Assembly: GCF_030013595.1 (NCBI RefSeq)
Contig: NZ_CP122768.1
Reading direction: 5' to 3' (one strand)
DNA length: 64,000 nucleotides
Source of the DNA: Escherichia coli
GTDB taxonomy: Bacteria > Pseudomonadota > Gammaproteobacteria > Enterobacterales > Enterobacteriaceae
A program made the position numbers and the translations under genes. Positions 1 through 64,000 of this stretch are shown here, in pieces. The notes under the pieces are model-generated. The model was not told the origin of the DNA. It saw only the letters and a program-made list of their open reading frames with translations, and did no database searches. Every line of letters begins with the position of its first letter. The first letter of the stretch is position 1.

Positions 1-618
1 GAGAAATTCTTTTCCGCGGGCTGGGATTTAAAAGCGGCAGCAGAAGGCGAAGCACCGGATGCTGACTTTGGCCCGGGAGGTTTTGCGGGATTAACCGAAA
101 TTTTCAATCTCGACAAACCGGTTATCGCCGCTGTGAACGGCTATGCCTTTGGCGGCGGCTTTGAACTGGCGCTGGCGGCAGATTTTATTGTTTGTGCCGA
201 TAACGCCAGCTTCGCCCTACCGGAAGCCAAACTGGGCATCGTTCCTGACAGCGGCGGCGTGCTGCGTCTGCCGAAGATCCTGCCGCCTGCCATCGTCAAT
301 GAAATGGTGATGACCGGCAGACGAATGGGCGCAGAAGAGGCGCTGCGTTGGGGGGTAGTCAACCGCGTGGTTAGCCAGGCGGAACTGATGGATAACGCCC
401 GCGAACTGGCGCAGCAGCTGGTTAACAGCGCTCCGCTGGCGATTGCGGCGCTGAAAGAGATCTACCGCACCACCAGCGAAATGCCGGTAGAAGAAGCGTA
501 TCGCTATATTCGCAGCGGCGTGTTGAAACACTATCCGTCGGTTCTGCATTCGGAAGATGCCATTGAAGGGCCGCTGGCGTTTGCCGAGAAGCGCGATCCG
601 GTGTGGAAAGGACGTTAA
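1..618 (+). CDS. caiD: crotonobetainyl-CoA hydratase (crotonase family), 5' end cut by window edge
   Basis: Frame 1 is open from nt 1 ([30 protein letters not shown]...) and runs into the listed 133..618 ORF. Crotonase signature [20 protein letters not shown]. caiE and caiF follow, as in the E. coli cai locus. Confidence 0.9.
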
Positions 619-623
619 CAACC

Positions 624-1214
624 GTGAGCTATTACGCCTTTGAGGGGTTAATTCCGGTGGTTCACCCGACGGCGTTTGTCCATCCCAGTGCCGTCTTGAT
701 TGGCGATGTGATTGTGGGAGCCGGTGTCTACATCGGCCCACTCGCCTCACTGCGTGGTGACTACGGGCGGTTGATCGTGCAAGCGGGAGCCAATATTCAG
801 GATGGCTGCATTATGCATGGCTACTGCGACACTGACACCATCGTTGGGGAAAACGGCCATATCGGGCACGGAGCGATCCTGCATGGTTGTGTGATTGGTC
901 GCGATGCACTGGTCGGGATGAACAGCGTGATTATGGATGGCGCGGTCATTGGCGAAGAGAGCATTGTTGCCGCTATGAGCTTTGTCAAAGCGGGCTTTCG
1001 CGGCGAGAAACGCCAGTTGTTGATGGGTACGCCAGCCCGCGCTGTACGCAGCGTGAGTGACGACGAGTTACACTGGAAACGGTTGAATACCAAAGAGTAT
1101 CAGGATCTTGTCGGGCGCTGTCATGCATCATTACATGAAACGCAGCCACTGAGGAAAATGGAGGAAAATCGCCCCCGTTTGCAGGGGACGACGGATGTGA
1201 CGCCGAAACGGTGA
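624..1214 (+). CDS. caiE: carnitine operon protein CaiE (hexapeptide-repeat / left-handed beta-helix family)
   Basis: GTG at 624 gives [18 protein letters not shown]..., 196 aa. Hexapeptide-repeat pattern ([33 protein letters not shown]). The listed ORF start at 603 overlaps the caiD stop. Confidence 0.85.
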
Positions 1215-1216
1215 TC

Positions 1217-1305
1217 TTTCCGGATGCGGCGTAAACGCCTTATCCGACCTGGCTGGAAAGGAACCGTAGGCCGTATAAGATGCGCCAGCATCGCATCCGG
1301 CGACC
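1217..1305. repeat. two REP units (BIME-like) between caiE and caiF
   Basis: ccggatgcggcgtaaacgccttatccg and gcgccagcatcgcatccggcg are typical E. coli REP palindromes in a convergent intergenic spacer. Confidence 0.8.
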
Positions 1306-1332
1306 AGGTCGCACGGTATCAACGAAACGACA

Positions 1333-1728
1333 TTAACGACGCATACTCTTTGACAACATCATCTGCCACTTCTGCTCGCGGTTAAGTTCCGTGAGCGGAA
1401 CGGCAGGAATACGCGGCGTCTTTCTTACGCCGACTAATTTTTCCCGACTGTTATTGCGCAGGCGCGCGTAAATTTGCTCATCGATATCGACCACTTTACC
1501 CAGTCGCTGACACTGGCATCCCCGCCCTTCCAGCTTATTAGGGATCATCTTAACTTCGCAGCTTATTTCTGTGACTTCCGACAGAATATAAGTCAGGGTA
1601 TTAACCGCCTTGCTGTGTTCAATATCGAAATGAATAGAGATCTCTCTTGCTATCACCCACCGATTTTCAGCCATCATCCATTCGGCGATTAACAAGTAGA
1701 GTGGTTTTTCAACATATCCTTCACACAT
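1333..1728 (-). CDS. caiF: transcriptional activator of the cai/fix operons
   Basis: An internal Met of the listed 1333..1833 ORF gives MCEGYVEKPLYLLIAEWMMAENRWVIAREI..., 131 aa. This matches my recollection of CaiF and its position next to caiE. Confidence 0.85.
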   Translation of the reverse strand: MCEGYVEKPLYLLIAEWMMAENRWVIAREISIHFDIEHSKAVNTLTYILSEVTEISCEVKMIPNKLEGRGCQCQRLGKVVDIDEQIYARLRNNSREKLVGVRKTPRIPAVPLTELNREQKWQMMLSKSMRR

Positions 1729-1988
1729 ACGAACTCCAGTTTCACAAATTAAAAGTCTGGCTATGACTCGTTTTGAAGCAATTAAACAAGGCCATATTAA
1801 AATTGTGGATATATCGATAGTATGCAACTTCACCGTCGATAAGTGTGAGCTAAATCCTGCTTATGTCATCAAAAATATCGATTCCCCAAAAGATTTACTT
1901 AATGGGCAAAAAAAACGGTCCTCATCAGAGAACCGTATTAGTTATTCGATCAAATTAGCGGATGAAAAATATCCGCCATGACACGCTA

Positions 1989-5207
<3,219 letters not shown>

Positions 5208-5224
5208 GGCTCTTTTACTCCTGA

Positions 5225-6373
5225 TTACTTAGCGGTTTTACGGTACTGCTCAATTAACTCGATAAAGTGGTCGAACAACGGCGCTGCGTCGTGTGGCCCA
5301 GGGCTGGCTTCCGGGTGACCCTGGAAGCTGAACGCCGGTTTATCGGTGCGATGAATGCCCTGTAACGTACCGTCGAACAGGGATTTATGCGTGACACGCA
5401 GGTTTGCAGGTAATGTTGCTTCATCCACCGCAAAACCGTGGTTCTGGGCGGTGATCATCACCACGTTTTTCTCCACATCTTTAACCGGATGGTTGCCGCC
5501 GTGGTGACCAAATTTCATTTTGACAGTCTTCGCACCGCTCGCCAGCGCCAGCAGCTGATGACCGAGACAGATGCCGAAGACCGGAATATCGGTTTCGAGG
5601 AATTTCTGGATGGCGGTAATGGCGTAATCGCACGGGGCCGGGTCGCCAGGACCGTTGGAGAGGAAGATGCCGTCTGGATTCATTTTCAACACATCTTCCG
5701 CAGAAGTTTGCGCCGGAACGATGGTCAGACGGCAGCCTCTATCCACCAACATGCGCAGGATGTTGCGCTTGGCACCAAAATCATAAGCCACAACATGGAA
5801 CGGCAGCTCGTCTTCTTTCTTCGCTTCTGGCAGGCCGCCGGTCAGCGTCCAGCTCCCTTGTGTCCAGCTATACGTTTCTGCGGTGGTCACTTCTTTTGCC
5901 AGATCCATGCCGTTCAGACCTGGGAACGCGCGGGCTTTTTCTAATGCCAGCGCCGCATCCGGGTTATCGCCTGCGATAATGCAGCCATTCTGTGCGCCTT
6001 TCTCGCGCAGTAAACGCGTCAGCTTACGGGTATCGATATCAGCAATCGCCACGATGTTATGGCGCTTCAGATAAGAAGAGAGGTCTTCGGTATTACGGAA
6101 GTTGCTGGCAATCAGCGGCAGGTCGCGAATCACCAGACCTTGTGCATGTACCTGAGAAGATTCTTCATCGGCGTCATTAGTGCCGACATTGCCAATATGG
6201 GGATAAGTAAGAGTAACGATTTGACGAGAATAGGAAGGATCAGTGAGGATTTCTTGATAACCGGTCATTGAAGTATTGAAAACGACTTCCCCAACCGCCG
6301 AACCTGTTGCCCCTATGGCCCGACCGTGAAACTGGGTTCCGTCTTCCAGAACCAATAGCGCTGACTTAATCAA
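5225..6373 (-). CDS. carA: carbamoyl-phosphate synthase small (glutamine amidotransferase) subunit
   Basis: [21 protein letters not shown]...GICLGHQLL (class I GATase Cys). A TTG start at 6373 gives 382 aa, and carA is known to use UUG. The listed ORF start at 6400 is upstream. Confidence 0.93.
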
Positions 6374-6384
6374 AACACCCTCCA

Positions 6385-6420
6385 GAGAATATTCACTCAC
6401 TTTATTTGCATATTAATTCA
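6385..6420 (-). promoter_or_regulatory. tandem ARG boxes (ArgR operator) at carAB P2
   Basis: The minus strand reads TGAATTAATATGCAAATA AAGTGAGTGAATATTCTC just upstream of the carA start. Each 18-mer resembles the TGAAT-N4-ATTCA ARG box. Confidence 0.6.
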
Positions 6421-6594
6421 CAATGATGACGTAAATCAATGCAAATCTGCTTACCGACGAATTTCTGGCAAACGGCGGCATTCTGGAGATATGGGCGCTA
6501 AAAGTCAACTTAATGGCGGGATTTTTTATATTATTTTGTGGCTCATGCATGTTTTACAGGCATTAAGCGACAAAAAGATCATATAACATGTTCT

Positions 6595-6610
6595 GGAAAA
6601 CGCTTGCGCA
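6595..6610. promoter_or_regulatory. PurR-box-like site in carAB upstream control region
   Basis: ggaaaacgcttgcgca resembles the PurR operator half-palindrome pair (aGGAAAACGtTTGCGt). carAB P1 is known to be purine/pyrimidine regulated. Confidence 0.45.
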
Positions 6611-6649
6611 GCAAGAAGATTGCATGAAATAAAAATGAGCAGAAAAAAG

Positions 6650-6665
6650 TGGACCAGATGGTCAA
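6650..6665. promoter_or_regulatory. RutR-box-like palindrome upstream of carAB P1
   Basis: tggaccagatggtcaa equals TTGACCATCTGGTCCA on the other strand, close to the TTGACCAnnTGGTCAA RutR consensus. Confidence 0.55.
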
Positions 6666-6828
6666 AATTTACATTAAAACAACAAAAACAGAAGACAAAA
6701 CATGTAATTTTCAGCACTTGCATTAAATTTAAAAGCATAACACCAAAAATAAAAGGGCCAAAAATTAAAGCCCTTTATATTCAATGCATTAAATGTGTTA
6801 TTTTTGCATCACTATAAATATTTTGTGG

Positions 6829-7665
<837 letters not shown>

Positions 7666-7816
7666 TTAATTTGCATAGACCGTTTTCAGAGTAACCAGCG
7701 CATCGCTACGCCGCCAGCCAAAAACGCTGATAATTAGAAATTAATGATAAACAGGGAGGGATATCAGTGAAAGGCATGAGTCGATGAATGACTGCATGCC
7801 GATAACATGTGACAGG

Positions 7817-8731
7817 TTACGGCACCAGAGCCAGCACCTCAGCTACCCACTGCTGGAAGCCTTTTACATTCAGATCCAATGCCACCTGTACATTGGCTGG
7901 TTTGCCCAGGCAACCGTCGATATCAACCACCGTCGTGCCTGAGGTAAATTCGCCTTGAGTTTCTACCGCGACAAAACACGGCTTGAGAGTGAACAGGTCC
8001 GGGCGCACCAGCCAGGCGATGGCGCAGAGATCGTGCATTCGCAGACCGCTTTGCATACTGCCGCTACGGTAGTGGCTAAACAGGGCGTGGAGCATTTTTC
8101 CGGTGCGATTCAACTCCGGCAAAGTAACGAGATAGTCAGGGGTTAATATTGCCTGATTGGTGACATCCAGACCGCACATGACAATTTCGATGCCGCTACG
8201 GAAGACACAGGCTGCCGCTTCTGGATCGGCAGCGATATTAAACTCGGCGTTTGGTGTGCAGTTGCCGCGACCAGCAGAACCGCCCATGATCACCAGACGG
8301 CGAATATACGGCTTACATTCCGGGCATTGTGAAAGTAACAGCGCAATATTGGTTAACGGGCCGATGGCCACCAGGGTAACGGGCTCTGGCGCACGCATCA
8401 GGGCATCACGAATTGCCAGAAACGCCGGTATACCCAGTGGCTTACGGTTGTGTTCAACAAAGTCATAGCCAGCCATTCCCGATTCACCGTGTACAGATGC
8501 CGCATCGCGCGGCGCACGAACCAGTGGTACGGCAGCGCCCTGGGCAAGCGGAATATCCACATTCCAGAAATGCAGCAGTTGCAGGGCGTTGCGGGTGGTT
8601 TTCTCAACCGAGACATTACCCGCGACGGTGGTCATCAGTTGCAGGTCGAGTTCGGGGGCAAAAATCGCGGCAGCAATGGCGACGGCATCGTCAATGCCGG
8701 GGTCTGTATCGAGGAAGATAGGTAAACGCAT
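7817..8731 (-). CDS. rihC: non-specific ribonucleoside hydrolase
   Basis: 304-aa [22 protein letters not shown]... carrying the nucleoside hydrolase DTDPGIDD motif. Confidence 0.93.
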
Positions 8732-8796
8732 GTTTTCTCCATAAAAAATGCCGGTAACAAGACCGGCATTTTCGCATAACTTAGGCTGCTACTGAC

Positions 8797-9747
8797 TTAA
8801 TCGACTTCACGAATATCGACACGCAGCTCTTTCGGCACTTCGAAAACAATATTTTCTTCACGGCCTTCCAGCGGAATGGCTTCACCACCGCCCAGCTGTT
8901 GCAAACGTGCCACCACATTCTGCACCAGAATATCCGGAGCCGATGCGCCCGCAGTCACGCCGACGCATTTAACCTCTTTCACCCACTCTTCCTGGATATC
9001 TTTCGCATCGTCAATCAAAAACGCGCGTTTGCCCATACGCTGGGCCAGCTCAGCCAGACGGTTGGAGTTGGAGGAGTTTTTCGAACCGACCACCAGCACC
9101 ACTTCCGCCTGTTCTGCCAGGGCGCGTACTGCTTCCTGACGGTTAGTCGTGGCGTAGCAGATGTCATCTTTGCGCGGACCGACAATTTTCGGGAAGCGTT
9201 TACGCAGCGCGTCGATCACATCAGACGTGTCATCCACCGACAGCGTGGTTTGGGTCATAAAGGAGAGTTTCTCTTCGTTTTTAACCGTCAGTTTCCACAC
9301 ATCGTCTGGCGATTCGACCAGATACATTCCCCCTTCCGGGTTGCTGTACTGACCCATCGTCCCTTCCACTTCCGGGTGCCCGGCGTGACCGATGAGAATA
9401 GATTCTTCGCCACGGCGGCTGGCGCGGGCGACTTCCATATGCACTTTGGTCACCAGCGGACAGGTTGCATCAAACACCGTCAAATCGCGGCTTTTTGCTT
9501 CGTTACGTACCGCCTGAGAAACACCGTGTGCGGAGAAAATCAGGATCGCGCCGTCCGGTACTTCGCTAATCTGCTCAATAAAGATAGCCCCACGCTCGCG
9601 CAGGCTATCGACCACGTAGCGGTTATGCACCACTTCGTGACGGACATATATCGGTGCGCCGTAAATGGCCAGCGCGTTTTCAACAATGCTGATAGCGCGG
9701 TCTACCCCGGCACAAAAACCACGCGGGTTGGCCAACAGGATCTGCAT
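8797..9747 (-). CDS. ispH: 4-hydroxy-3-methylbut-2-enyl diphosphate reductase
   Basis: An internal Met gives [23 protein letters not shown]..., 316 aa. The start lies 2 nt after the fkpB stop. Confidence 0.95.
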
Positions 9748-9748
9748 G

Positions 9749-10198
9749 TTACGCCTCCAGTGCCGGATCGATTTCCAGCACTTCAATATCAAAATGAACG
9801 GTCTGCCCGGCCAGCGGATGGTTGAAATCAACGGTAATGGAGTCGCCGTTAATTTCGCGGATCACGCCAGGCATCTCACTGCCATCCATTGCGGTAAAAA
9901 GCATGATTGCGCCAATTTCTGGCTCGCCTGCATCCATAAATTCACGGCGGGAGAAGTACTGAATCAGGTCCGGTGACGGCACGCCAAACGCCGCATCGGG
10001 CTCCAGCGTGAAAGTGGTTTTATCGCCCACTTTCAGCCCCAGCAGGTGTTGCTCCAGCCCTTCAGAAAGAGAAGCATCGCCCAGGCGGAATAGCGCCGGT
10101 TTACCGTTGTTGCGGGTAGACTCGGCGGTGGTGCCATCGTCGAGTTTTAGCGTGAAATGCACCAGGACGGCGCTATTGCTCTGTACAGATTCAGACAT
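9749..10198 (-). CDS. fkpB: FKBP-type peptidyl-prolyl cis-trans isomerase
   Basis: 149-aa [32 protein letters not shown]..., in the lspA-fkpB-ispH order. Confidence 0.93.
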
Positions 10199-10228
10199 GC
10201 AGGTTTGCTCTTATATTTTGAGGATTTT

Positions 10229-10279
10229 TGCCGGATGCGGTCTACGATTTCGCAGCAATCTGTAGGCCGCATCCGGCAG
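10229..10279. repeat. REP-like palindrome between lspA and fkpB
   Basis: tgccggatgcgg...ctgtaggccgcatccggca forms a long hairpin made of REP consensus arms. Confidence 0.7.
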
Positions 10280-10285
10280 GGTTTA

Positions 10286-10780
10286 TTATTGTTTTTTCGC
10301 TTTAGAAGGTAAAAAACCTTCCAGCACAATCAGTGCCGCACCGACACAGATGGCAGTATCGGCAAGGTTGAAGGTGGCGAAGTGCCAGTCGCCGACGTAG
10401 AAGTCGATCATATCGACAACGAAGCCGTGCCACAGGCGGTCGAACAGGTTGCCCAGTGCGCCGCCAATAATCAGCGCGTAAGCGATATTGTTTAGCTTCT
10501 GCGTGGCCTTCGAGCGATACATCATCACTGCCAGGATCACGCTAATACCAATCGCAATACCGGCAAAGAACCAACGCTGCCAGCCGCCGCTATCGGCAAG
10601 GAAACTAAACGCCGCGCCATAGTTACGCGCATAATGCAGATTAAGCGACGGGAACAGCGGGACCGTATCCCCCAGAGCAAAGTTCTGGAGGATCAGGTAT
10701 TTGCTGCCCAGATCGATAATCAGCACGACTACCACCAGCCACAGCCAGCGTAGCCCTGTTGAACAGATCGATTGACTCAT
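10286..10780 (-). CDS. lspA: lipoprotein signal peptidase (signal peptidase II)
   Basis: 164-aa polytopic membrane [30 protein letters not shown].... Its start overlaps the ileS stop by 1 nt. Confidence 0.95.
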
Positions 10781-13596
10781 CAGGCAAACTTACGTTTTTC
10801 ACCGTCACCGGCGACGTTGCTGACACAGCGGCCGCAGATTTCTGCGTGTTCCGCTACCTTGCCGACATCCTGGGTGTAGTGCCAGCAACGTGGGCACTTC
10901 TCACCTTCGGCTTTACTCAACGCGACTTTCAGCCCTTTGAGTACTTCGCTCTGCTGGGCATCAGCAGGTGCGTCGTTATAGTCTGCAACGGTAGCGCCGG
11001 AGGTCAACAGGACAAATCGTAATTCATCGCCCAGCGCGGTCAGTTTCGCCGCCAGTTCCGGTTCTGCATACAAGGTTACTGCCGCTTCCAGCGAGCCACC
11101 CACTTTCTTGTCGGCACGCGCTTGCTCAATAACTTTGTTCACTTCGCCACGCACTTTCAACAGCTCGTCCCAGAACGCATCGTTCATCGCTTCACTGTCT
11201 GCCAGACCAAACAGGCCTTCGTACCACTCACCGGTGAAGACGTATTTTTCACGTTCACCCGGCAGGTAGCCCCACACTTCATCAGCGGTGAAGGAGAGGA
11301 TTGGTGCCATCCAGCGCACCAGCGCTTCCGCGATGTGATACAGCGCTGTCTGGCAGCTACGACGCGCCACACTGTCCGCTTTGGCGGTGTACTGACGGTC
11401 TTTGATGATGTCGAGGTAGAAGGAACCCATCTCAACGGAGCAGAAGCGCATCAGACGCTGTACCACTTCGTGGAAATCGTATGCTTCGTACGCCTTGAGG
11501 ATGTCTTCCTGTGCCGCTTTCGCACAACCTACGGCCCAGCGATCCAGTACCACCATCTCTTCCGGTTTCACCATATCTTTTGCCGGATCAAAACCGTTCA
11601 GGTTTGCCAGCAGGAAGCGCGCGGTGTTACGGATACGACGATAGCTGTCGGCAGCACGTTTCAGGATCTCGTCAGAAACGGCCATTTCACCGGTGTAGTC
11701 AGTTGATGCCACCCACAGACGCAGAATATCCGCGCCCAGTTTGTTCATCACATCCTGCGGCGAAACGGTGTTGCCGATGGATTTAGACATCTTGCGGCCC
11801 TGACCATCCACGGTAAAGCCGTGGGTCAGTACCTGACGATACGGTGCTTTGCCCTTCATCGCGGTAGAGATCATCAGAGAGGACATGAACCAGCCACGGT
11901 GCTGGTCTGAACCTTCCAGATACATGTCCGCAGCGTGACCGGCAAATTCCGGACGCACGTCAACAACGGAAGAGTGGGTAGATCCGGAGTCAAACCATAC
12001 GTCGAGAGTATCCGGCACTTTCACGTACTGATCAGCTTCATCGCCGAGGATCTCTTTCGCATCGAGATCCCACCACGCCTGGATGCCGTCAACTTCAACG
12101 CGTTTAGCCACTTCTTCCATCAGTTCGAGGGTACGCGGATGCAGCTCTTCCGTGTCTTTATGCACGAACAGTGACATCGGTACGCCCCAGGTGCGCTGAC
12201 GGGAGATACACCAGTCAGGACGGTTAGCAACCATCGACTCGATACGCGCCTGGCCCCAGTCCGGGATCCACTGCACGCCTTTGATCTCTTTCAGTGACTG
12301 CGCACGCAGACCTTTCTGATCCATGCTGACGAACCACTGCGGCGTCGCGCGGAAGATGATCGGCGTTTTGTGACGCCAGCAGCACGGATAGCTGTGCTGC
12401 ATTTTCTCAACGTGCAACAGCGCGCCTTTTTCCTGCAGCAGCGCAACAACGATGTCGTTCGCTTTGAAAACGTTCACGCCATCCAGCGTCGGGTAAGTAC
12501 CCGGCAGATAAGTGCCGTCCGGGCCAACCGGGTTAGCGGTTTCCAGGCCGTATTTCTGACCGATCACATAGTCGTCCGGGCCGTGGCCAGGCGCGGTGTG
12601 AACGGCACCGGTACCGGCATCCAGGGTAACGTGATCGCCGAGGATTGCCGGAACGTCGAAGCCCATAAACGGATGGGTAAAGCGCAGCAGCTCAAGCTCC
12701 GCACCTTTTACCGTGCCGAGAATGGTGTAATCGGTCACGCCGATACGCTGCATTACGCTTTCAACCAGATCTTTCGCCAGAATCACGGCCTGACCGTCGA
12801 TCTGCACCAGCGCATAGTCGAAATCAGGTGCAATAGAGATTGCGCGGTTGGCAGGCAGAGTCCACGGCGTAGTGGTCCAGATCACCAGCGAGATTGGGCC
12901 GTTAACGTTGCTTACGGCAAATTTTGCTTTCAGTGCATCCTGATCGACCGCCTGGAAAGCAACGTCAATGGACGGAGAAGTTTTGTCGTAATACTCAACT
13001 TCCGCTTCCGCCAGCGCAGAACGGCAGTCAACGCACCAGTGTACCGGCTTCGCGCCTTTGTGCAGGTGACCGTTGCCGATGATTTTGCCCAGCGCGCGGA
13101 TGATATTAGCTTCAGTTTTGAAATCCATGGTCAGGTACGGGTGGGACCAGTCGCCCAGCACGCCCAGACGGATAAAGTCTTTGCGCTGACCGTCAACCTG
13201 GGTCGCCGCGTATTCGCGGCACTTGGCGCGGAACTCAGCGGCGGTGAATTTCTCACCCGGCTTACCGTATTCTTGTTCTACTTTCAGCTCGATCGGCAGA
13301 CCGTGGCAGTCCCAGCCAGGCACATACGGCGAGTCATAACCGGAAAGCCCTTTGGACTTCACGATAATGTCTTTCAGAATCTTGTTAACCGAGTGACCAA
13401 TATGAATGCTGCCATTCGCATAAGGAGGGCCATCATGCAGAATGAAGGTTTTTTTGCCTTTTTTAGCCGCACGGATGATGCCGTACAGATCATCATCAGT
13501 CCAACGCGCCAGCATTCCCGGTTCGCGCTTGGCGAGATCGCCACGCATCGGGAACCCTGTTTCCGGCAAATTCAGGGTTGATTTATAGTCACTCAT
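10780..13596 (-). CDS. ileS: isoleucyl-tRNA synthetase
   Basis: 938-aa ORF with class I HIGH ([11 protein letters not shown]) and KMSKS motifs and a C-terminal Zn-binding Cys cluster. Confidence 0.97.
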
Positions 13597-13638
13597 CAGA
13601 TTCTCGGTTCCGTATTTCGGTTTGATTACATAACAGGC

Positions 13639-14580
13639 TTAAGCCGGTTTTGTTAGCCCAAAAAATTCGCGGGCGGTTAATTCATCACGCGCAATCTGCG
13701 CTTTCAGTTCGTCCAGCGACGCAAATCGCTGCTCATTGCGTATTTTTTTACGCAGCACTACTTGTATATGGCGACCGTAAAGGTCCATTGCAACATCTAA
13801 CAAATGCACTTCCAGCTGCTGGCGAATACCGGCAACCGTTGGGCGTGTTCCGATGTTTGCCACGCCGGGTAACGGCTTTTCACCGAGGCCCAGCACTTCT
13901 ACCGCATAAACCCCTTTCACCGGGGAAACCTGACGGCGCAGCGGTACATTCGCCGTCGGGAAACCTATAGTGCGCCCTAATTCATCACCGTGGACTACAC
14001 GCCCGGAGATGGCAAACGGGTGCCCCAGTAAACTTTCTGCCAGAGCCAGATTGTCATCCGCAAGGGCCTGACGCACGGCGGTGCTGCTGATACGCACGCC
14101 ACCTTCGCAAAAAGTTTGCGTACTGGTGATATCGAAGCCGTATTCCATGCCAGCTTTCTGTAATAACAAGAAATCGCCTTCACGACCAGCGCCAAAGCGG
14201 AAATCATCCCCTACAGCAAGAAATTTTACGCGCAAATGCTTCACCAGAAGATCGCTGATGAAATTTTGCGCGGTTAACGCCGCGAAACGCCTGTCGAAAC
14301 GTACGCACAGCACGTAATCAACGCCACACTCTGCAAGGTAACGTAGTTTTTCCCGCAGCCGGGTCAGTCGTGCCGGGGCTTTATCGGTTGCAAACAGTTC
14401 CAGTGGTTGAGGTTCAAAAAGCATCACCATCACCGGTAAGTTGCGCTTGCGCCCTTCTTCCTGCAAGCCCTGTAACAGCGCGCGATGACCGCGATGCACG
14501 CCGTCGAAATTACCAATAGTCAGCACACACCCTTCTTGCGGGGCCTGGCTGAGATTATGTATGCCGCGTATCAGCTTCAT
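13639..14580 (-). CDS. ribF: bifunctional riboflavin kinase / FMN adenylyltransferase
   Basis: 313-aa ORF MKLIRGIHNLSQAPQEGCVLTIGNFDGVHRGH..., upstream of ileS. Confidence 0.95.
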   Translation of the reverse strand: MKLIRGIHNLSQAPQEGCVLTIGNFDGVHRGHRALLQGLQEEGRKRNLPVMVMLFEPQPLELFATDKAPARLTRLREKLRYLAECGVDYVLCVRFDRRFAALTAQNFISDLLVKHLRVKFLAVGDDFRFGAGREGDFLLLQKAGMEYGFDITSTQTFCEGGVRISSTAVRQALADDNLALAESLLGHPFAISGRVVHGDELGRTIGFPTANVPLRRQVSPVKGVYAVEVLGLGEKPLPGVANIGTRPTVAGIRQQLEVHLLDVAMDLYGRHIQVVLRKKIRNEQRFASLDELKAQIARDELTAREFFGLTKPA

Positions 14581-14587
14581 GTCTGGC

Positions 14588-14806
14588 TCAAAACAGTGAA
14601 AATCGTCCGAGTATACCTTGTACAGCGGTCAAGGTTAACCGGCGATTGAGTACCGAAATCAGAAAGAAGTGGCTTTTCATTGCCATGGCGCAAATCACGG
14701 GAAGAAACTGACCGCCTGCTGCAATTTTTATCGCGGAAAAGCTGTATTCACACCCCGCAAGCTGGTAGAATCCTGCGCCATCACTACGTAACGAGTGCCG
14801 GCACAT
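14588..14806 (-). CDS. yaaY: small uncharacterised protein YaaY
   Basis: 72-aa ORF MCRHSLRSDGAGFYQLAGCEYSF... matches my recollection of K-12 YaaY in position and sequence. Its function and expression are uncertain. Confidence 0.55.
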   Translation of the reverse strand: MCRHSLRSDGAGFYQLAGCEYSFSAIKIAAGGQFLPVICAMAMKSHFFLISVLNRRLTLTAVQGILGRFSLF

Positions 14807-14887
14807 TAACGGCGCTTATTTGCACAAATCCATTGACAAAAGAAGGCTAAAAGGGCATATTCCTCGGCCTTTGAATTGTCCATATAG

Positions 14888-15172
<285 letters not shown>

Positions 15173-15200
15173 TCGCCAATTTGCTGAAGCTTTGTGAAAA

Positions 15201-15223
15201 AGCCCGCGCAAGCGGGTTTTTTT
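15201..15223 (+). terminator. rho-independent terminator of rpsT
   Basis: agcccgcgcaagcgggt hairpin followed by a T7 run. Confidence 0.85.
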
Positions 15224-15655
15224 ATGCCTGCTGCTTTGTGATGTGTGAGAAAACACACTGCCGGTTGCCAGATAGTCAAAAGATGCTGGTTCTTGCAGAT
15301 ATGCAGTTACACTCTCTGGACTCTTCGTGGCTTAAGAATCGTAGAATCATCGGTTGATACATTCTGAATAAGAATATCTACTCAATCTTCAGACTCCCCC
15401 TACACAGAATGTGGAGATTGTGATACACATTGAGGTATTAAACTTAAGACCACTCTATTTTTGAATTAAATTCCTATACACTTTAACGATTCATAAATAT
15501 CTCCTTATTAGACCTTGTAAATTATTAACAGCAATCAACACAGGTTAACTACCTATTTATATTGTACTTCTTAAAATTAATGAGCGATTTTTGATAGTCC
15601 TCACATTCACTCATAAATTAAATTAAAAAAAATTCATCAACTTCAAGGACTGATA

Positions 15656-17077
15656 ATGACAGATGGTATCTCAACCTCGCCACGTTGTCTTTATAAATCA
15701 AATATAGTAGATGATGTAATAATAAATAAAACAAGACAAAATGAGTTAATAAAAGTATTTTGCGAGTATAAAACCGAGTTCTTAATTTTGTTTGATGACT
15801 TTTTCAGAAGCCAGGATTTGCCTAAACCATCTCCAGTCCTTCATCATTTTTTTCAATATACTCATCTAAGAGATGCGCATTTTTATAGATGTAAACTCAT
15901 AGAACATACAGTTCAATTTTCTTTTTTTAAACACAAAGATATCACATTACTTAGATTGGATGTTTTTGATGACAGAACAAGCGAATGTCTTTCTGAAGAG
16001 ATTAAGATATATCAAGAATGCCATGAAAAATTCATTAAGTTTTTAAAGGTAAACTTCAGCCAGGAAATATACCCACAGCTATATACTCCTGAAATATTTT
16101 ATGAGGCCTGCAGAAACCTCCAGTCATTTTATGATCATCAGGAGACGTCACAAAACGCTAATTACAGTGCAATAGACAAGAAAAAAAGTTATTTTAATAA
16201 GGAAATCAAAAATCTAATTAAAAAGAATATTTATCCTGAGCTATACAATGAACAATGCTTGAAAATCCCCGCCTCATCGACAGATGATAACCAGGAAATA
16301 ACATGGCGGAATTTTAAAACTAGCAATGCGGCATATTCACAACTATGTGAAAAATTATCTTTATTTAAAAGCGTGCCCAGTCGGTTAATAGAAAAATCAG
16401 CTTACTGCTCAATTGAAAACATGATCACCAATAAATTTGATGTTGTCTTTTCTTACTGCGGAGATGATATAAAGGAATTTATACTTTTATTACCCTATAA
16501 TAAATCACTGGAGATGTATGAACTTAACGAGCAAAAGATCCAGTATTTGACCACCCCTAATATTAATATAAATAAACTATTGCTATCAAATATAACAATA
16601 GAAAAGAGCAACCTTTCATATGGGTATTATTTTGGTTGTGTATTATCCAATATATCATGTTTTGAAAGCGACTTATCAAACACCATCTTTTCAAATGGAG
16701 AAATAAATAACCTCTTCATTAAAAAAAGCAACATATTTGGAACATCGTTCACTAATACCAGGATAAAAAATTTGCGCTGTGAAGATATTATGCCTGGTCG
16801 ATGGACCACTCAACTTGTCAATAAGCACTTAGGTTACAGATATACAGGAGTATTCAAAACCCTGGCAAGTATTGATGACAAACCGTCCCGTTTCGAAATT
16901 TTGATACCATTGATACAAACTTTAGTTCGCGACAATGTAAAGCTAAATAATGATGTGTATAAAGAACTTAATAAGTTTATGCACGATTACGACAAAACAT
17001 CCCCAGAAATGAGAAAATACCTTCAGAGCATCAACGAGTGTATGCTCCTTATGAAAAACATAGTTCACCAAGATTAA
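15656..17077 (+). CDS. AT-rich island ORF with a C-terminal pentapeptide-repeat beta-helix; EspX-like (putative type III effector family) by position and architecture
   Basis: 473-aa ORF with RBS AAGGA. Residues ~305-378 (nt 16568..16789) have a hydrophobic residue every fifth position (SNLSY GYYFG CVLSN ISCFE SDLSN TIFSN GEINN LFIKK SNIFG TSFTN TRIKN). No signal peptide. As I recall, EHEC carries espX1 in this slot between rpsT and a fimbrial cluster. Confidence 0.55.
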   Translation: MTDGISTSPRCLYKSNIVDDVIINKTRQNELIKVFCEYKTEFLILFDDFFRSQDLPKPSPVLHHFFQYTHLRDAHFYRCKLIEHTVQFSFFKHKDITLLRLDVFDDRTSECLSEEIKIYQECHEKFIKFLKVNFSQEIYPQLYTPEIFYEACRNLQSFYDHQETSQNANYSAIDKKKSYFNKEIKNLIKKNIYPELYNEQCLKIPASSTDDNQEITWRNFKTSNAAYSQLCEKLSLFKSVPSRLIEKSAYCSIENMITNKFDVVFSYCGDDIKEFILLLPYNKSLEMYELNEQKIQYLTTPNININKLLLSNITIEKSNLSYGYYFGCVLSNISCFESDLSNTIFSNGEINNLFIKKSNIFGTSFTNTRIKNLRCEDIMPGRWTTQLVNKHLGYRYTGVFKTLASIDDKPSRFEILIPLIQTLVRDNVKLNNDVYKELNKFMHDYDKTSPEMRKYLQSINECMLLMKNIVHQD

Positions 17078-17378
17078 AATACTCAAAGAAAGAAGTAATT
17101 TCAGAATGAAATTGTCTGTGATAATTATTAATACACTGCAGAGAAATAAAAAACAATCTGAAGCATGCTCTGAAACATCCTACTCTGTCACTCTAATGAT
17201 GGCACCTTGCTCTTCTTATAAAGAAGGGAACAATTAAGAATATTAAATTTTCAAAGTTTCATCAACTTCACATCAAGAAATTAAAAAATTTAAACATTAA
17301 TCTAAATAATAACAACCTGATCACATAATCGGGTTTGAAAACGAGTGACCTTCCATACCAGTTAATTAAGGATGATTT

Positions 17379-17912
17379 ATGAAAAAGTATATTATTCCCT
17401 TCGTTGCGACAACGTTGATGTTTAGCGCAACAACCTTCGCCAAGGATGTCGATCAAGGAACGCTAACCATTAGAGGAGAAGTTGTTGATACAACGTGTTA
17501 CTTTGTTAATGGTGATTCGACAACAGATATCGTTGTCGAAGATGTTGTAACCAGTGCAATGAATCAACTTATCAATAATGAAATCTATACTTTAAAAACC
17601 GGTTCAACCTCTCATGACTTAGAAATTCAGTGTGACGGCAATACAGCCCCAAGTATCGAAGTGCTAGCATCAGAGTTTGATGCTAATAACTTTACGCTGA
17701 ATAAAGGAACTGCTGAGAACATTGGCTTTGCCATTTTCCTCGATGATGGAACTTTGACCAGAATGAGACCGGGGTTAAAAACACCGCTGAAAGATAATGG
17801 CTCTGGTCAATATTTTCTTAATTTAAGTGCACAATATGCCCGCACAAGTGGCAATCCTGTTACAAAAGGCTCCGTAGAGTCAACCGTAACGATTAAAATC
17901 AGTGCAGATTAA
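17379..17912 (+). CDS. fimbrial major subunit (type 1 / chaperone-usher pilin family)
   Basis: 177 aa. Signal peptide MKKYIIPFVATTLMFSATTFA. Pilin-like GTLTIRGEVVDTTC motif and a conserved Cys pair. First gene of the chaperone-usher cluster. Confidence 0.8.
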   Translation: MKKYIIPFVATTLMFSATTFAKDVDQGTLTIRGEVVDTTCYFVNGDSTTDIVVEDVVTSAMNQLINNEIYTLKTGSTSHDLEIQCDGNTAPSIEVLASEFDANNFTLNKGTAENIGFAIFLDDGTLTRMRPGLKTPLKDNGSGQYFLNLSAQYARTSGNPVTKGSVESTVTIKISAD

Positions 17913-17961
17913 CGTTTTTTGCCGGTAGCTCTGCTACCTGTATTATTTACGGAGTGATTAC

Positions 17962-18645
17962 GTGAGAATAATAACAGCATTACTGATGTCATTTTTTATT
18001 TTACCTGTTCATGCCGGTGTGGTCATCTATGGTACGCGCATTATTTATCCGGAAAAAAACAGAGAAGTTCTCGTACAGTTAATGAATCAAAGTAAAAATG
18101 CCTCTTTGATTCAGGCATGGATCGATGATGGGAACACCACTATCGCGCCAGAAAAAATTCAGGTCCCATTTATTCTCACACCGCCAGTAAGTCGTGTAGC
18201 AGGTGGTTCTGGCCAACAACTTAAAATAAGAAAAATGCCAAACAATTTGCCTCACAATAAAGAAAGTTTATTTTATCTAAATGTTCTGGATATCCCTCCA
18301 AACAACCCACAAAATGCAGGAAAAAACAAAATTAAACTTGCATTGCAAAACCGTATAAAGTTACTTTGGCGTCCAAGCGGAATCGCTCCGGTAGATAAAA
18401 AAAGCCTTTCTCAATTAAATATCAAAAAGAAAAATAACGCCATCTCAATAAACAACGAAACAGCCAACTGGATAACGGTTACAACTATCAAAGCACAAAA
18501 CGTGAAAGTTAATAATGAAAGTATCTTACTGCCTCCATTTTCGAATAACGACATTACATTAAAAAATAACCACGCATCAGAATATGAACTAACGGTAGTT
18601 GATGATTACGGGAATAACATCCATAGTAAAATCGCCGCGAGATAA
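17962..18645 (+). CDS. periplasmic fimbrial chaperone (PapD-like)
   Basis: 227 aa. GTG start with a GGAG RBS. Signal peptide, then GVVIYGTRIIYPEKNREVLVQLMN, typical of PapD/FimC chaperones. Confidence 0.85.
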   Translation: MRIITALLMSFFILPVHAGVVIYGTRIIYPEKNREVLVQLMNQSKNASLIQAWIDDGNTTIAPEKIQVPFILTPPVSRVAGGSGQQLKIRKMPNNLPHNKESLFYLNVLDIPPNNPQNAGKNKIKLALQNRIKLLWRPSGIAPVDKKSLSQLNIKKKNNAISINNETANWITVTTIKAQNVKVNNESILLPPFSNNDITLKNNHASEYELTVVDDYGNNIHSKIAAR

Positions 18646-18657
18646 CAGGAAAAAGTC

Positions 18658-21108
18658 ATGTTAAGGACGACACGATGGGTCGCTGCTATTATTTTTTTGT
18701 ATTCTTTTCCGGGTTATGCTGAAGAAACTTTTGATACGCACTTCATGATTGGCGGCATGAGAGGAGAAAAAGTTTCCGAATATCGTTTCGATAATAAACA
18801 ACCGCTTCCAGGAAACTACGAACTTGATTTTTATGTAAATCACCAGTGGCGTGGGAAAAAAGATATCACGATCCCAGAGTCACCAGCCAAACCATGTCTG
18901 CCTAAGGTGCTGCTAACCACACTGGGGGTAAAGACCGATAACCTCAATACAGAAGATAATTGTATTTTACTGGATGAAGCGGTTCATGGTGGACAATATC
19001 AGTGGGATATCAGTGAACACCGACTAAATTTAACAGTACCACAGGCGTATATCAATGAACTTGAAAGAGGCTACGTTCCCCCAGAAAGTTGGGATCGCGG
19101 CATTGATGCTTTTTATACCTCCTATAATTTAAGTCAGTATCGCTCTTATGACAGCAATAATAACAGTAATACAGCCAGTTATGGCCGGTTTAACAGCGGA
19201 TTAAATTTATTTAGTTGGCAGTTACACTCTGATGCCAGTTATAGCAAACCTGATGATATGAAAGGCAAATGGCAAAGTAATACTCTTTACCTGGAACGTG
19301 GCTGGTCGCAAATATTAAGCACAGTTCAGATAGGAGAAAATTACACATCTTCACTCATATTCGACTCTCTGCGATTTAGCGGAATACGCTTATTTCGCGA
19401 TATGCAAATGCTACCTGATTCTATGCAAAGCTTTACACCTTTAGTACAAGGTGTTGCGCAAAGTAACGCCTTGATAACGGTTTCGCAAAATGGCTATACC
19501 ATTTACCAAAAAGAGGTTCCCCCAGGACCATTTACTATCGCAGATTTGCAACTTTCGGGCAGCGGCTCTGATCTCGATGTCAGTATTAAGGAAGCAGATG
19601 GTAGTGTTCGTTCCTTTTTGGTGCCCTACTCTTCCGTGCCCAATATGCTGCAACCTGGTGTTTCAAATTTCGATTTTATCGCCGGACGCAGTCAGATATA
19701 TGGTGTCAAGAATCAGGAGGACTTTCTCGAGGCAAATTATATATATGGCCTCAACAATCTTTTGACACTTTATGGCGGTACGATTTTATCCGATAACTAT
19801 AATGCTATAACTCTGGGAAATGGTTGGAATACACCGCTGGGAGCAATCTCTTTTGATGCTACCCGATCGAGTAGTAAGTTAAATAATGATACCAGACACG
19901 AAGGTACGAGCTATCAGGTCGCCTATAATAAATATCTATTGCAAACGGCTACTCACTTTAGCGTGGCCGCCTGGCGTTATGCTTCGCAGGATTACAGGAC
20001 ATTCAGCGACCATCTTTACGAAAATGATAAAATAAATCATCAGAGTGACTATGACGATTTTTATGATATTGGCAGAAAAAATAGCCTTTCTGCCAATATC
20101 ATGCAACCTTTATCCAATAATCTGGGAAATGTATCATTAAGTGCGCTTTGGCGGAATTACTGGGGGCGAAGTGGAAATGCTAAAGATTACCAATTCAGTT
20201 ATTCCAATAGCTGGCAACGCATCAGTTATACTTTCTCTGCCAGCCAATCCTATGATGAAAACGACAAAGAAGAGGAGCGTTTTAATCTGTTTATCTCCAT
20301 TCCTTTCTACTGGGGGGATGATATTGCCAAAACACGTCACCAAATTAACTTATCGAATTCGACCTCATTTTCCAAAGATGGCTATTCCTCCAACAATACT
20401 GGAATTACTGGCATAGCCGGTGAACATGATCAGTTAAATTATGGTATATATGTTAATCAGCAACAATAAAATAATGATACCTCGCTTGGTACGAATTTAA
20501 GCTGGAGAACTCCCATCGCCACAATAGATGGCAGCTATAGCCATTCTAAAAACGCCTGGCAAAGTGGTGGAAGTATTAGTAGTGGATTAGTTGTCTGGCC
20601 CGGTGGTATTAATATAACTAACCAGTTATCCGATACATTTGCAATTCTGGATGCGCCTGGGTTAGAAGGCGCGCATATTAATGGACAAAAATACAACCGA
20701 ACAAACAGCAAAGGCCAGGTTGTTTACGACCTGATTATACCTCATCGTGAAAACCATCTGGTGCTTGATATAGCAAACAGTGAAAGTGAAACAGAATTGC
20801 AGGGCAATCGTCAAATTATTGCGCCTTACCGTGGAGCAGTTTCTTATGTGCAGTTTACAACTGACCAACGTAAGCCCTGGTATATACAGGCACTGCGTCC
20901 CGATGGTTCGCCATTAACCTTTGGCTATGACGTACTGGATCTCCAGGAAAACAATATTGGAGTCGTTGGCCAGGGTAGTCGCCTTTTTATTCGCGTAGAT
21001 GAAATTCCCACTGGCATAAAAGTTGCTCTCAATGATGAACAGAACTTATTCTGTACTATTACTTTTCAACACGTTATCGATGAAAACAAAACATATATAT
21101 GCCAGTAA
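18658..21108 (+). pseudogene. fimbrial outer-membrane usher interrupted by a single in-frame TAA (codon 604 of 816)
   Basis: ORF 18658..20469 (603 aa, usher-like N-terminus and barrel) and the region 20470..21108 are in the same frame. I read every codon from 20470 to 20761 and found no other stop. The total of 816 codons is normal usher length. Confidence 0.85.
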
Positions 21109-21120
21109 AAGGAGTTTACT

Positions 21121-22080
21121 ATGAAGTGGCTTTTATTAATCACCTTGAGTCTATATTCTTTTATTGTGCAAAGTGCTCCCTGTGCAGTGACCAATGTCGG
21201 TGAACAACGTGGAACATATATACTCAAGCCACTGAGTATGAAAGGTAATCTAACCACCGAAAAAATTGAAAACACCGGGAATATCATTGAGTGTGCAGAC
21301 TTGCAAGAGACGACCAACGCCATTAAAGTTCATTTTTTAACACAGAACGCTTTAAGGTTTAAAGTCGGAAGTCGTCATTACATTATTAATTTCCCCTTTG
21401 AATCTGACGGTAAAAAAATAGAGCTTCCAGGGAAGTTATCTTATAATTTAGAAGAAATGCTATCTGCGATAAATTTCACCATTCCATATTCTATCGCATC
21501 TGTATCAGATAGTTCTAACACCGCAGACATTTTTCCAGGAACTCCTTTTCCTTTGTTGTTCGAAATTGAAGTGAGTTCATGTACAGGGAATAATACTAAT
21601 TGTAATAGCGTCCGCTTTAATTTTAATTTAAATACTATTTTACAGGTAAATTTAATGACCTGTGGTTTTGAAGATCAATCCATCGACACTGGACGATTTG
21701 TACTGTCTCGTATCAATAATGAAAATTATCAGTTTCATCATATAAGATTTGACTGTATCCAGGGTGAGCAAGGTGAATTAGTTTTTGAACCTAGTGATGT
21801 TGAATATTACTTTGAGCCAGTGACGATACAGGATTCAGGAACCAGCATATTAAAAAATGATTTAGAAAACAGTGAGGACGGTGCGGGTCAAATAGGCTTT
21901 CAACTCTCCAATGATGGTACGCATGAAATGCAGTATGGTAAAAGCAATTACTACTCTTTTCAGCATCCCCATGAAGGAAGTAATCAGATTCCTCTATTTA
22001 TTCGCCCGCGTACATATGGAAATAATGTCTCAAGCGGGCAAATAATGAGCCGAGTCAAAATCGTGGTAATGTACAACTAA
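21121..22080 (+). CDS. putative fimbrial tip adhesin / minor subunit
   Basis: 319 aa. RBS AAGGAG. Signal peptide MKWLLLITLSLYSFIVQSA. Last gene of the chaperone-usher cluster, with the size and two-domain length typical of adhesins. Homology cannot be verified here. Confidence 0.6.
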   Translation: MKWLLLITLSLYSFIVQSAPCAVTNVGEQRGTYILKPLSMKGNLTTEKIENTGNIIECADLQETTNAIKVHFLTQNALRFKVGSRHYIINFPFESDGKKIELPGKLSYNLEEMLSAINFTIPYSIASVSDSSNTADIFPGTPFPLLFEIEVSSCTGNNTNCNSVRFNFNLNTILQVNLMTCGFEDQSIDTGRFVLSRINNENYQFHHIRFDCIQGEQGELVFEPSDVEYYFEPVTIQDSGTSILKNDLENSEDGAGQIGFQLSNDGTHEMQYGKSNYYSFQHPHEGSNQIPLFIRPRTYGNNVSSGQIMSRVKIVVMYN

Positions 22081-22117
22081 TCTATCTCCCCCACCTTAAC
22101 TTTGGGGGAGCTGCCGA

Positions 22118-23023
22118 TTAACGTGCCGCTGGGCTAAAAAGCGCAGAATAATCCGTATTGCAGATTCGCTGTACCGCCGGGTGCTGAATCATCCGCTCAG
22201 CAAAAATAGCATGGTACTCTTCCATCACATTTTCGACGCGACCAATTTCTACGACAGTTTTATCGGCATAAAAGTCATATGCATAAAGCGTTGGGGCAAC
22301 GAAGATTGCATTGTGCATCGCACCAAAAGCTTTCATCAACGCGGCATCATCAAACTCGCCGAGGATTTCTACGTTTAATCCCTGGGAGTTAAACCAGTTA
22401 AGCAATTTGCGCCCTAACATTGAACGTCGCCCAGGAATCAAAAGCCGCCGTTCTTCCAGACAAGCCGGGAACGGTTTTTCCGGTGGTGGATTTGTACACC
22501 AGAAACTCACGCCACATTCGCCAATTCTCACGGAGAACAGACCTTCCTGCTGCGTAGAATCTATCGGACAGTCGGAAATGATCATATCCAGTTTATGCTG
22601 ACTTAATTGCTCCAGCAGCATTTCGTGGGTGGATTCGAAGCAGCGAAGATGAATCGGCTCGCCTTCTACCACTGCGGCGTTAAGTACGCTACTGACCAGG
22701 CGTTTAGAAAGTGCATCAGCCACGCCAACGTCAAACAATAAATTGGATTCTTTGCGATAGTTCACGATATCCAGCATTTCCTGGCTTAAGGTGAACATTT
22801 TATCGGCATAGCGATAGACCAGCTCTCCCAGCTCGCTGGGCTCGAGGCCACGTCCCTTGCGCTTAAATAATTTGCCTTGCAGGCGCTCTTCCAGCGCCCG
22901 AATCTGTCCGGTAATGGTTTGTGGTGTCAAATAAAGCGCCTCCGCTGCGCCAACCACGGAACCTTCTTTATAGACATGCCAGAAGTAATACAAGTGGTTG
23001 TAATTGATATGAGACATGCTCAT
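22118..23023 (-). CDS. nhaR: LysR-type activator of nhaA
   Basis: An internal Met gives [41 protein letters not shown]..., 301 aa. LysR HTH. Downstream of nhaA. Confidence 0.95.
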
Positions 23024-23082
23024 TTCTCTCCCTGATAACAATGAAAAGGGAGCCGTTTATGGCTCCCCGGTAAACCGTCCTG

Positions 23083-24249
23083 TCAAACTGATGGACGCAA
23101 ACGAACGCGTAACCAGCTGTATCCAATTACCGCCGAAGAGATAGAACCGACCAGGATACCGAGTTTCGCCCAGTTAATCAGTTCTGGATCTACGCTACCA
23201 AAGGCCAGGCTGGCAATAAAGATAGACATAGTAAAACCGATACCGCACAGGATCCCCACCGCCATAATTTGCTGATAAGTCGTTCCCTCAGGCAGATGCG
23301 CCAGTTTCAAACGCAGCGCCAACCAGCAGAACAGACTAATCCCCAGCGGTTTGCCAATCAGCAAGCCAGCGATGATCCCCAATGGCAGAATGGAGGTCAA
23401 GCCATCCAGCGTGACGCCTTGCAGTGAAACGCCAGCATTAGCAAATGCAAACAGCGGTAAAATCAGATACGCCACCCACGGGTGCAACACATGCTCCAGT
23501 CGCTTCGCTGGAGAACGCCCATGCTTCTCTTTCAAAGGAATAAAGAAGCCGACAATTACCCCCGCCAGGGTTGCGTGAACCCCCGATTTCAACACCGCAG
23601 TCCACAACACCACGCCAACCAGAATATAGACGCCCGTGCGGCGTACACCACACAGATTCAATACCGCGAGTACCGCAATTGCTACAGCCGCGACACCAAG
23701 AGAGGCCATCGATAAGTCATTAGTGTAGAACAATGCGATGATAATGATGGCCCCAAGATCGTCGATAATAGCCAGAGCCATCAAAAAGATCTTCAGCGCT
23801 AACGGAACACGACTTCCCAACAGCGCCAGCACACCAAGTGCAAAAGCAATGTCAGTAGCCGCCGGGATCGCCCACCCTTCGCGGGTAATCGGATCGGCAT
23901 GGTTAAAGGCCAGATAGAGTAATGCCGGCACAATCATCCCACCAATAGCGGCGATAACTGGAAATGCAGCCTGGCGTAAGCTGGCTAGCGATCCTTGCAT
24001 CAGTTCACGTTTAACTTCCAGACCGACTAACAGGAAAAATACCGCCATCAGCGCGTCATTTATCCATAACAGCATGTTTTTGTTGATTTCGAGTGAACCA
24101 ACCCGGAGCTGAACCGGCGTCTCCAGAAAGTCGTGATACCATCCACTGGTTGCGCCGCTGTTGGCCATAATCATCGCCAGGATAGCGGCAATGATAAGAA
24201 TAATGCCTCCCGAGGCATCACTGCTAAAGAATCGATGCAGATGTTTCAC
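23083..24249 (-). CDS. nhaA: Na+/H+ antiporter NhaA
   Basis: 388-aa polytopic ORF (GTG start) [31 protein letters not shown].... Confidence 0.96.
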
Positions 24250-24500
24250 TTTTTATTTCTCTTTCAGGTGAATAGATCGTTTTTACTATTTTACCCCGCA
24301 CGAATCATCGTTAAAATCAGATTATAGTGTAGGAATAATTCGCTTTTTACGATCCATTGAAGGATTTGCGTCATCAGTGATGAGATGAGTTTTTGACGGC
24401 TGTAAGCGCTGACGTGTGACCCTAAGCCCTGATAATCATAGCTTAAGGTCAGGATTTCTGAGGGATTAATTAGGAAAAGTAATAATAAAATCGCACTGTG

Positions 24501-25781
24501 CTATAGCTGTTTATTCCAGAGATGCTTGAAAATATCTAATGTTGAGACAACATTGGCAGGCGACATTCGGTTTAATGAGGGTAGAAAGGGATGAGCCTCC
24601 AGGAAGTTGATAAAACGAGTCGCGCTTGCCAACGTCGAATACCGCATTTCATTTGCTTTCTTGTTTCCTGTAAGGTTACAAACAGCCATTGAATAATCAC
24701 GGGCGGAAAATGCACGCCAGACATTATTTCTCACGCCACCACTCAAAAATAACCGCGGCGGCGTATCATAATGAGTCGTTTTCTCGCCGCGTTCTTTCAC
24801 AAAGGAAATATGGCACCGGCCTTGATGAATATGCTGTAAATTAGCCATCAGACAACCGCCTAATATAAAGCACTCGTGATCAAGGTAGTGTTGAATATTT
24901 ATAGAATATGCTTCAGTCAGTGCTCTAACCAGTTCAAAATGGCGATACGCCGGAAGAACCGGTTTCACCAGCATCCCCGGATCGTTTTGATGTAATATCG
25001 CCCGACCATAATCAATATCAAATAAGGTATCACGCCGCATAGTAAGTAACTCCTTGCGTTGTACGTGATGCGCCAGTGTACCTGGAGACAAACGCTCTTC
25101 ATAACTTGATGCATATTGATAATGCGACTCTACCGCTGATGAAGAATAATTTGTTGAAATAGCGACGACTCTACCGCTTTGTTCTTCTGCGGTAACAAGA
25201 CTATAAAGATAGTTGTTACTACAGTTAAACTTTACGCGAAAAGCGCGGGTAGATAGAGAAATATCAGAAGCAGAAGAGTACTGGCAACTTTCTTTATAGT
25301 TTACTTCCCGGGCTAGTTTCATCAACTCACGGTTAAGCCCTGTGCTATTAAGAAGTAATAATTTACGGATATCTGCAAGTGAAGCGCCTTGATCAATCAT
25401 CAATGCTAAATGTGTTCTTCGCGGCGTTGTATTTACATGATCCAGAGTGATAAAAGTTCTGGAACAATGATGACAATACATTCTCCTCTGCCCCTGAGCT
25501 GAATAGCCATACTTTTTCAGAGATGTGCTTCCGCAAGCTGAACATTGTGGAACCAACCCTCTCCATGAATGATTAACACGATTACGATAAATATTAAGAG
25601 ATCGTTCAGATATCACAGGAAACAAGTAACCGCATTCCCGACATAAAATATTTTTGCCTTGTGCAATATAATCCTGGCTATTCAACAACCCCAGGTTTTT
25701 GCATCCTGGTGTTTTGCAACAATCAACATTTACGTTGGTAAACATATTCACTCCCTGCGAATACCCGGATATTATCGTCAT
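24501..25781 (-). CDS. uncharacterised protein: two N-terminal zinc ribbons plus HTH resembling IS1 InsA, fused to a ~250-aa C-terminal domain with transposase-like (RNase H fold) remnants
   Basis: 426-aa ORF. The start is more likely Met13 at 25745 (GGGAG 5 nt upstream), giving 414 aa. CSACGSTSLKKYGYSAQGQRRMYCHHCSRTF...LALMIDQGASLADIRKLL parallels IS1 InsA [32 protein letters not shown]...IIDMAMNGVGCRATARIM. LYSLVTAEEQSGRVVAISTN, LFDIDYG and TEAYSINIQHYL line up loosely with the InsB D..D..E segments. Confidence 0.6.
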   Translation of the reverse strand: MTIISGYSQGVNMFTNVNVDCCKTPGCKNLGLLNSQDYIAQGKNILCRECGYLFPVISERSLNIYRNRVNHSWRGLVPQCSACGSTSLKKYGYSAQGQRRMYCHHCSRTFITLDHVNTTPRRTHLALMIDQGASLADIRKLLLLNSTGLNRELMKLAREVNYKESCQYSSASDISLSTRAFRVKFNCSNNYLYSLVTAEEQSGRVVAISTNYSSSAVESHYQYASSYEERLSPGTLAHHVQRKELLTMRRDTLFDIDYGRAILHQNDPGMLVKPVLPAYRHFELVRALTEAYSINIQHYLDHECFILGGCLMANLQHIHQGRCHISFVKERGEKTTHYDTPPRLFLSGGVRNNVWRAFSARDYSMAVCNLTGNKKANEMRYSTLASATRFINFLEAHPFLPSLNRMSPANVVSTLDIFKHLWNKQL

Positions 25782-25797
25782 ATGTCAAAGAAAAGAA

Positions 25798-25826
25798 CCT
25801 GATTCAATGTGTAACATTGAATCAGG
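25798..25826 (-). terminator. perfect 13-bp stem / 3-nt loop hairpin followed by a T-rich run, downstream of the sulfatase gene
   Basis: cctgattcaatgt-gta-acattgaatcagg. On the minus strand it is followed by TTCTTTTCTTT, between the sulfatase stop (25875) and the next ORF. Confidence 0.6.
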
Positions 25827-25874
25827 CGGGCATGGCCCTGAAAGGCATACATTACATTTATTATGGTTATCAGA

Positions 25875-27368
25875 TTAGCCCCAGGTTACCGCTTCCGGTT
25901 TATCACCTCTGGCTTTCATTAATGAATCATTATCAATATCGGCTTTATACTTTAAGAACTTACCATACATTTGTTTTTCAATGTCTGGATTTTTACCTAT
26001 CTGATTAATGGTCTCAAAACGATCGGTTTTGAGGTTGTATAGATACTTTGGCTTATTGTTACGATCGATGATCATTTTCCAGTCACCATCACGTATCGCC
26101 CATTCGTCGGTTGGATCATCCTGGAATGGCATGTCAATTCCGAAGATTAATGGCTTTTCACGTTTTAGCGCCTTGTTCTCAAGGACAGGAACCAACGATT
26201 CGCCATCAAAAGTCCGGTCCGTCGGTAATTTGAAGTTCATCATTTTCGCCAGCGTAGGCATCCAGTCCAGACCATAAACAGGCGTATCTGAAACCATTCC
26301 CTTTGGAAGATGCTTTCCGTATTTAATAATCGCCGGAACACGGATGCCGCCTTCCCAGAGATTATCCTTGCGACCACGTAATCCATCAGTTTCCCCTGCC
26401 AAATTCAGTTCATAAACTTTACGTGCTTCACGGGTTACTGGGCCGTTATCACTGGTAAAAATAACGATGGTGTTATCTTCTTCACCCATCGCTTTGATTT
26501 TATCCAGTACTTTTCCAACCTGAGCATCCAGATAACTGATGTTGGCATAATATTCTCCTGGACCACGCCAGGGTTTATCCGCCCAGTCGCCATAAAATAA
26601 ATCAGGATGCTGCTTCTGATATTCGCTCATATATTGTGAGTACATGTCGAGGTATTTTTTGGGCGAAGCCAGGGGACTGTGCACTTCGGTAAAAGCGACA
26701 TAAAGGAAGAAAGGCTTACTGTCCTTTTTGTTATCCAACCAGTTGACGACTTCCGAACTGACATACTCACCACTCATTTTATCGGCACGAGGTGTGGGTT
26801 GCCCGTTACGCAACCAGCCCGTTGGATAGACCATGCCAAAACGGGGACGCTCCTTCGCATTATCCAGAGTAGCGTCGGTAACAAAACCCGCCGTATTAAC
26901 CAGTGAGTAATCAAAGCCCATATCTTTTGCCTGCGGCTGATCGGTGCGATCGCCGCCTGCATTCAGATGCAGCTTACCCATCATGGCCGTGTCGTACCCT
27001 TGCGCTTTGAGTAGATTAGCAATCGTGAGTTCATTACGCCCTAATGCCACATCTTTTCCCGTTGGGATCCATGAGCGTATGCCGGTACGAAATGGCATCC
27101 GCCCCGTTAATAACCCCGCCCGCGAAGGAGAACTTAAGGGAGCTGGTGCATAGTAGTCAGTAAATTTGACGCCCTCCTGGGCAAGCCTGTCAATATTGGG
27201 GGTTTTAACGATCTGATGTCCATATGTTGCTAAATCACCATAGCCTAAATCATCCGCCATAATGATGACTAAATTGGGTTGTTTAGTCTCGGCAGCTACG
27301 ACTGGATTAAAAGCATTCCCTGTGCAAACTGCAAGGCCGATCAAACTGGCCATTAATGTTTTCTGCAT
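25875..27368 (-). CDS. periplasmic sulfatase, Ser-type (S-x-P-x-R) formylglycine motif
   Basis: Start at Met13 of the listed ORF (RBS AGGGA) gives 497 aa. Signal peptide MQKTLMASLIGLAVCTGNAFNPVVAA. Sulfatase signatures NLVIIMADDLGYGD and PLSSPSRAGLLTGR, then GKLHL, FTSDNGP. Confidence 0.85.
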   Translation of the reverse strand: MQKTLMASLIGLAVCTGNAFNPVVAAETKQPNLVIIMADDLGYGDLATYGHQIVKTPNIDRLAQEGVKFTDYYAPAPLSSPSRAGLLTGRMPFRTGIRSWIPTGKDVALGRNELTIANLLKAQGYDTAMMGKLHLNAGGDRTDQPQAKDMGFDYSLVNTAGFVTDATLDNAKERPRFGMVYPTGWLRNGQPTPRADKMSGEYVSSEVVNWLDNKKDSKPFFLYVAFTEVHSPLASPKKYLDMYSQYMSEYQKQHPDLFYGDWADKPWRGPGEYYANISYLDAQVGKVLDKIKAMGEEDNTIVIFTSDNGPVTREARKVYELNLAGETDGLRGRKDNLWEGGIRVPAIIKYGKHLPKGMVSDTPVYGLDWMPTLAKMMNFKLPTDRTFDGESLVPVLENKALKREKPLIFGIDMPFQDDPTDEWAIRDGDWKMIIDRNNKPKYLYNLKTDRFETINQIGKNPDIEKQMYGKFLKYKADIDNDSLMKARGDKPEAVTWG

Positions 27369-27387
27369 AATTATTCCCTGATGAAAA

Positions 27388-28149
27388 TTAGAAATCATAA
27401 CCAAGCATATAAATCATTTGATCGCCAAAACCATCGTAGCCCAACTTATTATCGAAATAACGCCACGTCACACTGGCTTTCCAGCGAGGATAGAACTTCC
27501 AGGCCACTGTTAAACCGCCATTTAGCCCATTCCGACCAAATTGTTGTTCCGCATAGGCATCATTTCTGTCCAGTTCTATTTCATTCCAGTTAGATAAAAC
27601 AAATTTTTCGTCAAATAACGTAAAAGGTAATACTGCTGTCCAGCCAACAACATAACCATTCCAGCCATTTGTTTGTCCATATTTGGCTGAGACGTAGTCT
27701 CCAGATTGATTATGTAATCCAATATACGGTTTAAAAAACCCCCATGAACCATTCCTGCCGAGGTAGCCCAAACCATAAAACATATCAAGATCGTCACCCC
27801 ATGAGTTATCCCATTGACCATAGATCTTGCCAAAGAAAGTCATATTGGAGTCAAAGAGTCTGACATGTGTCATAGCAGAAACGGTATGATTACGCCCCGC
27901 TACGGCATGGTTAAGCACATTGCTTTCATAAAATGAGTAAAACTCGGCTTCTTTAAAATTCACACCAAAGTCCGCAGTCACTTTCCATACTTCACCACGA
28001 TGAGTGTTAACGAAGCCACTATTCCAGTCAGCATAACCTGCATTTATTGAGCCAAAGGAACCTTTATATTCTAATGAAGAATATGCAGGAAGGTGATAGA
28101 AAATCGTTGTCAGGGCACACGCAATAAGAAGCCGTCTTTTGGCAGACAT
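27388..28149 (-). CDS. Tsx/OmpK-family outer-membrane channel
   Basis: 253 aa. Signal peptide. Aromatic-rich alternating beta-strand pattern. WNGYVVGW...FKPY motifs resemble Tsx/OmpK. C-terminal beta-signal ...MLGYDF. Sits 19 nt upstream of the sulfatase gene on the same strand. Confidence 0.65.
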   Translation of the reverse strand: MSAKRRLLIACALTTIFYHLPAYSSLEYKGSFGSINAGYADWNSGFVNTHRGEVWKVTADFGVNFKEAEFYSFYESNVLNHAVAGRNHTVSAMTHVRLFDSNMTFFGKIYGQWDNSWGDDLDMFYGLGYLGRNGSWGFFKPYIGLHNQSGDYVSAKYGQTNGWNGYVVGWTAVLPFTLFDEKFVLSNWNEIELDRNDAYAEQQFGRNGLNGGLTVAWKFYPRWKASVTWRYFDNKLGYDGFGDQMIYMLGYDF

Positions 28150-28665
28150 ATAATATGAATATGCTCTCCATTCATTGTTTTTATGGTTCCATAGAAATCA
28201 ATACATCAGATAATTCATTTTGATTAAGAACGACTCAGAAAGTATATTTAAAGGTGAATGGCAAAGCGTGATGGAGATCGCAGATTACTTTTACCCCCGG
28301 GTGTGGAGGTATCGTGTTTCAAAAAGTGTGTCTATTTTAAATATCACTCATTGATTTATAGACATTTTTTCCTTATAAAAAAACACTAAATTCTGTACAA
28401 GAATTATTTTGTATCTTCTACTACTTTCTCCAGTAATAACTCACCTTTCAGGCATAACTTAAATCTGCTTGTTCATAATCTCAATTTTTGTAAATGAAAA
28501 GGCACATAAGAGTTAAAATAAACAATGATCTAAAGATTAATTACGCAAAAATGCGAGGCGTCTTCAGGATTAGAATCGATAAAACAGAATGGGTTAAAGA
28601 GAGCGATATAATAGCGGCGGGTGCTTGAGGCTGTCTGTCTCAGGCATTAGCTGAACGGCAGATAG

Positions 28666-28720
28666 AGAAAAGCCCCGAGTGATATTTTACTATCAACCCG
28701 AGGCCCCCTATATGCAGAAC
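28666..28720 (-). ncRNA. sokC: Sok-type antisense RNA of the hokC locus
   Basis: Antisense to the mokC start. The minus-strand sequence GUUCUGCAUAUAGGGGGCCUCGGGUUGAUAGUAAAAUAUCACUCGGGGCUUUUCUC has a 5' single-stranded tail, a long stem-loop (CCUCGGG-U-UGAUA / UAUCA-CUCGGGG) and a U-tail. Coordinates were transferred from my recollection of the K-12 annotation. Confidence 0.6.
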
Positions 28721-28921
28721 ACATGTAGAGTGCCTCTTACTGACCGTAAGGTCAAGGAGAAGAGAGCAATGAAGCAGCATAAGGCGATGATTGTCGCCCT
28801 GATCGTCATCTGTATCACCGCCGTAGTGGCGGCGCTGGTAACGAGAAAAGACCTCTGTGAGGTTCACATCCGAACTGGCCAGACGGAGGTTGCTGTTTTC
28901 ACGGCTTACGAATCCGAGTAA
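28712..28921 (+). CDS. mokC: regulatory overlapping reading frame of hokC (mok)
   Basis: MQNTCRVPLTDRKVKEKRAMKQHK... is in frame with and encompasses hokC, as in hok/mok/sok loci. Confidence 0.7.
   Translation: MQNTCRVPLTDRKVKEKRAMKQHKAMIVALIVICITAVVAALVTRKDLCEVHIRTGQTEVAVFTAYESE
28769..28921 (+). CDS. hokC: Hok-family small membrane toxin
   Basis: 50 aa: MKQHKAMIVALIVICITAVVAALVTRKDLCEVHIRTGQTEVAVFTAYESE. Single TM plus the conserved Hok C-terminus. Confidence 0.9.
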   Translation: MKQHKAMIVALIVICITAVVAALVTRKDLCEVHIRTGQTEVAVFTAYESE

Positions 28922-28943
28922 GAGCAACGGCGGGGAGTGATCC

Positions 28944-30281
28944 CATAAGCGCTAACTTAAGGGTTGAACCATCTGAAGAATGCGACGCCTCGGTGCCTCG
29001 TTAAGACGATGCCTCGCGTTCTTCAATTGCGTTTTGTAGGCTGTCAGGGATACTGTCCCACGAATGGCCACCTGTAAGCTCCAGATGACCATTTTTGTTA
29101 TTCTCCACAACGAGTTAGTTCTTCTTTTCGGATCCGGCACTTCTGGGGGGAAATCCAGCGATGGCTGGATTATGTCGTCAATTAAAAATGCGGCGAGTAG
29201 ATTAGCAAATATCCACGCTTTCGCGAGTTCAGGTTCCTTTGCACGCAAAGCATCCAGGTGCAGCAAACTTTTGAGCCGCTTAAAAGCCAGTTCAATTTGC
29301 CATCGCAGACGGTAACAATCAGCCACTTGCTCTGCTGAATATTCATCTTCCGGTAATGATGTTAGCAATAGCACATGGCCCGCTGCTTCCAGCGTTTCCG
29401 CCTGAACTACTCGTCCTTTTCGACGATTCTCGCTGAGCAGTCGGGTTTTACTGATTAATGCTTTTTCGGGAGGAAGTGATACGGCAATGAGACGTGCCGG
29501 AAAGGGAGCTCCGGCTTTTTTATTACCTGAATTGCCTATCATTACAGTGGTTTCACCGTTCTTACCGCAATCCAGCCCGCGCAGAAAACCCATCATGTCA
29601 AAGCGCATTCCTTCTGCAGTTAACCAGCGCAATCCTCGCCAGTGAACCCGGACGATATAATCAGCTTCTCCAAAAGCAAGTGAGCGGATACATTCGGGAC
29701 GCGAACCGAATCCCCGGTCAGCAATGCGTATCTCGTCTGCCGTTTGCGCAAATCGGTCCAGCCGTTCAGCGTCTCTGCTGTCGGTTAGCTCAAAATCAGT
29801 GAACTGACAGGTATGAGGATCATATCCCATATGTAGTCGCCATTCAGCGCTGCCGCCCCCGGGCGCACTGATTGCTGTTCCATCGACAAGACGCAATCTC
29901 TTTCCGCTTGTACAACCCGTAACTGCGGCGCGTACAGCAAGTGTTTGTGCGGCAAGTATGCCAAACCAGTCGGCGGCATTCCGCAGCCGCTTCAGGAGAG
30001 CCACGTCAGATAATGTTGCAACGTCATGGAGCTGAGCCCATGCAGTGACTTCACGTAATGACATCCCCCCGGGGCCGTAAGCCAGCCCCAGACGTAGCAG
30101 AGTTGCAGCATCACGAATTTCGCGGCGGCGGGTTAGAGCCCCGGCATTACGTGCCGAAGTATCCAGTTCTTCGGGCTTACCAATATGGGCCAGAATTGCT
30201 GACCAGTTATCGTGAGAGTAATTCATCGGCACGTTAAATCATATCAGGCGTAATACCACAACCCTTAAGTTAGCGCTTATG
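28944..30281 (-). mobile_element. IS186 (IS4 family), 1338 bp, flanked by a 10-bp target-site duplication
   Basis: Perfect 23-bp terminal inverted repeats CATAAGCGCTAACTTAAGGGTTG (28944..28966, and reverse complement at 30259..30281). Direct repeats GGAGTGATCC at 28934..28943 and 30282..30291. Confidence 0.95.
28952..30232 (-). CDS. insL: IS186 transposase (DDE, IS4 family); long form ending inside the terminal repeat
   Basis: (MP)MNYSHDNWSAILAHIGKPEELDTSARNAG.... Y-2-R-3-E-6-K motif present (YRLRWQIELAFKRLK). The K-12-equivalent start is the MNYS Met at 30226. The TAG stop lies within the IR. Confidence 0.9.
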   Translation of the reverse strand: MPMNYSHDNWSAILAHIGKPEELDTSARNAGALTRRREIRDAATLLRLGLAYGPGGMSLREVTAWAQLHDVATLSDVALLKRLRNAADWFGILAAQTLAVRAAVTGCTSGKRLRLVDGTAISAPGGGSAEWRLHMGYDPHTCQFTDFELTDSRDAERLDRFAQTADEIRIADRGFGSRPECIRSLAFGEADYIVRVHWRGLRWLTAEGMRFDMMGFLRGLDCGKNGETTVMIGNSGNKKAGAPFPARLIAVSLPPEKALISKTRLLSENRRKGRVVQAETLEAAGHVLLLTSLPEDEYSAEQVADCYRLRWQIELAFKRLKSLLHLDALRAKEPELAKAWIFANLLAAFLIDDIIQPSLDFPPEVPDPKRRTNSLWRITKMVIWSLQVAIRGTVSLTAYKTQLKNARHRLNEAPRRRILQMVQPLS

Positions 30282-30343
30282 GGAGTGATCCCCGCCACTT
30301 TACAGGTGCTCGCATATCTTCAACGCACCCTATTTTTACCCAG

Positions 30344-30365
30344 GCCTGCCCACGGGCAGGCTTTT
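30344..30365. terminator. hairpin between the hokC 3' region and the dnaJ stop (bidirectional terminator-like)
   Basis: gcctgcc-cacg-ggcaggc followed by tttt on the plus strand. It lies 8 nt beyond the dnaJ stop on the minus strand. Confidence 0.6.
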
Positions 30366-30372
30366 GGGGAGG

Positions 30373-31503
30373 TTAGCGGGTCAGGTCGTCAAAAAACTTC
30401 TTCACACCATCAAAGAAGCTCTTTGAGCGCGGGCTGTTGTGCTCGCCGGTTGGGCCACCGAAGCTTTCTTGCAGCTCTTGCAGCAGCTGTTTCTGCTTCT
30501 CGTTCAGGCCTACCGGTGTTTCGACGACAACGCGGCACAGCAAATCACCCTGTGCGCCACCGCGGACAGACTTGACGCCTTTACCGCGCATACGGAACAG
30601 CTTACCGGTCTGGGTTTCGCCAGGCACTTTCAGTTTGACGCGACCATCAAGGGTCGGTACTTCGATTTCGCCACCCAGCGCCGCCATAGCGAAGTTGATC
30701 GGGACTTCGCAATAGAGGTTGTTGCCTTCACGCTCGAAAATCGGGTGCTGTTTAACCTGAACCTGAACGTACAGATCGCCTGCCGGTGCGCCATGCTCGC
30801 CCGCTTCACCTTCGCCCGCAAGACGGATGCGGTCTCCAGTGTCCACCCCTGCCGGGATTTTAACGGACAGCGTTTTGCTGCGCTCAACACGACCATGACC
30901 ATGACATTTGTTGCACGGATCTTTGATCAGCGTACCCCGGCCCTGACAGTGTGGACAGGTCTGCTGCACGGCAAAGAAACCCTGGCGCATCTGCACCTGA
31001 CCAGAACCATGACAGGTCGGACAGGTCTGCGGCTGTGTACCTGGTTTTGCACCGCTACCGTGGCAAACGTCACACTCCTCCAGAGTCGGAATGCGGATCT
31101 CTTTGGTCACGCCACGTACAGCTTCTTCGAGGGTGAGCTCCATGTTATAGCGTAAATCAGCACCGCGCGCCGCACGTTGACGACCACGTCCGCCGCCAAA
31201 AATATCGCCGAAAACGTCACCAAAAATATCGCTGAAGTCTGCGCCGCCGCCGAAACCGCCGCCGCCCATGCCACCTTGCTCAAACGCAGCATGACCATAC
31301 TGATCGTATGCCGCACGTTTTTGCGAGTCGGTCAGAACTTCATAAGCTTCCTTGATCTCTTTAAATTTCGCCTCGGCCTCTTTATCACCCTGGTTACGGT
31401 CCGGGTGGTATTTCATGGCCAGGCGTTTGTAGGCCTTTTTGATTTCACGCTCTTCCGCTGTTTTGGAAACGCCTAAAATCTCGTAATAATCTTGCTTAGC
31501 CAT
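30373..31503 (-). CDS. dnaJ: Hsp40 co-chaperone DnaJ
   Basis: An internal Met gives [40 protein letters not shown]..., 376 aa. J domain HPD, G/F region and four CxxCxGxG zinc motifs. Confidence 0.97.
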
Positions 31504-31530
31504 CTTTTTTAAATTGCCCCTAGATGAATG

Positions 31531-31563
31531 CACGGGCGGAGAGGAAATTCCCCTTCGCCCGTG
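31531..31563 (-). promoter_or_regulatory. intercistronic stem-loop in the dnaK-dnaJ spacer
   Basis: cacgggcggagaggaaattccccttcgcccgtg is an imperfect palindrome with an 8-bp GC-rich outer stem. A small RNA (tpke11) has been proposed in this spacer, but I cannot confirm it from sequence. Confidence 0.45.
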
Positions 31564-31591
31564 TCAGTATAATTACCCGTTTATAGGGCGA

Positions 31592-33508
31592 TTATTTTTT
31601 GTCTTTGACTTCTTCAAATTCAGCGTCGACAACATCGTCATCTTTCGCGTTGTTTGCAGAAGCATCAGCACCGGCAGTCTGCTGCTGGGCATGTTGCTGC
31701 TGGGCGATTTCCATCAGTTTCTGGGAAACCTGTGCCAGTTCCTGCATTTTCGCTTCGATAGCGGCTTTGTCTTCACCTTTCAGAGCAGTTTCCAGTGCAG
31801 TCAGCGCAGACTCGATAGCAGTTTTGTCGTCAGCCGGCAGTTTGTCGCCTGCTTCTTCAACCTGCTTACGGGTGCTGTGCAGCAGATGGTCACCCTGGTT
31901 GCGAGTCTGTACCAGCTCTTCAAACTTACGGTCAGCTTCGGCGTTAGCTTCTGCGTCGCGTACCATTTTCTGGATTTCATCTTCGTTCAGACCAGAAGAA
32001 GCCTTGATGGTGATCTTCTGCTCTTTACCGCTGTTTTTATCTTTCGCGGAAACGTGCAGGATACCGTCAGCATCGATATCGAAGGTAACTTCGATCTGCG
32101 GCATACCGCGCGGTGCCGGGTTGATACCATCCAGGTTGAACTGACCCAGAGATTTGTTATCAGCCGCACGTTTACGTTCACCCTGCAGCACGTGGATGGT
32201 TACCGCAGACTGGTTGTCTTCAGCGGTAGAGAACACCTGGCTGTGCTTGGTCGGGATAGTGGTGTTTTTCGCGATCAGCGTCGTCATCACACCGCCCATG
32301 GTTTCGATACCCAGTGACAGCGGGGTAACGTCCAGCAGCAGTACGTCTTTTACGTCACCAGTCAGAACACCACCCTGAACAGCAGCACCGATTGCTACAG
32401 CTTCGTCCGGGTTAACGTCTTTACGCGGCTCTTTACCAAAGAACTCAGCAACTTTCTTCTGAACCATTGGCATACGAGTCTGACCACCAACGAGGATAAC
32501 GTCGTCGATATCAGATACGGACAGGCCAGCGTCCTGCAGTGCAACTTTCAGCGGCTCAATGGAACGGTTTACCAGATCTTCAACCAGGCTTTCCAGTTTC
32601 GCACGAGTCACTTTGATGTTCATGTGTTTCGGACCGGTCGCGTCTGCAGTGATGTACGGCAGGTTAACGTCGGTCTGCTGAGCGGAAGACAGCTCGATTT
32701 TCGCTTTTTCTGCCGCTTCTTTCAGGCGCTGCATTGCCAGCGGATCGTTGCGCAGGTCAATGCCCTGATCTTTCTTGAATTCTTCAACCAGGTAGTTGAT
32801 CAGACGGCTGTCGAAGTCTTCACCACCCAGGTGGGTATCACCGTTGGTTGCCAGAACTTCGAAGGTTTTTTCGCCGTCAACTTCGTCGATTTCGATAATA
32901 GAAATATCGAAAGTACCACCACCCAGGTCATAAACCGCGATAGTACGGTTGCCAGTACCTTTGTCCAGACCGTAAGCCAGCGCAGCTGCGGTCGGTTCGT
33001 TGATGATACGTTTTACTTCCAGACCAGCGATACGGCCTGCGTCTTTGGTTGCCTGACGCTGAGCATCGTTAAAGTATGCCGGTACGGTGATAACAGCTTC
33101 AGTTACCGGTTCACCCAGGTAATCTTCAGCGGTTTTCTTCATTTTTTTCAGCACTTCAGCAGAAATCTGCGGCGGTGCCATTTTCTGGCCTTTAACTTCG
33201 ACCCATGCGTCGCCGTTATCAGCAGCAATAATTTTGAACGGCATGATGGAAACATCACGCTGTACTTCTTCGTCCTGGAAGCGGCGGCCAATCAGGCGTT
33301 TAATCGCAAACAGGGTGTTTTGCGGGTTCGTCACTGCCTGACGTTTAGCCGGCTGACCAACCAGAGTTTCACCATCCTGGGTATAGGCAATGATAGAAGG
33401 CGTGGTGCGATCGCCTTCGGCGTTCTCCAGTACACGAGGAGTGGTGCCATCCATAATCGCTACACAAGAGTTGGTAGTACCCAGGTCGATACCAATTATT
33501 TTACCCAT
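31592..33508 (-). CDS. dnaK: Hsp70 chaperone DnaK
   Basis: 638-aa [41 protein letters not shown].... Confidence 0.98.
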
Positions 33509-33555
33509 CTAAACGTCTCCACTATATATTCGGTCATCATGTGGTTGTGAGTCTG

Positions 33556-33582
33556 TAATAGGGGCGAAACGTCTGGTTTCAA
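33556..33582 (-). promoter_or_regulatory. sigma32 heat-shock promoter dnaK P2
   Basis: The minus strand reads TTGAAAccagacgtttcgCCCCTATTA, matching the CTTGAAA-N13-15-CCCCATnT consensus. Confidence 0.75.
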
Positions 33583-33629
33583 CTGCCCAATTTCATTTTT
33601 TTGCAGACTCACTCACTGCGGTTGACTAC

Positions 33630-33658
33630 TAAATGGGGTCGTAACCCACGTCATCAAG
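33630..33658 (-). promoter_or_regulatory. sigma32 heat-shock promoter dnaK P1
   Basis: The minus strand reads CTTGATGacgtgggttacgaCCCCATTTA. Confidence 0.75.
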
Positions 33659-33883
33659 GGGGAGATGCAAAAATTTTTTGTGCTTTTGCGCAGAAATTTC
33701 GCGATATGCCAGAACAAGACACGAAACTGACAGCAATTTTATTCATATAAAGAATGAATGACAGCCAAGACATTCATAGAAAAATTGTAATAAAAAGAAA
33801 ATATTACGTACCTGAATCTTCTCTTTATCAGCAGTAAACTAGTGGGTATTCATCCCCTACCTCTCCCCACTAAGAGAATCCTT

Positions 33884-34288
33884 ATGAAATCCGTTTTTAC
33901 GCTTTCCGCCAGCCTGGCGATTAGCCTGCTGCTGTGCTGCACGGCGCAGGCAAACAACCATAAAATCCTCGGCGTCATTGCGATGCCGCGTAACGAAACC
34001 AACGATCTGGCGCTGAAACTTCCTGTTTGTCGCATTGTTAAACGTATTCAACTCACTGCCGACCATGGCGATTTACAGTTAAGCGGTGCATCGGTTTATT
34101 TCAAAGCCGCCCGTAGCGCCAGTCAGAGCCTGAATATTCCTTCAGAAATAAAAGAAGGGCAAACCACTGACTGGATCAACATTAACAGCGATAACGACAA
34201 TAAACGCTGCGTCTCAAAAATCACCTTTTCCGGCCATACGGTGAACTCATCGGATATGGCCACGCTGAAAATTATCGGCGACGACTAA
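33884..34288 (+). CDS. yaaI: UPF0412 secreted protein YaaI
   Basis: An internal Met gives [27 protein letters not shown]..., 134 aa, with a signal peptide. Confidence 0.85.
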
Positions 34289-34313
34289 CGCCAGAATATA
34301 GAAGCCACAAAAA

Positions 34314-35027
34314 ATGAATGTTAATTACCTGAATGATTCAGATTTGGATTTTCTCCAGCATTGTAGTGAGGAACAATTGGCAAATTTCGCCCGGCTGCTC
34401 ACTCATAATGAAAAAGGCAAAACTCGCCTCTCCAGCGTACTGATGCGCAACGAACTGTTTAAATCGATGGAAGGACATCCCGAGCAACACCGCCGAAACT
34501 GGCAGCTGATTGCCGGAGAATTACAACATTTTGGTGGCGATAGTATCGCCAACAAATTGCGCGGACACGGTAAATTGTATCGGGCCATTTTGCTCGATGT
34601 TTCAAAACGATTGAAGCTGAAAGCCGACAAAGAGATGTCTACGTTTGAAATTGAGCAACAGTTACTGGAACAATTTCTGCGTAATACCTGGAAGAAAATG
34701 GACGAGGAACATAAGCAGGAGTTTCTGCACGCGGTCGATGCCAGGGTGAATGAGCTGGAAGAGCTGCTGCCGCTGCTGATGAAAGACAAATTATTGGCAA
34801 AAGGCGTGTCGCATTTGCTTTCCAGCCAATTGACCCGCATTTTGCGCACCCACGCAGCAATGAGCGTACTTGGGCATGGTTTGCTGCGCGGCGCGGGGCT
34901 GGGAGGCCCTGTAGGCGCGGCACTAAATGGGGTTAAAGCGGTCAGCGGCAGCGCCTATCGAGTGACGATTCCAGCCGTACTGCAAATCGCCTGCCTGCGC
35001 CGGATGGTTAGTGCCACTCAGGTCTGA
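34314..35027 (+). CDS. yaaW: UPF0174 protein YaaW
   Basis: 237-aa ORF MNVNYLNDSDLDFLQHCSEEQLANFARLL.... Conserved position. Confidence 0.85.
   Translation: MNVNYLNDSDLDFLQHCSEEQLANFARLLTHNEKGKTRLSSVLMRNELFKSMEGHPEQHRRNWQLIAGELQHFGGDSIANKLRGHGKLYRAILLDVSKRLKLKADKEMSTFEIEQQLLEQFLRNTWKKMDEEHKQEFLHAVDARVNELEELLPLLMKDKLLAKGVSHLLSSQLTRILRTHAAMSVLGHGLLRGAGLGGPVGAALNGVKAVSGSAYRVTIPAVLQIACLRRMVSATQV
34403..34840 (-). CDS. mbiA: dubious ORF antisense to yaaW (mbiA/htgA position)
   Basis: ORF MRVNWLESKCDTPF... lies entirely antisense to yaaW. It is shorter here (145 aa) than the 161 aa I recall for K-12, so it may not be a real gene. Confidence 0.2.
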   Translation of the reverse strand: MRVNWLESKCDTPFANNLSFISSGSSSSSSFTLASTACRNSCLCSSSIFFQVLRRNCSSNCCSISNVDISLSAFSFNRFETSSKMARYNLPCPRNLLAILSPPKCCNSPAISCQFRRCCSGCPSIDLNSSLRISTLERRVLPFSL

Positions 35028-35175
35028 TACCGGAAACCGGGGAAAATTTTCATTTTCCCTTCAAAAGATCGTAGACACTGCCCCACTGGCTGATTATTAT
35101 GCCGCGCCCTGAAAACACTACAGTTATTCAGGGAAATTATTTCACCATTCATTCGATGATGATTTTTGAGGAATT

Positions 35176-35742
35176 ATGGGCAACACTAAGTTGGCTAATC
35201 CGGCACCGCTGGGCCTGATGGGCTTCGGCATGACCACCATTCTGCTTAACCTGCACAACGTGGGTTATTTCGCTCTGGACGGTATTATTCTTGCCATGGG
35301 CATTTTCTACGGCGGCATCGCGCAAATTTTTGCTGGTCTGCTGGAGTACAAAAAAGGCAACACTTTCGGTTTAACCGCATTCACCTCTTACGGTTCTTTC
35401 TGGCTGACGCTGGTTGCGATTCTGCTGATGCCGAAACTGGGTCTGACCGATGCGCCAAATGCACAGTTCCTTGGTGTCTACCTGGGTCTGTGGGGCGTAT
35501 TTACGCTGTTTATGTTCTTCGGCACGCTGAAAGGCGCACGCGTTCTGCAATTCGTTTTCTTTAGCCTGACCGTGCTGTTTGCCCTGCTGGCGATCGGTAA
35601 CATTGTCGGTAATGCCGCGATCATCCACTTTGCCGGCTGGATTGGTCTGATCTGCGGTGCCAGCGCAATCTATCTGGCGATGGGTGAAGTACTGAACGAG
35701 CAGTTTGGTCGCACCGTTCTGCCGATTGGTGAATCGCACTAA
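35176..35742 (+). CDS. satP: succinate-acetate/proton symporter (GPR1/FUN34/YaaH family)
   Basis: 188-aa six-TM ORF MGNTKLANPAPLGLMGFGMTTILLNLHN.... Confidence 0.93.
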   Translation: MGNTKLANPAPLGLMGFGMTTILLNLHNVGYFALDGIILAMGIFYGGIAQIFAGLLEYKKGNTFGLTAFTSYGSFWLTLVAILLMPKLGLTDAPNAQFLGVYLGLWGVFTLFMFFGTLKGARVLQFVFFSLTVLFALLAIGNIVGNAAIIHFAGWIGLICGASAIYLAMGEVLNEQFGRTVLPIGESH

Positions 35743-35752
35743 TTGTTTTGAG

Positions 35753-35778
35753 ATCCCCCCGCTCGGGGGGATTTTTTT
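35753..35778 (+). terminator. rho-independent terminator of satP, overlapping the mog stop codon
   Basis: cccccc-gctc-gggggg hairpin followed by a T7 run. Confidence 0.8.
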
Positions 35779-36364
35779 ATTCGCTAACTTCGCGTCTTGC
35801 ACTCTTCGGTCTGAATGCAGCAACCACTTCCGGTGCCGTTTCAACGTATGGCCCTTCCAGCAACTGAATGCAGTACGGTACGCTGGCAAAAATACCGTGC
35901 ACCATAACGTTACCCTCAGCGTCCTTTACACCTTCCAGCGTCTCTTTAATAGACTTCGGCTGACCGGGTAAGTTAAGGATCAGCGCCTGTTTGCGAATCA
36001 CACCCACCTGACGCGAAAGGATCGCAGTTGGTACAAAATGCAGGCTGATCTGGCGCATCTGTTCACCAAAGCCAGGCATCTCGCGGTCCGCTACTGCCAG
36101 CGTCGCATCGGGCGTTACGTCACGACGCGCCGGGCCAGTTCCGCCCGTGGTGAGCACCAGATGGCAACTCATTTCATCCACCAGCTCACACAACGTTTGC
36201 TCGATGATCGCCTGCTCATCGGGGATTAAGCGGGTTTCCAGTTCAAACGGCGTGGTTAGCGCCGATGTCAGCCATTCTTCCAGCGCAGGGATGCCTTTAT
36301 CCTGATAAACGCCGCTGGATGCGCGATCAGAGATGGAAACTAAGCCAATACGTAAAGTATTCAT
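35777..36364 (-). CDS. mog: molybdopterin adenylyltransferase
   Basis: MNTLRIGLVSISDRASSGVYQDKGIPALEEWL..., 195 aa from the second Met. Confidence 0.94.
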   Translation of the reverse strand: MNTLRIGLVSISDRASSGVYQDKGIPALEEWLTSALTTPFELETRLIPDEQAIIEQTLCELVDEMSCHLVLTTGGTGPARRDVTPDATLAVADREMPGFGEQMRQISLHFVPTAILSRQVGVIRKQALILNLPGQPKSIKETLEGVKDAEGNVMVHGIFASVPYCIQLLEGPYVETAPEVVAAFRPKSARREVSE

Positions 36365-36444
36365 CAAGATTTTTCCGTTTAAACAGTCTCGTTAAACAGA
36401 ATGATACACTGCGAAGGGAGTGACAGACAGGCTTCAGAAGAGGT

Positions 36445-36470
36445 AGCGTGACCGACTTCCCGGTCACGCT
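36445..36470 (-). terminator. hairpin downstream of talB
   Basis: agcgtgaccg-acttcc-cggtcacgct is a 10-bp perfect stem just after the talB stop. The U-run is weak. Confidence 0.5.
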
Positions 36471-36478
36471 AAGAATGA

Positions 36479-37432
36479 TTACAGCAGATCGCCGATCATT
36501 TTTTCCAGTTTTTCTTGGTCAACAGCAAACTTACGGATACCTTCCGCCAGTTTATCTACTGCCATTGGATCCTGGTTGTGCTGCCACAGGAACTCGGACT
36601 CAGTGATACGCGCCGGACGCGCTTTCACTTCGCCGGTGTAAGACAGTTTACGTTCGATAGCCCCTTCGCTCTCAGCCAGCTCTTTCAGCAGTGCCGGTGC
36701 GATGGTCAGACGGTCGCAACCTGCCAGTTCCAGAATTTCGCCGATGTTACGGAAGCTTGCGCCCATAACCACGGTTTCATAACCGTGCTCTTTGTAGTAC
36801 TGGTAGATTTCAGATACAGAAACCACGCCCGGATCTTCTGCCGGAGCGTACTCTTTCTTGTCGGTATTCGCTTTGTACCAGTCAAGAATACGGCCAACAA
36901 ACGGCGAGATCAGGAACACGCCCGCTTCCGCACAAGCACGAGCCTGAGCGAAGGAGAACAGCAGTGTCAGGTTACAGTTAATACCTTCTTTTTCCAGCTG
37001 TTCTGCAGCACGGATACCCTGCCAGGTAGAAGCCAGTTTGATCAGAATACGATCGTTGCTAATCCCTGCATCGTTGTAGAGTTTGATCAGGCGTTTTGCT
37101 TTCGCAATTGACGCTTCGGTGTCATAGGAAAGACGCGCATCAACTTCAGTTGAGATACGGCCCGGAACCAGTTTCAGGATTTCCAGACCAATATTTACTG
37201 CCAGTTTGTCGGTCGCGTCCACGATCTGCTGCGCGCGATCGTTGCTCTGCTGTTTCGCCCAGGCGACAGCATCATCAATCAACTTACGGTATTCCGGAAT
37301 CTGCGCTGCGTTAAGAATGAGAGAAGGGTTGGTTGTGGCATCCTGCGGTTGATACAGCTTCATTGCCGCGATGTCCCCAGTGTCGGCCACTACGGTGGTG
37401 TACTGACGAAGGGAGGTCAATTTGTCCGTCAT
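36479..37432 (-). CDS. talB: transaldolase B
   Basis: An internal Met gives [40 protein letters not shown]..., 317 aa. Confidence 0.97.
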
Positions 37433-37710
37433 GATAGTATTTCTCTTTAAACAGCTTGTTAGGGGGATGTAACCGGTCTGCCCTGATGATATCACGACGC
37501 AACGTCAGCGCAACCGCCGACAAGACGGTTATCGCCAGGCGAGACTGTTTCGGATTTCTGACACTGCGTTGATATCGCCCGCCATTTTTATACAAAACCT
37601 CATGTATGCTACGCAGAAGTTATCAAGTACCTCGTAGCGTATATACTTCTTAAACAATTGGTAACGTTTACACAGGAAAGTCATCGCGACCGGCAATAAG
37701 AGGGATATGC

Positions 37711-39141
37711 ATGCCAGATTTTTTCTCCTTTATTAACAGCGTCCTTTGGGGATCGGTAATGATTTACCTGCTCTTCGGCGCAGGTTGTTGGTTCACTTTT
37801 CGCACCGGATTTGTGCAGTTTCGCTACATCCGCCAGTTTGGCAAAAGTCTTAAAAATAGCATTCATCCACAGCCAGGCGGTTTAACCTCATTTCAATCAT
37901 TGTGTACCAGTCTTGCGGCGCGCGTGGGTAGCGGCAACCTGGCTGGCGTTGCGCTGGCTATTACCGCCGGTGGACCAGGTGCCGTCTTCTGGATGTGGGT
38001 TGCCGCGTTTATCGGCATGGCGACCTCGTTTGCCGAATGTTCCCTTGCACAACTTTATAAAGAACGTGACGTTAATGGGCAGTTTCGTGGCGGACCGGCA
38101 TGGTATATGGCGCGCGGGCTGGGGATGCGCTGGATGGGCGTTCTGTTCGCCCTCTTTTTGCTCATCGCCTACGGCATAATTTTCAGCGGAGTTCAGGCGA
38201 ACGCCGTTGCCCGAGCCCTGAGTTTTTCTTTTGATTTTCCCCCGCTGGTGACAGGCATTATTCTTGCTGTCTTTGCTCTGCTGGCAATCACTCGCGGTCT
38301 TCATGGCGTCGCCCGGCTCATGCAAGGGTTTGTCCCGTTGATGGCGATAATCTGGGTACTGACCAGCCTGGTAATTTGCGTAATGAATATCGGGCAACTT
38401 CCCCACGTCATTTGGTCTATTTTTGAGAGTGCTTTTGGCTGGCAGGAAGCGGCAGGCGGCGCGGCGGGATATACCTTAAGCCAGGCGATTACTAACGGTT
38501 TTCAGCGCAGTATGTTTTCCAATGAGGCGGGAATGGGGTCGACGCCAAACGCGGCAGCGGCGGCTGCGTCCTGGCCTCCGCATCCCGCAGCGCAAGGAAT
38601 TGTCCAGATGATTGGCATTTTTATCGACACCCTGGTCATCTGTACGGCAAGCGCCATGCTGATATTACTGGCGGGTAACGGCACAACCTACATGCCGCTG
38701 GAAGGTATTCAGCTTATCCAGAAGGCGATGCGGGTGTTAATGGGTTCCTGGGGTGCGGAGTTTGTTACCCTCGTGGTTATTCTGTTTGCCTTCAGCTCCA
38801 TCGTTGCCAATTACATTTATGCCGAAAACAATCTCTTCTTCTTACGCCTGAACAACCCTAAAGCGATCTGGTGTCTGCGAATCTGCACCTTCGCAACGGT
38901 CATCGGCGGCACCTTGCTAAGTCTTCCGCTGATGTGGCAACTGGCAGATATCATTATGGCCTGCATGGCTATTACCAATTTGACCGCCATATTACTGCTC
39001 TCGCCTGTGGTTCATACCATTGCCAGTGATTATCTACGCCAGCGTAAACTCGGCGTGCGCCCGGTGTTTGATCCGTTGCGTTATCCGGATATCGGTCGCC
39101 AGCTTTCTCCGGACGCGTGGGATGATGTTTCGCAGGAGTAA
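37711..39141 (+). CDS. yaaJ: alanine/glycine:cation symporter (AGCS) family transporter
   Basis: 476-aa polytopic ORF MPDFFSFINSVLWGSVMIYLLFGAGCWFTFRTGFVQFRY.... Confidence 0.92.
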   Translation: MPDFFSFINSVLWGSVMIYLLFGAGCWFTFRTGFVQFRYIRQFGKSLKNSIHPQPGGLTSFQSLCTSLAARVGSGNLAGVALAITAGGPGAVFWMWVAAFIGMATSFAECSLAQLYKERDVNGQFRGGPAWYMARGLGMRWMGVLFALFLLIAYGIIFSGVQANAVARALSFSFDFPPLVTGIILAVFALLAITRGLHGVARLMQGFVPLMAIIWVLTSLVICVMNIGQLPHVIWSIFESAFGWQEAAGGAAGYTLSQAITNGFQRSMFSNEAGMGSTPNAAAAAASWPPHPAAQGIVQMIGIFIDTLVICTASAMLILLAGNGTTYMPLEGIQLIQKAMRVLMGSWGAEFVTLVVILFAFSSIVANYIYAENNLFFLRLNNPKAIWCLRICTFATVIGGTLLSLPLMWQLADIIMACMAITNLTAILLLSPVVHTIASDYLRQRKLGVRPVFDPLRYPDIGRQLSPDAWDDVSQE

Positions 39142-39210
39142 TCACAACTATCGATCAACTCATTCTCTTTTTTTGCTAAAGTCGGCATAAATTTCCTGCA
39201 AGGACTGGAT

Positions 39211-39987
39211 ATGCTGATTCTTATTTCACCTGCGAAAACGCTCGATTACCAAAGCCCGTTGCCCACCACGCGCTATACGCTGCCGGAGCTGTTAGACAAT
39301 TCCCAGCAGTTGATCCATGAAGCGCGGAAACTGACGCCTCCGCAGATTAGCACGCTGATGCGCATCAGCGACAAACTGGCGGGTATCAACGCCGCTCGCT
39401 TTCATGACTGGCAGCCAGATTTCACGCCGGAGAATGCCCGCCAGGCGATTCTGGCGTTTAAAGGTGATGTCTACACCGGCTTGCAGGCCGAAACCTTCAG
39501 CGAAGACGATTTCGATTTTGCCCAACAGCATTTGCGAATGCTTTCCGGCTTGTATGGCGTACTGCGCCCGCTCGATTTAATGCAGCCTTATCGTCTGGAA
39601 ATGGGGATCCGTCTTGAGAATGCCCGAGGGAAAGATCTGTATCAATTCTGGGGAGATATCATCACCAACAAGCTGAACGAGGCGCTCGCAGCACAAGGCG
39701 ATAATGTGGTGATTAATCTGGCGTCAGATGAGTATTTTAAATCGGTGAAGCCGAAGAAATTGAATGCCGAGATTATCAAGCCGGTGTTCCTCGATGAGAA
39801 GAACGGCAAATTTAAGATCATCAGCTTCTACGCTAAGAAAGCACGCGGTCTGATGAGTCGTTTCATTATTGAAAATCGGCTGACCAAACCAGAGCAACTG
39901 ACTGGTTTTAATAGCGAAGGTTACTTCTTTGATGAAGCTTCCTCCAGCAATGGTGAACTGGTGTTTAAACGCTACGAGCAGCGTTAA
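39211..39987 (+). CDS. yaaA: peroxide stress resistance protein YaaA (UPF0246)
   Basis: 258-aa [31 protein letters not shown].... Confidence 0.93.
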
Positions 39988-39997
39988 GTTTGTAGTC

Positions 39998-40021
39998 AAT
40001 GCCGGATGGCAATCCGGCATT
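39998..40021. terminator. hairpin between convergent yaaA and yaaX
   Basis: aatgccggat-ggca-atccggcatt is a 9-10 bp stem. No clean U-run on either side. Confidence 0.45.
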
Positions 40022-40026
40022 GATAT

Positions 40027-40323
40027 TTAGCGATGATGTTTGTCAGGCCCCGGACGATGATCGCCACGATGATCATTGTGCTTGTTATGGCGCGGCGATG
40101 GCGGCGGTCCATATGGGTGCCAGCGATTGCCTCGCCATTCATAATGTTGTTTCCACCAGCCGTGGTCGCGCCAGTGACCGCCATCCCAGTAATAGCCACG
40201 ATTATCACGATCGCCTATCTGTAATTTTACTGACGGGACTAACGTAATTTCCGCAGCCTGCGCTGCCATGGGAGCGACCAGAACCAGGGAAAGTGCGAGT
40301 ACGATAGATTGCATCTTTTTCAC
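40027..40323 (-). CDS. yaaX: DUF2502 secreted His/Arg/Trp-rich protein YaaX
   Basis: 98-aa [60 protein letters not shown].... Confidence 0.85.
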
Positions 40324-40536
40324 AGGTTACTCCTTTTATCATTGCCCGTTATGGGTCGATATCCGGAGATTACGCGATGAGAACGGCGGTTGTTATTCTC
40401 CGCAATCCTAATCTCTAAGTTACCGCATTTATTGAGAATTTCTCCTTTTTCCCTGTCGTTTCTCTCCATATTTTCTTCACAAAAAAGCCGGGCTGCATAA
40501 AAGCAAACTCGGCCTGATTGAGATAATGAATAGATA

Positions 40537-41823
40537 TTACTGATGATTCATCATCAATTTACGCAACGCAGCAAAATCGGCGGGCAGATTATGCGAAAGC
40601 AAGGGTAAATCGGCACGTTCTGCCAGCTCTTTTGGCAGATCCAACGTTTCACCGAGAATCGCTTCCACGCTCTCTTTAAATTTCGCCGGATGCGCGGTGC
40701 CGAGGAACAAGCCATATTCGCCTGGATTCAACTGGTCACGCAGCGCACGATAAGCTACGGCAGCGTGCGGCTCCGAGGTGTAGCCCAGTTCTTTTAACTC
40801 ACGCATTGTCTGTTGCGTGGTTTCATCATCCACGGCTGCATAACCCAGCTCTTTCAGTTGCCAGATTTTGCGGCGGAACAACTCTTCCACACGCGGCCAG
40901 TTGTTCGGCTGACTCACGTCCATCGCGTTGGATAACGTCGCCTGAGTCGCTTTGGGGGACCACTGACCGTCGTGCAGGAAACGTGGCACGGTATCGTTCA
41001 CGTTGGTCGCAGCAATAAAACGTTTCACCGGCAGACCGAGTGACTTCGCCAGCAGACCCGCCGTCAAATCGCCGAAGTTACCGCTCGGCACCGAGACAAC
41101 CAGCTGGTTGCGCGCTTCCTGCGGCAACTGCGCCACGGCTTCAAAGTAGTAGCAAATCTGCGCCAGCAAACGGCTGATGTTAATGGAGTTAGCAGAGTTT
41201 AACCCCAGCGCCACTTTCAGTTCTTCATCATCAAACGCCTGCTTCACCAGCGCCTGACAGGCATCGAAATCGCCGTCGATGGCAACAGTTTCAATATTGC
41301 CGCCCAATGTACAGAACAGTTTTTCTTGCAGTGGACTGATTTTGCCTCGTGGATAGAGGATAACCACTTTCACATTCGGCAAACCGTAGAAAGCATGAGC
41401 CACTGCCGCTCCGGTATCACCGGAGGTCGCGGTCAGAATGGTCACTGGCTTATCGCCCGCAATATGGGTCAGCATTTGTGCCATAAAGCGACCGCCGAAA
41501 TCTTTAAATGCCAGCGTTGGCCCGTGGAACAACTCCAGACAACCGACATCGCTTTCAACATTGGCGACCGGAGCCGGGAAGGCAAACGCCGCGCGTACGC
41601 GCTCTTCCAGGATTTCCTGCGGGATTTCATCACCAATAAACGCCGAGAGGATCTTCGCACTGCGGGTGACAAAATCCAGCTTCAGCATCTCATCAATTTC
41701 AGTCAGGCTGAATTCCGGCAGGTCGTGCGGGAAAAACAGCCCCTGATTTTTGCCCAACCCCTGGGTTACGGCTTGCGCAAAGCTGACCTGCTCATTGTGA
41801 TCTTTAAGATTGTAGAGTTTCAT
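40537..41823 (-). CDS. thrC: threonine synthase
   Basis: 428-aa ORF MKLYNLKDHNEQVSFAQAVTQGLGKNQGLFFP.... Confidence 0.97.
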   Translation of the reverse strand: MKLYNLKDHNEQVSFAQAVTQGLGKNQGLFFPHDLPEFSLTEIDEMLKLDFVTRSAKILSAFIGDEIPQEILEERVRAAFAFPAPVANVESDVGCLELFHGPTLAFKDFGGRFMAQMLTHIAGDKPVTILTATSGDTGAAVAHAFYGLPNVKVVILYPRGKISPLQEKLFCTLGGNIETVAIDGDFDACQALVKQAFDDEELKVALGLNSANSINISRLLAQICYYFEAVAQLPQEARNQLVVSVPSGNFGDLTAGLLAKSLGLPVKRFIAATNVNDTVPRFLHDGQWSPKATQATLSNAMDVSQPNNWPRVEELFRRKIWQLKELGYAAVDDETTQQTMRELKELGYTSEPHAAVAYRALRDQLNPGEYGLFLGTAHPAKFKESVEAILGETLDLPKELAERADLPLLSHNLPADFAALRKLMMNHQ

Positions 41824-42756
41824 TTAGTTTTCCAGTACTCGTGCGCCCGCCGTATCCAGCCGGCAAATATGAACAAAACCTTCCTGATTTTGCAGGTAGT
41901 TCTTACCCAACCAGTCGGCAACGCGCTGGGCGGTATCCGGCTTGTCACACAGAGCGAACAAAGTCGGGCCGGAGCCGGAGATACCGCTCGCTACCGCGCC
42001 GATTTCCGCGACCGCCTGCCGCGCCTGCCGGAAGCCTGGCAGTAACCGTTCACGGTAGGGTTCAGCGATAACATCTTTCATCAGCTTCGCGGCAAGCTCA
42101 GGCTGACGGGAATAGCAGGCGTGAATAAAGCCTGCCAGATGTCGCCCGTGCGCAATGCAATCCTGGCGGCGATACTGCGCCGGTAAAATAGCCCTGGCTT
42201 CTGCCGTCGAGACTTTAATCCCCGGATACGCCAGCACCCACAGCCACTCATCAAACCCTGGCACTTGCTGGCTGATGATGTCGTTTTCTTCGATCATCAA
42301 CTGCATACCACCAAGAAAACACGGTGCCACGTTGTCGTAATGAATGCTGCCGGAGATACGCCCTTCCAGCTCGCCCATCAAAGCCAGCAAACGGGTGCCA
42401 TTAAGCGGCTTGCCGCAGTGTTCATTCATCGCCATCAGCGCCGCGACCACTGAGCAGGCGCTGGAGCCTAAGCCCGAGCCGATCGGCATATTCTTTTCCA
42501 GGGTCATCGCCACTGGAATTTGCTTACCCAGCTCCTGGCAAAAACGCTCCCAACACTGATAAACGATATTTTCCCGAGGTTCTGACGGCAGCTTATCGGC
42601 AAAGCGTCCGAGGTTATTGAGACTGAATGTCTCTGCCGCCTCAACCGTGACTACATCTCCGAGCAATGCACCATCAACGGGTGTCACCGCCGCCCCGAGC
42701 ACATCAAACCCGACGCTCATATTGGCACTGGAAGCCGGGGCATAAACTTTAACCAT
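41824..42756 (-). CDS. thrB: homoserine kinase
   Basis: 310-aa [27 protein letters not shown]... with the GHMP kinase motif [10 protein letters not shown]. Confidence 0.97.
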
Positions 42757-42757
42757 G

Positions 42758-45220
42758 TCAGACTCCTAACTTCCATGAGAGGGTACGTAGTAGATCGGCA
42801 AAAACACCGGCAGCTGTAACGTCATTGCCCGCACCATATCCGCGCAGCACCAACGGCAGCGGCTGATAATAGTGGCTATAGAAGGCCAGGGCGTTTTCGC
42901 CATTTTTCACTTTGAACAGCGGATCATTACCATCCACTTCGGCAATCTTCACGCGACAGACGCCATCTTCATCAATATTGCCAACATAGCGTAAAACTTT
43001 TCCTTCATCACGGGCCTTCGCCACGCGCGCGGCAAAGAGATCGTCGAGCTGTGACAGATTCGCCATAAAAGCGGTAACATCACCCTCGGCGTTAAACTCA
43101 GCAGGCAGCACAGGTTCAATTTCAATATCCGCCAGCTCCAGTTCACGTCCCGTTTCACGAGCGAGAATCAAAAGTTTACGCGCCACATCCATACCAGAAA
43201 GATCATCTCGCGGATCCGGTTCGGTATAACCCATTTCCCGCGCCAGCGTGGTCGCCTCGGAGAAACTCATGCCTTCGTCTAACTTGCCGAAGATATAAGA
43301 AAGCGAACCAGAAAGAATGCCGGAGAACTTCATCAATTCATCACCTGCATTGAGCAGATTTTGCAGGTTCTCAATAACCGGTAATCCAGCCCCAACGTTG
43401 GTGTCATAGAGGAATTTACGCCGCGATTTTTCCGCCGCATGACGCAACAGATGGTAGTAATCCATCGACGAGGTGTTAGCCTTTTTGTTCGGCGTAACAA
43501 CGTGGAAACCTTCGCGCAGGAAGTCGGCATATTGATCCGCCACTGCCTGGCTGGAGGTGCAGTCAACAATGACCGGGTTTAGCAGATGATATTCTTTCAC
43601 GAGGCGAATTAAGCGCCCGAGATTAAACGGCTCTTTGGCTTGCGCCAGTTCTTCCTGCCAGTTTTCCAGATTAAGGCCATGTACATTGGTGAGCAGAGCC
43701 TTCGAGTTGGCAACACCGCAGACACGTAAGTCGATATGTTTATTCTTCAGCCAGCTTTGCTGACGCTTCAGTTGCTCCAGCAGCGCACCGCCAACGCCAC
43801 CGACGCCAATCACAAACACTTCGATAACCTGATCGGTATTGAACAGCATCTGATGAGTAACGCGCACGCCAGTGGTCGCATCATCGTTATTTACCACGAC
43901 AGAGATTGAGCGTTCAGAAGATCCCTGAGCAATGGCGACAATGTTGATATTGGCGCGGGCCAGCGCGGCAAAGAATTTCGCCGAGATCCCACGCAAGGTG
44001 CGCATACCATCACCTACCACCGAGATAATGGCCAGCCGTTCCGTCACTGCCAGCGGCTCCAGTAAGCCTTCTTTCAGTTCCAGGTAGAACTCTTCCTGCA
44101 TTGCCCGTTCAGCTCGCACACAGTCGCTTTGTGGAACGCAGAAACTGATACTGTATTCAGAAGATGATTGCGTAATCAGCACCACGGAAATACGGGCGCG
44201 TGACATCGCTGCAAAGACGCGCGCCGCCATGCCGACCATCCCTTTCATCCCCGGACCAGAAACGCTGAACATTGCCATGTTATTCAGATTGGAAATGCCC
44301 TTGACCGGTAATTCGTCTTCATCACGGCTGGCACCAATGAGCGTACCTGGTGCTTGAGGATTTCCGGTATTTTTAATCAGGCAAGGGATCTGGAACTGGG
44401 CGATGGGGGTAATGGTGCGGGGGTGAAGAACTTTAGCGCCGAAGTAGGAAAGCTCCATCGCTTCCTGGTAGGACATCGACTTCAACAACCTCGCATCGGG
44501 CACCTGACGCGGGTCGCAGGTATAGACCCCGTCAACGTCTGTCCAAATCTCGCAACAATCGGCGCGTAAACAGGCAGCCAGCACCGCCGCGGAGTAGTCG
44601 GAACCGTTGCGTCCAAGCACCACCAGTTCGCCTTTTTCATTACCGGCGGTGAAACCTGCCATCAGCACCATGTGATCAGCCGGAATACGACTTGCCGCAA
44701 TACGGCGGGTGGACTCAGCAATATCGACGGTAGATTCGAGGTAATGCCCCACTGCCAGCAGTTTTTCGACCGGATCGATAACGGTAACGTTGTGACCGCG
44801 CGCTTCTAATACGCCGGCCATAATGGCGATCGACATTTTCTCGCCACGGCAAATCAGCGCAGCGTTGATGCTATCCGGGCACTGCCCCAACAAACTAATG
44901 CCATGCAGGACATGTTTTATTTGGGCAAATTCCTGATCGACGAAAGTTTTCAATTGCGCCAGCGGGAACCCCGGCTGGGCGGCGGCGAGTCCCGTCAAAA
45001 GTTCGGCAAAAATACGTTCGGCATCGCTGATATTGGGTAAAGCATCCTGGCCGCTAATGGTTTTTTCAATCATCGCCACCAGGTGGTTGGTGATTTTGGC
45101 GGGGGCAGAGAGGACGGTGGCCACCTGCCCCTGCCTGGCATTGCTTTCCAGAATATCGGCAACCCGCAGAAAACGTTCTGCATTTGCCACTGATGTACCG
45201 CCGAACTTCAACACTCGCAT
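42758..45220 (-). CDS. thrA: bifunctional aspartokinase I / homoserine dehydrogenase I
   Basis: An internal Met gives [32 protein letters not shown]..., 820 aa. Confidence 0.97.
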
Positions 45221-45246
45221 GGTTGTTACCTCGTTACCTTTGGTCG

Positions 45247-45282
45247 AAAAAAAAGCCCGCACTGTCAGGTGCGGGCTTTTTT
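45247..45282 (-). terminator. thr operon attenuator (terminator hairpin plus U-run)
   Basis: The minus strand reads AAAAAAGCCCGCACCTGACAGTGCGGGCTTTTTTTT, between thrL and thrA. Confidence 0.9.
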
Positions 45283-45300
45283 CTGTGTTTCCTGTACGCG

Positions 45301-45369
<69 letters not shown>

Positions 45370-45579
45370 TGTTGTGTACTCTGTAATTTTTAACTGTCTG
45401 TGCGCTATGCCTATATTGGTTAAAGTATTTAGTGACCTAAGTCAATAAAATTTTAATTTACTCACGGCAGGTAACCAGTTCAGAAGCTGCTATCAGACAC
45501 TCTTTTTTTAATCCACACAGAGACATATTGCCCGTTGCAGTCAGAATGAAAAGCTGAAAAATACTTACTAAGGCGTTTT

Positions 45580-46266
45580 TTATTTGGTGATATTTTTTTC
45601 AATATCATGCAGCAAACGGTGCAACATTGCCGTGTCTCGTTGCTCTAAAAGCCCCAGACGTTGTTGTAACCAGTCGACCAGTTTTGTGTCATCTGCCACT
45701 GCCAGAGTCGTCAGCAATGCCATGGCTCGTTCGCGTAAAGCTTGCAGTTGATGTTGGTCTGCCATTGTGTCACTTTTCGCCGGTTGTTGTATTAATGTTG
45801 CTAATTGATAGCAATAGACCATCACCGCCTGCCCCAGATTGAGCGAAGGATAATCCGCCACCATCGGCACACCAGTAAGAACGTCAGCCAACGCTAACTC
45901 TTCGTTAGTCAACCCGGAATCTTCGCGACCAAACACCAGCGCGGCATGGCTCATCCATGAAGATTTTTCCTCTAACAGCGGCACCAGTTCTACTGGCGTA
46001 GCGTAGTAATGATATTTCGCCCGACTGCGCGCAGTGGTGGCGACAGTGAAATCGACATCGTGTAACGATTCAGCCAGTGTCGGGAAAACTTTAATATTAT
46101 CAATAATATCACCAGATCCATGTGCGACCCAGCGGGTGGCTGGCTCCAGGTGTGCCTGACTATCGACAATCCGCAGCTCGCTAAACCCCATCGTTTTCAT
46201 TGCCCGCGCCGCTGCCCCAATATTTTCTGCTCTGGCGGGTGCAACCAGAATAATCGTTATACGCAT
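45580..46266 (-). CDS. lasT: SpoU/TrmH-family RNA methyltransferase
   Basis: An internal Met gives MRITIILVAPARAENIGAAARAMKTMGFSELRIV..., 228 aa. Confidence 0.9.
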   Translation of the reverse strand: MRITIILVAPARAENIGAAARAMKTMGFSELRIVDSQAHLEPATRWVAHGSGDIIDNIKVFPTLAESLHDVDFTVATTARSRAKYHYYATPVELVPLLEEKSSWMSHAALVFGREDSGLTNEELALADVLTGVPMVADYPSLNLGQAVMVYCYQLATLIQQPAKSDTMADQHQLQALRERAMALLTTLAVADDTKLVDWLQQRLGLLEQRDTAMLHRLLHDIEKNITK

Positions 46267-46665
46267 ATTGCCACTCTTCTTGATCAAATAACCGCGAACC
46301 GAATGATCACTGTCAACTTATTACGCGGTGCGAATTTACAAATTCTTAACGTAAGTCGCAGAAAAAGCCCTTTACTTAGCTTAAAAAAGGCTAAACTATT
46401 TCCTGACTGTACTAACGGTTGAATTGTTAAAAAATGCTACATATCCTTCTGTTTACTTAGGATAATTTTATAAAAAATAAATCTCGACAATTGGATTCAC
46501 CACGTTTATTAGTTGTATGATGCAACTAGTTGGATTATTAAAATAATGTGACGAAAGCTAGCATTTAGATACGATGATTTCATCAAACTGTTAACGTGCT
46601 ACAATTGAACTTGATATATGTCAACGAAGCGTAGTTTTATTGGGTGTCCGGCCCCTCTTAGCCTG

Positions 46666-46806
46666 TTATGTTGCTGTTAAAATGGTTAGGATGACAGCCG
46701 TTTTTGACACTGTCGGGTCCTGAGGGAAAGTACCCACGACCAAGCTAATGATGTTGTTGACGTTGATGGAAAGTGCATCAAGAACGCAATTACGTACTTT
46801 AGTCAT
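46666..46806 (-). CDS. yjjY: small uncharacterised protein YjjY
   Basis: The minus strand encodes MTKVRNCVLDALSINVNNIISLVVGTFPQDPTVSKTAVILTILTAT (46 aa). This matches my recollection of K-12 yjjY upstream of arcA. Below the ORF-track cutoff. Confidence 0.6.
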   Translation of the reverse strand: MTKVRNCVLDALSINVNNIISLVVGTFPQDPTVSKTAVILTILTAT

Positions 46807-46901
46807 GTTACGCCGATCATGTTAATTTGCAGCATGCATCAGGCAGGTCAGGGACTTTTGTACTTCCTGTTTCGATTTAGTTGGCAATTTAGGTAGCAAA
46901 C

Positions 46902-47618
46902 ATGCAGACCCCGCACATTCTTATCGTTGAAGACGAGTTGGTAACACGCAACACGTTGAAAAGTATTTTCGAAGCGGAAGGCTATGATGTTTTCGAAGCG
47001 ACAGATGGCGCGGAAATGCATCAGATCCTCTCTGAATATGACATCAACCTGGTGATCATGGATATCAATCTGCCGGGTAAGAACGGTCTTCTGTTAGCGC
47101 GTGAACTGCGCGAGCAGGCGAATGTTGCGTTGATGTTCCTGACTGGCCGTGACAACGAAGTCGATAAAATTCTCGGCCTCGAAATCGGTGCAGATGACTA
47201 CATCACCAAACCGTTCAACCCGCGTGAACTGACGATTCGTGCACGCAACCTGCTGTCCCGTACCATGAATCTGGGTACTGTCAGCGAAGAACGTCGTAGC
47301 GTTGAAAGCTACAAGTTCAATGGTTGGGAACTGGACATCAACAGCCGTTCGTTGATCGGCCCTGATGGCGAGCAGTACAAGCTGCCGCGCAGTGAGTTCC
47401 GCGCCATGCTTCACTTCTGTGAAAACCCAGGCAAAATTCAGTCCCGTGCTGAACTGCTGAAGAAAATGACCGGCCGTGAGCTGAAACCGCACGACCGTAC
47501 TGTAGACGTGACGATCCGCCGTATTCGTAAACATTTCGAATCTACGCCGGATACGCCGGAAATCATCGCCACCATTCACGGTGAAGGTTATCGCTTCTGC
47601 GGTGATCTGGAAGATTAA
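46902..47618 (+). CDS. arcA: aerobic respiration control response regulator (OmpR family)
   Basis: 238-aa [39 protein letters not shown].... Confidence 0.97.
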
Positions 47619-47635
47619 TCGGCTTTACCACCGTC

Positions 47636-47670
47636 AAAAAAACGGCGCTTTTTAGCGCCGTTTTTATTTT
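47636..47670. terminator. bidirectional rho-independent terminator between arcA and creD
   Basis: aaaaaaacggcgct-tttt-agcgccgtttttattttt has A/T runs on both sides of a 9-bp stem. Confidence 0.85.
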
Positions 47671-47676
47671 TCAACC

Positions 47677-49029
47677 TTATTTCCAGATACGTAATTCATC
47701 GTCCGTTGTAACTTCTTTACTGGCTTTCATTTTCGGCAGTGAAAACGCATACCAGTCGATATTACGGGTCACAAACATCATGCCGGCCAGCGCCACCACC
47801 AGCACACTGGTTCCCAACAACAGCGCGCTATCGGCAGAGTTGAGCAGTCCCCACATCACACCATCCAGCAACAACAGCGCGAGGGTAAACAACATGCTGT
47901 TGCACCAACCTTTCAATACCGCCTGCAAATAAATACCGTTCATTATCGCCCCAATCAGACTGGCGATTATCCATGCCACGGTAAAACCGGTATGTTCAGA
48001 AAGCGCCAGCAAGAGCAAATAAAACATCACCAATGAAAGCCCCACCAGCAAATATTGCATTGGGTGTAAACGTTGCGCGGTGAGCGTTTCAAAAACAAAG
48101 AACGCCATAAAAGTCAGTGCAATCAGCAGAATGGCGTACTTAGTCGCCCGGTCAGTTAATTGGTATTGATCGGCTGGCGTCGTTACTGCGACGCTAAACG
48201 CCGGGAAGTTTTCCCAGCCGGTATCATTGCCTGAAGCAAAACGCTCACCGAGATTATTAGCAAACCAGCTGCTTTGCCAGTGCGCCTGAAAACCTGACTC
48301 GCTAACTTCCCGTTTGGCTGGTAGAAAATCACCTAAAAAACTGGGATGCGGCCAGTTGCTGGTTAAGGTCATTTCGCTATTACGCCCGCCAGGCACCACA
48401 GAAAGATCGCCGGTACCGCTTAAATTCAGGGCCATATTCAGCTTCAGGTTCTGCTTCCGCCAGTCCCCTTCAGGTAAAGGGATATGCACGCCCTGCCCGC
48501 CTTGCTCTAACCCGGTGCCGGGTTCAATGGTCAGCGCCGTTCCGTTAACTTCAGGCGCTTTCACCACACCAATACCACGCGCATCCCCGACGCTAATCAC
48601 AATAAATGGCTTGCCTAAGGTGATATTTGGCGCGTTGAGTTCGCTAAGACGCGAAACATCGAAATCGGCTTTTAGCGTTAAATCACTGTGCCAGACCTGA
48701 CCGGTATAAATCCCTATCTTGCGTTCTTCCACGTTCTGATTGCCATCAACCATCAATGACTCAGGTAACCAAAAATGGATAAAACTTCGTTTCCGCTCCA
48801 CGGTTTTATCCTCTTCCTGCACCGTATAAAGCTCGGTCACAGGAATAGCGATGAGCGGCCCAACGAGTTTTTGCGGCCCGCTGGTACTTTGGCGAATCGC
48901 ATCTTCCACATCGCTACGGTAATCAGCACGTTCGACAATCACCTGCCGAATCAGCATTATCGGAATCAACAACAGCAATACTGCACCAAACAGGGTGGTC
49001 ATTTTCCAGAACAGGGGGGATTTCAACAT
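47677..49029 (-). CDS. creD: inner membrane protein CreD
   Basis: 450-aa ORF MLKSPLFWKMTTLFGAVLLLLIPIMLIRQV.... Confidence 0.93.
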   Translation of the reverse strand: MLKSPLFWKMTTLFGAVLLLLIPIMLIRQVIVERADYRSDVEDAIRQSTSGPQKLVGPLIAIPVTELYTVQEEDKTVERKRSFIHFWLPESLMVDGNQNVEERKIGIYTGQVWHSDLTLKADFDVSRLSELNAPNITLGKPFIVISVGDARGIGVVKAPEVNGTALTIEPGTGLEQGGQGVHIPLPEGDWRKQNLKLNMALNLSGTGDLSVVPGGRNSEMTLTSNWPHPSFLGDFLPAKREVSESGFQAHWQSSWFANNLGERFASGNDTGWENFPAFSVAVTTPADQYQLTDRATKYAILLIALTFMAFFVFETLTAQRLHPMQYLLVGLSLVMFYLLLLALSEHTGFTVAWIIASLIGAIMNGIYLQAVLKGWCNSMLFTLALLLLDGVMWGLLNSADSALLLGTSVLVVALAGMMFVTRNIDWYAFSLPKMKASKEVTTDDELRIWK

Positions 49030-49086
49030 AGTCTTCTCCTTTGCAATGGCAGCAGGATACGAAGGCTATGTGGGAAGAATTTGAAG

Positions 49087-50511
49087 CTATGTGAAGTGAC
49101 GGTGAAGTCGAAGCGAAGCCAGCACGCCACCTTCCTGCACGTTGCGCAGCGTGACTTCGCCGTTAAACAAACGGGCGACCTCACTGACGAACGCCAACCC
49201 CAGACCGCTGCTTTTTTGCCCATTTGCACGCGGCAAAGAGTAAAAGCGTTCAAAAATACGTGAAAGCGCGTAGTCAGGAATACCACTACCGGTATCCAGC
49301 ACCTTAAGCGTGACGTGTTCCTGATCCACTTCGGCGCTTAGCGTGATGCAACCGCTCTCGGGGGTAAAATCGATGGCGTTATCCAGTAAATTCCCCAGCG
49401 CCTGATCCAGTAACGCCGGTTCAGCAGCAACATTAACCTCGGTGGGCATAACATGCAAAGTGATGTTTTTTTCTGCCAACTGCACGGTACGCGCTTCGCT
49501 GACGCGGCGAAATAATGCCGCCACATCAACAGCAGTCAGAACGACTTCCTGACGATTCTCCAGTCTTGCCTGGCATAGTAACGTTTCCACCAGCGCCTGC
49601 ATTCGCGCATTTTGCGTCAGAATGTTGTCAGTAAAACGAGCCACCACTTCCGGCGGCGGACCTTCGCGTAAAATTTCCGCCGCTCCACGAATCGCCGCCA
49701 GTGGGCTTTTTAGCTCATGAGTTAATGCGTAAACATACTGCTCAATATAGTTTTTCCCTTCCAGCTTCACGCGCATACTTTCCAGCGCCTGCGCGAGTTT
49801 ACGCAGCTCGCTACTACCGAGATCGGGGAGAGGAACGGGCTTATTGTCAGTGACGGAATCAGCATAGCGAGTGAGCCGGGCAATGGAGCGGTTGATCCAC
49901 CAAACCATGCCTGCGCCAATCACCAGTGCAATCCCCAACAAAATGGCGCTGGCCCATAAAATTCGCCGCTCGCTGCGCTTAATGACCGGAGCCATCGCCG
50001 CGTTCGGTTTGCCTACGCTCAAAACGCCAATAAGCCGCGAGCCGTCCATAATCGGCGCGGCAACATACATCACCGAACTTTCGGGATCGGCAGGATTTTG
50101 CAACGTGCTGCGCGCACCATACTGACCACGCAACGTTAGCCAGACGTCATTCCAGCGCGAATAATCCTGTCCAACGGCTTTATTTGCCGAATCGAACAAT
50201 ACTTTGCCCTGCGCATCGGTCATATAGACATGATATTCATTGCGCACTTTGTTAATGCCACCGATATTGGCGCGAAACGGGCGATGTTGTAGCTGATTAA
50301 ACGCCTGCGCCAGTTGCCCATGCGTTGTGTCCCCAGAGAGCAAATCGGGACGCGCCAGCTCCGCCAGCAACGTTGCGGTGTCGATCAACGTCCCCTCCGT
50401 TGCTCTTCGCACGCCCGGTTTAACTTCTTTGACAAAAATAGCCAGTACGAACCAGGCCGCCACCGCCACCAGTAAAAAATAGCCCAGCAGCAACCGCATG
50501 CCGATACGCAT
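49087..50511 (-). CDS. creC: sensor histidine kinase CreC
   Basis: 474-aa ORF with two TM segments, the H-box LTHELKSPLAAIRG and an ATPase domain. Overlaps creB by 1 nt. Confidence 0.95.
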   Translation of the reverse strand: MRIGMRLLLGYFLLVAVAAWFVLAIFVKEVKPGVRRATEGTLIDTATLLAELARPDLLSGDTTHGQLAQAFNQLQHRPFRANIGGINKVRNEYHVYMTDAQGKVLFDSANKAVGQDYSRWNDVWLTLRGQYGARSTLQNPADPESSVMYVAAPIMDGSRLIGVLSVGKPNAAMAPVIKRSERRILWASAILLGIALVIGAGMVWWINRSIARLTRYADSVTDNKPVPLPDLGSSELRKLAQALESMRVKLEGKNYIEQYVYALTHELKSPLAAIRGAAEILREGPPPEVVARFTDNILTQNARMQALVETLLCQARLENRQEVVLTAVDVAALFRRVSEARTVQLAEKNITLHVMPTEVNVAAEPALLDQALGNLLDNAIDFTPESGCITLSAEVDQEHVTLKVLDTGSGIPDYALSRIFERFYSLPRANGQKSSGLGLAFVSEVARLFNGEVTLRNVQEGGVLASLRLHRHFT

Positions 50512-51200
50512 TACAGGCCCCTCAGGCTATATCCCATGCCGCGATGAGTATTAATCGGTGAAAGATCGGGGTTGATGGCGCGCAGCTTGGCACGCAGCGT
50601 TTTAATGTGGGTATCGACGGTGCGATCGTAGGTGTCCTGCGCATCTTCCCACACGCTATCCATCAGTTGCTGGCGGGACCAGACGCGGCCCGGTGACTTG
50701 AGTAACGTCTTCAACAATAAAAACTCATACCGAGTCAGCGCTAATGGCGTGTCAAACCAGCTGATCTGCGCCGCGGGTTCATTCAATTCAAAATGTCCAA
50801 TACGGATGACGGGAGACGGCGTCGAGAACTTCTTCACCCGACGCAGTAAGGTGCGCACCCTGGCGCACACTTCGCGGGGTGAAAACGGTTTAGCCACATA
50901 GTCGTCAGCGCCAATTTCCAGCCCAAGCAGGCGATCGACCTCTTCACTTCGGGCCGTCAGGAACAGTACAGGTAACGCCGGATGGAGCGCCAGTAACTGG
51001 CGGCACAATTCAAAGCCGCTAATATCCGGCAGACCAACATCGAGAATCATGACGTCGGGTACCTGCTGGCGAGCTTTATCCAGCACCGGCAAGCCTCGCT
51101 CAAAGACCTCGACGGCAAAACCTTCCTGCTGCAACATGTAGACCAGCGTGTCGGCTATCCCTTGCTCATCTTCCACTAACCAGACCGTTTCCCGTTGCAT
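50511..51200 (-). CDS. creB: response regulator CreB (OmpR family)
   Basis: 229-aa ORF MQRETVWLVEDEQGIADTLVYMLQQEGF.... Confidence 0.95.
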   Translation of the reverse strand: MQRETVWLVEDEQGIADTLVYMLQQEGFAVEVFERGLPVLDKARQQVPDVMILDVGLPDISGFELCRQLLALHPALPVLFLTARSEEVDRLLGLEIGADDYVAKPFSPREVCARVRTLLRRVKKFSTPSPVIRIGHFELNEPAAQISWFDTPLALTRYEFLLLKTLLKSPGRVWSRQQLMDSVWEDAQDTYDRTVDTHIKTLRAKLRAINPDLSPINTHRGMGYSLRGL

Positions 51201-51212
51201 AAATCGCCTCTG

Positions 51213-51686
51213 TTATTGCCGCCACGGCATGACAGGAACCGCGCTAATCGCGTTTTTCGGCGAACCTTCTACAACTTTGTCGGAGTAAGCCAGATAAGCG
51301 AGCGCGTTGCGTTTGGCATCATAAAAGCGCACGACCTGTAACGACTTAAAGACCAGGGACGTGCGTTTTTTGAATACTACCTCGCCCTGAGCTTTGCCGT
51401 TTTTAATACGATCCGACAGTTCAATCGGCCCGACTTGCTGACAAGAAATGGCCGCATCGGAGGTATCTTCTGCCAGGCCCAATCCCCCTTTAATACCACC
51501 GGTTTTCGCCCGGCTCACATAACAGGTGACATTTTTCACATCGGGATCGTCAAAGGCTTCCACAACAATTTTGTGATCCGGGCCGATCATTTTAAATACG
51601 GTGTCGACCGAACCAATCTCTTCTGCATGAGCCAATGGCCCCAGCATTATCAGGCTTAAAGACAGGATCAAATGCTTGTATTTCAT
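51213..51686 (-). CDS. creA: periplasmic protein CreA
   Basis: 157-aa ORF with signal peptide [21 protein letters not shown]. Confidence 0.9.
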
Positions 51687-51896
51687 ATTGTTACCATTTT
51701 TATCTATTACACGAGCAATTAGTTCGTCACGGTAAATAACATATTGATTAAGAACAAAATCTCAATACTTTTATTTCCGTCAAGTCCTAAAACATACTCT
51801 ACTAAGAAAAAAACACTGAATGCTAAAACAGCAAAAAATGCTATTATCCAATTACCTGATGTCAGGTGCTCGTTGTTGAAAGGATGAGGATATTTT

Positions 51897-52766
51897 ATGG
51901 ATCAGGCCGGCATTATTCGCGACCTTTTAATCTGGCTGGAAGGTCATCTGGATCAGCCCCTGTCGCTCGACAATGTAGCGGCGAAAGCAGGTTATTCCAA
52001 GTGGCACTTACAGAGAATGTTTAAAGATGTCACTGGCCATGCTATTGGCGCGTATATTCGTGCTCGTCGTTTGTCGAAATCGGCGGTCGCACTACGCCTG
52101 ACTGCGCGTCCGATTCTGGACATCGCGCTGCAATACCGCTTCGACTCTCAACAGACATTTACCCGCGCATTCAAGAAGCAGTTTGCCCAGACTCCTGCAC
52201 TTTACCGCCGTTCTCCTGAATGGAGCGCCTTTGGTATTCGCCCGCCGCTACGCCTGGGTGAATTCACTATGCCAGAGCACAAATTTGTCACCCTGGAAGA
52301 TACGCCGCTGATTGGTGTTACCCAGAGCTACTCCTGTTCGCTGGAGCAAATCTCTGATTTCCGCCATGAAATGCGTTATCAGTTCTGGCACGATTTTCTC
52401 GGCAACGCGCCGACCATTCCGCCGGTGCTCTACGGCCTGAATGAAACGCGTCCGAGTCAGGATAAAGACGACGAACAAGAAGTATTCTATACCACCGCGT
52501 TAGCCCAGGATCAGGCAGATGGCTATGTACTGACGGGGCATCCGGTGATGCTGCAGGGCGGCGAATATGTGATGTTTACCTATGAAGGTCTGGGAACCGG
52601 CGTGCAGGAGTTTATCCTGACGGTATACGGAACGTGTATGCCAATGCTCAACCTGACGCGCCGTAAAGGTCAGGATATTGAGCGATACTACCCGGCAGAA
52701 GATGCCAAAGCGGGAGATCGCCCAATTAATCTGCGCTGTGAACTGCTGATTCCGATCCGTCGTTAA
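51897..52766 (+). CDS. rob: AraC/XylS-family regulator Rob (right origin-binding protein)
   Basis: 289-aa ORF MDQAGIIRDLLIWLEGHLDQPLSLDNVAAKAGYSKWHLQRMFK.... Confidence 0.96.
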   Translation: MDQAGIIRDLLIWLEGHLDQPLSLDNVAAKAGYSKWHLQRMFKDVTGHAIGAYIRARRLSKSAVALRLTARPILDIALQYRFDSQQTFTRAFKKQFAQTPALYRRSPEWSAFGIRPPLRLGEFTMPEHKFVTLEDTPLIGVTQSYSCSLEQISDFRHEMRYQFWHDFLGNAPTIPPVLYGLNETRPSQDKDDEQEVFYTTALAQDQADGYVLTGHPVMLQGGEYVMFTYEGLGTGVQEFILTVYGTCMPMLNLTRRKGQDIERYYPAEDAKAGDRPINLRCELLIPIRR

Positions 52767-53410
52767 CGCTGCAGCTCATCTAATGCAGGGGCGTCCAGAT
52801 GCGAGATGTCCCCTGCGGTTTCAACGACCCAACCAGACGCCAGCCACAGGCTTTCCTGATAATCCACGCGCGAAATAGAACAGTTACGCAGACGTAAGCG
52901 ACGCTCTGCCCATGCTGGTAATCCGAGAATCGTACTCACCAGGCATCCCAGTGCAATACCGTGGCTCACCAGCAGCGGTCGGCTTCCCTGCGGTAAGTCC
53001 CGGCAAGATTCCAGTGCCGCATTGACGCGATCGCTGAGCTCCTGCATTGACTCGCCTTCAGGAATACGCCCGTCAACGGTGCCATTGACCAGCTGCCGAC
53101 GCCAGTTCTCTTCTTCTTCGGTCAGAGAATCGATATGTCTTTTTTCCAGCACACCCATGTTTAATTCACGCAGGCGAGAATCAAAGATGATGTCACAGCC
53201 GCAGGCCTGGGCGATGATTTCCGCCGTACGCCGGGTGCGTCCTAAATCGCTACTGATGATATGCGTAATGCCAAGCTCTTTGGCACGGGTTGCCACCTGC
53301 ATCGCCTGTTGCTCACCTTTGGCGGTCAGCGGGCTGTCAGACTGGCCCTGAATACGTCGCTCGGCGTTCCACTGCGTTTCACCGTGGCGGACTAGGTATA
53401 CCTGTAACAT
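52763..53410 (-). CDS. gpmB: probable phosphoglycerate mutase / phosphatase GpmB
   Basis: 215-aa ORF MLQVYLVRHGETQWNAERRIQG with the histidine phosphatase RHG motif. Confidence 0.95.
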   Translation of the reverse strand: MLQVYLVRHGETQWNAERRIQGQSDSPLTAKGEQQAMQVATRAKELGITHIISSDLGRTRRTAEIIAQACGCDIIFDSRLRELNMGVLEKRHIDSLTEEEENWRRQLVNGTVDGRIPEGESMQELSDRVNAALESCRDLPQGSRPLLVSHGIALGCLVSTILGLPAWAERRLRLRNCSISRVDYQESLWLASGWVVETAGDISHLDAPALDELQR

Positions 53411-53449
53411 GCTTTTTTTCCGTATACTGCTGTAACGTTAATTTTCTGA

Positions 53450-54312
<863 letters not shown>

Positions 54313-54344
54313 TTAGCGGGGGAAGCAAAATGCCTCCCCCGGTT

Positions 54345-54362
54345 GTACTCGCTAAAGAGTAC
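54345..54362 (-). promoter_or_regulatory. TrpR operator in the trpR promoter (autoregulation)
   Basis: The minus strand reads GTACTCTTTAGCGAGTAC, the palindromic Trp repressor operator core, about 50 nt upstream of the trpR ATG. Confidence 0.7.
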
Positions 54363-54386
54363 GATAGCATATCATAAACGTGCGGA

Positions 54387-56324
54387 TCAGTAACGACGTC
54401 CCCATTCCGTGGCGCTCATCAATGTCGGTTTATCCCCCATGAAATAGCGGTAGTAAGCGTCATAAGCCAGCACGTTCTTCACATAACCGCGCGTCTCGGA
54501 AAACGGAATACTCTCGACGAATGCCACTGCGTCGATACGCCCGGCGCTGTTGCCAAGCCAGGTTCGCACCCGCCCTGGTCCGGCGTTATAAGCTGCTGAG
54601 GAGAAAATACGGTTATTACCAAACTGCTGATAAACATATTGCAGGTAACTGGTGCCAATGTTGATATTCGTTTCCGGATCCAGCAATTGCCCAGGGCTGC
54701 TATAACCAGGAATAGAGAACATCTTCACCGTATGGGTCGCCGTGCCCGGCATAATCTGCATCAGGCCGCTGGCCCCTACCGGTGATTTCACTTTCGGATT
54801 CCAGGCGCTCTCCTGACGGGCAATCGCCATCGCATAGCTTTGCGGGATCTCCTTCCCACTGGTGTAACGTTTGAAAAGATCGTTGTAAGCCAGCGGGAAT
54901 CGCTCTTCCAGATGATCCCAAAGCTTCCCGGCGATCGTTGCCTGAACGCTAAGATCCCACCATTGGTTGTTGAAAGCATACCGCGCCAGTTGAGCTTGCT
55001 CTGTTTTTGACTTGCTCTTCACCAGATTGGCCCACTCGCTACGCGCGGTGTTATCGAGATTCCAGTACATCAACTCGCGCACGCGCGCCATCTCCGGCCC
55101 CTGAGTCAGCGTGCTGTCAACATTCTGCGGCGCTTTATCAATCTTCAGCTCATACTCTTCTCCGATGCGTTGTGCTGCAACCATCGGGTAGAAACCACGC
55201 TGTTGCATGAGTTGATGCAAAATCTCTTTTGCTTCAGCTTCACGTCCGCGTTCCAGCAGTAAATCCGCCTGCCAGTAACGCCATTCATCTTTCTCTTTCG
55301 CCTCCATCGGCAAACGCGCCAGCCAGGTATTCAGGCCGCGACGATCGCCGGTGCCAAGCGCCATTCGCACGCGCCGTTCAATAAGCGAAGTAGATTGCGA
55401 ACGCATAATGGCGTCATCGCGCCATTTCGCCTGCTCATCGGTGACATCATTGCCCATCAAACGCCAGGCGACGATATCGCGCAGCTCCTGAATCTGATCT
55501 TCATTAAGCTGCTGCGCCTGGGCAAGCGACGGGATCATCAGCCGTGCATTTTCAGCATCCTGCCGCGCCACACTGGCAAACGCCACCGCCGCCATTTGAC
55601 GGGTAAAATCGGTCGCTCCGGTTGTACGCGCGAAGGTCAGTACCGTATTAGGGTTGTTCGCCAGTGAAATGATTGCCGAGGCGATAGTCTGGTAATCGGC
55701 AGGCATCTGCCCTGCCAGCACTGTTACCAGGCCAGTGTTACCCGCTTTCATCGCCAGACGGATACGCTCTAAATACGCCAGCGGATCTTGTTTACCTGAC
55801 GCACGCCAGACGCTAAATAACTTGTCACAGGCGTTAGGCTGGCTCTTGCCGGTTAGCCACAGCTCTTTCGCCCCTTGCCAGGCTTCTTCACTCTGCCCGG
55901 TGTTCCATTTCGCATAGTAGTAATTACATTGTGCTTCGGTAGTTCCGGGCTTTTCCGGGCTAAAGGCTAACAAGCCACGCCAGTCTTCACGCCGCGCCAG
56001 TTCATTGACGAAACGAGATTGCAGCGTGCGAGCGGGAGGAAGCGTGGGGTTAGCGCGAACAAAGTTAGTGACCGTCACCGCCGGTTGATTCATCAGGTCA
56101 TCGGTGATCTGGCGGTATTCCAGGTAGGGATAAAGCGGATAATCCTTCAGTCCAGGCATCATTTGTTCGACCACATCCATTTGTCGATTATCCCAGGCCT
56201 GCTTGATTTGGGCGTAGCGGCTACGCTGCTCATCCAGTGAGTCGGCTCGCGCCACGCTGCTGACCGTCAGCAGACAGACACCGGCAGCCAACAGCCGCCA
56301 GGTAACTTGTTTGGCTTTTTCCAC
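54387..56324 (-). CDS. slt: soluble lytic murein transglycosylase Slt70
   Basis: A GTG start gives (M)EKAKQVTWRLLAAGVCLLTVSSVARA..., 645 aa. The C-terminal lysozyme-like domain has ESAWNP and AYNAGPG. Confidence 0.95.
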   Translation of the reverse strand: MEKAKQVTWRLLAAGVCLLTVSSVARADSLDEQRSRYAQIKQAWDNRQMDVVEQMMPGLKDYPLYPYLEYRQITDDLMNQPAVTVTNFVRANPTLPPARTLQSRFVNELARREDWRGLLAFSPEKPGTTEAQCNYYYAKWNTGQSEEAWQGAKELWLTGKSQPNACDKLFSVWRASGKQDPLAYLERIRLAMKAGNTGLVTVLAGQMPADYQTIASAIISLANNPNTVLTFARTTGATDFTRQMAAVAFASVARQDAENARLMIPSLAQAQQLNEDQIQELRDIVAWRLMGNDVTDEQAKWRDDAIMRSQSTSLIERRVRMALGTGDRRGLNTWLARLPMEAKEKDEWRYWQADLLLERGREAEAKEILHQLMQQRGFYPMVAAQRIGEEYELKIDKAPQNVDSTLTQGPEMARVRELMYWNLDNTARSEWANLVKSKSKTEQAQLARYAFNNQWWDLSVQATIAGKLWDHLEERFPLAYNDLFKRYTSGKEIPQSYAMAIARQESAWNPKVKSPVGASGLMQIMPGTATHTVKMFSIPGYSSPGQLLDPETNINIGTSYLQYVYQQFGNNRIFSSAAYNAGPGRVRTWLGNSAGRIDAVAFVESIPFSETRGYVKNVLAYDAYYRYFMGDKPTLMSATEWGRRY

Positions 56325-56534
56325 AAGCGCATCCTCTAAGTGTAAATACATCAATGCAGCGTCATGCCGCGTAATAGATTTATGCTAACCAGTCATTGCC
56401 GTTTACGCCACGTTACGGACACTTTTTTACTTTTACTGCGAGGGTGATCGACCGGCTGGGATTAGGCGGGGAAAAAGGCTACACTTCGCCTTTGAAAACT
56501 CATCATCACGATAAACATAGAGGCGAAGTCCAAC

Positions 56535-64000: not shown

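Follow-up and report, generated by a model that had tools for sequence, protein, structure and literature searches.

Relative to K-12, the E. coli chromosome analyzed here has extra DNA between nhaA and hokC that encodes a putative outer-membrane channel, a sulfatase, and a Zn-ribbon protein. Is this DNA an insertion, or is it an old locus that K-12 has lost, and how could its sulfatase be activated when no maturase is encoded beside it? We addressed these questions in a 64,000-nucleotide stretch of contig NZ_CP122768.1 (the window). The reading toward which we lean is that the block represents an ancestral dnaJ–nhaA cassette in its Escherichia version, that its sulfatase has retained its function and is matured in trans, and that most E. 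coli deleted the block.

Anatomy of the block

Homology to the K-12 locus (blastn) was lost at 24489/24490 and returned at 28538/28539, which leaves 4,049 bp of extra DNA in between. K-12 has 112 bp unrelated to the block at this site, and the net length difference between the window and K-12 from nhaA to hokC is about 3.9 kb. An earlier sequence-only reading had this net size right, but its borders (24300–28250) were about 200–300 bp off on each side. The AT-richness that it noted is borne out by the composition, with a GC content of 41.8% in the block compared to 51.6% in nhaA, 55.0% in dnaJ, and 50.1% in the whole window. The features of the block are as follows, all on the minus strand:

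24490..28538, (-), block without K-12 counterpart (blastn against the K-12 locus; 4,049 bp, GC 41.8%)
24501..25745, (-), Zn-ribbon protein, 414 aa, probably a regulator (domains: two Zn ribbons, HTH, and an RNase-H-like one resembling DDE transposases)
25787..25850, (-), conserved element 3' of the sulfatase gene: GTATGCC..GGGC-nnn-GCCC followed by a terminator with a 14-bp hairpin and a U tract (terminator scan)
25875..27368, (-), S1 sulfatase of the formylglycine type, periplasmic, 497 aa, with the Ser-type motif S79-S-P-S-R (Pfam PF00884)
27388..28149, (-), Tsx/OmpK-family outer-membrane channel, 253 aa (Pfam Channel_Tsx)
28241..28333, (-), putative conserved upstream control region (phylogenetic footprint, 9 genera and one paralogous cassette)
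28333-28314, (-), 19-nt conserved block, operator-like, part of the upstream control region
28282-28267, (-), CRP-like palindrome TGCGA-N6-TCACG, part of the upstream control region
28246-28241, (-), -10-like TATACT, part of the upstream control region

The block contains three intact ORFs in the same orientation, encoding the channel, a signal-peptide S1 sulfatase, and the 414-aa Zn-ribbon protein. They lie where the sequence-only reading had placed them (27388–28149; 25875–27368, after a 19-nt gap; and 24501–25781). For the Zn-ribbon gene, a start at 25745 (414 aa) is backed by homologue alignment and RefSeq; the ORF could begin at 25781. As had also been read, block 24490–28538 of the window holds no maturase, inner-membrane transporter, or classical regulator gene.

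Profile searches placed all three proteins above cut-off in the families first proposed for them. The sulfatase matched Pfam Sulfatase (PF00884) at 199.3 bits (cut-off 25) over residues 31–378 and, weakly, Pfam Phosphodiest; it is ~96% identical to PDB 3ED4, an unpublished crystal structure named “arylsulfatase.” The remaining catalytic residues of S1 enzymes seem, on reading through the sequence, to be in place. The channel, 77–84% identical to its orthologues in other genera, matched Channel_Tsx at 53.9 bits (gathering cut-off 27.2), with the alignment covering only residues 104–253, the C-terminal 150. RefSeq names it “outer membrane protein OmpK,” and its 121.9 bits against NCBIfam PRK11528 (YfeN) fall under the cut-off of 282, short of equivalence to YfeN. 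It had no sequence-level match to any solved structure in the PDB, including that of Tsx. The Zn-ribbon protein matched the IS1/IS1595 Zn-binding domain at 31.8 bits (cut-off 28).

Distribution and synteny

The block was found in 1,281 of 5,426 complete E. coli genomes (~24%), in agreement with the suggestion that it is strain-variable. Each carrier has one chromosomal copy, never plasmid-borne, and three CDS were annotated in every block-carrying genome sampled. The block has been kept in extraintestinal-pathogenic B2 lineages (ST131, ST95) and phylogroup F and is gone from K-12-like strains. Since about 76% of complete E. coli genomes have lost it, it is dispensable.

The dnaJ–nhaA site holds the same genes in the same order in at least 10 Enterobacteriaceae genera, among them Salmonella, Citrobacter, Klebsiella, Kluyvera, Kosakonia, Yokenella, Phytobacter, and Pseudescherichia, and also in other Escherichia species. 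The fullest common cassette has four genes, in the order tsx-like, Sec-exported S1 sulfatase, anaerobic sulfatase maturase (anSME), and Zn-ribbon protein, and in several genera arylsulfotransferase genes flank it. An intact four-gene cassette also occurs at two other chromosomal sites, where the Zn-ribbon proteins are 36–41% identical. Because the block fills the same dnaJ–nhaA site across genera, K-12 represents the derived, deleted state, and the idea of an insertion into a K-12-like layout finds no support. We conclude from this synteny that the block is an old Enterobacteriaceae cassette, deleted since then by most E. coli. The channel and sulfatase genes remain 19–28 nt apart across genera, and this pairing, together with the recurrence of the cassette at other sites, strengthens the earlier proposal that the two would act as one functional module.

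Maturase loss and the Cys-to-Ser substitution

In most orthologous loci of other genera, the sulfatase gene has a radical SAM/SPASM maturase gene as its neighbor, as in a sulfatase–anSME operon, and this gene encodes a true anSME (TIGR03942, 534 bits versus a cut-off of 349). It is missing from block 24490–28538 and from all eight Escherichia loci examined. Escherichia retains both the terminator that lay upstream of it and the Zn-gene leader TATTCGCAGGGAGTGAAT that lay downstream, which shows that the gene was cleanly excised.

The sulfatase has the [C/S]-x-P-x-R maturation motif (PMC5066984), in the form S79-S-P-S-R in the window and all Escherichia loci and C-S-P-S-R in other genera. The nucleophile position is Ser (AGT) in 8/8 Escherichia loci. 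Among the 25 loci of other genera with a readable motif, 24 have Cys there (25/25 by protein alignment; the codon, TGT, was read in three). Eight substitutions are fixed between Escherichia and the other genera, and only C79S falls at a position that is invariant in the latter. These comparisons indicate that the maturase was lost secondarily and specifically in Escherichia, a loss coupled to the Cys-to-Ser change at the catalytic position. Within Escherichia, the dN/dS of the sulfatase is 0.023–0.048, comparable to that of nhaA (0.014–0.057); thus, the enzyme is under strong purifying selection despite the Cys-to-Ser change and the loss of the maturase. The corresponding values are 0.04–0.05 for diverged allele pairs of the channel and ~0.10–0.15 in most comparisons of the Zn-ribbon protein.

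According to PMC5066984, 21% of S1 sulfatases have a Ser nucleophile, and the organisms that encode these are nearly all anaerobes, facultative or strict. K-12 itself has a sulfatase that is naturally of the Ser type, YdeN (SGPSR), encoded next to the anSME YdeM, which is 44.5% identical to the cassette maturase and was found in 5,334 of 5,426 E. coli genomes. Because the cassette sulfatase is still under strong purifying selection, we propose YdeM or AslB as the anSME that matures it in trans. Benjdia et al. (2007) reportedly saw no maturation of Ser-type sulfatases by E. coli in the conditions they used; in that case, maturation in trans is not assured.

The Zn-ribbon protein

The Zn-ribbon protein has the fold of a DDE transposase with an HTH, including the RNase-H-like core and the N-terminal Zn ribbon. 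In an alignment, not a structural superposition, of 43 members at <45% identity, one column (E291) is always D/E, one more is acidic in 81%, and the first strand has no conserved acid; with a single universally acidic column, the family has no conserved DDE triad. The marks of a mobile element (inverted repeats, several copies, variable sites) are likewise missing: no terminal inverted repeats were found flanking the gene, which is single copy at a fixed site in 1,281 genomes and has the same cassette position across genera and in relocated cassettes. What had seemed an unrelated-looking protein is by this conservation an integral cassette member and probably the cassette's regulator.

Distant relatives are encoded divergently from deoB-deoD-nucleoside transporter operons, and others are divergent from a 5'-nucleotidase gene or adjoin an anSME gene; the lineages behind the three nucleoside-operon contexts may be related to one another. 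We tentatively suggest, as an idea that is rather doubtful at present, that the family consists of undescribed transposase-derived, catalytically dead transcription factors of Gammaproteobacteria controlling nucleoside/nucleotide scavenging genes (deoBD, nupC/G, 5'-nucleotidase, Tsx) and the sulfatase cassette. If this were true, the cassette substrate would be a sulfated nucleoside-like or planar aryl compound, and Escherichia would have rewired sulfatase activation from Cys and a dedicated maturase to Ser and a shared one.

Putative control elements

The 3' element after the sulfatase is kept in all genera, with compensatory changes in 10 of 18 pairs (RNAalifold), and had no match in Rfam. 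By motif resemblance, the conserved upstream region would be a promoter with a CRP site; a generic promoter scan gave no enrichment over shuffles.

Alternative explanations

Could the block instead be an accessory island that some E. coli lineages acquired horizontally, by insertion between nhaA and hokC? Its low GC content (41.8%) and its presence in only 24% of genomes are in keeping with acquisition, as are its two alleles, which differ by ~19% in the Zn-ribbon gene, with the B2 allele closest to E. whittamii. This allele split itself points to exchange between Escherichia species. Set against these are the same site and gene order in at least 10 genera, the invariably single chromosomal copy, and the 112 bp of unrelated filler in K-12 where an empty target site would be expected. 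The block ORFs include no integrase and the block no tRNA gene, its borders have no convincing flanking repeats beyond a 15-nt imperfect one, and the site is not empty in related genera. We therefore consider an island improbable. An ordinary, possibly active IS transposase lying beside the sulfatase by chance is more improbable still, to the point that we give it very little credence, since the Zn-ribbon gene occurs once per genome at its fixed site, holds its cassette position even after relocation, has neither inverted repeats nor a DDE triad, and is under purifying selection.

A block that has no function in E. coli and is decaying toward loss would fit the lost maturase, the replaced catalytic Cys, the deletion of the block in most strains, the truncation of some Zn-ribbon protein clusters (P0050, P0210), and the partial match to the channel gene in the E. 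albertii type strain. However, the ORFs are intact in the window and annotated in every sampled carrier, dN/dS stays at 0.02–0.15 over divergences as deep as the Escherichia species splits, and the promoter and terminator elements are conserved, making decay a poor explanation. An unlikely account, though one with more to recommend it, is that the Escherichia sulfatase is no longer a formylglycine enzyme. Its Ser would then act without modification, like that of alkaline phosphatase, for example on phosphates or phosphodiesters, or the protein would merely bind a ligand. In favor are the fixation of C79S in every Escherichia locus, coincident with maturase loss; the weak Phosphodiest match; the membership of the family in the alkaline-phosphatase superfamily, whose catalytic promiscuity is well known (PMC9063841); and the linkage of the regulator's relatives to genes for nucleotides and nucleosides. 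Against it, the SxPxR maturation motif is intact, lineage-specific substitutions number only eight, the remaining catalytic residues seem preserved on inspection, and Ser-type sulfatases are common in facultative anaerobes, E. coli having the Ser-type pair YdeN/YdeM.

Model and relation to known systems

Our preferred reading, a cassette with a working sulfatase matured in trans, builds on the anatomy, synteny, polarity of the maturase deletion, Cys-to-Ser change, selection estimates, and Zn-ribbon fold established by the analysis, whereas its regulation, its substrate class, and the maturation of its sulfatase in trans are inferred. The channel and sulfatase genes would be driven from a promoter that has a CRP-like site together with the operator-like block, and the terminator past the sulfatase would let only part of transcription reach the maturase gene (where present) and the regulator gene. 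Most likely, a small sulfated compound, probably planar (aryl- or nucleoside-like), would enter the periplasm via the channel and be desulfated there by the sulfatase. In the Escherichia ancestor, the maturase gene was cleanly excised and the formylglycine precursor changed from Cys to Ser, leaving a Ser-type sulfatase that YdeM or AslB would mature; the whole block was later deleted in most E. coli.

Sulfatase–maturase pairs are already known. Klebsiella atsBA and E. coli ydeNM and aslAB, like the cassette, encode a periplasmic S1 [C/S]xPxR sulfatase beside a radical SAM/SPASM maturase, but in the cassette these are preceded directly by a gene for a dedicated Tsx-family channel and followed by one for a transposase-derived Zn-ribbon/HTH protein, and its Escherichia form is without any maturase gene. 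Its sulfatase is only about 25% identical to YdeN. The channel shares the Channel_Tsx family and a size of ~250 aa with the E. coli Tsx nucleoside channel, Vibrio OmpK, and E. coli YfeN, although it scores below the YfeN equivalog cut-off (121.9 versus 282). Compared to IS256/Mutator-type DDE transposases (ISCth4, PDB 6XG8) and the Zn-ribbon N-termini of IS1/IS1595, the Zn-ribbon protein lacks a conserved DDE triad and inverted-repeat ends, and its gene, single copy in fixed synteny under purifying selection, behaves as a host gene. Bacteroides polysaccharide-utilisation loci combine an outer-membrane import device, periplasmic sulfatases, and one radical SAM maturase (anSME). The cassette follows the same logic with a small passive Tsx-type barrel in place of the TonB-dependent SusC/D pair, and its lack of glycoside hydrolases indicates a small-molecule substrate rather than a polysaccharide. 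Literature searches turned up no Tsx-family channel paired with a sulfatase, no conserved cassette with a dedicated Tsx-type channel and a transposase-derived regulator, and no published functional characterisation of this one, in line with the first impression that no characterised system has this composition.

Because the block is kept in B2 (ST131, ST95) and F and lost in K-12-like strains, it may help these strains to exploit sulfated metabolites that the host supplies in the gut or urinary tract. The Cys-to-Ser change and loss of the cognate maturase, under strong purifying selection, make Escherichia a natural test case for the activation of formylglycine enzymes in trans and for whether YdeM and AslB, whose E. 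coli substrates are unsettled, serve more than the neighbouring sulfatase. The Zn-ribbon family, for its part, would clearly exemplify, in bacteria, the recruitment of a DDE transposase to regulate host genes.

A conserved locus between dnaJ and nhaA

The window carries the E. coli chromosome in reverse orientation, in the order nhaR, nhaA, three ORFs, sokC/mokC-hokC, IS186, and dnaJ.

Annotated features of the locus (window coordinates)
22118-23041, minus strand: nhaR
23083-24249, minus strand: nhaA
24501-25745, co-oriented with the next two ORFs: Zn-ribbon protein gene (414 aa; start backed by an alignment of 37 homologues)
25875-27368: sulfatase gene (497 aa; Pfam Sulfatase, 199 bits)
27388-28149: Tsx/OmpK-family channel gene (253 aa; Pfam Channel_Tsx, 53.9 bits versus a cut-off of 27.2)
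28619-28771: sok, belonging to sokC/mokC-hokC (Rfam, 118.8 bits)

Sequence comparison with K-12 showed that homology ends at 24489 and restarts at 28539, with 4,049 bp in the window (the block) versus 112 unrelated AT-rich bp in K-12. The sequence-only reading was thus right that there is extra DNA relative to K-12, with borders 200-300 bp from the true ones. The GC content is 41.8% in the block versus 50.1% for the window. The sulfatase ORF begins 19 nt past the channel-gene stop, and both proteins are predicted, by eye, to start with a hydrophobic segment typical of Sec signal peptides. An Rfam scan found no family in the block (the sole match was sok, outside it at 28619-28771), and PADLOC gave no match for the three block proteins.

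Of 5,426 complete E. coli genomes, 1,271-1,281 carry the block in full or to at least 80%, always as one chromosomal copy. Carriers include EC958, NU14, APEC O18, and SMS-3-5, which belong to phylogroup B2 (ST131 and ST95) and phylogroup F. Homologues of the Zn-ribbon protein at 53-97% identity were found only in Enterobacteriaceae, and their loci are syntenic. A scan of one genome per species yielded 23 loci, which we mapped by tblastn. Kosakonia, Yokenella, Phytobacter, and Pseudescherichia share the order dnaJ / tsx-like, sulfatase, radical SAM/SPASM, Zn-ribbon / nhaA, and the identical four-gene arrangement occurs in a Kluyvera MAG, Citrobacter pasteurii, and an Enterobacteriaceae MAG. The radical SAM protein of this four-gene cassette is a bona fide anaerobic sulfatase maturase, or anSME (TIGR03942, 512-534 bits; cut-off 349). 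The cassette also occupies two further chromosomal sites, in Scandinavium and in one metagenome contig, where the Zn-ribbon protein is 36-41% identical. Because synteny between dnaJ and nhaA extends across genera and the cassette recurs at two other sites, we conclude that the four genes travel and persist as a unit. These comparisons indicate that the location is old and that K-12 is in a derived, deleted state. The insertion proposed from sequence alone was not borne out, since the site is shared across genera and the block is ancestral. We found neither an integrase nor a tRNA gene in the block, its flanks show no convincing repeats, and the 112-bp K-12 filler matched none of the loci compared. 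An imperfect 15-nt direct repeat at both borders (24464-24478, GATTAATTAGGAAAA; 28535-28549, GATTAATTACGCAAA) is probably due to chance, although it could have guided deletion of the block.

The locus is rearranged in Salmonella and the Citrobacter freundii group, where a different, inverted Tsx paralogue is paired with a UshA-like 5'-nucleotidase and two AssT-type arylsulfotransferases are present. The 5'-nucleotidase-like neighbor in Salmonella (locus L004, 4168-5730) scored 158 bits to a SoxB thiosulfohydrolase model, under its cut-off, and its substrate need not be a nucleotide. An Atlantibacter MAG (L031) has no sulfatase or maturase but retains the Zn-ribbon gene, next to a divergent Tsx-5'-nucleotidase pair and a gene for an arylsulfotransferase.

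Comparison of window 24501-28149 with loci L002, L039, L040, L010, L011, and L012 revealed two deep allelic lineages of the block within E. coli. The window/SMS-3-5-type allele is near that of Escherichia sp. MOD1-EC7003, and the B2-type allele (EC958, NU14) shares 95.6-97.4% identity with that of E. whittamii. The Zn-ribbon gene is about 81% identical between the two types, the same distance as between E. coli and E. albertii. The NU14 block is mosaic, combining a window-type channel gene with a B2-type Zn-ribbon gene. The nhaA gene has also diverged unusually (92-95%) compared to dnaJ (98%). This pattern suggests interspecies introgression within Escherichia or a long-lived polymorphism. As in K-12, and at the identical site, IS186 separates hokC from dnaJ (window 28952-30232, and 28539-31000 at 99.3% identity over 2,466 bp) and is absent from HCP5S3_I2, the nearest genome with the block. 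Downstream of nhaR is a 319-aa fimbrial-adhesin-like ORF (21121-22080); in the closest genome, this gene closes a chaperone-usher operon in which both the chaperone and the usher are annotated as pseudogenes, and K-12 retains only a 138-bp fragment, adjoining IS1.

Maturase loss and a Cys-to-Ser switch in Escherichia

By tblastn mapping, the maturase is absent from all examined Escherichia loci (E. coli of both allele types, E. whittamii, E. albertii, and Escherichia sp. MOD1-EC7003). The spacer between the sulfatase and Zn-ribbon genes retains the conserved terminator that elsewhere precedes the maturase, and also the leader TATTCGCAGGGAGTGAAT, found downstream of the maturase in Salmonella and Citrobacter, a pattern that shows clean excision of the maturase gene. 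The maturase is missing from Klebsiella, Kluyvera intermedia, and Phytobacter massiliensis as well, with spacers of differing length that suggest independent losses.

The formylglycine position is Ser (AGT; SSPSR) in 8/8 Escherichia loci and Cys (CSPSR) in all 25 loci from other genera, with TGT as the codon in the three of these where it was read. Just eight fixed Escherichia residues depart from the one common to at least 90% of other genera; C79S is the sole one at a site invariant among those genera. Within Escherichia, dN/dS is 0.023-0.048 for the sulfatase (dS 0.07-0.86), comparable to nhaA (0.014-0.057), 0.04-0.05 for the channel (diverged allele pairs), and about 0.10-0.15 in most comparisons for the Zn-ribbon protein. 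The sulfatase is thus under strong purifying selection despite C79S, and the low dN/dS in all three genes led us to reject the idea that the block is a decaying remnant. The channel gene of the E. albertii type strain, NBRC 107761, gave only a partial tblastn match (L012, 7573-8001) and may be a pseudogene.

What a conserved sulfatase does with Ser at this position can be read in two ways. Ser is the nucleophile in 21% of S1 sulfatases and is normal in facultative anaerobes (PMC5066984). K-12 itself encodes a Ser-type sulfatase, YdeN (SGPSR), which adjoins the anSME YdeM; YdeM shares 44.5% identity with the cassette maturase and was found in 98% of E. coli genomes. We favor a reading in which the Escherichia enzyme has turned into a Ser-type sulfatase that would be activated in trans by YdeM or AslB. 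Alternatively, the protein may use Ser without modification, in a phosphoesterase-like role or as a binding protein.

Putative control elements

Three blocks with constant spacing lie upstream of the channel gene and are conserved in nine genera, and a further non-coding element follows the sulfatase gene.

Conserved non-coding elements (window coordinates)
28333-28314, minus strand: 19-nt block AAACAACATTTTCTGACAC, conserved in nine genera
28282-28267, minus strand: CRP-like palindrome TGCGA-N6-TCACG, E. coli form
28246-28241, minus strand: -10-like hexamer TATACT
25787-25850, minus strand: conserved element immediately downstream of the sulfatase stop, seen in every genus

The palindrome reads TGTGA-N8-TCACA in most genera and TGTGA-N6-TCACA in the Scandinavium paralogue, which shares the N6 spacer with E. 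coli. The hexamer puts the palindrome center near -41, and the region looks like a class II, CRP-dependent promoter that has an operator upstream. A generic promoter scan gave no enrichment over shuffled sequences.

The element after the sulfatase consists of the motif GTATGCCACTTAGGGC-nnn-GCCC (invariant GTATGCC..GGGCnnnGCCC), a long covarying terminator hairpin (18 pairs, 10 of them with compensatory changes), and a U tract; Rfam gave no match for it. Possible roles are a regulated attenuator and a 3'-UTR-derived small RNA, and, from its conservation, we also considered a riboswitch or small RNA for the terminator-linked motif. In loci that have a maturase gene, the gene begins within about 10-20 nt of the U tract, so that the maturase and regulator genes are probably expressed by read-through. 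Such read-through would keep channel and sulfatase levels high and maturase and regulator levels low.

A transposase-derived protein as probable regulator

AlphaFold (AF2) modeling of the Zn-ribbon protein from close homologues alone gave a poor result (pLDDT 55). When 1.8 billion representative proteins were searched with a profile, 310 relatives were recovered, some full-length at 20-40% identity, and adding distant relatives to the alignment raised the model to pLDDT 86.4 and pTM 0.89. Two 4-Cys ribbons occupy the N-terminus, and the second fits the models for the N-terminal Zn domains of IS1/IS1595 and IS256. Among 43 family members under 45% identity, we found no conserved catalytic triad; E291 is the only column that is acidic throughout, and the first strand has no such column. 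Given the missing triad and a single-copy, syntenic gene without inverted-repeat ends, we conclude that the protein is a domesticated transposase, and it is probably catalytically dead. In other searches, profile A3 against PDB sequences gave only generic Zn-finger and HTH noise, PHROGs a single weak transposase match, and a metagenome-collection scan with a narrower alignment of distant relatives no match.

Neighbors of distant relatives (20-27% identity; loci L033, L034, L035, L043, and L042) bear on its role. Three relatives at 20-24% identity, from Gilliamella and two metagenome contigs, are divergent from deoB-deoD-nucleoside-transporter operons, with differing other flanks; another is divergent from a 5'-nucleotidase gene, and yet another has an adjacent anSME gene. 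The likely role of the Zn-ribbon protein is transcriptional regulation, and its distant relatives look like an unrecognized regulator family.

Novelty and probable substrate class

The individual parts are all of known kinds (S1 sulfatase, anSME, Tsx-family barrel, transposase fold). Literature searches found no account of the four-part combination, of an Escherichia-specific Cys-to-Ser switch with maturase loss, or of a transposase-derived regulator family, and those on the Salmonella locus tags, 3ED4, and Tsx with sulfatase turned up no functional work. Among solved structures, the best match to the sulfatase, at about 96% identity, is 3ED4, a PDB entry from structural genomics that is unpublished; the next-best solved relatives (human steryl-sulfatase, GalNAc-6-sulfatases, and arylsulfatase A; E about 1e-50) do not fix its substrate.

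The sequence-only reading had proposed a module for uptake and desulfation. The conserved channel-sulfatase pairing supports this, as do the periplasmic sulfatase, the small Tsx-type barrel, and the absence of glycoside hydrolases, and the same features point to a small-molecule substrate. Two context signals point to a planar substrate: the AssT arylsulfotransferase genes that recur as cassette neighbors suggest an aryl sulfate, and the Tsx and 5'-nucleotidase genes, together with the nucleoside operons of the regulator family, suggest a nucleoside-like molecule.

Follow-up and report, generated by a model that had tools for sequence, protein, structure and literature searches.

Does the gene that closes a small sulfatase island in Escherichia coli encode a mobile transposase, the remains of one, or a former transposase that has entered the service of its host? 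The question is raised by a stretch of E. coli DNA of 64,000 nucleotides (contig NZ_CP122768.1, hereafter the window), in which a protein resembling InsA of the insertion sequence IS1 at its N-terminus continues into a long C-terminal domain. The original prediction placed three possibilities side by side: an undescribed single-ORF IS1-like transposase, a domesticated transposase regulating the adjacent sulfatase operon, or a decaying relic. The reading preferred here, with a probability of roughly 55%, is that of a domesticated, immobile and catalytically degenerate transposase-derived protein, which we infer to act as an operon-specific regulator. It is built on the observed homology of the protein, its fold, the loss of the first two acids of its catalytic triad (D1 and D2), its immobility, the selection acting on it and the linkage of its gene.

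The gene and its locus

The predicted open reading frame is real and intact (24501..25781, minus strand). In RefSeq and in all homologues, the start of the gene is the second ATG of this frame, at position 25745, which gives a protein of 414 aa (24501..25745, minus strand, with the stop codon at 24501-24503). The upstream ATG at 25781, corresponding to a protein of 426 aa, lies directly 3' of the T-run of a terminator and is unlikely to be used as a start. A Shine-Dalgarno sequence, AGGGAG (25751..25756, minus strand), is found 5 nt 5' of the ATG at 25745; it is conserved within TATTCGCAGGGAGTGAATATG and is common to the loci from Salmonella through E. coli.

A blastn comparison with E. coli K-12 places the gene in a three-gene island (24490..28538) that takes the place of 112 bp in the mokC-nhaA intergenic region of that strain. 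The first gene of the module (27388..28149, minus strand) encodes a Tsx/OmpK-like outer-membrane channel (Pfam Channel_Tsx, 2.9e-14; RefSeq name 'OmpK'). The second (25875..27368, minus strand) encodes a periplasmic sulfatase of 497 aa, identified by Pfam (Sulfatase, 1.2e-58), by the RefSeq annotation and by its motif, and the formylglycine position of the Escherichia enzyme is occupied by a serine (SSPSR). Between the sulfatase gene and the gene under study lies an intrinsic-terminator-like hairpin followed by a T-run (25787..25827, minus strand), with a stem of 14 bp and a loop of 3 nt. This hairpin is kept, with compensatory changes in the stem, in every locus devoid of the maturase gene anSME, and it also separates the sulfatase gene from anSME in Salmonella, Citrobacter, Kluyvera, Kosakonia and Yokenella. 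No other regulator gene was found within the three-gene island, and an Rfam scan matched sok alone, with no riboswitch in the 5' UTR.

Two zinc ribbons and a helix-turn-helix

The two Cys4 ribbons announced in the original prediction are confirmed. They are formed by C10, C15, C35 and C38 and by C68, C71, C91 and C94 (numbering of the 414-aa protein), and these eight cysteines show little or no variation across 48 sequences with identities down to ~20%. Zinc ribbon 1 (residues 9-38; 25632..25721, minus strand), of motif NxCKTxGCxNxG...CxxCG, is defined by the conservation of its cysteines in three alignments and comprises, in the structure model, the beta strands 26-29, 32-35 and 41-43. Zinc ribbon 2 (residues 68-99; 25449..25544, minus strand) is of the IS1 InsA/IS1595 type on the combined basis of NF050000, hhalign and Pfam: the NF050000 profile scores 31.8 bits over residues 68-99, for a cutoff of 28, and Pfam Zn_ribbon_InsA matches 11 of the 21 family members. 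A helix-turn-helix (HTH) region follows (residues 108-153; 25287..25424, minus strand), predicted as three helices (108-119, 123-130 and 134-153) with a pLDDT of 95-97 and resembling LuxR-type DNA-binding domains in structure comparisons.

Using hhalign, residues 64-145 could be aligned with residues 4-88 of IS1 InsAB' (95%, E 3e-8), that is, through the HTH of InsA. The likeness to InsA that had been proposed is significant for ribbon 2 plus the HTH, and does not hold for ribbon 1; since InsA has a single ribbon, ribbon 1 is an extra module specific to the family. Searches with the protein in other resources returned only chance C2H2 finger matches (PDB sequences) and only zinc-ribbon or weak transposase matches (Pfam, PADLOC and PHROGs).

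A transposase fold with an incomplete triad

According to the structure model, residues 158-414 (24504..25274, minus strand) adopt an RNase H-like fold of the DDE transposase/integrase type. The modelled domain is composed successively of beta1 (161-173), beta2 (178-187), beta3 (193-198), alpha1 (224-236), beta4 (258-260), alpha2 (263-280), beta5 (283-288) and alpha3 (292-307), followed by a four-stranded beta insertion (311-357) and by C-terminal helices (364-413). Active integrases and Mos1 can be superposed on its core with deviations of 2.8-3.0 A, and a Foldseek search of the PDB with the first model gave weak matches (best E 1.8e-3), every one of them to an RNase H-like fold. The profile and structure searches proposed with the original prediction have recovered this fold and leave the C-terminal domain with no match in Pfam or NCBIfam. 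The loosely InsB-like character once attributed to this region has no counterpart in sequence, the hhalign comparison of the C-terminal profile with IS1 InsB giving a probability of 0.25% and no significant similarity.

The catalytic triad of this domain is incomplete. D161, D243/D245 and E278, which had been put forward as its candidate residues, are not conserved across the family. The sole universally acidic column is that of E291 (100% D/E in 48 sequences), at the start of the helix that follows beta5. The conserved position of beta1 is T166 (94% T/S), K261-P262 follow beta4, and no conserved Asp is found at either place. D1 and D2 are lost and only the third acid, E291, is kept, the D1 and D2 positions being assigned from secondary structure and conservation rather than from a residue-level superposition. 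The other invariant polar residues of the domain in the 48 sequences are R238, H269, H290 (92% His), N199, Y211 and W343. A metal site made of C292, C298, C311 and H312 was also considered, and was rejected because the conservation of these residues stops at the Enterobacteriaceae.

Instead of a sensor, the invariant polar residues could represent an active site of a non-canonical type. In that case the protein would still be an enzyme, whose remodelled site (R238, H269, H290 and E291) works on DNA or RNA, either a site-specific nuclease or recombinase, serving for example as an operon switch, or a nuclease feeding nucleotide scavenging. Such an enzyme is consistent with the persistence of these four positions down to ~20% identity, with the superposition of the core on active integrases and Mos1, and with the nucleotide and nucleoside scavenging theme of the genomic context described below. 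It is nevertheless decidedly unlikely, as two-metal catalysis requires acids at the beta1 and beta4 positions, where none is conserved, as neither an invertible segment nor flanking inverted repeats were seen around the promoters or the gene, and as the scavenging enzymes are located in the periplasm and the protein in the cytoplasm.

A single copy maintained by selection

Members of the family are found in the Enterobacteriaceae (including ST131/B2 E. coli and Salmonella), the Vibrionaceae and the Orbaceae. A profile search produced 465 cluster representatives at E<1e-3, many of which match the zinc ribbon only; about 40 of them are full-length relatives, distributed in at least 16 subclades. 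The existing labels on relatives are as diverse as 'cytoplasmic protein', 'IS1 family transposase' and 'lactate dehydrogenase'.

The copy number, which the original prediction had singled out as informative, is one per genome: among 5426 E. coli genomes, 1171 carry the gene, each of them in a single chromosomal copy and none on a plasmid. Its synteny with nhaA is stable in at least 21 species belonging to many genera, and neither terminal inverted repeats, around the gene or the island, nor a target-site duplication were found. These observations bear directly on the idea of a single-ORF IS1-like transposase that is, or was until recently, active, perhaps with a sulfatase or 5'-nucleotidase gene as cargo. 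Mobility would account for the transposase-type N-terminal module and fold, for the presence of the four-gene module at several chromosomal sites (nhaA, mglC-sanA and others), for the pairing of a 5'-nucleotidase gene and a homologue among different neighbours in two Vibrio species, and for the name 'IS1 family transposase' borne by relatives in some databases. It is made highly improbable by the unique copy, the missing repeats and duplication, the conserved synteny, a triad without any conserved Asp, and the full-length transposase profiles, which score 27 for a cutoff of 100 (IS1) and 18 for a cutoff of 300 (IS1249).

The dN/dS ratio of the gene, 0.10-0.13, indicates purifying selection. 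The gene evolves 3-7 times faster than its neighbours (dN of 0.095, compared with 0.018 for the sulfatase gene and 0.006 for nhaA) and is missing from ~78% of E. coli genomes, two features that would suit the decaying and functionless relic of an old insertion. This reading is refuted by the dN/dS ratio itself and by intact full-length orthologues in more than 12 genera; an open reading frame preserved together with its ribosome-binding site across genera, and many residues invariant over 48 sequences at ~20% identity, also speak against it, so that it retains hardly any credibility.

Conserved linkage to sulfatase and scavenging genes

The module associates a Tsx-like porin gene, a sulfatase gene and, in part of the loci, an anSME maturase gene with the gene under study, which comes last. 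The sulfatase gene is located upstream and on the same strand in 27 of the 29 Enterobacteriaceae species loci. The original expectation of a single syntenic copy always accompanied by the sulfatase is borne out as regards the single copy and its synteny with nhaA, and falls short of 'always' by these two loci. Where anSME intervenes, it ends 25-35 bp before the homologue (21 of 29 species loci), while Escherichia and Klebsiella keep the gene although anSME has been lost. The linkage to the sulfatase extends to modules at other chromosomal sites and to paralogous modules, with identities of 32-43%.

More distant relatives, with 20-26% identity, occur in the Vibrionaceae, in the Orbaceae and at a second locus of E. 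coli and Salmonella. The relative is divergent from deoB-deoD-nupG in Gilliamella and in one other organism. It stands between metL and metF, divergent from a 5'-nucleotidase gene, in Salmonella, Citrobacter and E. coli, and 27-33 bp 3' of a 5'-nucleotidase gene in two Vibrio species whose further neighbours differ. The metL-metF paralogue, of 376 aa, is missing the HTH segment and still adjoins the 5'-nucleotidase gene; the conserved function may therefore not need the HTH. Together these proteins form a gammaproteobacterial family that has so far gone undescribed and that is consistently associated with sulfatase genes and with genes for nucleotide/nucleoside scavenging.

A linkage of this type might also reflect an accessory role without regulation, in which a recycled transposase scaffold serves the exported hydrolases encoded nearby, for example as a cytoplasmic partner of the anSME maturase or as a chaperone or targeting factor for the sulfatase or the 5'-nucleotidase. 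The position directly after anSME in 21 of 29 loci and directly after the 5'-nucleotidase gene in Vibrio, the periplasmic location of the neighbouring hydrolases and the metL-metF paralogue without HTH all lend weight to this explanation. However, the recognisable modules of the protein (zinc ribbons, HTH and RNase H-like fold) are all of nucleic-acid-binding types, the gene survives the loss of anSME in Escherichia and Klebsiella, the relatives of Gilliamella, Salmonella and Citrobacter are divergently transcribed single genes, and those of the Orbaceae adjoin the cytoplasmic deo enzymes. An accessory role is thus regarded as unlikely, if worth keeping in mind. That the protein might itself be an anSME/FGE maturase was considered separately and rejected: it has no Pfam or NCBIfam match to a radical-SAM (CxxxCxxC) or SPASM domain or to FGE, its predicted fold is RNase H-like, and the true anSME is encoded by a separate upstream gene in most genera.

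A putative module promoter and a candidate operator

A k-mer scan revealed little conservation in the promoter. A phylogenetic footprint of 14 species, aligned with MAFFT, delineates a putative module promoter (28241..28284, minus strand) with a -10-like TATACT at 28241..28246. The CRP-like site TGCGA-N6-TCACG (28267..28284) is centered ~41 bp 5' of the start inferred from TATACT, and its match to the consensus suggests a class II CRP site. The same footprint reveals a conserved element further upstream (28312..28337, minus strand), ~50 bp 5' of the CRP-like site, which is considered as a candidate operator. Other genera share the consensus AAA(A/G)CAACAT-N5-TGACAC, from which the Escherichia version has diverged (AAAATAGACACACTTTTTGAAACACG).

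The consensus was matched 24 times in 408 kb, for 1.6 matches expected, and 21 of these matches fall in tsx-like/sulfatase promoter regions. The candidate operator is present once per promoter in divergent arrangements; in the Salmonella-type loci, where the porin gene is inverted, the upstream block and the CRP-like site are doubled and precede both transcription units. A motif search did not find the candidate operator in those modules that are the most divergent. The link between the protein and this element is purely circumstantial. The pair made of anSME and the target homologue may correspond to SL0037-SL0038. In a study of SsrB, the two-gene unit SL0037-SL0038 (STM0036) is listed as 4-fold down in an ssrB mutant.

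A proposed regulatory role

The transposase fold, the operonic position in 27 of 29 loci, the purifying selection and the regulator-like relatives uphold the domesticated transposase of the original prediction, and they point to, rather than establish, its regulation of the sulfatase operon. In the proposed mechanism, the InsA-like N-terminal module would bind a specific DNA sequence, formerly the end of an insertion sequence and now presumably an operator in the promoter or promoters of the Tsx-like porin/sulfatase (+anSME) module. The best candidate for this operator is CAACAT-N5-TGACAC, which lies upstream of the CRP-like site of class II. Oligomerisation, effector sensing or both may be ensured by the remodelled RNase H-like domain, and weak expression of the gene may come from transcripts that read through the conserved terminator behind the sulfatase gene. 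The protein combines two traits of a regulator, a DNA-binding-type domain with a LuxR-like HTH and a conserved linkage to the same genes. As a counterpoint, regulator genes are more commonly found elsewhere than at the end of an operon and behind a terminator, where this gene stands.

This regulatory reading can be pushed one step further, in a tentative manner that is held to be possible and still rather doubtful. The old transposase active site (T166, R238, H269, H290 and E291) would have become an effector pocket, and full-length DDE transposases would thereby have given rise to a new class of one-component regulators in bacteria, with this protein as its founder, coupling a nucleoside, nucleotide or sulfated-metabolite signal to CRP-dependent scavenging promoters (sulfatase/Tsx-like module, 5'-nucleotidase, deo).

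No publication on the family came up in a literature search covering the gene, the sulfatase-Tsx module and domesticated bacterial transposases. At the minimum, the annotation is corrected, the gene being neither an insertion sequence nor a pseudogene. If the regulatory role is true, it would also offer a way into how gut enterobacteria control periplasmic 5'-nucleotidases and a sulfatase/porin module that is conserved but unstudied, as well as a clean bacterial model of a transposase turned host regulator.

Comparison with known systems

The nearest point of reference is IS1 InsAB', with which the protein has in common a C4 zinc ribbon and, after it, an HTH. As InsA is a repressor that binds DNA sequence-specifically, the InsA-type ribbon-HTH is a proven transcription-factor module. 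The protein differs from InsAB' by its extra N-terminal ribbon, from InsB by a C-terminal domain of ~260 aa with a beta insertion and a helical tail, compared with ~145 aa, and from IS1 as a whole by its single copy, its incomplete triad and the lack of a frameshift arrangement and of IS ends. Of the 199 positions of the transpos_IS1 profile, only 1-83 are matched, with 27 bits for a cutoff of 100. In the relative P0080, the match to the IS1 profile reaches beta1-beta3 (positions 1-130 of 199), and the BLASTP alignment of P0080 with InsAB' is confined to the ribbon and the HTH.

Compared with the IS256/Mutator family (ISCth4; IS1249-type), the protein is devoid of the catalytic Asp and is not mobile. 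The IS1249 profile NF033544 scores 18.5, for a cutoff of 300, and the ribbon profile NF048018 scores 26.2, for a cutoff of 27; in the relatives, the matches to IS1249-like profiles are limited to the N-terminal 40-78 profile positions.

CytR and DeoR are pathway-specific regulators that act together with CRP at tsx and deo. The resemblance lies in the theme of a Tsx-like channel, deo genes and 5'-nucleotidase and in the CRP-like sites of the associated promoters, whereas the fold of CytR, a member of the LacI family, is unrelated.

The domestication of full-length DDE transposases as transcription factors is well documented in eukaryotes, and no bacterial example was found in the literature searched. 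The plant proteins FHY3/FAR1, which come from Mutator-like elements, are such DDE-transposase-derived transcription factors. The present protein differs from them in being bacterial, embedded in an operon, of IS1/IS256-like origin and without sequence relationship to them, and its regulatory role is a proposed one. The concept proposed here is that of these plant factors: a transposase preserved over its full length, whose DNA-binding domain is of the zinc-finger type and whose core has been inactivated, is kept as a sequence-specific regulator.

Gene model and genomic setting

The genes of the window follow the order dnaK, dnaJ, IS186, hokC/mokC/sok, a three-gene island, nhaA, nhaR and fimbrial genes. 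The island (24490..28538), encoded entirely on the minus strand, stands in place of 112 bp of the K-12 mokC-nhaA spacer and comprises a Tsx/OmpK-like channel gene (27388..28149, -), a sulfatase gene (25875..27368, -) and the gene investigated here (24501..25745, -). The open reading frame of the original prediction (24501..25781, 426 aa) is present as listed; its upstream start was nevertheless abandoned for the second ATG (25745), giving the 414-aa protein numbered below, which is the start used by RefSeq and by every homologue. Ahead of this ATG lies a Shine-Dalgarno sequence, part of the string TATTCGCAGGGAGTGAATATG, which is kept from Salmonella to E. coli.

The 112-bp K-12 segment (L013, 3138..3249) is unrelated in sequence to the island, and the junctions are devoid of repeats. 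Because the module adjoins nhaA in most Enterobacteriaceae, K-12 appears to have undergone a deletion or a replacement rather than to preserve an empty insertion site. The sok antitoxin RNA of the hokC/mokC locus (28619..28771, +; Rfam RF01794, 118.8 bits) is the immediate neighbour of the island promoter region.

A transposase-derived protein

The two Cys4 ribbons originally described are real: C10, C15, C35 and C38, followed by C68, C71, C91 and C94, vary little or not at all among 26 close orthologues and equally in an alignment of 48 sequences reaching down to about 20% identity. The second ribbon scores 31.8 bits (cutoff 28) with the NCBIfam IS1/IS1595 N-terminal zinc-binding domain, and the family profile aligns with the IS1 transposase InsAB' over residues 64-145 versus 4-88, covering ribbon and HTH (95% probability, E 3e-8). 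The proposed likeness to InsA is therefore significant, for the second ribbon and the HTH only; the first ribbon (NxCKTxGCxNxG...CxxCG) is a strongly conserved extra module.

The C-terminal domain matched no Pfam, NCBIfam, PHROG or PADLOC profile and has no detectable sequence similarity with InsB. Its identity is settled at the level of structure prediction. A first model, built on 26 sequences (pLDDT 74), scored 10.5 with Tn5 and 10.4 with ISCth4; a second, built on 57 sequences including Vibrionaceae and Orbaceae relatives, reached a pLDDT of 91.3 and a pTM of 0.92. In the latter, the predicted elements follow the canonical order (beta1-2-3, alpha1, beta4, alpha2, beta5, alpha3), and alpha3 is followed by a four-stranded insertion and the C-terminal helices. 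Among 48 family members, the sole universally acidic column of this domain is E291, which opens the helix that follows beta5, the place of the catalytic Glu in integrases; a conserved T/S occupies the T166 position in beta1, and K261-P262 directly follow beta4. The D/D/E candidates put forward earlier (D161, D243/245, E278) are unconserved across the same members. Two of the three catalytic acids thus appear to be missing family-wide, subject to the placement of these positions by secondary structure and conservation, without residue-level superposition. A remodelled nuclease or recombinase is unlikely, even if the invariant polar set R238, H269, H290 and E291 could mark a non-canonical enzyme, a point that weighs against a regulatory role.

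Immobility and selection

Of 5426 complete E. coli genomes, 1171 contain the gene body, each in exactly one copy and on the chromosome. Neither inverted repeats flanking the gene or the island nor a target duplication were detected. The copy count and the missing flanking repeats speak against an active IS-type transposase, and an active cargo-carrying transposon is very improbable. With a dN/dS of 0.10-0.13, versus 0.03 for the sulfatase gene and 0.015 for nhaA, the gene changes more quickly than the genes around it, yet is clearly constrained; these values refute the suggested decay, making a relic scarcely credible.

The carriers fall into allele classes of at least 99% (32 genomes), 95-99% (198) and 80-90% identity (941), so that the window's own class, the first of these, is rare. 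Divergence within the species is very deep at the island: between the window allele and the common B2-type allele (L002; 24501..27368 compared), dS amounts to 0.93 for the target gene, 0.63 for the sulfatase gene and 0.35 for nhaA, which suggests that the allelic lineages are old or that exchange with other Escherichia species took place.

Linkage to a sulfatase module

When one genome per species was scanned, 29 loci emerged, from Escherichia, Salmonella, Citrobacter, Klebsiella, Kluyvera, Pseudescherichia, Kosakonia, Yokenella, Phytobacter, Atlantibacter, Franconibacter, Scandinavium and Buttiauxella. A sulfatase gene lies upstream on the same strand in 27 of them (tblastn), the other two being a locus truncated by a contig end and one lacking the sulfatase. 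In 21/29 loci, the gene for the anSME radical-SAM maturase ends 25-35 bp before the target gene, and nhaA adjoins the module in at least 21/29. The same four-gene module also occupies other sites, such as mglC-sanA in Scandinavium, and more divergent paralogous modules exist (32-43% identity). This linkage, together with immobility and selection, favors the proposal of a domesticated, putative regulator of the adjacent sulfatase operon, to which we assign a probability of roughly 0.55. An accessory factor for exported hydrolases is a rather doubtful alternative.

An intrinsic-terminator-like hairpin with a T-run (25787..25827, -) lies 3' of the sulfatase gene and recurs in nearly all loci (including L002, L008 and L014-L035), its stem bearing many compensatory changes. 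It stands between the porin-sulfatase pair and the anSME and target genes, the expression of these last two being therefore probably lower; the hairpin is probably an attenuator setting this low level. The position of the gene, last in the operon and behind a terminator, argues against a regulator.

The anSME gene was lost in Escherichia and in some Klebsiella, Kluyvera and Phytobacter. The formylglycine position of the sulfatase is Ser (SSPSR) in Escherichia (L015, L016), the loci that lost the adjacent anSME, versus Cys (CSPSR) in every other genus (L018-L042). Since Ser-type sulfatases normally require an AtsB-type anSME, the Escherichia enzyme may rely on AslB or YdeM; alternatively, it may be left unmodified or may serve an altered function. 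In Salmonella (L003/L018) and Citrobacter (L020, L022), a larger island surrounds the porin, sulfatase, anSME and target genes with two genes for arylsulfate sulfotransferases and one for a 520-aa 5'-nucleotidase, which hints at sulfate-ester and nucleotide scavenging joined in one locus. In the Salmonella nhaA island, a 5'-nucleotidase gene sits beside the Tsx-like gene.

Candidate cis-elements

When the sequences preceding the Tsx-like gene in 14 species were aligned, two conserved blocks stood out. The first is a CRP-like TGnGA-N6-TCAC (28267..28284 in the window) that precedes a conserved TA(a/t)ACT -10 element (28241..28246) by about 20 nt, a spacing of class II geometry. The second, AAA(A/G)CAACAT-N5-TGACAC, lies about 50 bp further upstream and has a diverged form in the window (28312..28337). 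In Salmonella and in some Citrobacter and Klebsiella, the porin gene has the opposite orientation, and each of the two divergent promoters then has its own copy of both elements. The upstream motif, derived from part of the counted sequences with the second copies of divergent arrangements left out, occurs 24 times in 408 kb of loci versus 1.6 expected, 21 of them in these promoter regions. The motif is a candidate operator of the target protein; the island encodes no other candidate regulator.

A wider family near nucleotide genes

A profile search of 1.8 billion cluster representatives gave 465 matches at E<1e-3, many of them to the zinc ribbon only. About 40 full-length relatives (350-530 aa) in at least 16 subclades display the same architecture; the named ones come from Vibrio, Photobacterium, Enterovibrio, Grimontia, Thaumasiovibrio, Salinivibrio and Gilliamella. 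Their labels range from hypothetical through 'cytoplasmic protein' and 'IS1 family transposase' to the erroneous 'lactate dehydrogenase'. The last name, borne in NCBI and UniRef by Vibrionaceae records P0236-P0241 and by Salinivibrio H39 and H47 among others, is probably a propagated misannotation, since neither sequence nor fold supports it.

The relatives' contexts repeat one theme, nearby nucleotide or nucleoside genes (5'-nucleotidase, deo), two contexts being uninformative. In Gilliamella and one other organism, the relative and deoB-deoD-nupG are transcribed divergently, with add, a 5'-nucleotidase gene, cdd and deoA coming next in Gilliamella; in V. scophthalmi and V. vulnificus, a gene for a 520-aa 5'-nucleotidase precedes the relative by 27-33 bp, amid otherwise unrelated neighbours. 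CRP-type sites occur in intergenic regions associated with relatives. A second paralogue, which Salmonella, Citrobacter and about 1180 E. coli genomes carry between metL and metF, is also divergent from a 5'-nucleotidase gene. This 376-aa protein (L050 7001..8131 in E. coli KE47; also L049, L051), of about 26% identity, lacks the HTH segment, which speaks against a regulator. The intergenic region holds a perfect CRP site, TGTGAGAGTAATCACA, and, immediately before the paralogue start, the conserved inverted repeat CAACGA-N10/11-TCGTTG.

Interpretation and comparison with known systems

The analysis establishes a transposase-derived protein of IS1/IS256-like origin: it is no longer mobile, two of its catalytic residues are gone, selection maintains it, and its gene is tightly linked to particular catabolic or scavenging genes. 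By analogy, the most economical mechanism, which we hold to be somewhat better than an even bet, is that ribbon and HTH would bind a specific DNA site as InsA does, now at host promoters, while the remodelled RNase H-like domain would provide oligomerisation or effector sensing.

A literature search found no paper on the gene or its family. The protein shares with InsA the N-terminal module of second ribbon and HTH, InsA having no counterpart of the first ribbon, and it belongs to neither the IS1 nor the IS256 family by the criteria of these families. In concept, it resembles the eukaryotic transcription factors derived from transposases.

Follow-up and report, generated by a model that had tools for sequence, protein, structure and literature searches.

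What is the full-length product of the IS186 transposase gene, and how might cells come to make it? IS186 has been studied since 1985 and is present in the Escherichia coli K-12 reference genome. The question is raised by a copy in the window analysed here (the whole stretch of 64,000 nucleotides from E. coli contig NZ_CP122768.1), whose transposase reading frame is longer than the one annotated in K-12. The element measures 1338 bp from repeat to repeat on the minus strand (28944..30281) and occupies the dnaJ/hokC site, as K-12 IS186A does. Its terminal inverted repeats are perfect over 23 bp, one at the 3' end of the transposase gene (28944..28966, plus strand) and the other at the 5', promoter-proximal end (30259..30281, minus strand). 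A 10-bp target-site duplication, GGAGTGATCC, flanks it (28934..28943, unstranded, with the second copy at 30282-30291) and sits within GGGG-N6-CCCC, which fits the habit of IS186 of choosing targets of about 10 bp that run from G-rich to C-rich; other IS186 copies show the same duplication pattern. The DDE catalytic domain (Pfam accession PF01609, NCBIfam accession NF033592) covers residues 107-348 (29183..29908, minus strand), scoring E = 2e-26 against the Pfam model and 133 bits against the NCBIfam model, above the 115-bit cut-off of the latter, and the YREK signature is formed by Y305/R308/E312/K319 [Y-(2)-R-(3)-E-(6)-K]. The repeats, the near-identity to IS186, the DDE/YREK features and the target duplication all fit, and the element belongs to IS186 of the IS4 family.

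The long open reading frame encodes 424 residues followed by TAG (28952..30226, minus strand), or 426 residues if translation begins at a GTG at 30232, and its stop codon lies inside the terminal inverted repeat at 28952-28954, as a preliminary description of this locus had reported. That description had also cited a 370-residue K-12 InsL differing by one base at a homopolymer, and the K-12 annotation and an alignment to NC_000913.3 bear out both points. The six G at 29145-29150 on the plus strand are indeed six C (C6) on the coding strand, and this run accounts for the single difference between the window and NC_000913.3 within IS186. The K-12 copies IS186A, IS186B and IS186C (annotated as insL1, insL2 and insL3, each 370 aa) are mutually identical and all carry seven C (C7) at the aligned homopolymer rather than the 6-nt tract and long frame of the window. 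Adding one C to the window tract yields a frame that ends in SLDFPPRSAGSEKKN and a stop, exactly the ending given there for K-12. The Pfam DDE domain and the catalytic YREK residues precede the tract in each form and do not differ between the long and the short one. The exact 424-residue protein is already on record (P0122), and it is the product expected from +1 recoding of the common C7 element.

The tract itself, UUUCCCCCC (29145..29153, minus strand), is T3C6 in the window and T3C7 in K-12, and in the window copy it contributes to codons F359 (TTC), P360 (CCC) and P361 (CCA). Among E. coli records that contain this stretch, about 95% carry C7 and 145 of 2718 carry C6, a census that counts records and not copies because only the best place per record is reported; C8 and C10 are also found in databases. 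With C7 this prevalent, we rejected the idea that the short form is a mutation specific to K-12. C6 copies are found at numerous insertion sites that have separate target duplications, and both of two resident IS186 sites in the K-12 derivative ATCC BAA-196 read as C6. Many database C6 copies, those of ATCC BAA-196 among them, are probably long-read miscalls. The C6 copy of the window is a fused derivative that reflects either a real 1-nt deletion or a homopolymer miscall. An assembly full of homopolymer errors was also considered and rejected, as a comparison of 42 kb with the nearest relative shows no uncompensated 1-nt indel within a gene other than the one in the IS186 tract. The best match to the window in the E. 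coli collection is 98.9% identical.

Downstream of the tract lies a C-terminal tail (residues 362-424; 28955..29143, minus strand), which shares the frame of the catalytic body in the window, whereas K-12 and most relatives have it in the +1 frame. It consists of a linker followed by two predicted helices (residues 373-389 and 394-409), and its motifs are S-L-W-R, A-I-x-G and a basic P-R-R-R end; tail peptides of the long form include ITKMVIWSLQVAIR and LNEAPR. We found the tail in the +1 frame relative to the body in 91 distinct relatives from many phyla, the sites being drawn from two independent collections. About 19 sites belong to in-frame relatives, and the two exceptions to this pattern are one weak match and one IS186 copy with C8. 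In the relatives, the +1 frame is open for 52-68 codons and its stop lies about 30 nt from the element end. The interval within which the shift must occur narrows to as little as 29 nt and always includes a pyrimidine run.

On a tree of transposase bodies, the +1 state occurs throughout the clade and in-frame forms appear as scattered tips, one of which (L108) has also lost one C from its run. The +1-requiring elements are multi-copy and 99-99.7% identical within genomes, and are therefore active. The predominance of C7 in E. coli records, together with the shared +1 direction in 91 distinct relatives across phyla, indicates that the C7 form is not a broken mutant and that its interrupted arrangement represents the conserved wild type. 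A transposase gene free of any frameshift has been described as a hallmark of the IS4 family (De Palmenaer et al., 2008; PMC2266710). Body and tail share one frame in the window copy, whereas K-12 IS186 and the 91 relatives depart from that hallmark.

Several observations bear on whether the tail encodes protein. The 68 open codons past the tract match a tail profile with E = 3e-23, where the profile includes the window sequence itself, and independent relatives also match it. The tail also aligns with the C-terminal ends of relatives whose body and tail are in frame and whose overall identity is 40-43%. Given this match and this alignment, the open codons are not a product of chance. Tail differences fall on the three codon positions of the +1 frame in proportions of 0.30/0.22/0.46, and the median pN/pS is 0.47 in that frame (below 1 in 44 of 44 pairs) as against 1.0 and 1.5 in the other two, a pattern that indicates purifying selection in the +1 frame. 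Since the tail is conserved in distant relatives, the long frame is the ancestral full-length protein. The preliminary description had offered, as one option, that the long form is native and the short one a frameshift variant. The first half of this proposal agrees with the ancestry of the long frame, and the second half fails because the C7 layout is the wild type.

These same observations weigh on an account of the locus in which no recoding takes place. The 370-residue protein would then be the working transposase, the long frame of the window an accident of a 1-nt deletion or sequencing error, and the +1 frame either a relic or a stretch conserved at the DNA level, for instance as transposase-binding sites near the element end. 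RefSeq does annotate 370 residues without a frameshift note, C7 copies are clearly mobile, and the probable long-read miscalls at the two ATCC BAA-196 sites would explain many C6 records in the same manner. The curated Pfam and NCBIfam models can be cited on this side as well, though as a guide to native length the scans are uninformative, because both models stop before the tract, near residue 350, and score the two forms the same. A relic, however, would not remain open for 52-68 codons in some 90 diverged lineages, nor would it give a pN/pS of 0.47 in that frame and at least 1.0 in the others. It would also not retain the protein motifs of the tail, which are kept across elements that share no DNA similarity. 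Random decay, moreover, would yield -1 arrangements as often as +1 and would scatter the positions of the shift. We thus regard an account without recoding as improbable.

The predicted structure suggests what the tail might do. The long form folds like the Tn5 transposase over its full length (1MUH, E = 2.6e-9), with the tail forming two helices. Among structures, the closest match to the long form is the Tn5/IS50 transposase, itself a member of the IS4 family, at a sequence identity of only about 16%. The dimer interface in the Tn5 synaptic complex consists of the C-terminal helix. By analogy, the IS186 tail may be needed for synapsis or dimerisation.

A tail of this kind could in principle also be supplied as a separate small protein, made by internal initiation or by termination and reinitiation, in a two-protein system without any fusion. 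In IS186 the 0-frame stop is followed within a few bases by a TTG, where S-L-W-R begins, and in one relative (L175) a gene caller listed a 46-residue open reading frame after the short-form gene. Against this, no ATG, GTG or TTG lies between the upstream +1-frame stop and the conserved tail in 31 of 91 sites, and no ATG or GTG lies in that stretch in 44 of 91. All in-frame relatives, furthermore, have the tail fused to the body, and a conserved run with a hairpin is not a start-site feature. We consider a separate tail protein scarcely credible, the least probable of the readings weighed here.

We observed that the junction between body and tail has a consistent form across the family. It is a pyrimidine run that ends in a 0-frame CCC at 89 of 90 sites; the next base is T at 87 of the 90, and A in IS186 itself. 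The runs are 6-12 nt long (at least 9 nt in most sites) and terminate in C3-C8 at the 3' end, most relatives having C-runs of 3-6 bases. Nucleotide conservation in the family is highest at CCCC-T-G, third codon positions included. The commonest motifs, TCTTCCCCC and CTCTCCCCCC, are interrupted mixtures of T and C rather than clean T(m)C(n) runs. The codon after CCC is a stop in 39 of 90 sites (mostly CCC_UGA) and UGG, UGU or UGC in 24, with other sense codons in the remainder; several family members carry exactly TTC CCC TGA, where IS186 reads TTC CCC CCC AGA.

Directly 5' of the C-run, the window copy has a predicted hairpin, AAUCCAGC-CAUC-GCUGGAUU, of 8 bp and about -10.8 kcal/mol (29152..29171, minus strand), and the fold of this segment has z = -2.9. 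From the end of its core, CCAGC/GCUGG, to the last C of the K-12 run is a distance of 11 nt. A hairpin occurs at this position 5' of the run in 71 of 90 relatives, built from 24 different stem sequences. In 66 of the 90 sites there is a perfectly paired hairpin, 5 bp or longer, whose end falls exactly 11 nt short of the last C, against a background for the end position of 0.15 that applies to a 5-nt range of end positions. In an alignment restricted to the 24 sequences with a simple hairpin, five core pairs are 100% paired with compensatory changes at three of them, a result reached by none of 500 shuffles. Hairpin stability had been expected to stand out from other stretches of the same gene and was unremarkable in that comparison (median rank 0.37); as the genomes are GC-rich, position and covariation were relied on instead. 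An Rfam search of 28000-31000 returned the sok antitoxin RNA as its sole match and no frameshift element. The conserved run and the small hairpin before it point to an old, conserved slippery site.

The preliminary description had also suggested that the tract acts as a slippery switch setting transposase length. This is the better of its two proposals, with the amendment that the switch would operate on RNA or in translation and not through the length of the DNA tract, because most relatives have C-runs of only 3-6 bases and recently spread copies still need the +1 shift. A DNA-level version would treat the tract as a phase-variable contingency locus in which slippage during replication switches copies between C7 and C6, activity being confined to C6. 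The tract-length variants on record (C6, C8 and C10) and the presence of C6 copies at many separately duplicated targets are what such a switch would produce. Insertions derived from a C6 copy, however, would themselves be C6, yet the great majority of records and the K-12 copies are C7. Runs of C3-C6 are poor substrates for replication slippage, yet the relatives that have them require +1 and are multi-copy, and a DNA switch leaves no role for the hairpin or for the conserved T after the run. A phase-variable locus is characterised by a long tract that often varies, with both states propagating, and this is not the pattern that we find. We accordingly lend very little credence to a switch at the DNA level.

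We instead propose, tentatively and with confidence that falls a little short of even, that IS186 and its IS4-family relatives carry a programmed +1 recoding site, for which the sequence features point to hairpin-assisted slippage of RNA polymerase as the most likely mechanism. The site would be located between the catalytic body and the conserved C-terminal tail of about 60 residues. Under standard decoding, a normal C7 element would produce the 370-residue protein without the tail. During transcription, a nascent hairpin directly behind the pyrimidine/C run would push RNA polymerase to realign one base forward, so that a minority of transcripts would lose one C and encode the 424-residue full-length transposase. 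If the tail is needed for synapsis or dimerisation, slippage of this type would keep the level of active transposase low. The window copy would have the same loss of one C fixed in its DNA (C7 to C6) and would therefore make the long protein constitutively, provided that the base call is right.

The closest known parallel is an IS630-family element of Roseiflexus. According to Penno et al., 2015, as summarised in PMC5009743, its transposase is made from transcripts that lack one C of a T5C5 motif. Slippage there requires a hairpin immediately before the motif and is also performed by E. coli RNA polymerase; mismatches from an interrupted run are incompatible with it, except where the hairpin has melted the mismatched part beforehand (PMC5009743). 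IS186 shares two features with this system: a pyrimidine tract of about 10 nt, terminated by a C-run and with a hairpin immediately before it, and a transposase frame reached by losing one C (+1). The distance from the hairpin end to the last C is 10 nt in Roseiflexus, 11 nt for the core stem of the IS186 type and 8 nt for the extended IS186 stem. IS186 itself thus has the features of a slippage-type site, namely a pyrimidine motif of about 10 nt ending in a C-run and an 8-bp hairpin immediately 5' of it; a one-nucleotide deletion restores the full frame in 91 sites, and the C6 DNA of the window is the predicted slipped transcript. The two systems also differ. The Roseiflexus element belongs to IS630 and IS186 to IS4. 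The shift in Roseiflexus opens the catalytic part, whereas in IS186 it adds a tail after a complete DDE/YREK domain. Finally, the Roseiflexus motif is a clean T5C5, as opposed to the many interrupted motifs in the IS186 family (such as the two commonest), which would count against slippage.

The interrupted motifs draw attention to translation, since the same site and the same 424-residue product could also arise if the ribosome made the +1 shift. Peptidyl-tRNA-Pro on the 0-frame CCC would slip +1 onto CCU (CCA in IS186) during a pause imposed by a stop or slow codon in the A site (UGA, UGG or UGU, or in IS186 AGA, which is rare in E. coli), and refolding of the upstream hairpin in the wake of the ribosome may assist. 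The 0-frame CCC, the T that follows it and the frequent immediate stop fit a ribosomal mechanism at least as well as slippage, and both the interrupted runs and CCTCCC_TAG in one relative (L117) look poor for polymerase slippage. CCC_UGA is known to be shift-prone, and several family members match the end of E. coli pheL (..TTC CCC TGA), where about 15% +1 frameshifting occurs and the penultimate Phe contributes (PMC5009743). The direction of the shift is constant in the family, and constant direction has been taken as a mark of ribosomal frameshifting (PMC3711429). The family resembles the known +1 ribosomal systems prfB (CUU_UGA_C), pheL (CCC_UGA) and Ty1 (CUU_AGG_C) in its constant direction and in a P-site codon that can re-pair in the +1 frame (CCC_N), and possibly in the 0-frame codon after it, which is a stop at many sites and the rare AGA in IS186.

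The resemblance is limited, however, as more than half of the IS186-family sites have an ordinary sense codon and no stop after CCC, and the family adds a long pyrimidine run with a conserved hairpin 5' of it. The combination of a covarying hairpin at a fixed position and a run of 9-12 nt made up only of pyrimidines is one whose role in polymerase slippage has been tested, and we know of no natural +1 ribosomal shift that uses a strictly placed 5' hairpin. No Shine-Dalgarno-like stimulator was noticed at the prfB spacing, in an inspection short of a systematic search; such an element is unlikely here because the position about 3 nt before the shift codon falls inside the pyrimidine run. A 2016 review stated that no IS element with +1 ribosomal frameshifting had been identified (PMC5009743), which lowers the prior for this mechanism. 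On balance, a ribosomal shift at CCC_N seems to us the main rival to slippage, possible but rather unlikely.

Whether the shift would occur in transcription or in translation, limiting active transposase through rare recoding has precedents among insertion sequences. In IS1 and the IS3 family (IS911, IS150, IS3), the OrfA/OrfAB arrangement likewise makes active transposase dependent on rare recoding, and the unshifted, shorter protein could act as a regulator. Engineered in-frame fusions of the IS1/IS3 type are hyperactive, and the C6 copy of the window would be a natural analogue. The mechanisms differ in that IS1 and IS3 use -1 shifts at A6G-type heptamers with downstream structures, whereas IS186 would use a +1 shift at a C-run with an upstream hairpin. 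The products differ as well, with the IS1/IS3 shift joining a DNA-binding frame to a catalytic one and the IS186 shift adding only a C-terminal tail. Tn5 provides another parallel, in that its transposase gene also encodes a shorter protein that acts as an inhibitor of transposition. That inhibitor is missing the N-terminus and comes from a second start site, while the short IS186 product would lack the C-terminus as the result of a frame change.

In the literature consulted, neither IS186 nor the IS4 family was linked to frameshifting or slippage, and mention in ISfinder, Sharma et al., 2011, Penno et al., 2015 or Gurvich et al., 2003 is possible. A systematic survey retained only clusters with heptamers of the poly-A/T type and attributed DDE_Tnp_1 clusters to A-rich slippage (Antonov et al., 2013), a filter by which the C-run site of IS186 would have been missed.

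We consider the chances about even that a whole clade within the IS4 family, K-12 IS186 included, can make its real transposase only through programmed +1 recoding, a dependence that has gone unrecognised. This clade spans Proteobacteria, Acidobacteriota, Armatimonadota, Bacillota and Verrucomicrobiota. If the proposal is true, the 370-residue K-12 InsL annotation describes only the unshifted product, and the absence of a frameshift as an IS4-family trait has a large exception. If the active enzyme is the 424-residue product, thousands of IS186/IS4-like annotations are incomplete and many "transposases" of 360-370 aa are unshifted products only. A ribosomal shift would make these the first IS elements known to use +1 ribosomal frameshifting. 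A transcriptional one would mean that hairpin-driven C-run slippage is widespread, with Roseiflexus no longer the sole case and IS186 a second, phylogenetically broad example. The site is experimentally tractable, in E. coli itself. Naturally fused copies such as that of the window are predicted to be hyperactive if the proposal holds, and this would matter for genome stability, as IS186 insertions are recurrent in production and evolution strains.

The host DNA is E. coli but not K-12, with about 15 substitutions in dnaJ (30373-31503, minus strand) relative to MG1655. IS186 occupies 28944-30281 on the minus strand, between dnaJ and hokC (28769-28921, plus strand), at the insertion point of K-12 IS186A. 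It has perfect 23-bp inverted repeats at its ends, and a 10-bp target duplication, GGAGTGATCC (28934-28943 and 30282-30291), borders it on both sides, inside GGGG-N6-CCCC. K-12 and the more distant window lineage, along with the latter's relatives, have this insertion in common, which points to an old insertion or to an insertion hotspot. Adjoining the IS186 end, as in K-12, are the genes for the hokC/mokC toxin and the sok antitoxin RNA (Rfam RF01794, 119 bits; 28619-28921). Between hokC and nhaA, at ~25900-28150, lie sulfatase and OmpK genes that are also found in strain KOr019 and are absent there in K-12.

The transposase ORF runs on the minus strand from an ATG at 30226 (or a GTG at 30232) to a TAG at 28952-28954 within the terminal repeat, a length of 424 or 426 codons, as the preliminary description had it. 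Its 370 aa for K-12 InsL and its one-base difference were also right: the sole difference between the window and K-12 elements is the run at 29145-29150, with six C's on the coding strand (C6) in the window and seven (C7) in K-12. All three K-12 copies are mutually identical, C7 and annotated as 370 aa, ending ..SLDFPPRSAGSEKKN, and the RefSeq entry for IS186 is a plain 370-aa gene. Repeat to repeat, the element is 1338 bp long with C6 and would be 1339 bp with C7; the former is the reported length of the originally published IS186, and that early sequence, or the ISfinder entry, may carry C6.

Among the 2718 complete-genome E. coli records holding the stretch, an exact C7 copy occurs at least once in 2593 and an exact C6 copy at least once in 145. 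The 370-aa protein is found on at least 1000 contigs and the exact 424-aa protein on ~130, at many insertion sites with their own target duplications; the G-run...C-run target pattern also recurs at ten other C6 copies. In the K-12 derivative ATCC BAA-196, two resident IS186 sites are C6 where the parent is C7. Other C6 loci come from GCA_9004xxxxx assemblies, which we take to be long-read-only NCTC genomes, and some C6 calls in databases are suspect. In KOr019 and 98203, the nearest relatives of the window genome, this locus has the C7 form of 370 aa. Comparison with KOr019 over 42 kb gave no uncompensated within-gene 1-nt indel other than the IS186 tract, so the assembly is not generally error-ridden; multi-copy repeats are exactly where polishing fails. 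The window C6 is either a real, frame-fusing 1-nt deletion or a homopolymer miscall. Other differences from KOr019 comprise A-run lengths at 34308, 45247 and 47636 (all intergenic), an 18-nt length difference in a GTGGTAATGGTGATGGTG-type repeat of the thr leader region (45320), and an unaligned segment at 15231-22136 (~6.9 kb, versus ~3.9 kb in KOr019 with an MFS transporter and GH31 region). Elsewhere, an IS186 protein reading FPPP (P0004) implies C10 with the short frame kept, and a metagenome copy (L099, 3-883) is C8. Tract length is unstable, in nature or in sequencing. A DNA-level switch of the tract has a low probability; the slippery switch in transposase length that the preliminary description had raised is its better reading, but comparison with relatives places it in RNA or translation.

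Pfam and NCBIfam models stop near aa 350, before the tract, and give no verdict on ancestral length. In protein searches, the long form aligns through to its end with distant relatives 425-442 aa long (40-43% identity), which share S-L-W-R, A-I-x-G and a basic P-R-K/R-R motif. Gene calls for closer relatives are 358-368 aa long and end exactly at a ..D-S-P-P site, and still other relatives have Ala/Pro/Arg-rich tails that are seemingly out of frame. The closest relatives (79-89% protein identity) have the same layout as IS186, and their +1 tail is intact wherever the contig extends far enough. The suggestion that the long form is native and the short one a frameshift variant thus stands in part: the long frame is ancestral, with its tail kept in distant relatives, but the C7 layout is itself conserved in relatives and usual in E. 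coli.

At 79 loci on one-genome-per-species contigs and 80 of metagenomic origin, we compared the frames of two profiles, one of the last 82 residues of the catalytic body and one of the conserved C-terminal tail built from in-frame proteins only. Counting distinct sites, the tail lies in the +1 frame in 91, in frame in ~19 and in the -1 frame in two, namely a weak match and an IS186 copy with C8. Hosts include Alpha- and Gammaproteobacteria, Acidobacteriota, Armatimonadota, Bacillota and Verrucomicrobiota. On a tree of bodies the +1 state extends throughout the clade and in-frame forms are scattered tips. One such tip, the metagenome locus L108, belongs to a TCTTCCCCC_TGA clade and has the junction GAATGTTCCCCTGAAGAC, a run one C shorter; this loss is an independent parallel to the C7-to-C6 change in the window.

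Four results indicate that the +1 tail is translated. Its differences fall by codon position as 0.30/0.22/0.46, and its median pN/pS is 0.47 (below 1 in 44 of 44 pairs), as against 1.0 and 1.5 in the other two frames. No stop interrupts the +1 ORF for 52-68 codons, until one ~30 nt from the element end. Elements requiring the +1 shift are also active, since single genomes hold several copies that are 99-99.7% identical with unrelated flanks. Finally, ATG, GTG and TTG are all missing upstream of the tail in the +1 frame at 31 of 91 sites, and independent initiation is therefore not a conserved route. Separate translation of the tail has a low probability, as has the absence of any recoding. In L007, a relative of IS186 from the insect symbiont Candidatus Erwinia dacicola (~721-760), the hairpin and TTTTCCCCC_TGA are kept and a stop falls within the +1 tail; this is probably a decaying copy.

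The stretch that must contain the shift can narrow to 29 nt and always includes a run of pyrimidines, most often 9-12 nt long, with C3-C8 at its 3' end. In 89 of 90 sites the run closes on a CCC codon of the 0 frame, and in 87 of 90 the next base is T (typically TCT TCC CCC TGA, TCT CCC CCC TGT or TTT TTT CCC TGG; TTC CCC CCC AGA in IS186). Across 90 nt, nucleotide conservation peaks at CCCC-T-G, third codon positions included. In 66 of 90 sites, a perfect stem of 5 bp or more ends exactly 11 nt before the last C, compared with a background of 0.15 for end positions within any 5-nt range, and several remaining sites have longer, interrupted hairpins ending at the same place. The core stem takes 24 different forms. 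In all of 24 aligned simple cases the five core pairs are intact, with compensatory changes at three of the five, a result beyond all 500 shuffles and all slid controls, though these rows were hand-chosen, which overstates the case. Hairpin stability alone is unexceptional in these GC-rich genes. The IS186 hairpin is AAUCCAGC-CAUC-GCUGGAUU, followed by UCCCCCCC. In locus L053 (2530-2590) and its related 'ESSP*' clade, possible pairing between CCUCAG 5' of the hairpin and CUGAGG just past the C-run would enclose hairpin and run in a larger structure (-24 kcal/mol, z = -2.3).

The family's run and upstream hairpin are laid out as in the only case of stem-loop-mediated transcriptional slippage to have been dissected by experiment, a Roseiflexus IS630-family element. 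There, according to a review, a hairpin directly 5' of T5C5 leads to transcripts one C short that encode the transposase, and E. coli RNA polymerase also performs this slippage (PMC5009743). On account of this match we tentatively regard RNA polymerase slippage as the likeliest single mechanism: the hairpin would make the polymerase yield one-C-short transcripts encoding the 424-aa transposase, despite the rC:dA mismatches that realignment would create at interrupted runs. A +1 ribosomal slip of tRNA-Pro on CCC_N, the main rival, seems a rather less probable route. CCC_UGA is a known shifty stop, the exact TTC CCC TGA occurs in several family members, and the next codon in IS186 is the rare AGA; the same review reports ~15% frameshifting at the E. 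coli pheL end, TTC CCC TGA, with the penultimate Phe contributing (PMC5009743). However, a stop is the next 0-frame codon in only 39 of 90 sites and thus missing from more than half, casual inspection turned up nothing resembling a Shine-Dalgarno sequence at the spacing of prfB, and, according to the review, +1 ribosomal frameshifting had been identified in no IS element (PMC5009743). Slippage and ribosomal routes would yield the same 424-aa protein, which is that of the window ORF.

An AlphaFold2 model of the long form (mean pLDDT 82) places the recoding site within a low-confidence linker (aa 359-372), followed by a tail of two helices (aa 373-389 and 394-409). Its only significant matches to solved structures are Tn5 transposase chains, aligned over the full length (1MUH, E = 2.6e-9). 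The Tn5 C-terminal helix forms the dimer interface of the synaptic complex. By analogy, we infer that the 370-aa product would bind ends without synapsing and might have a regulatory role.

In large screens for recoding, the clusters retained were those with A/T-rich heptamers. Our literature search, with key papers outside its reach, linked neither IS186 nor IS4 elements to recoding. Programmed recoding as such is already known from IS transposases; new here would be its occurrence, as the sequences suggest, in the IS4 family, in the +1 direction, with a hairpin and C-run and the addition of a C-terminal tail. Real or miscalled, the window C6 exposes a conserved recoding site, and if it is real, this copy would be expected to act constitutively and perhaps hyperactively.
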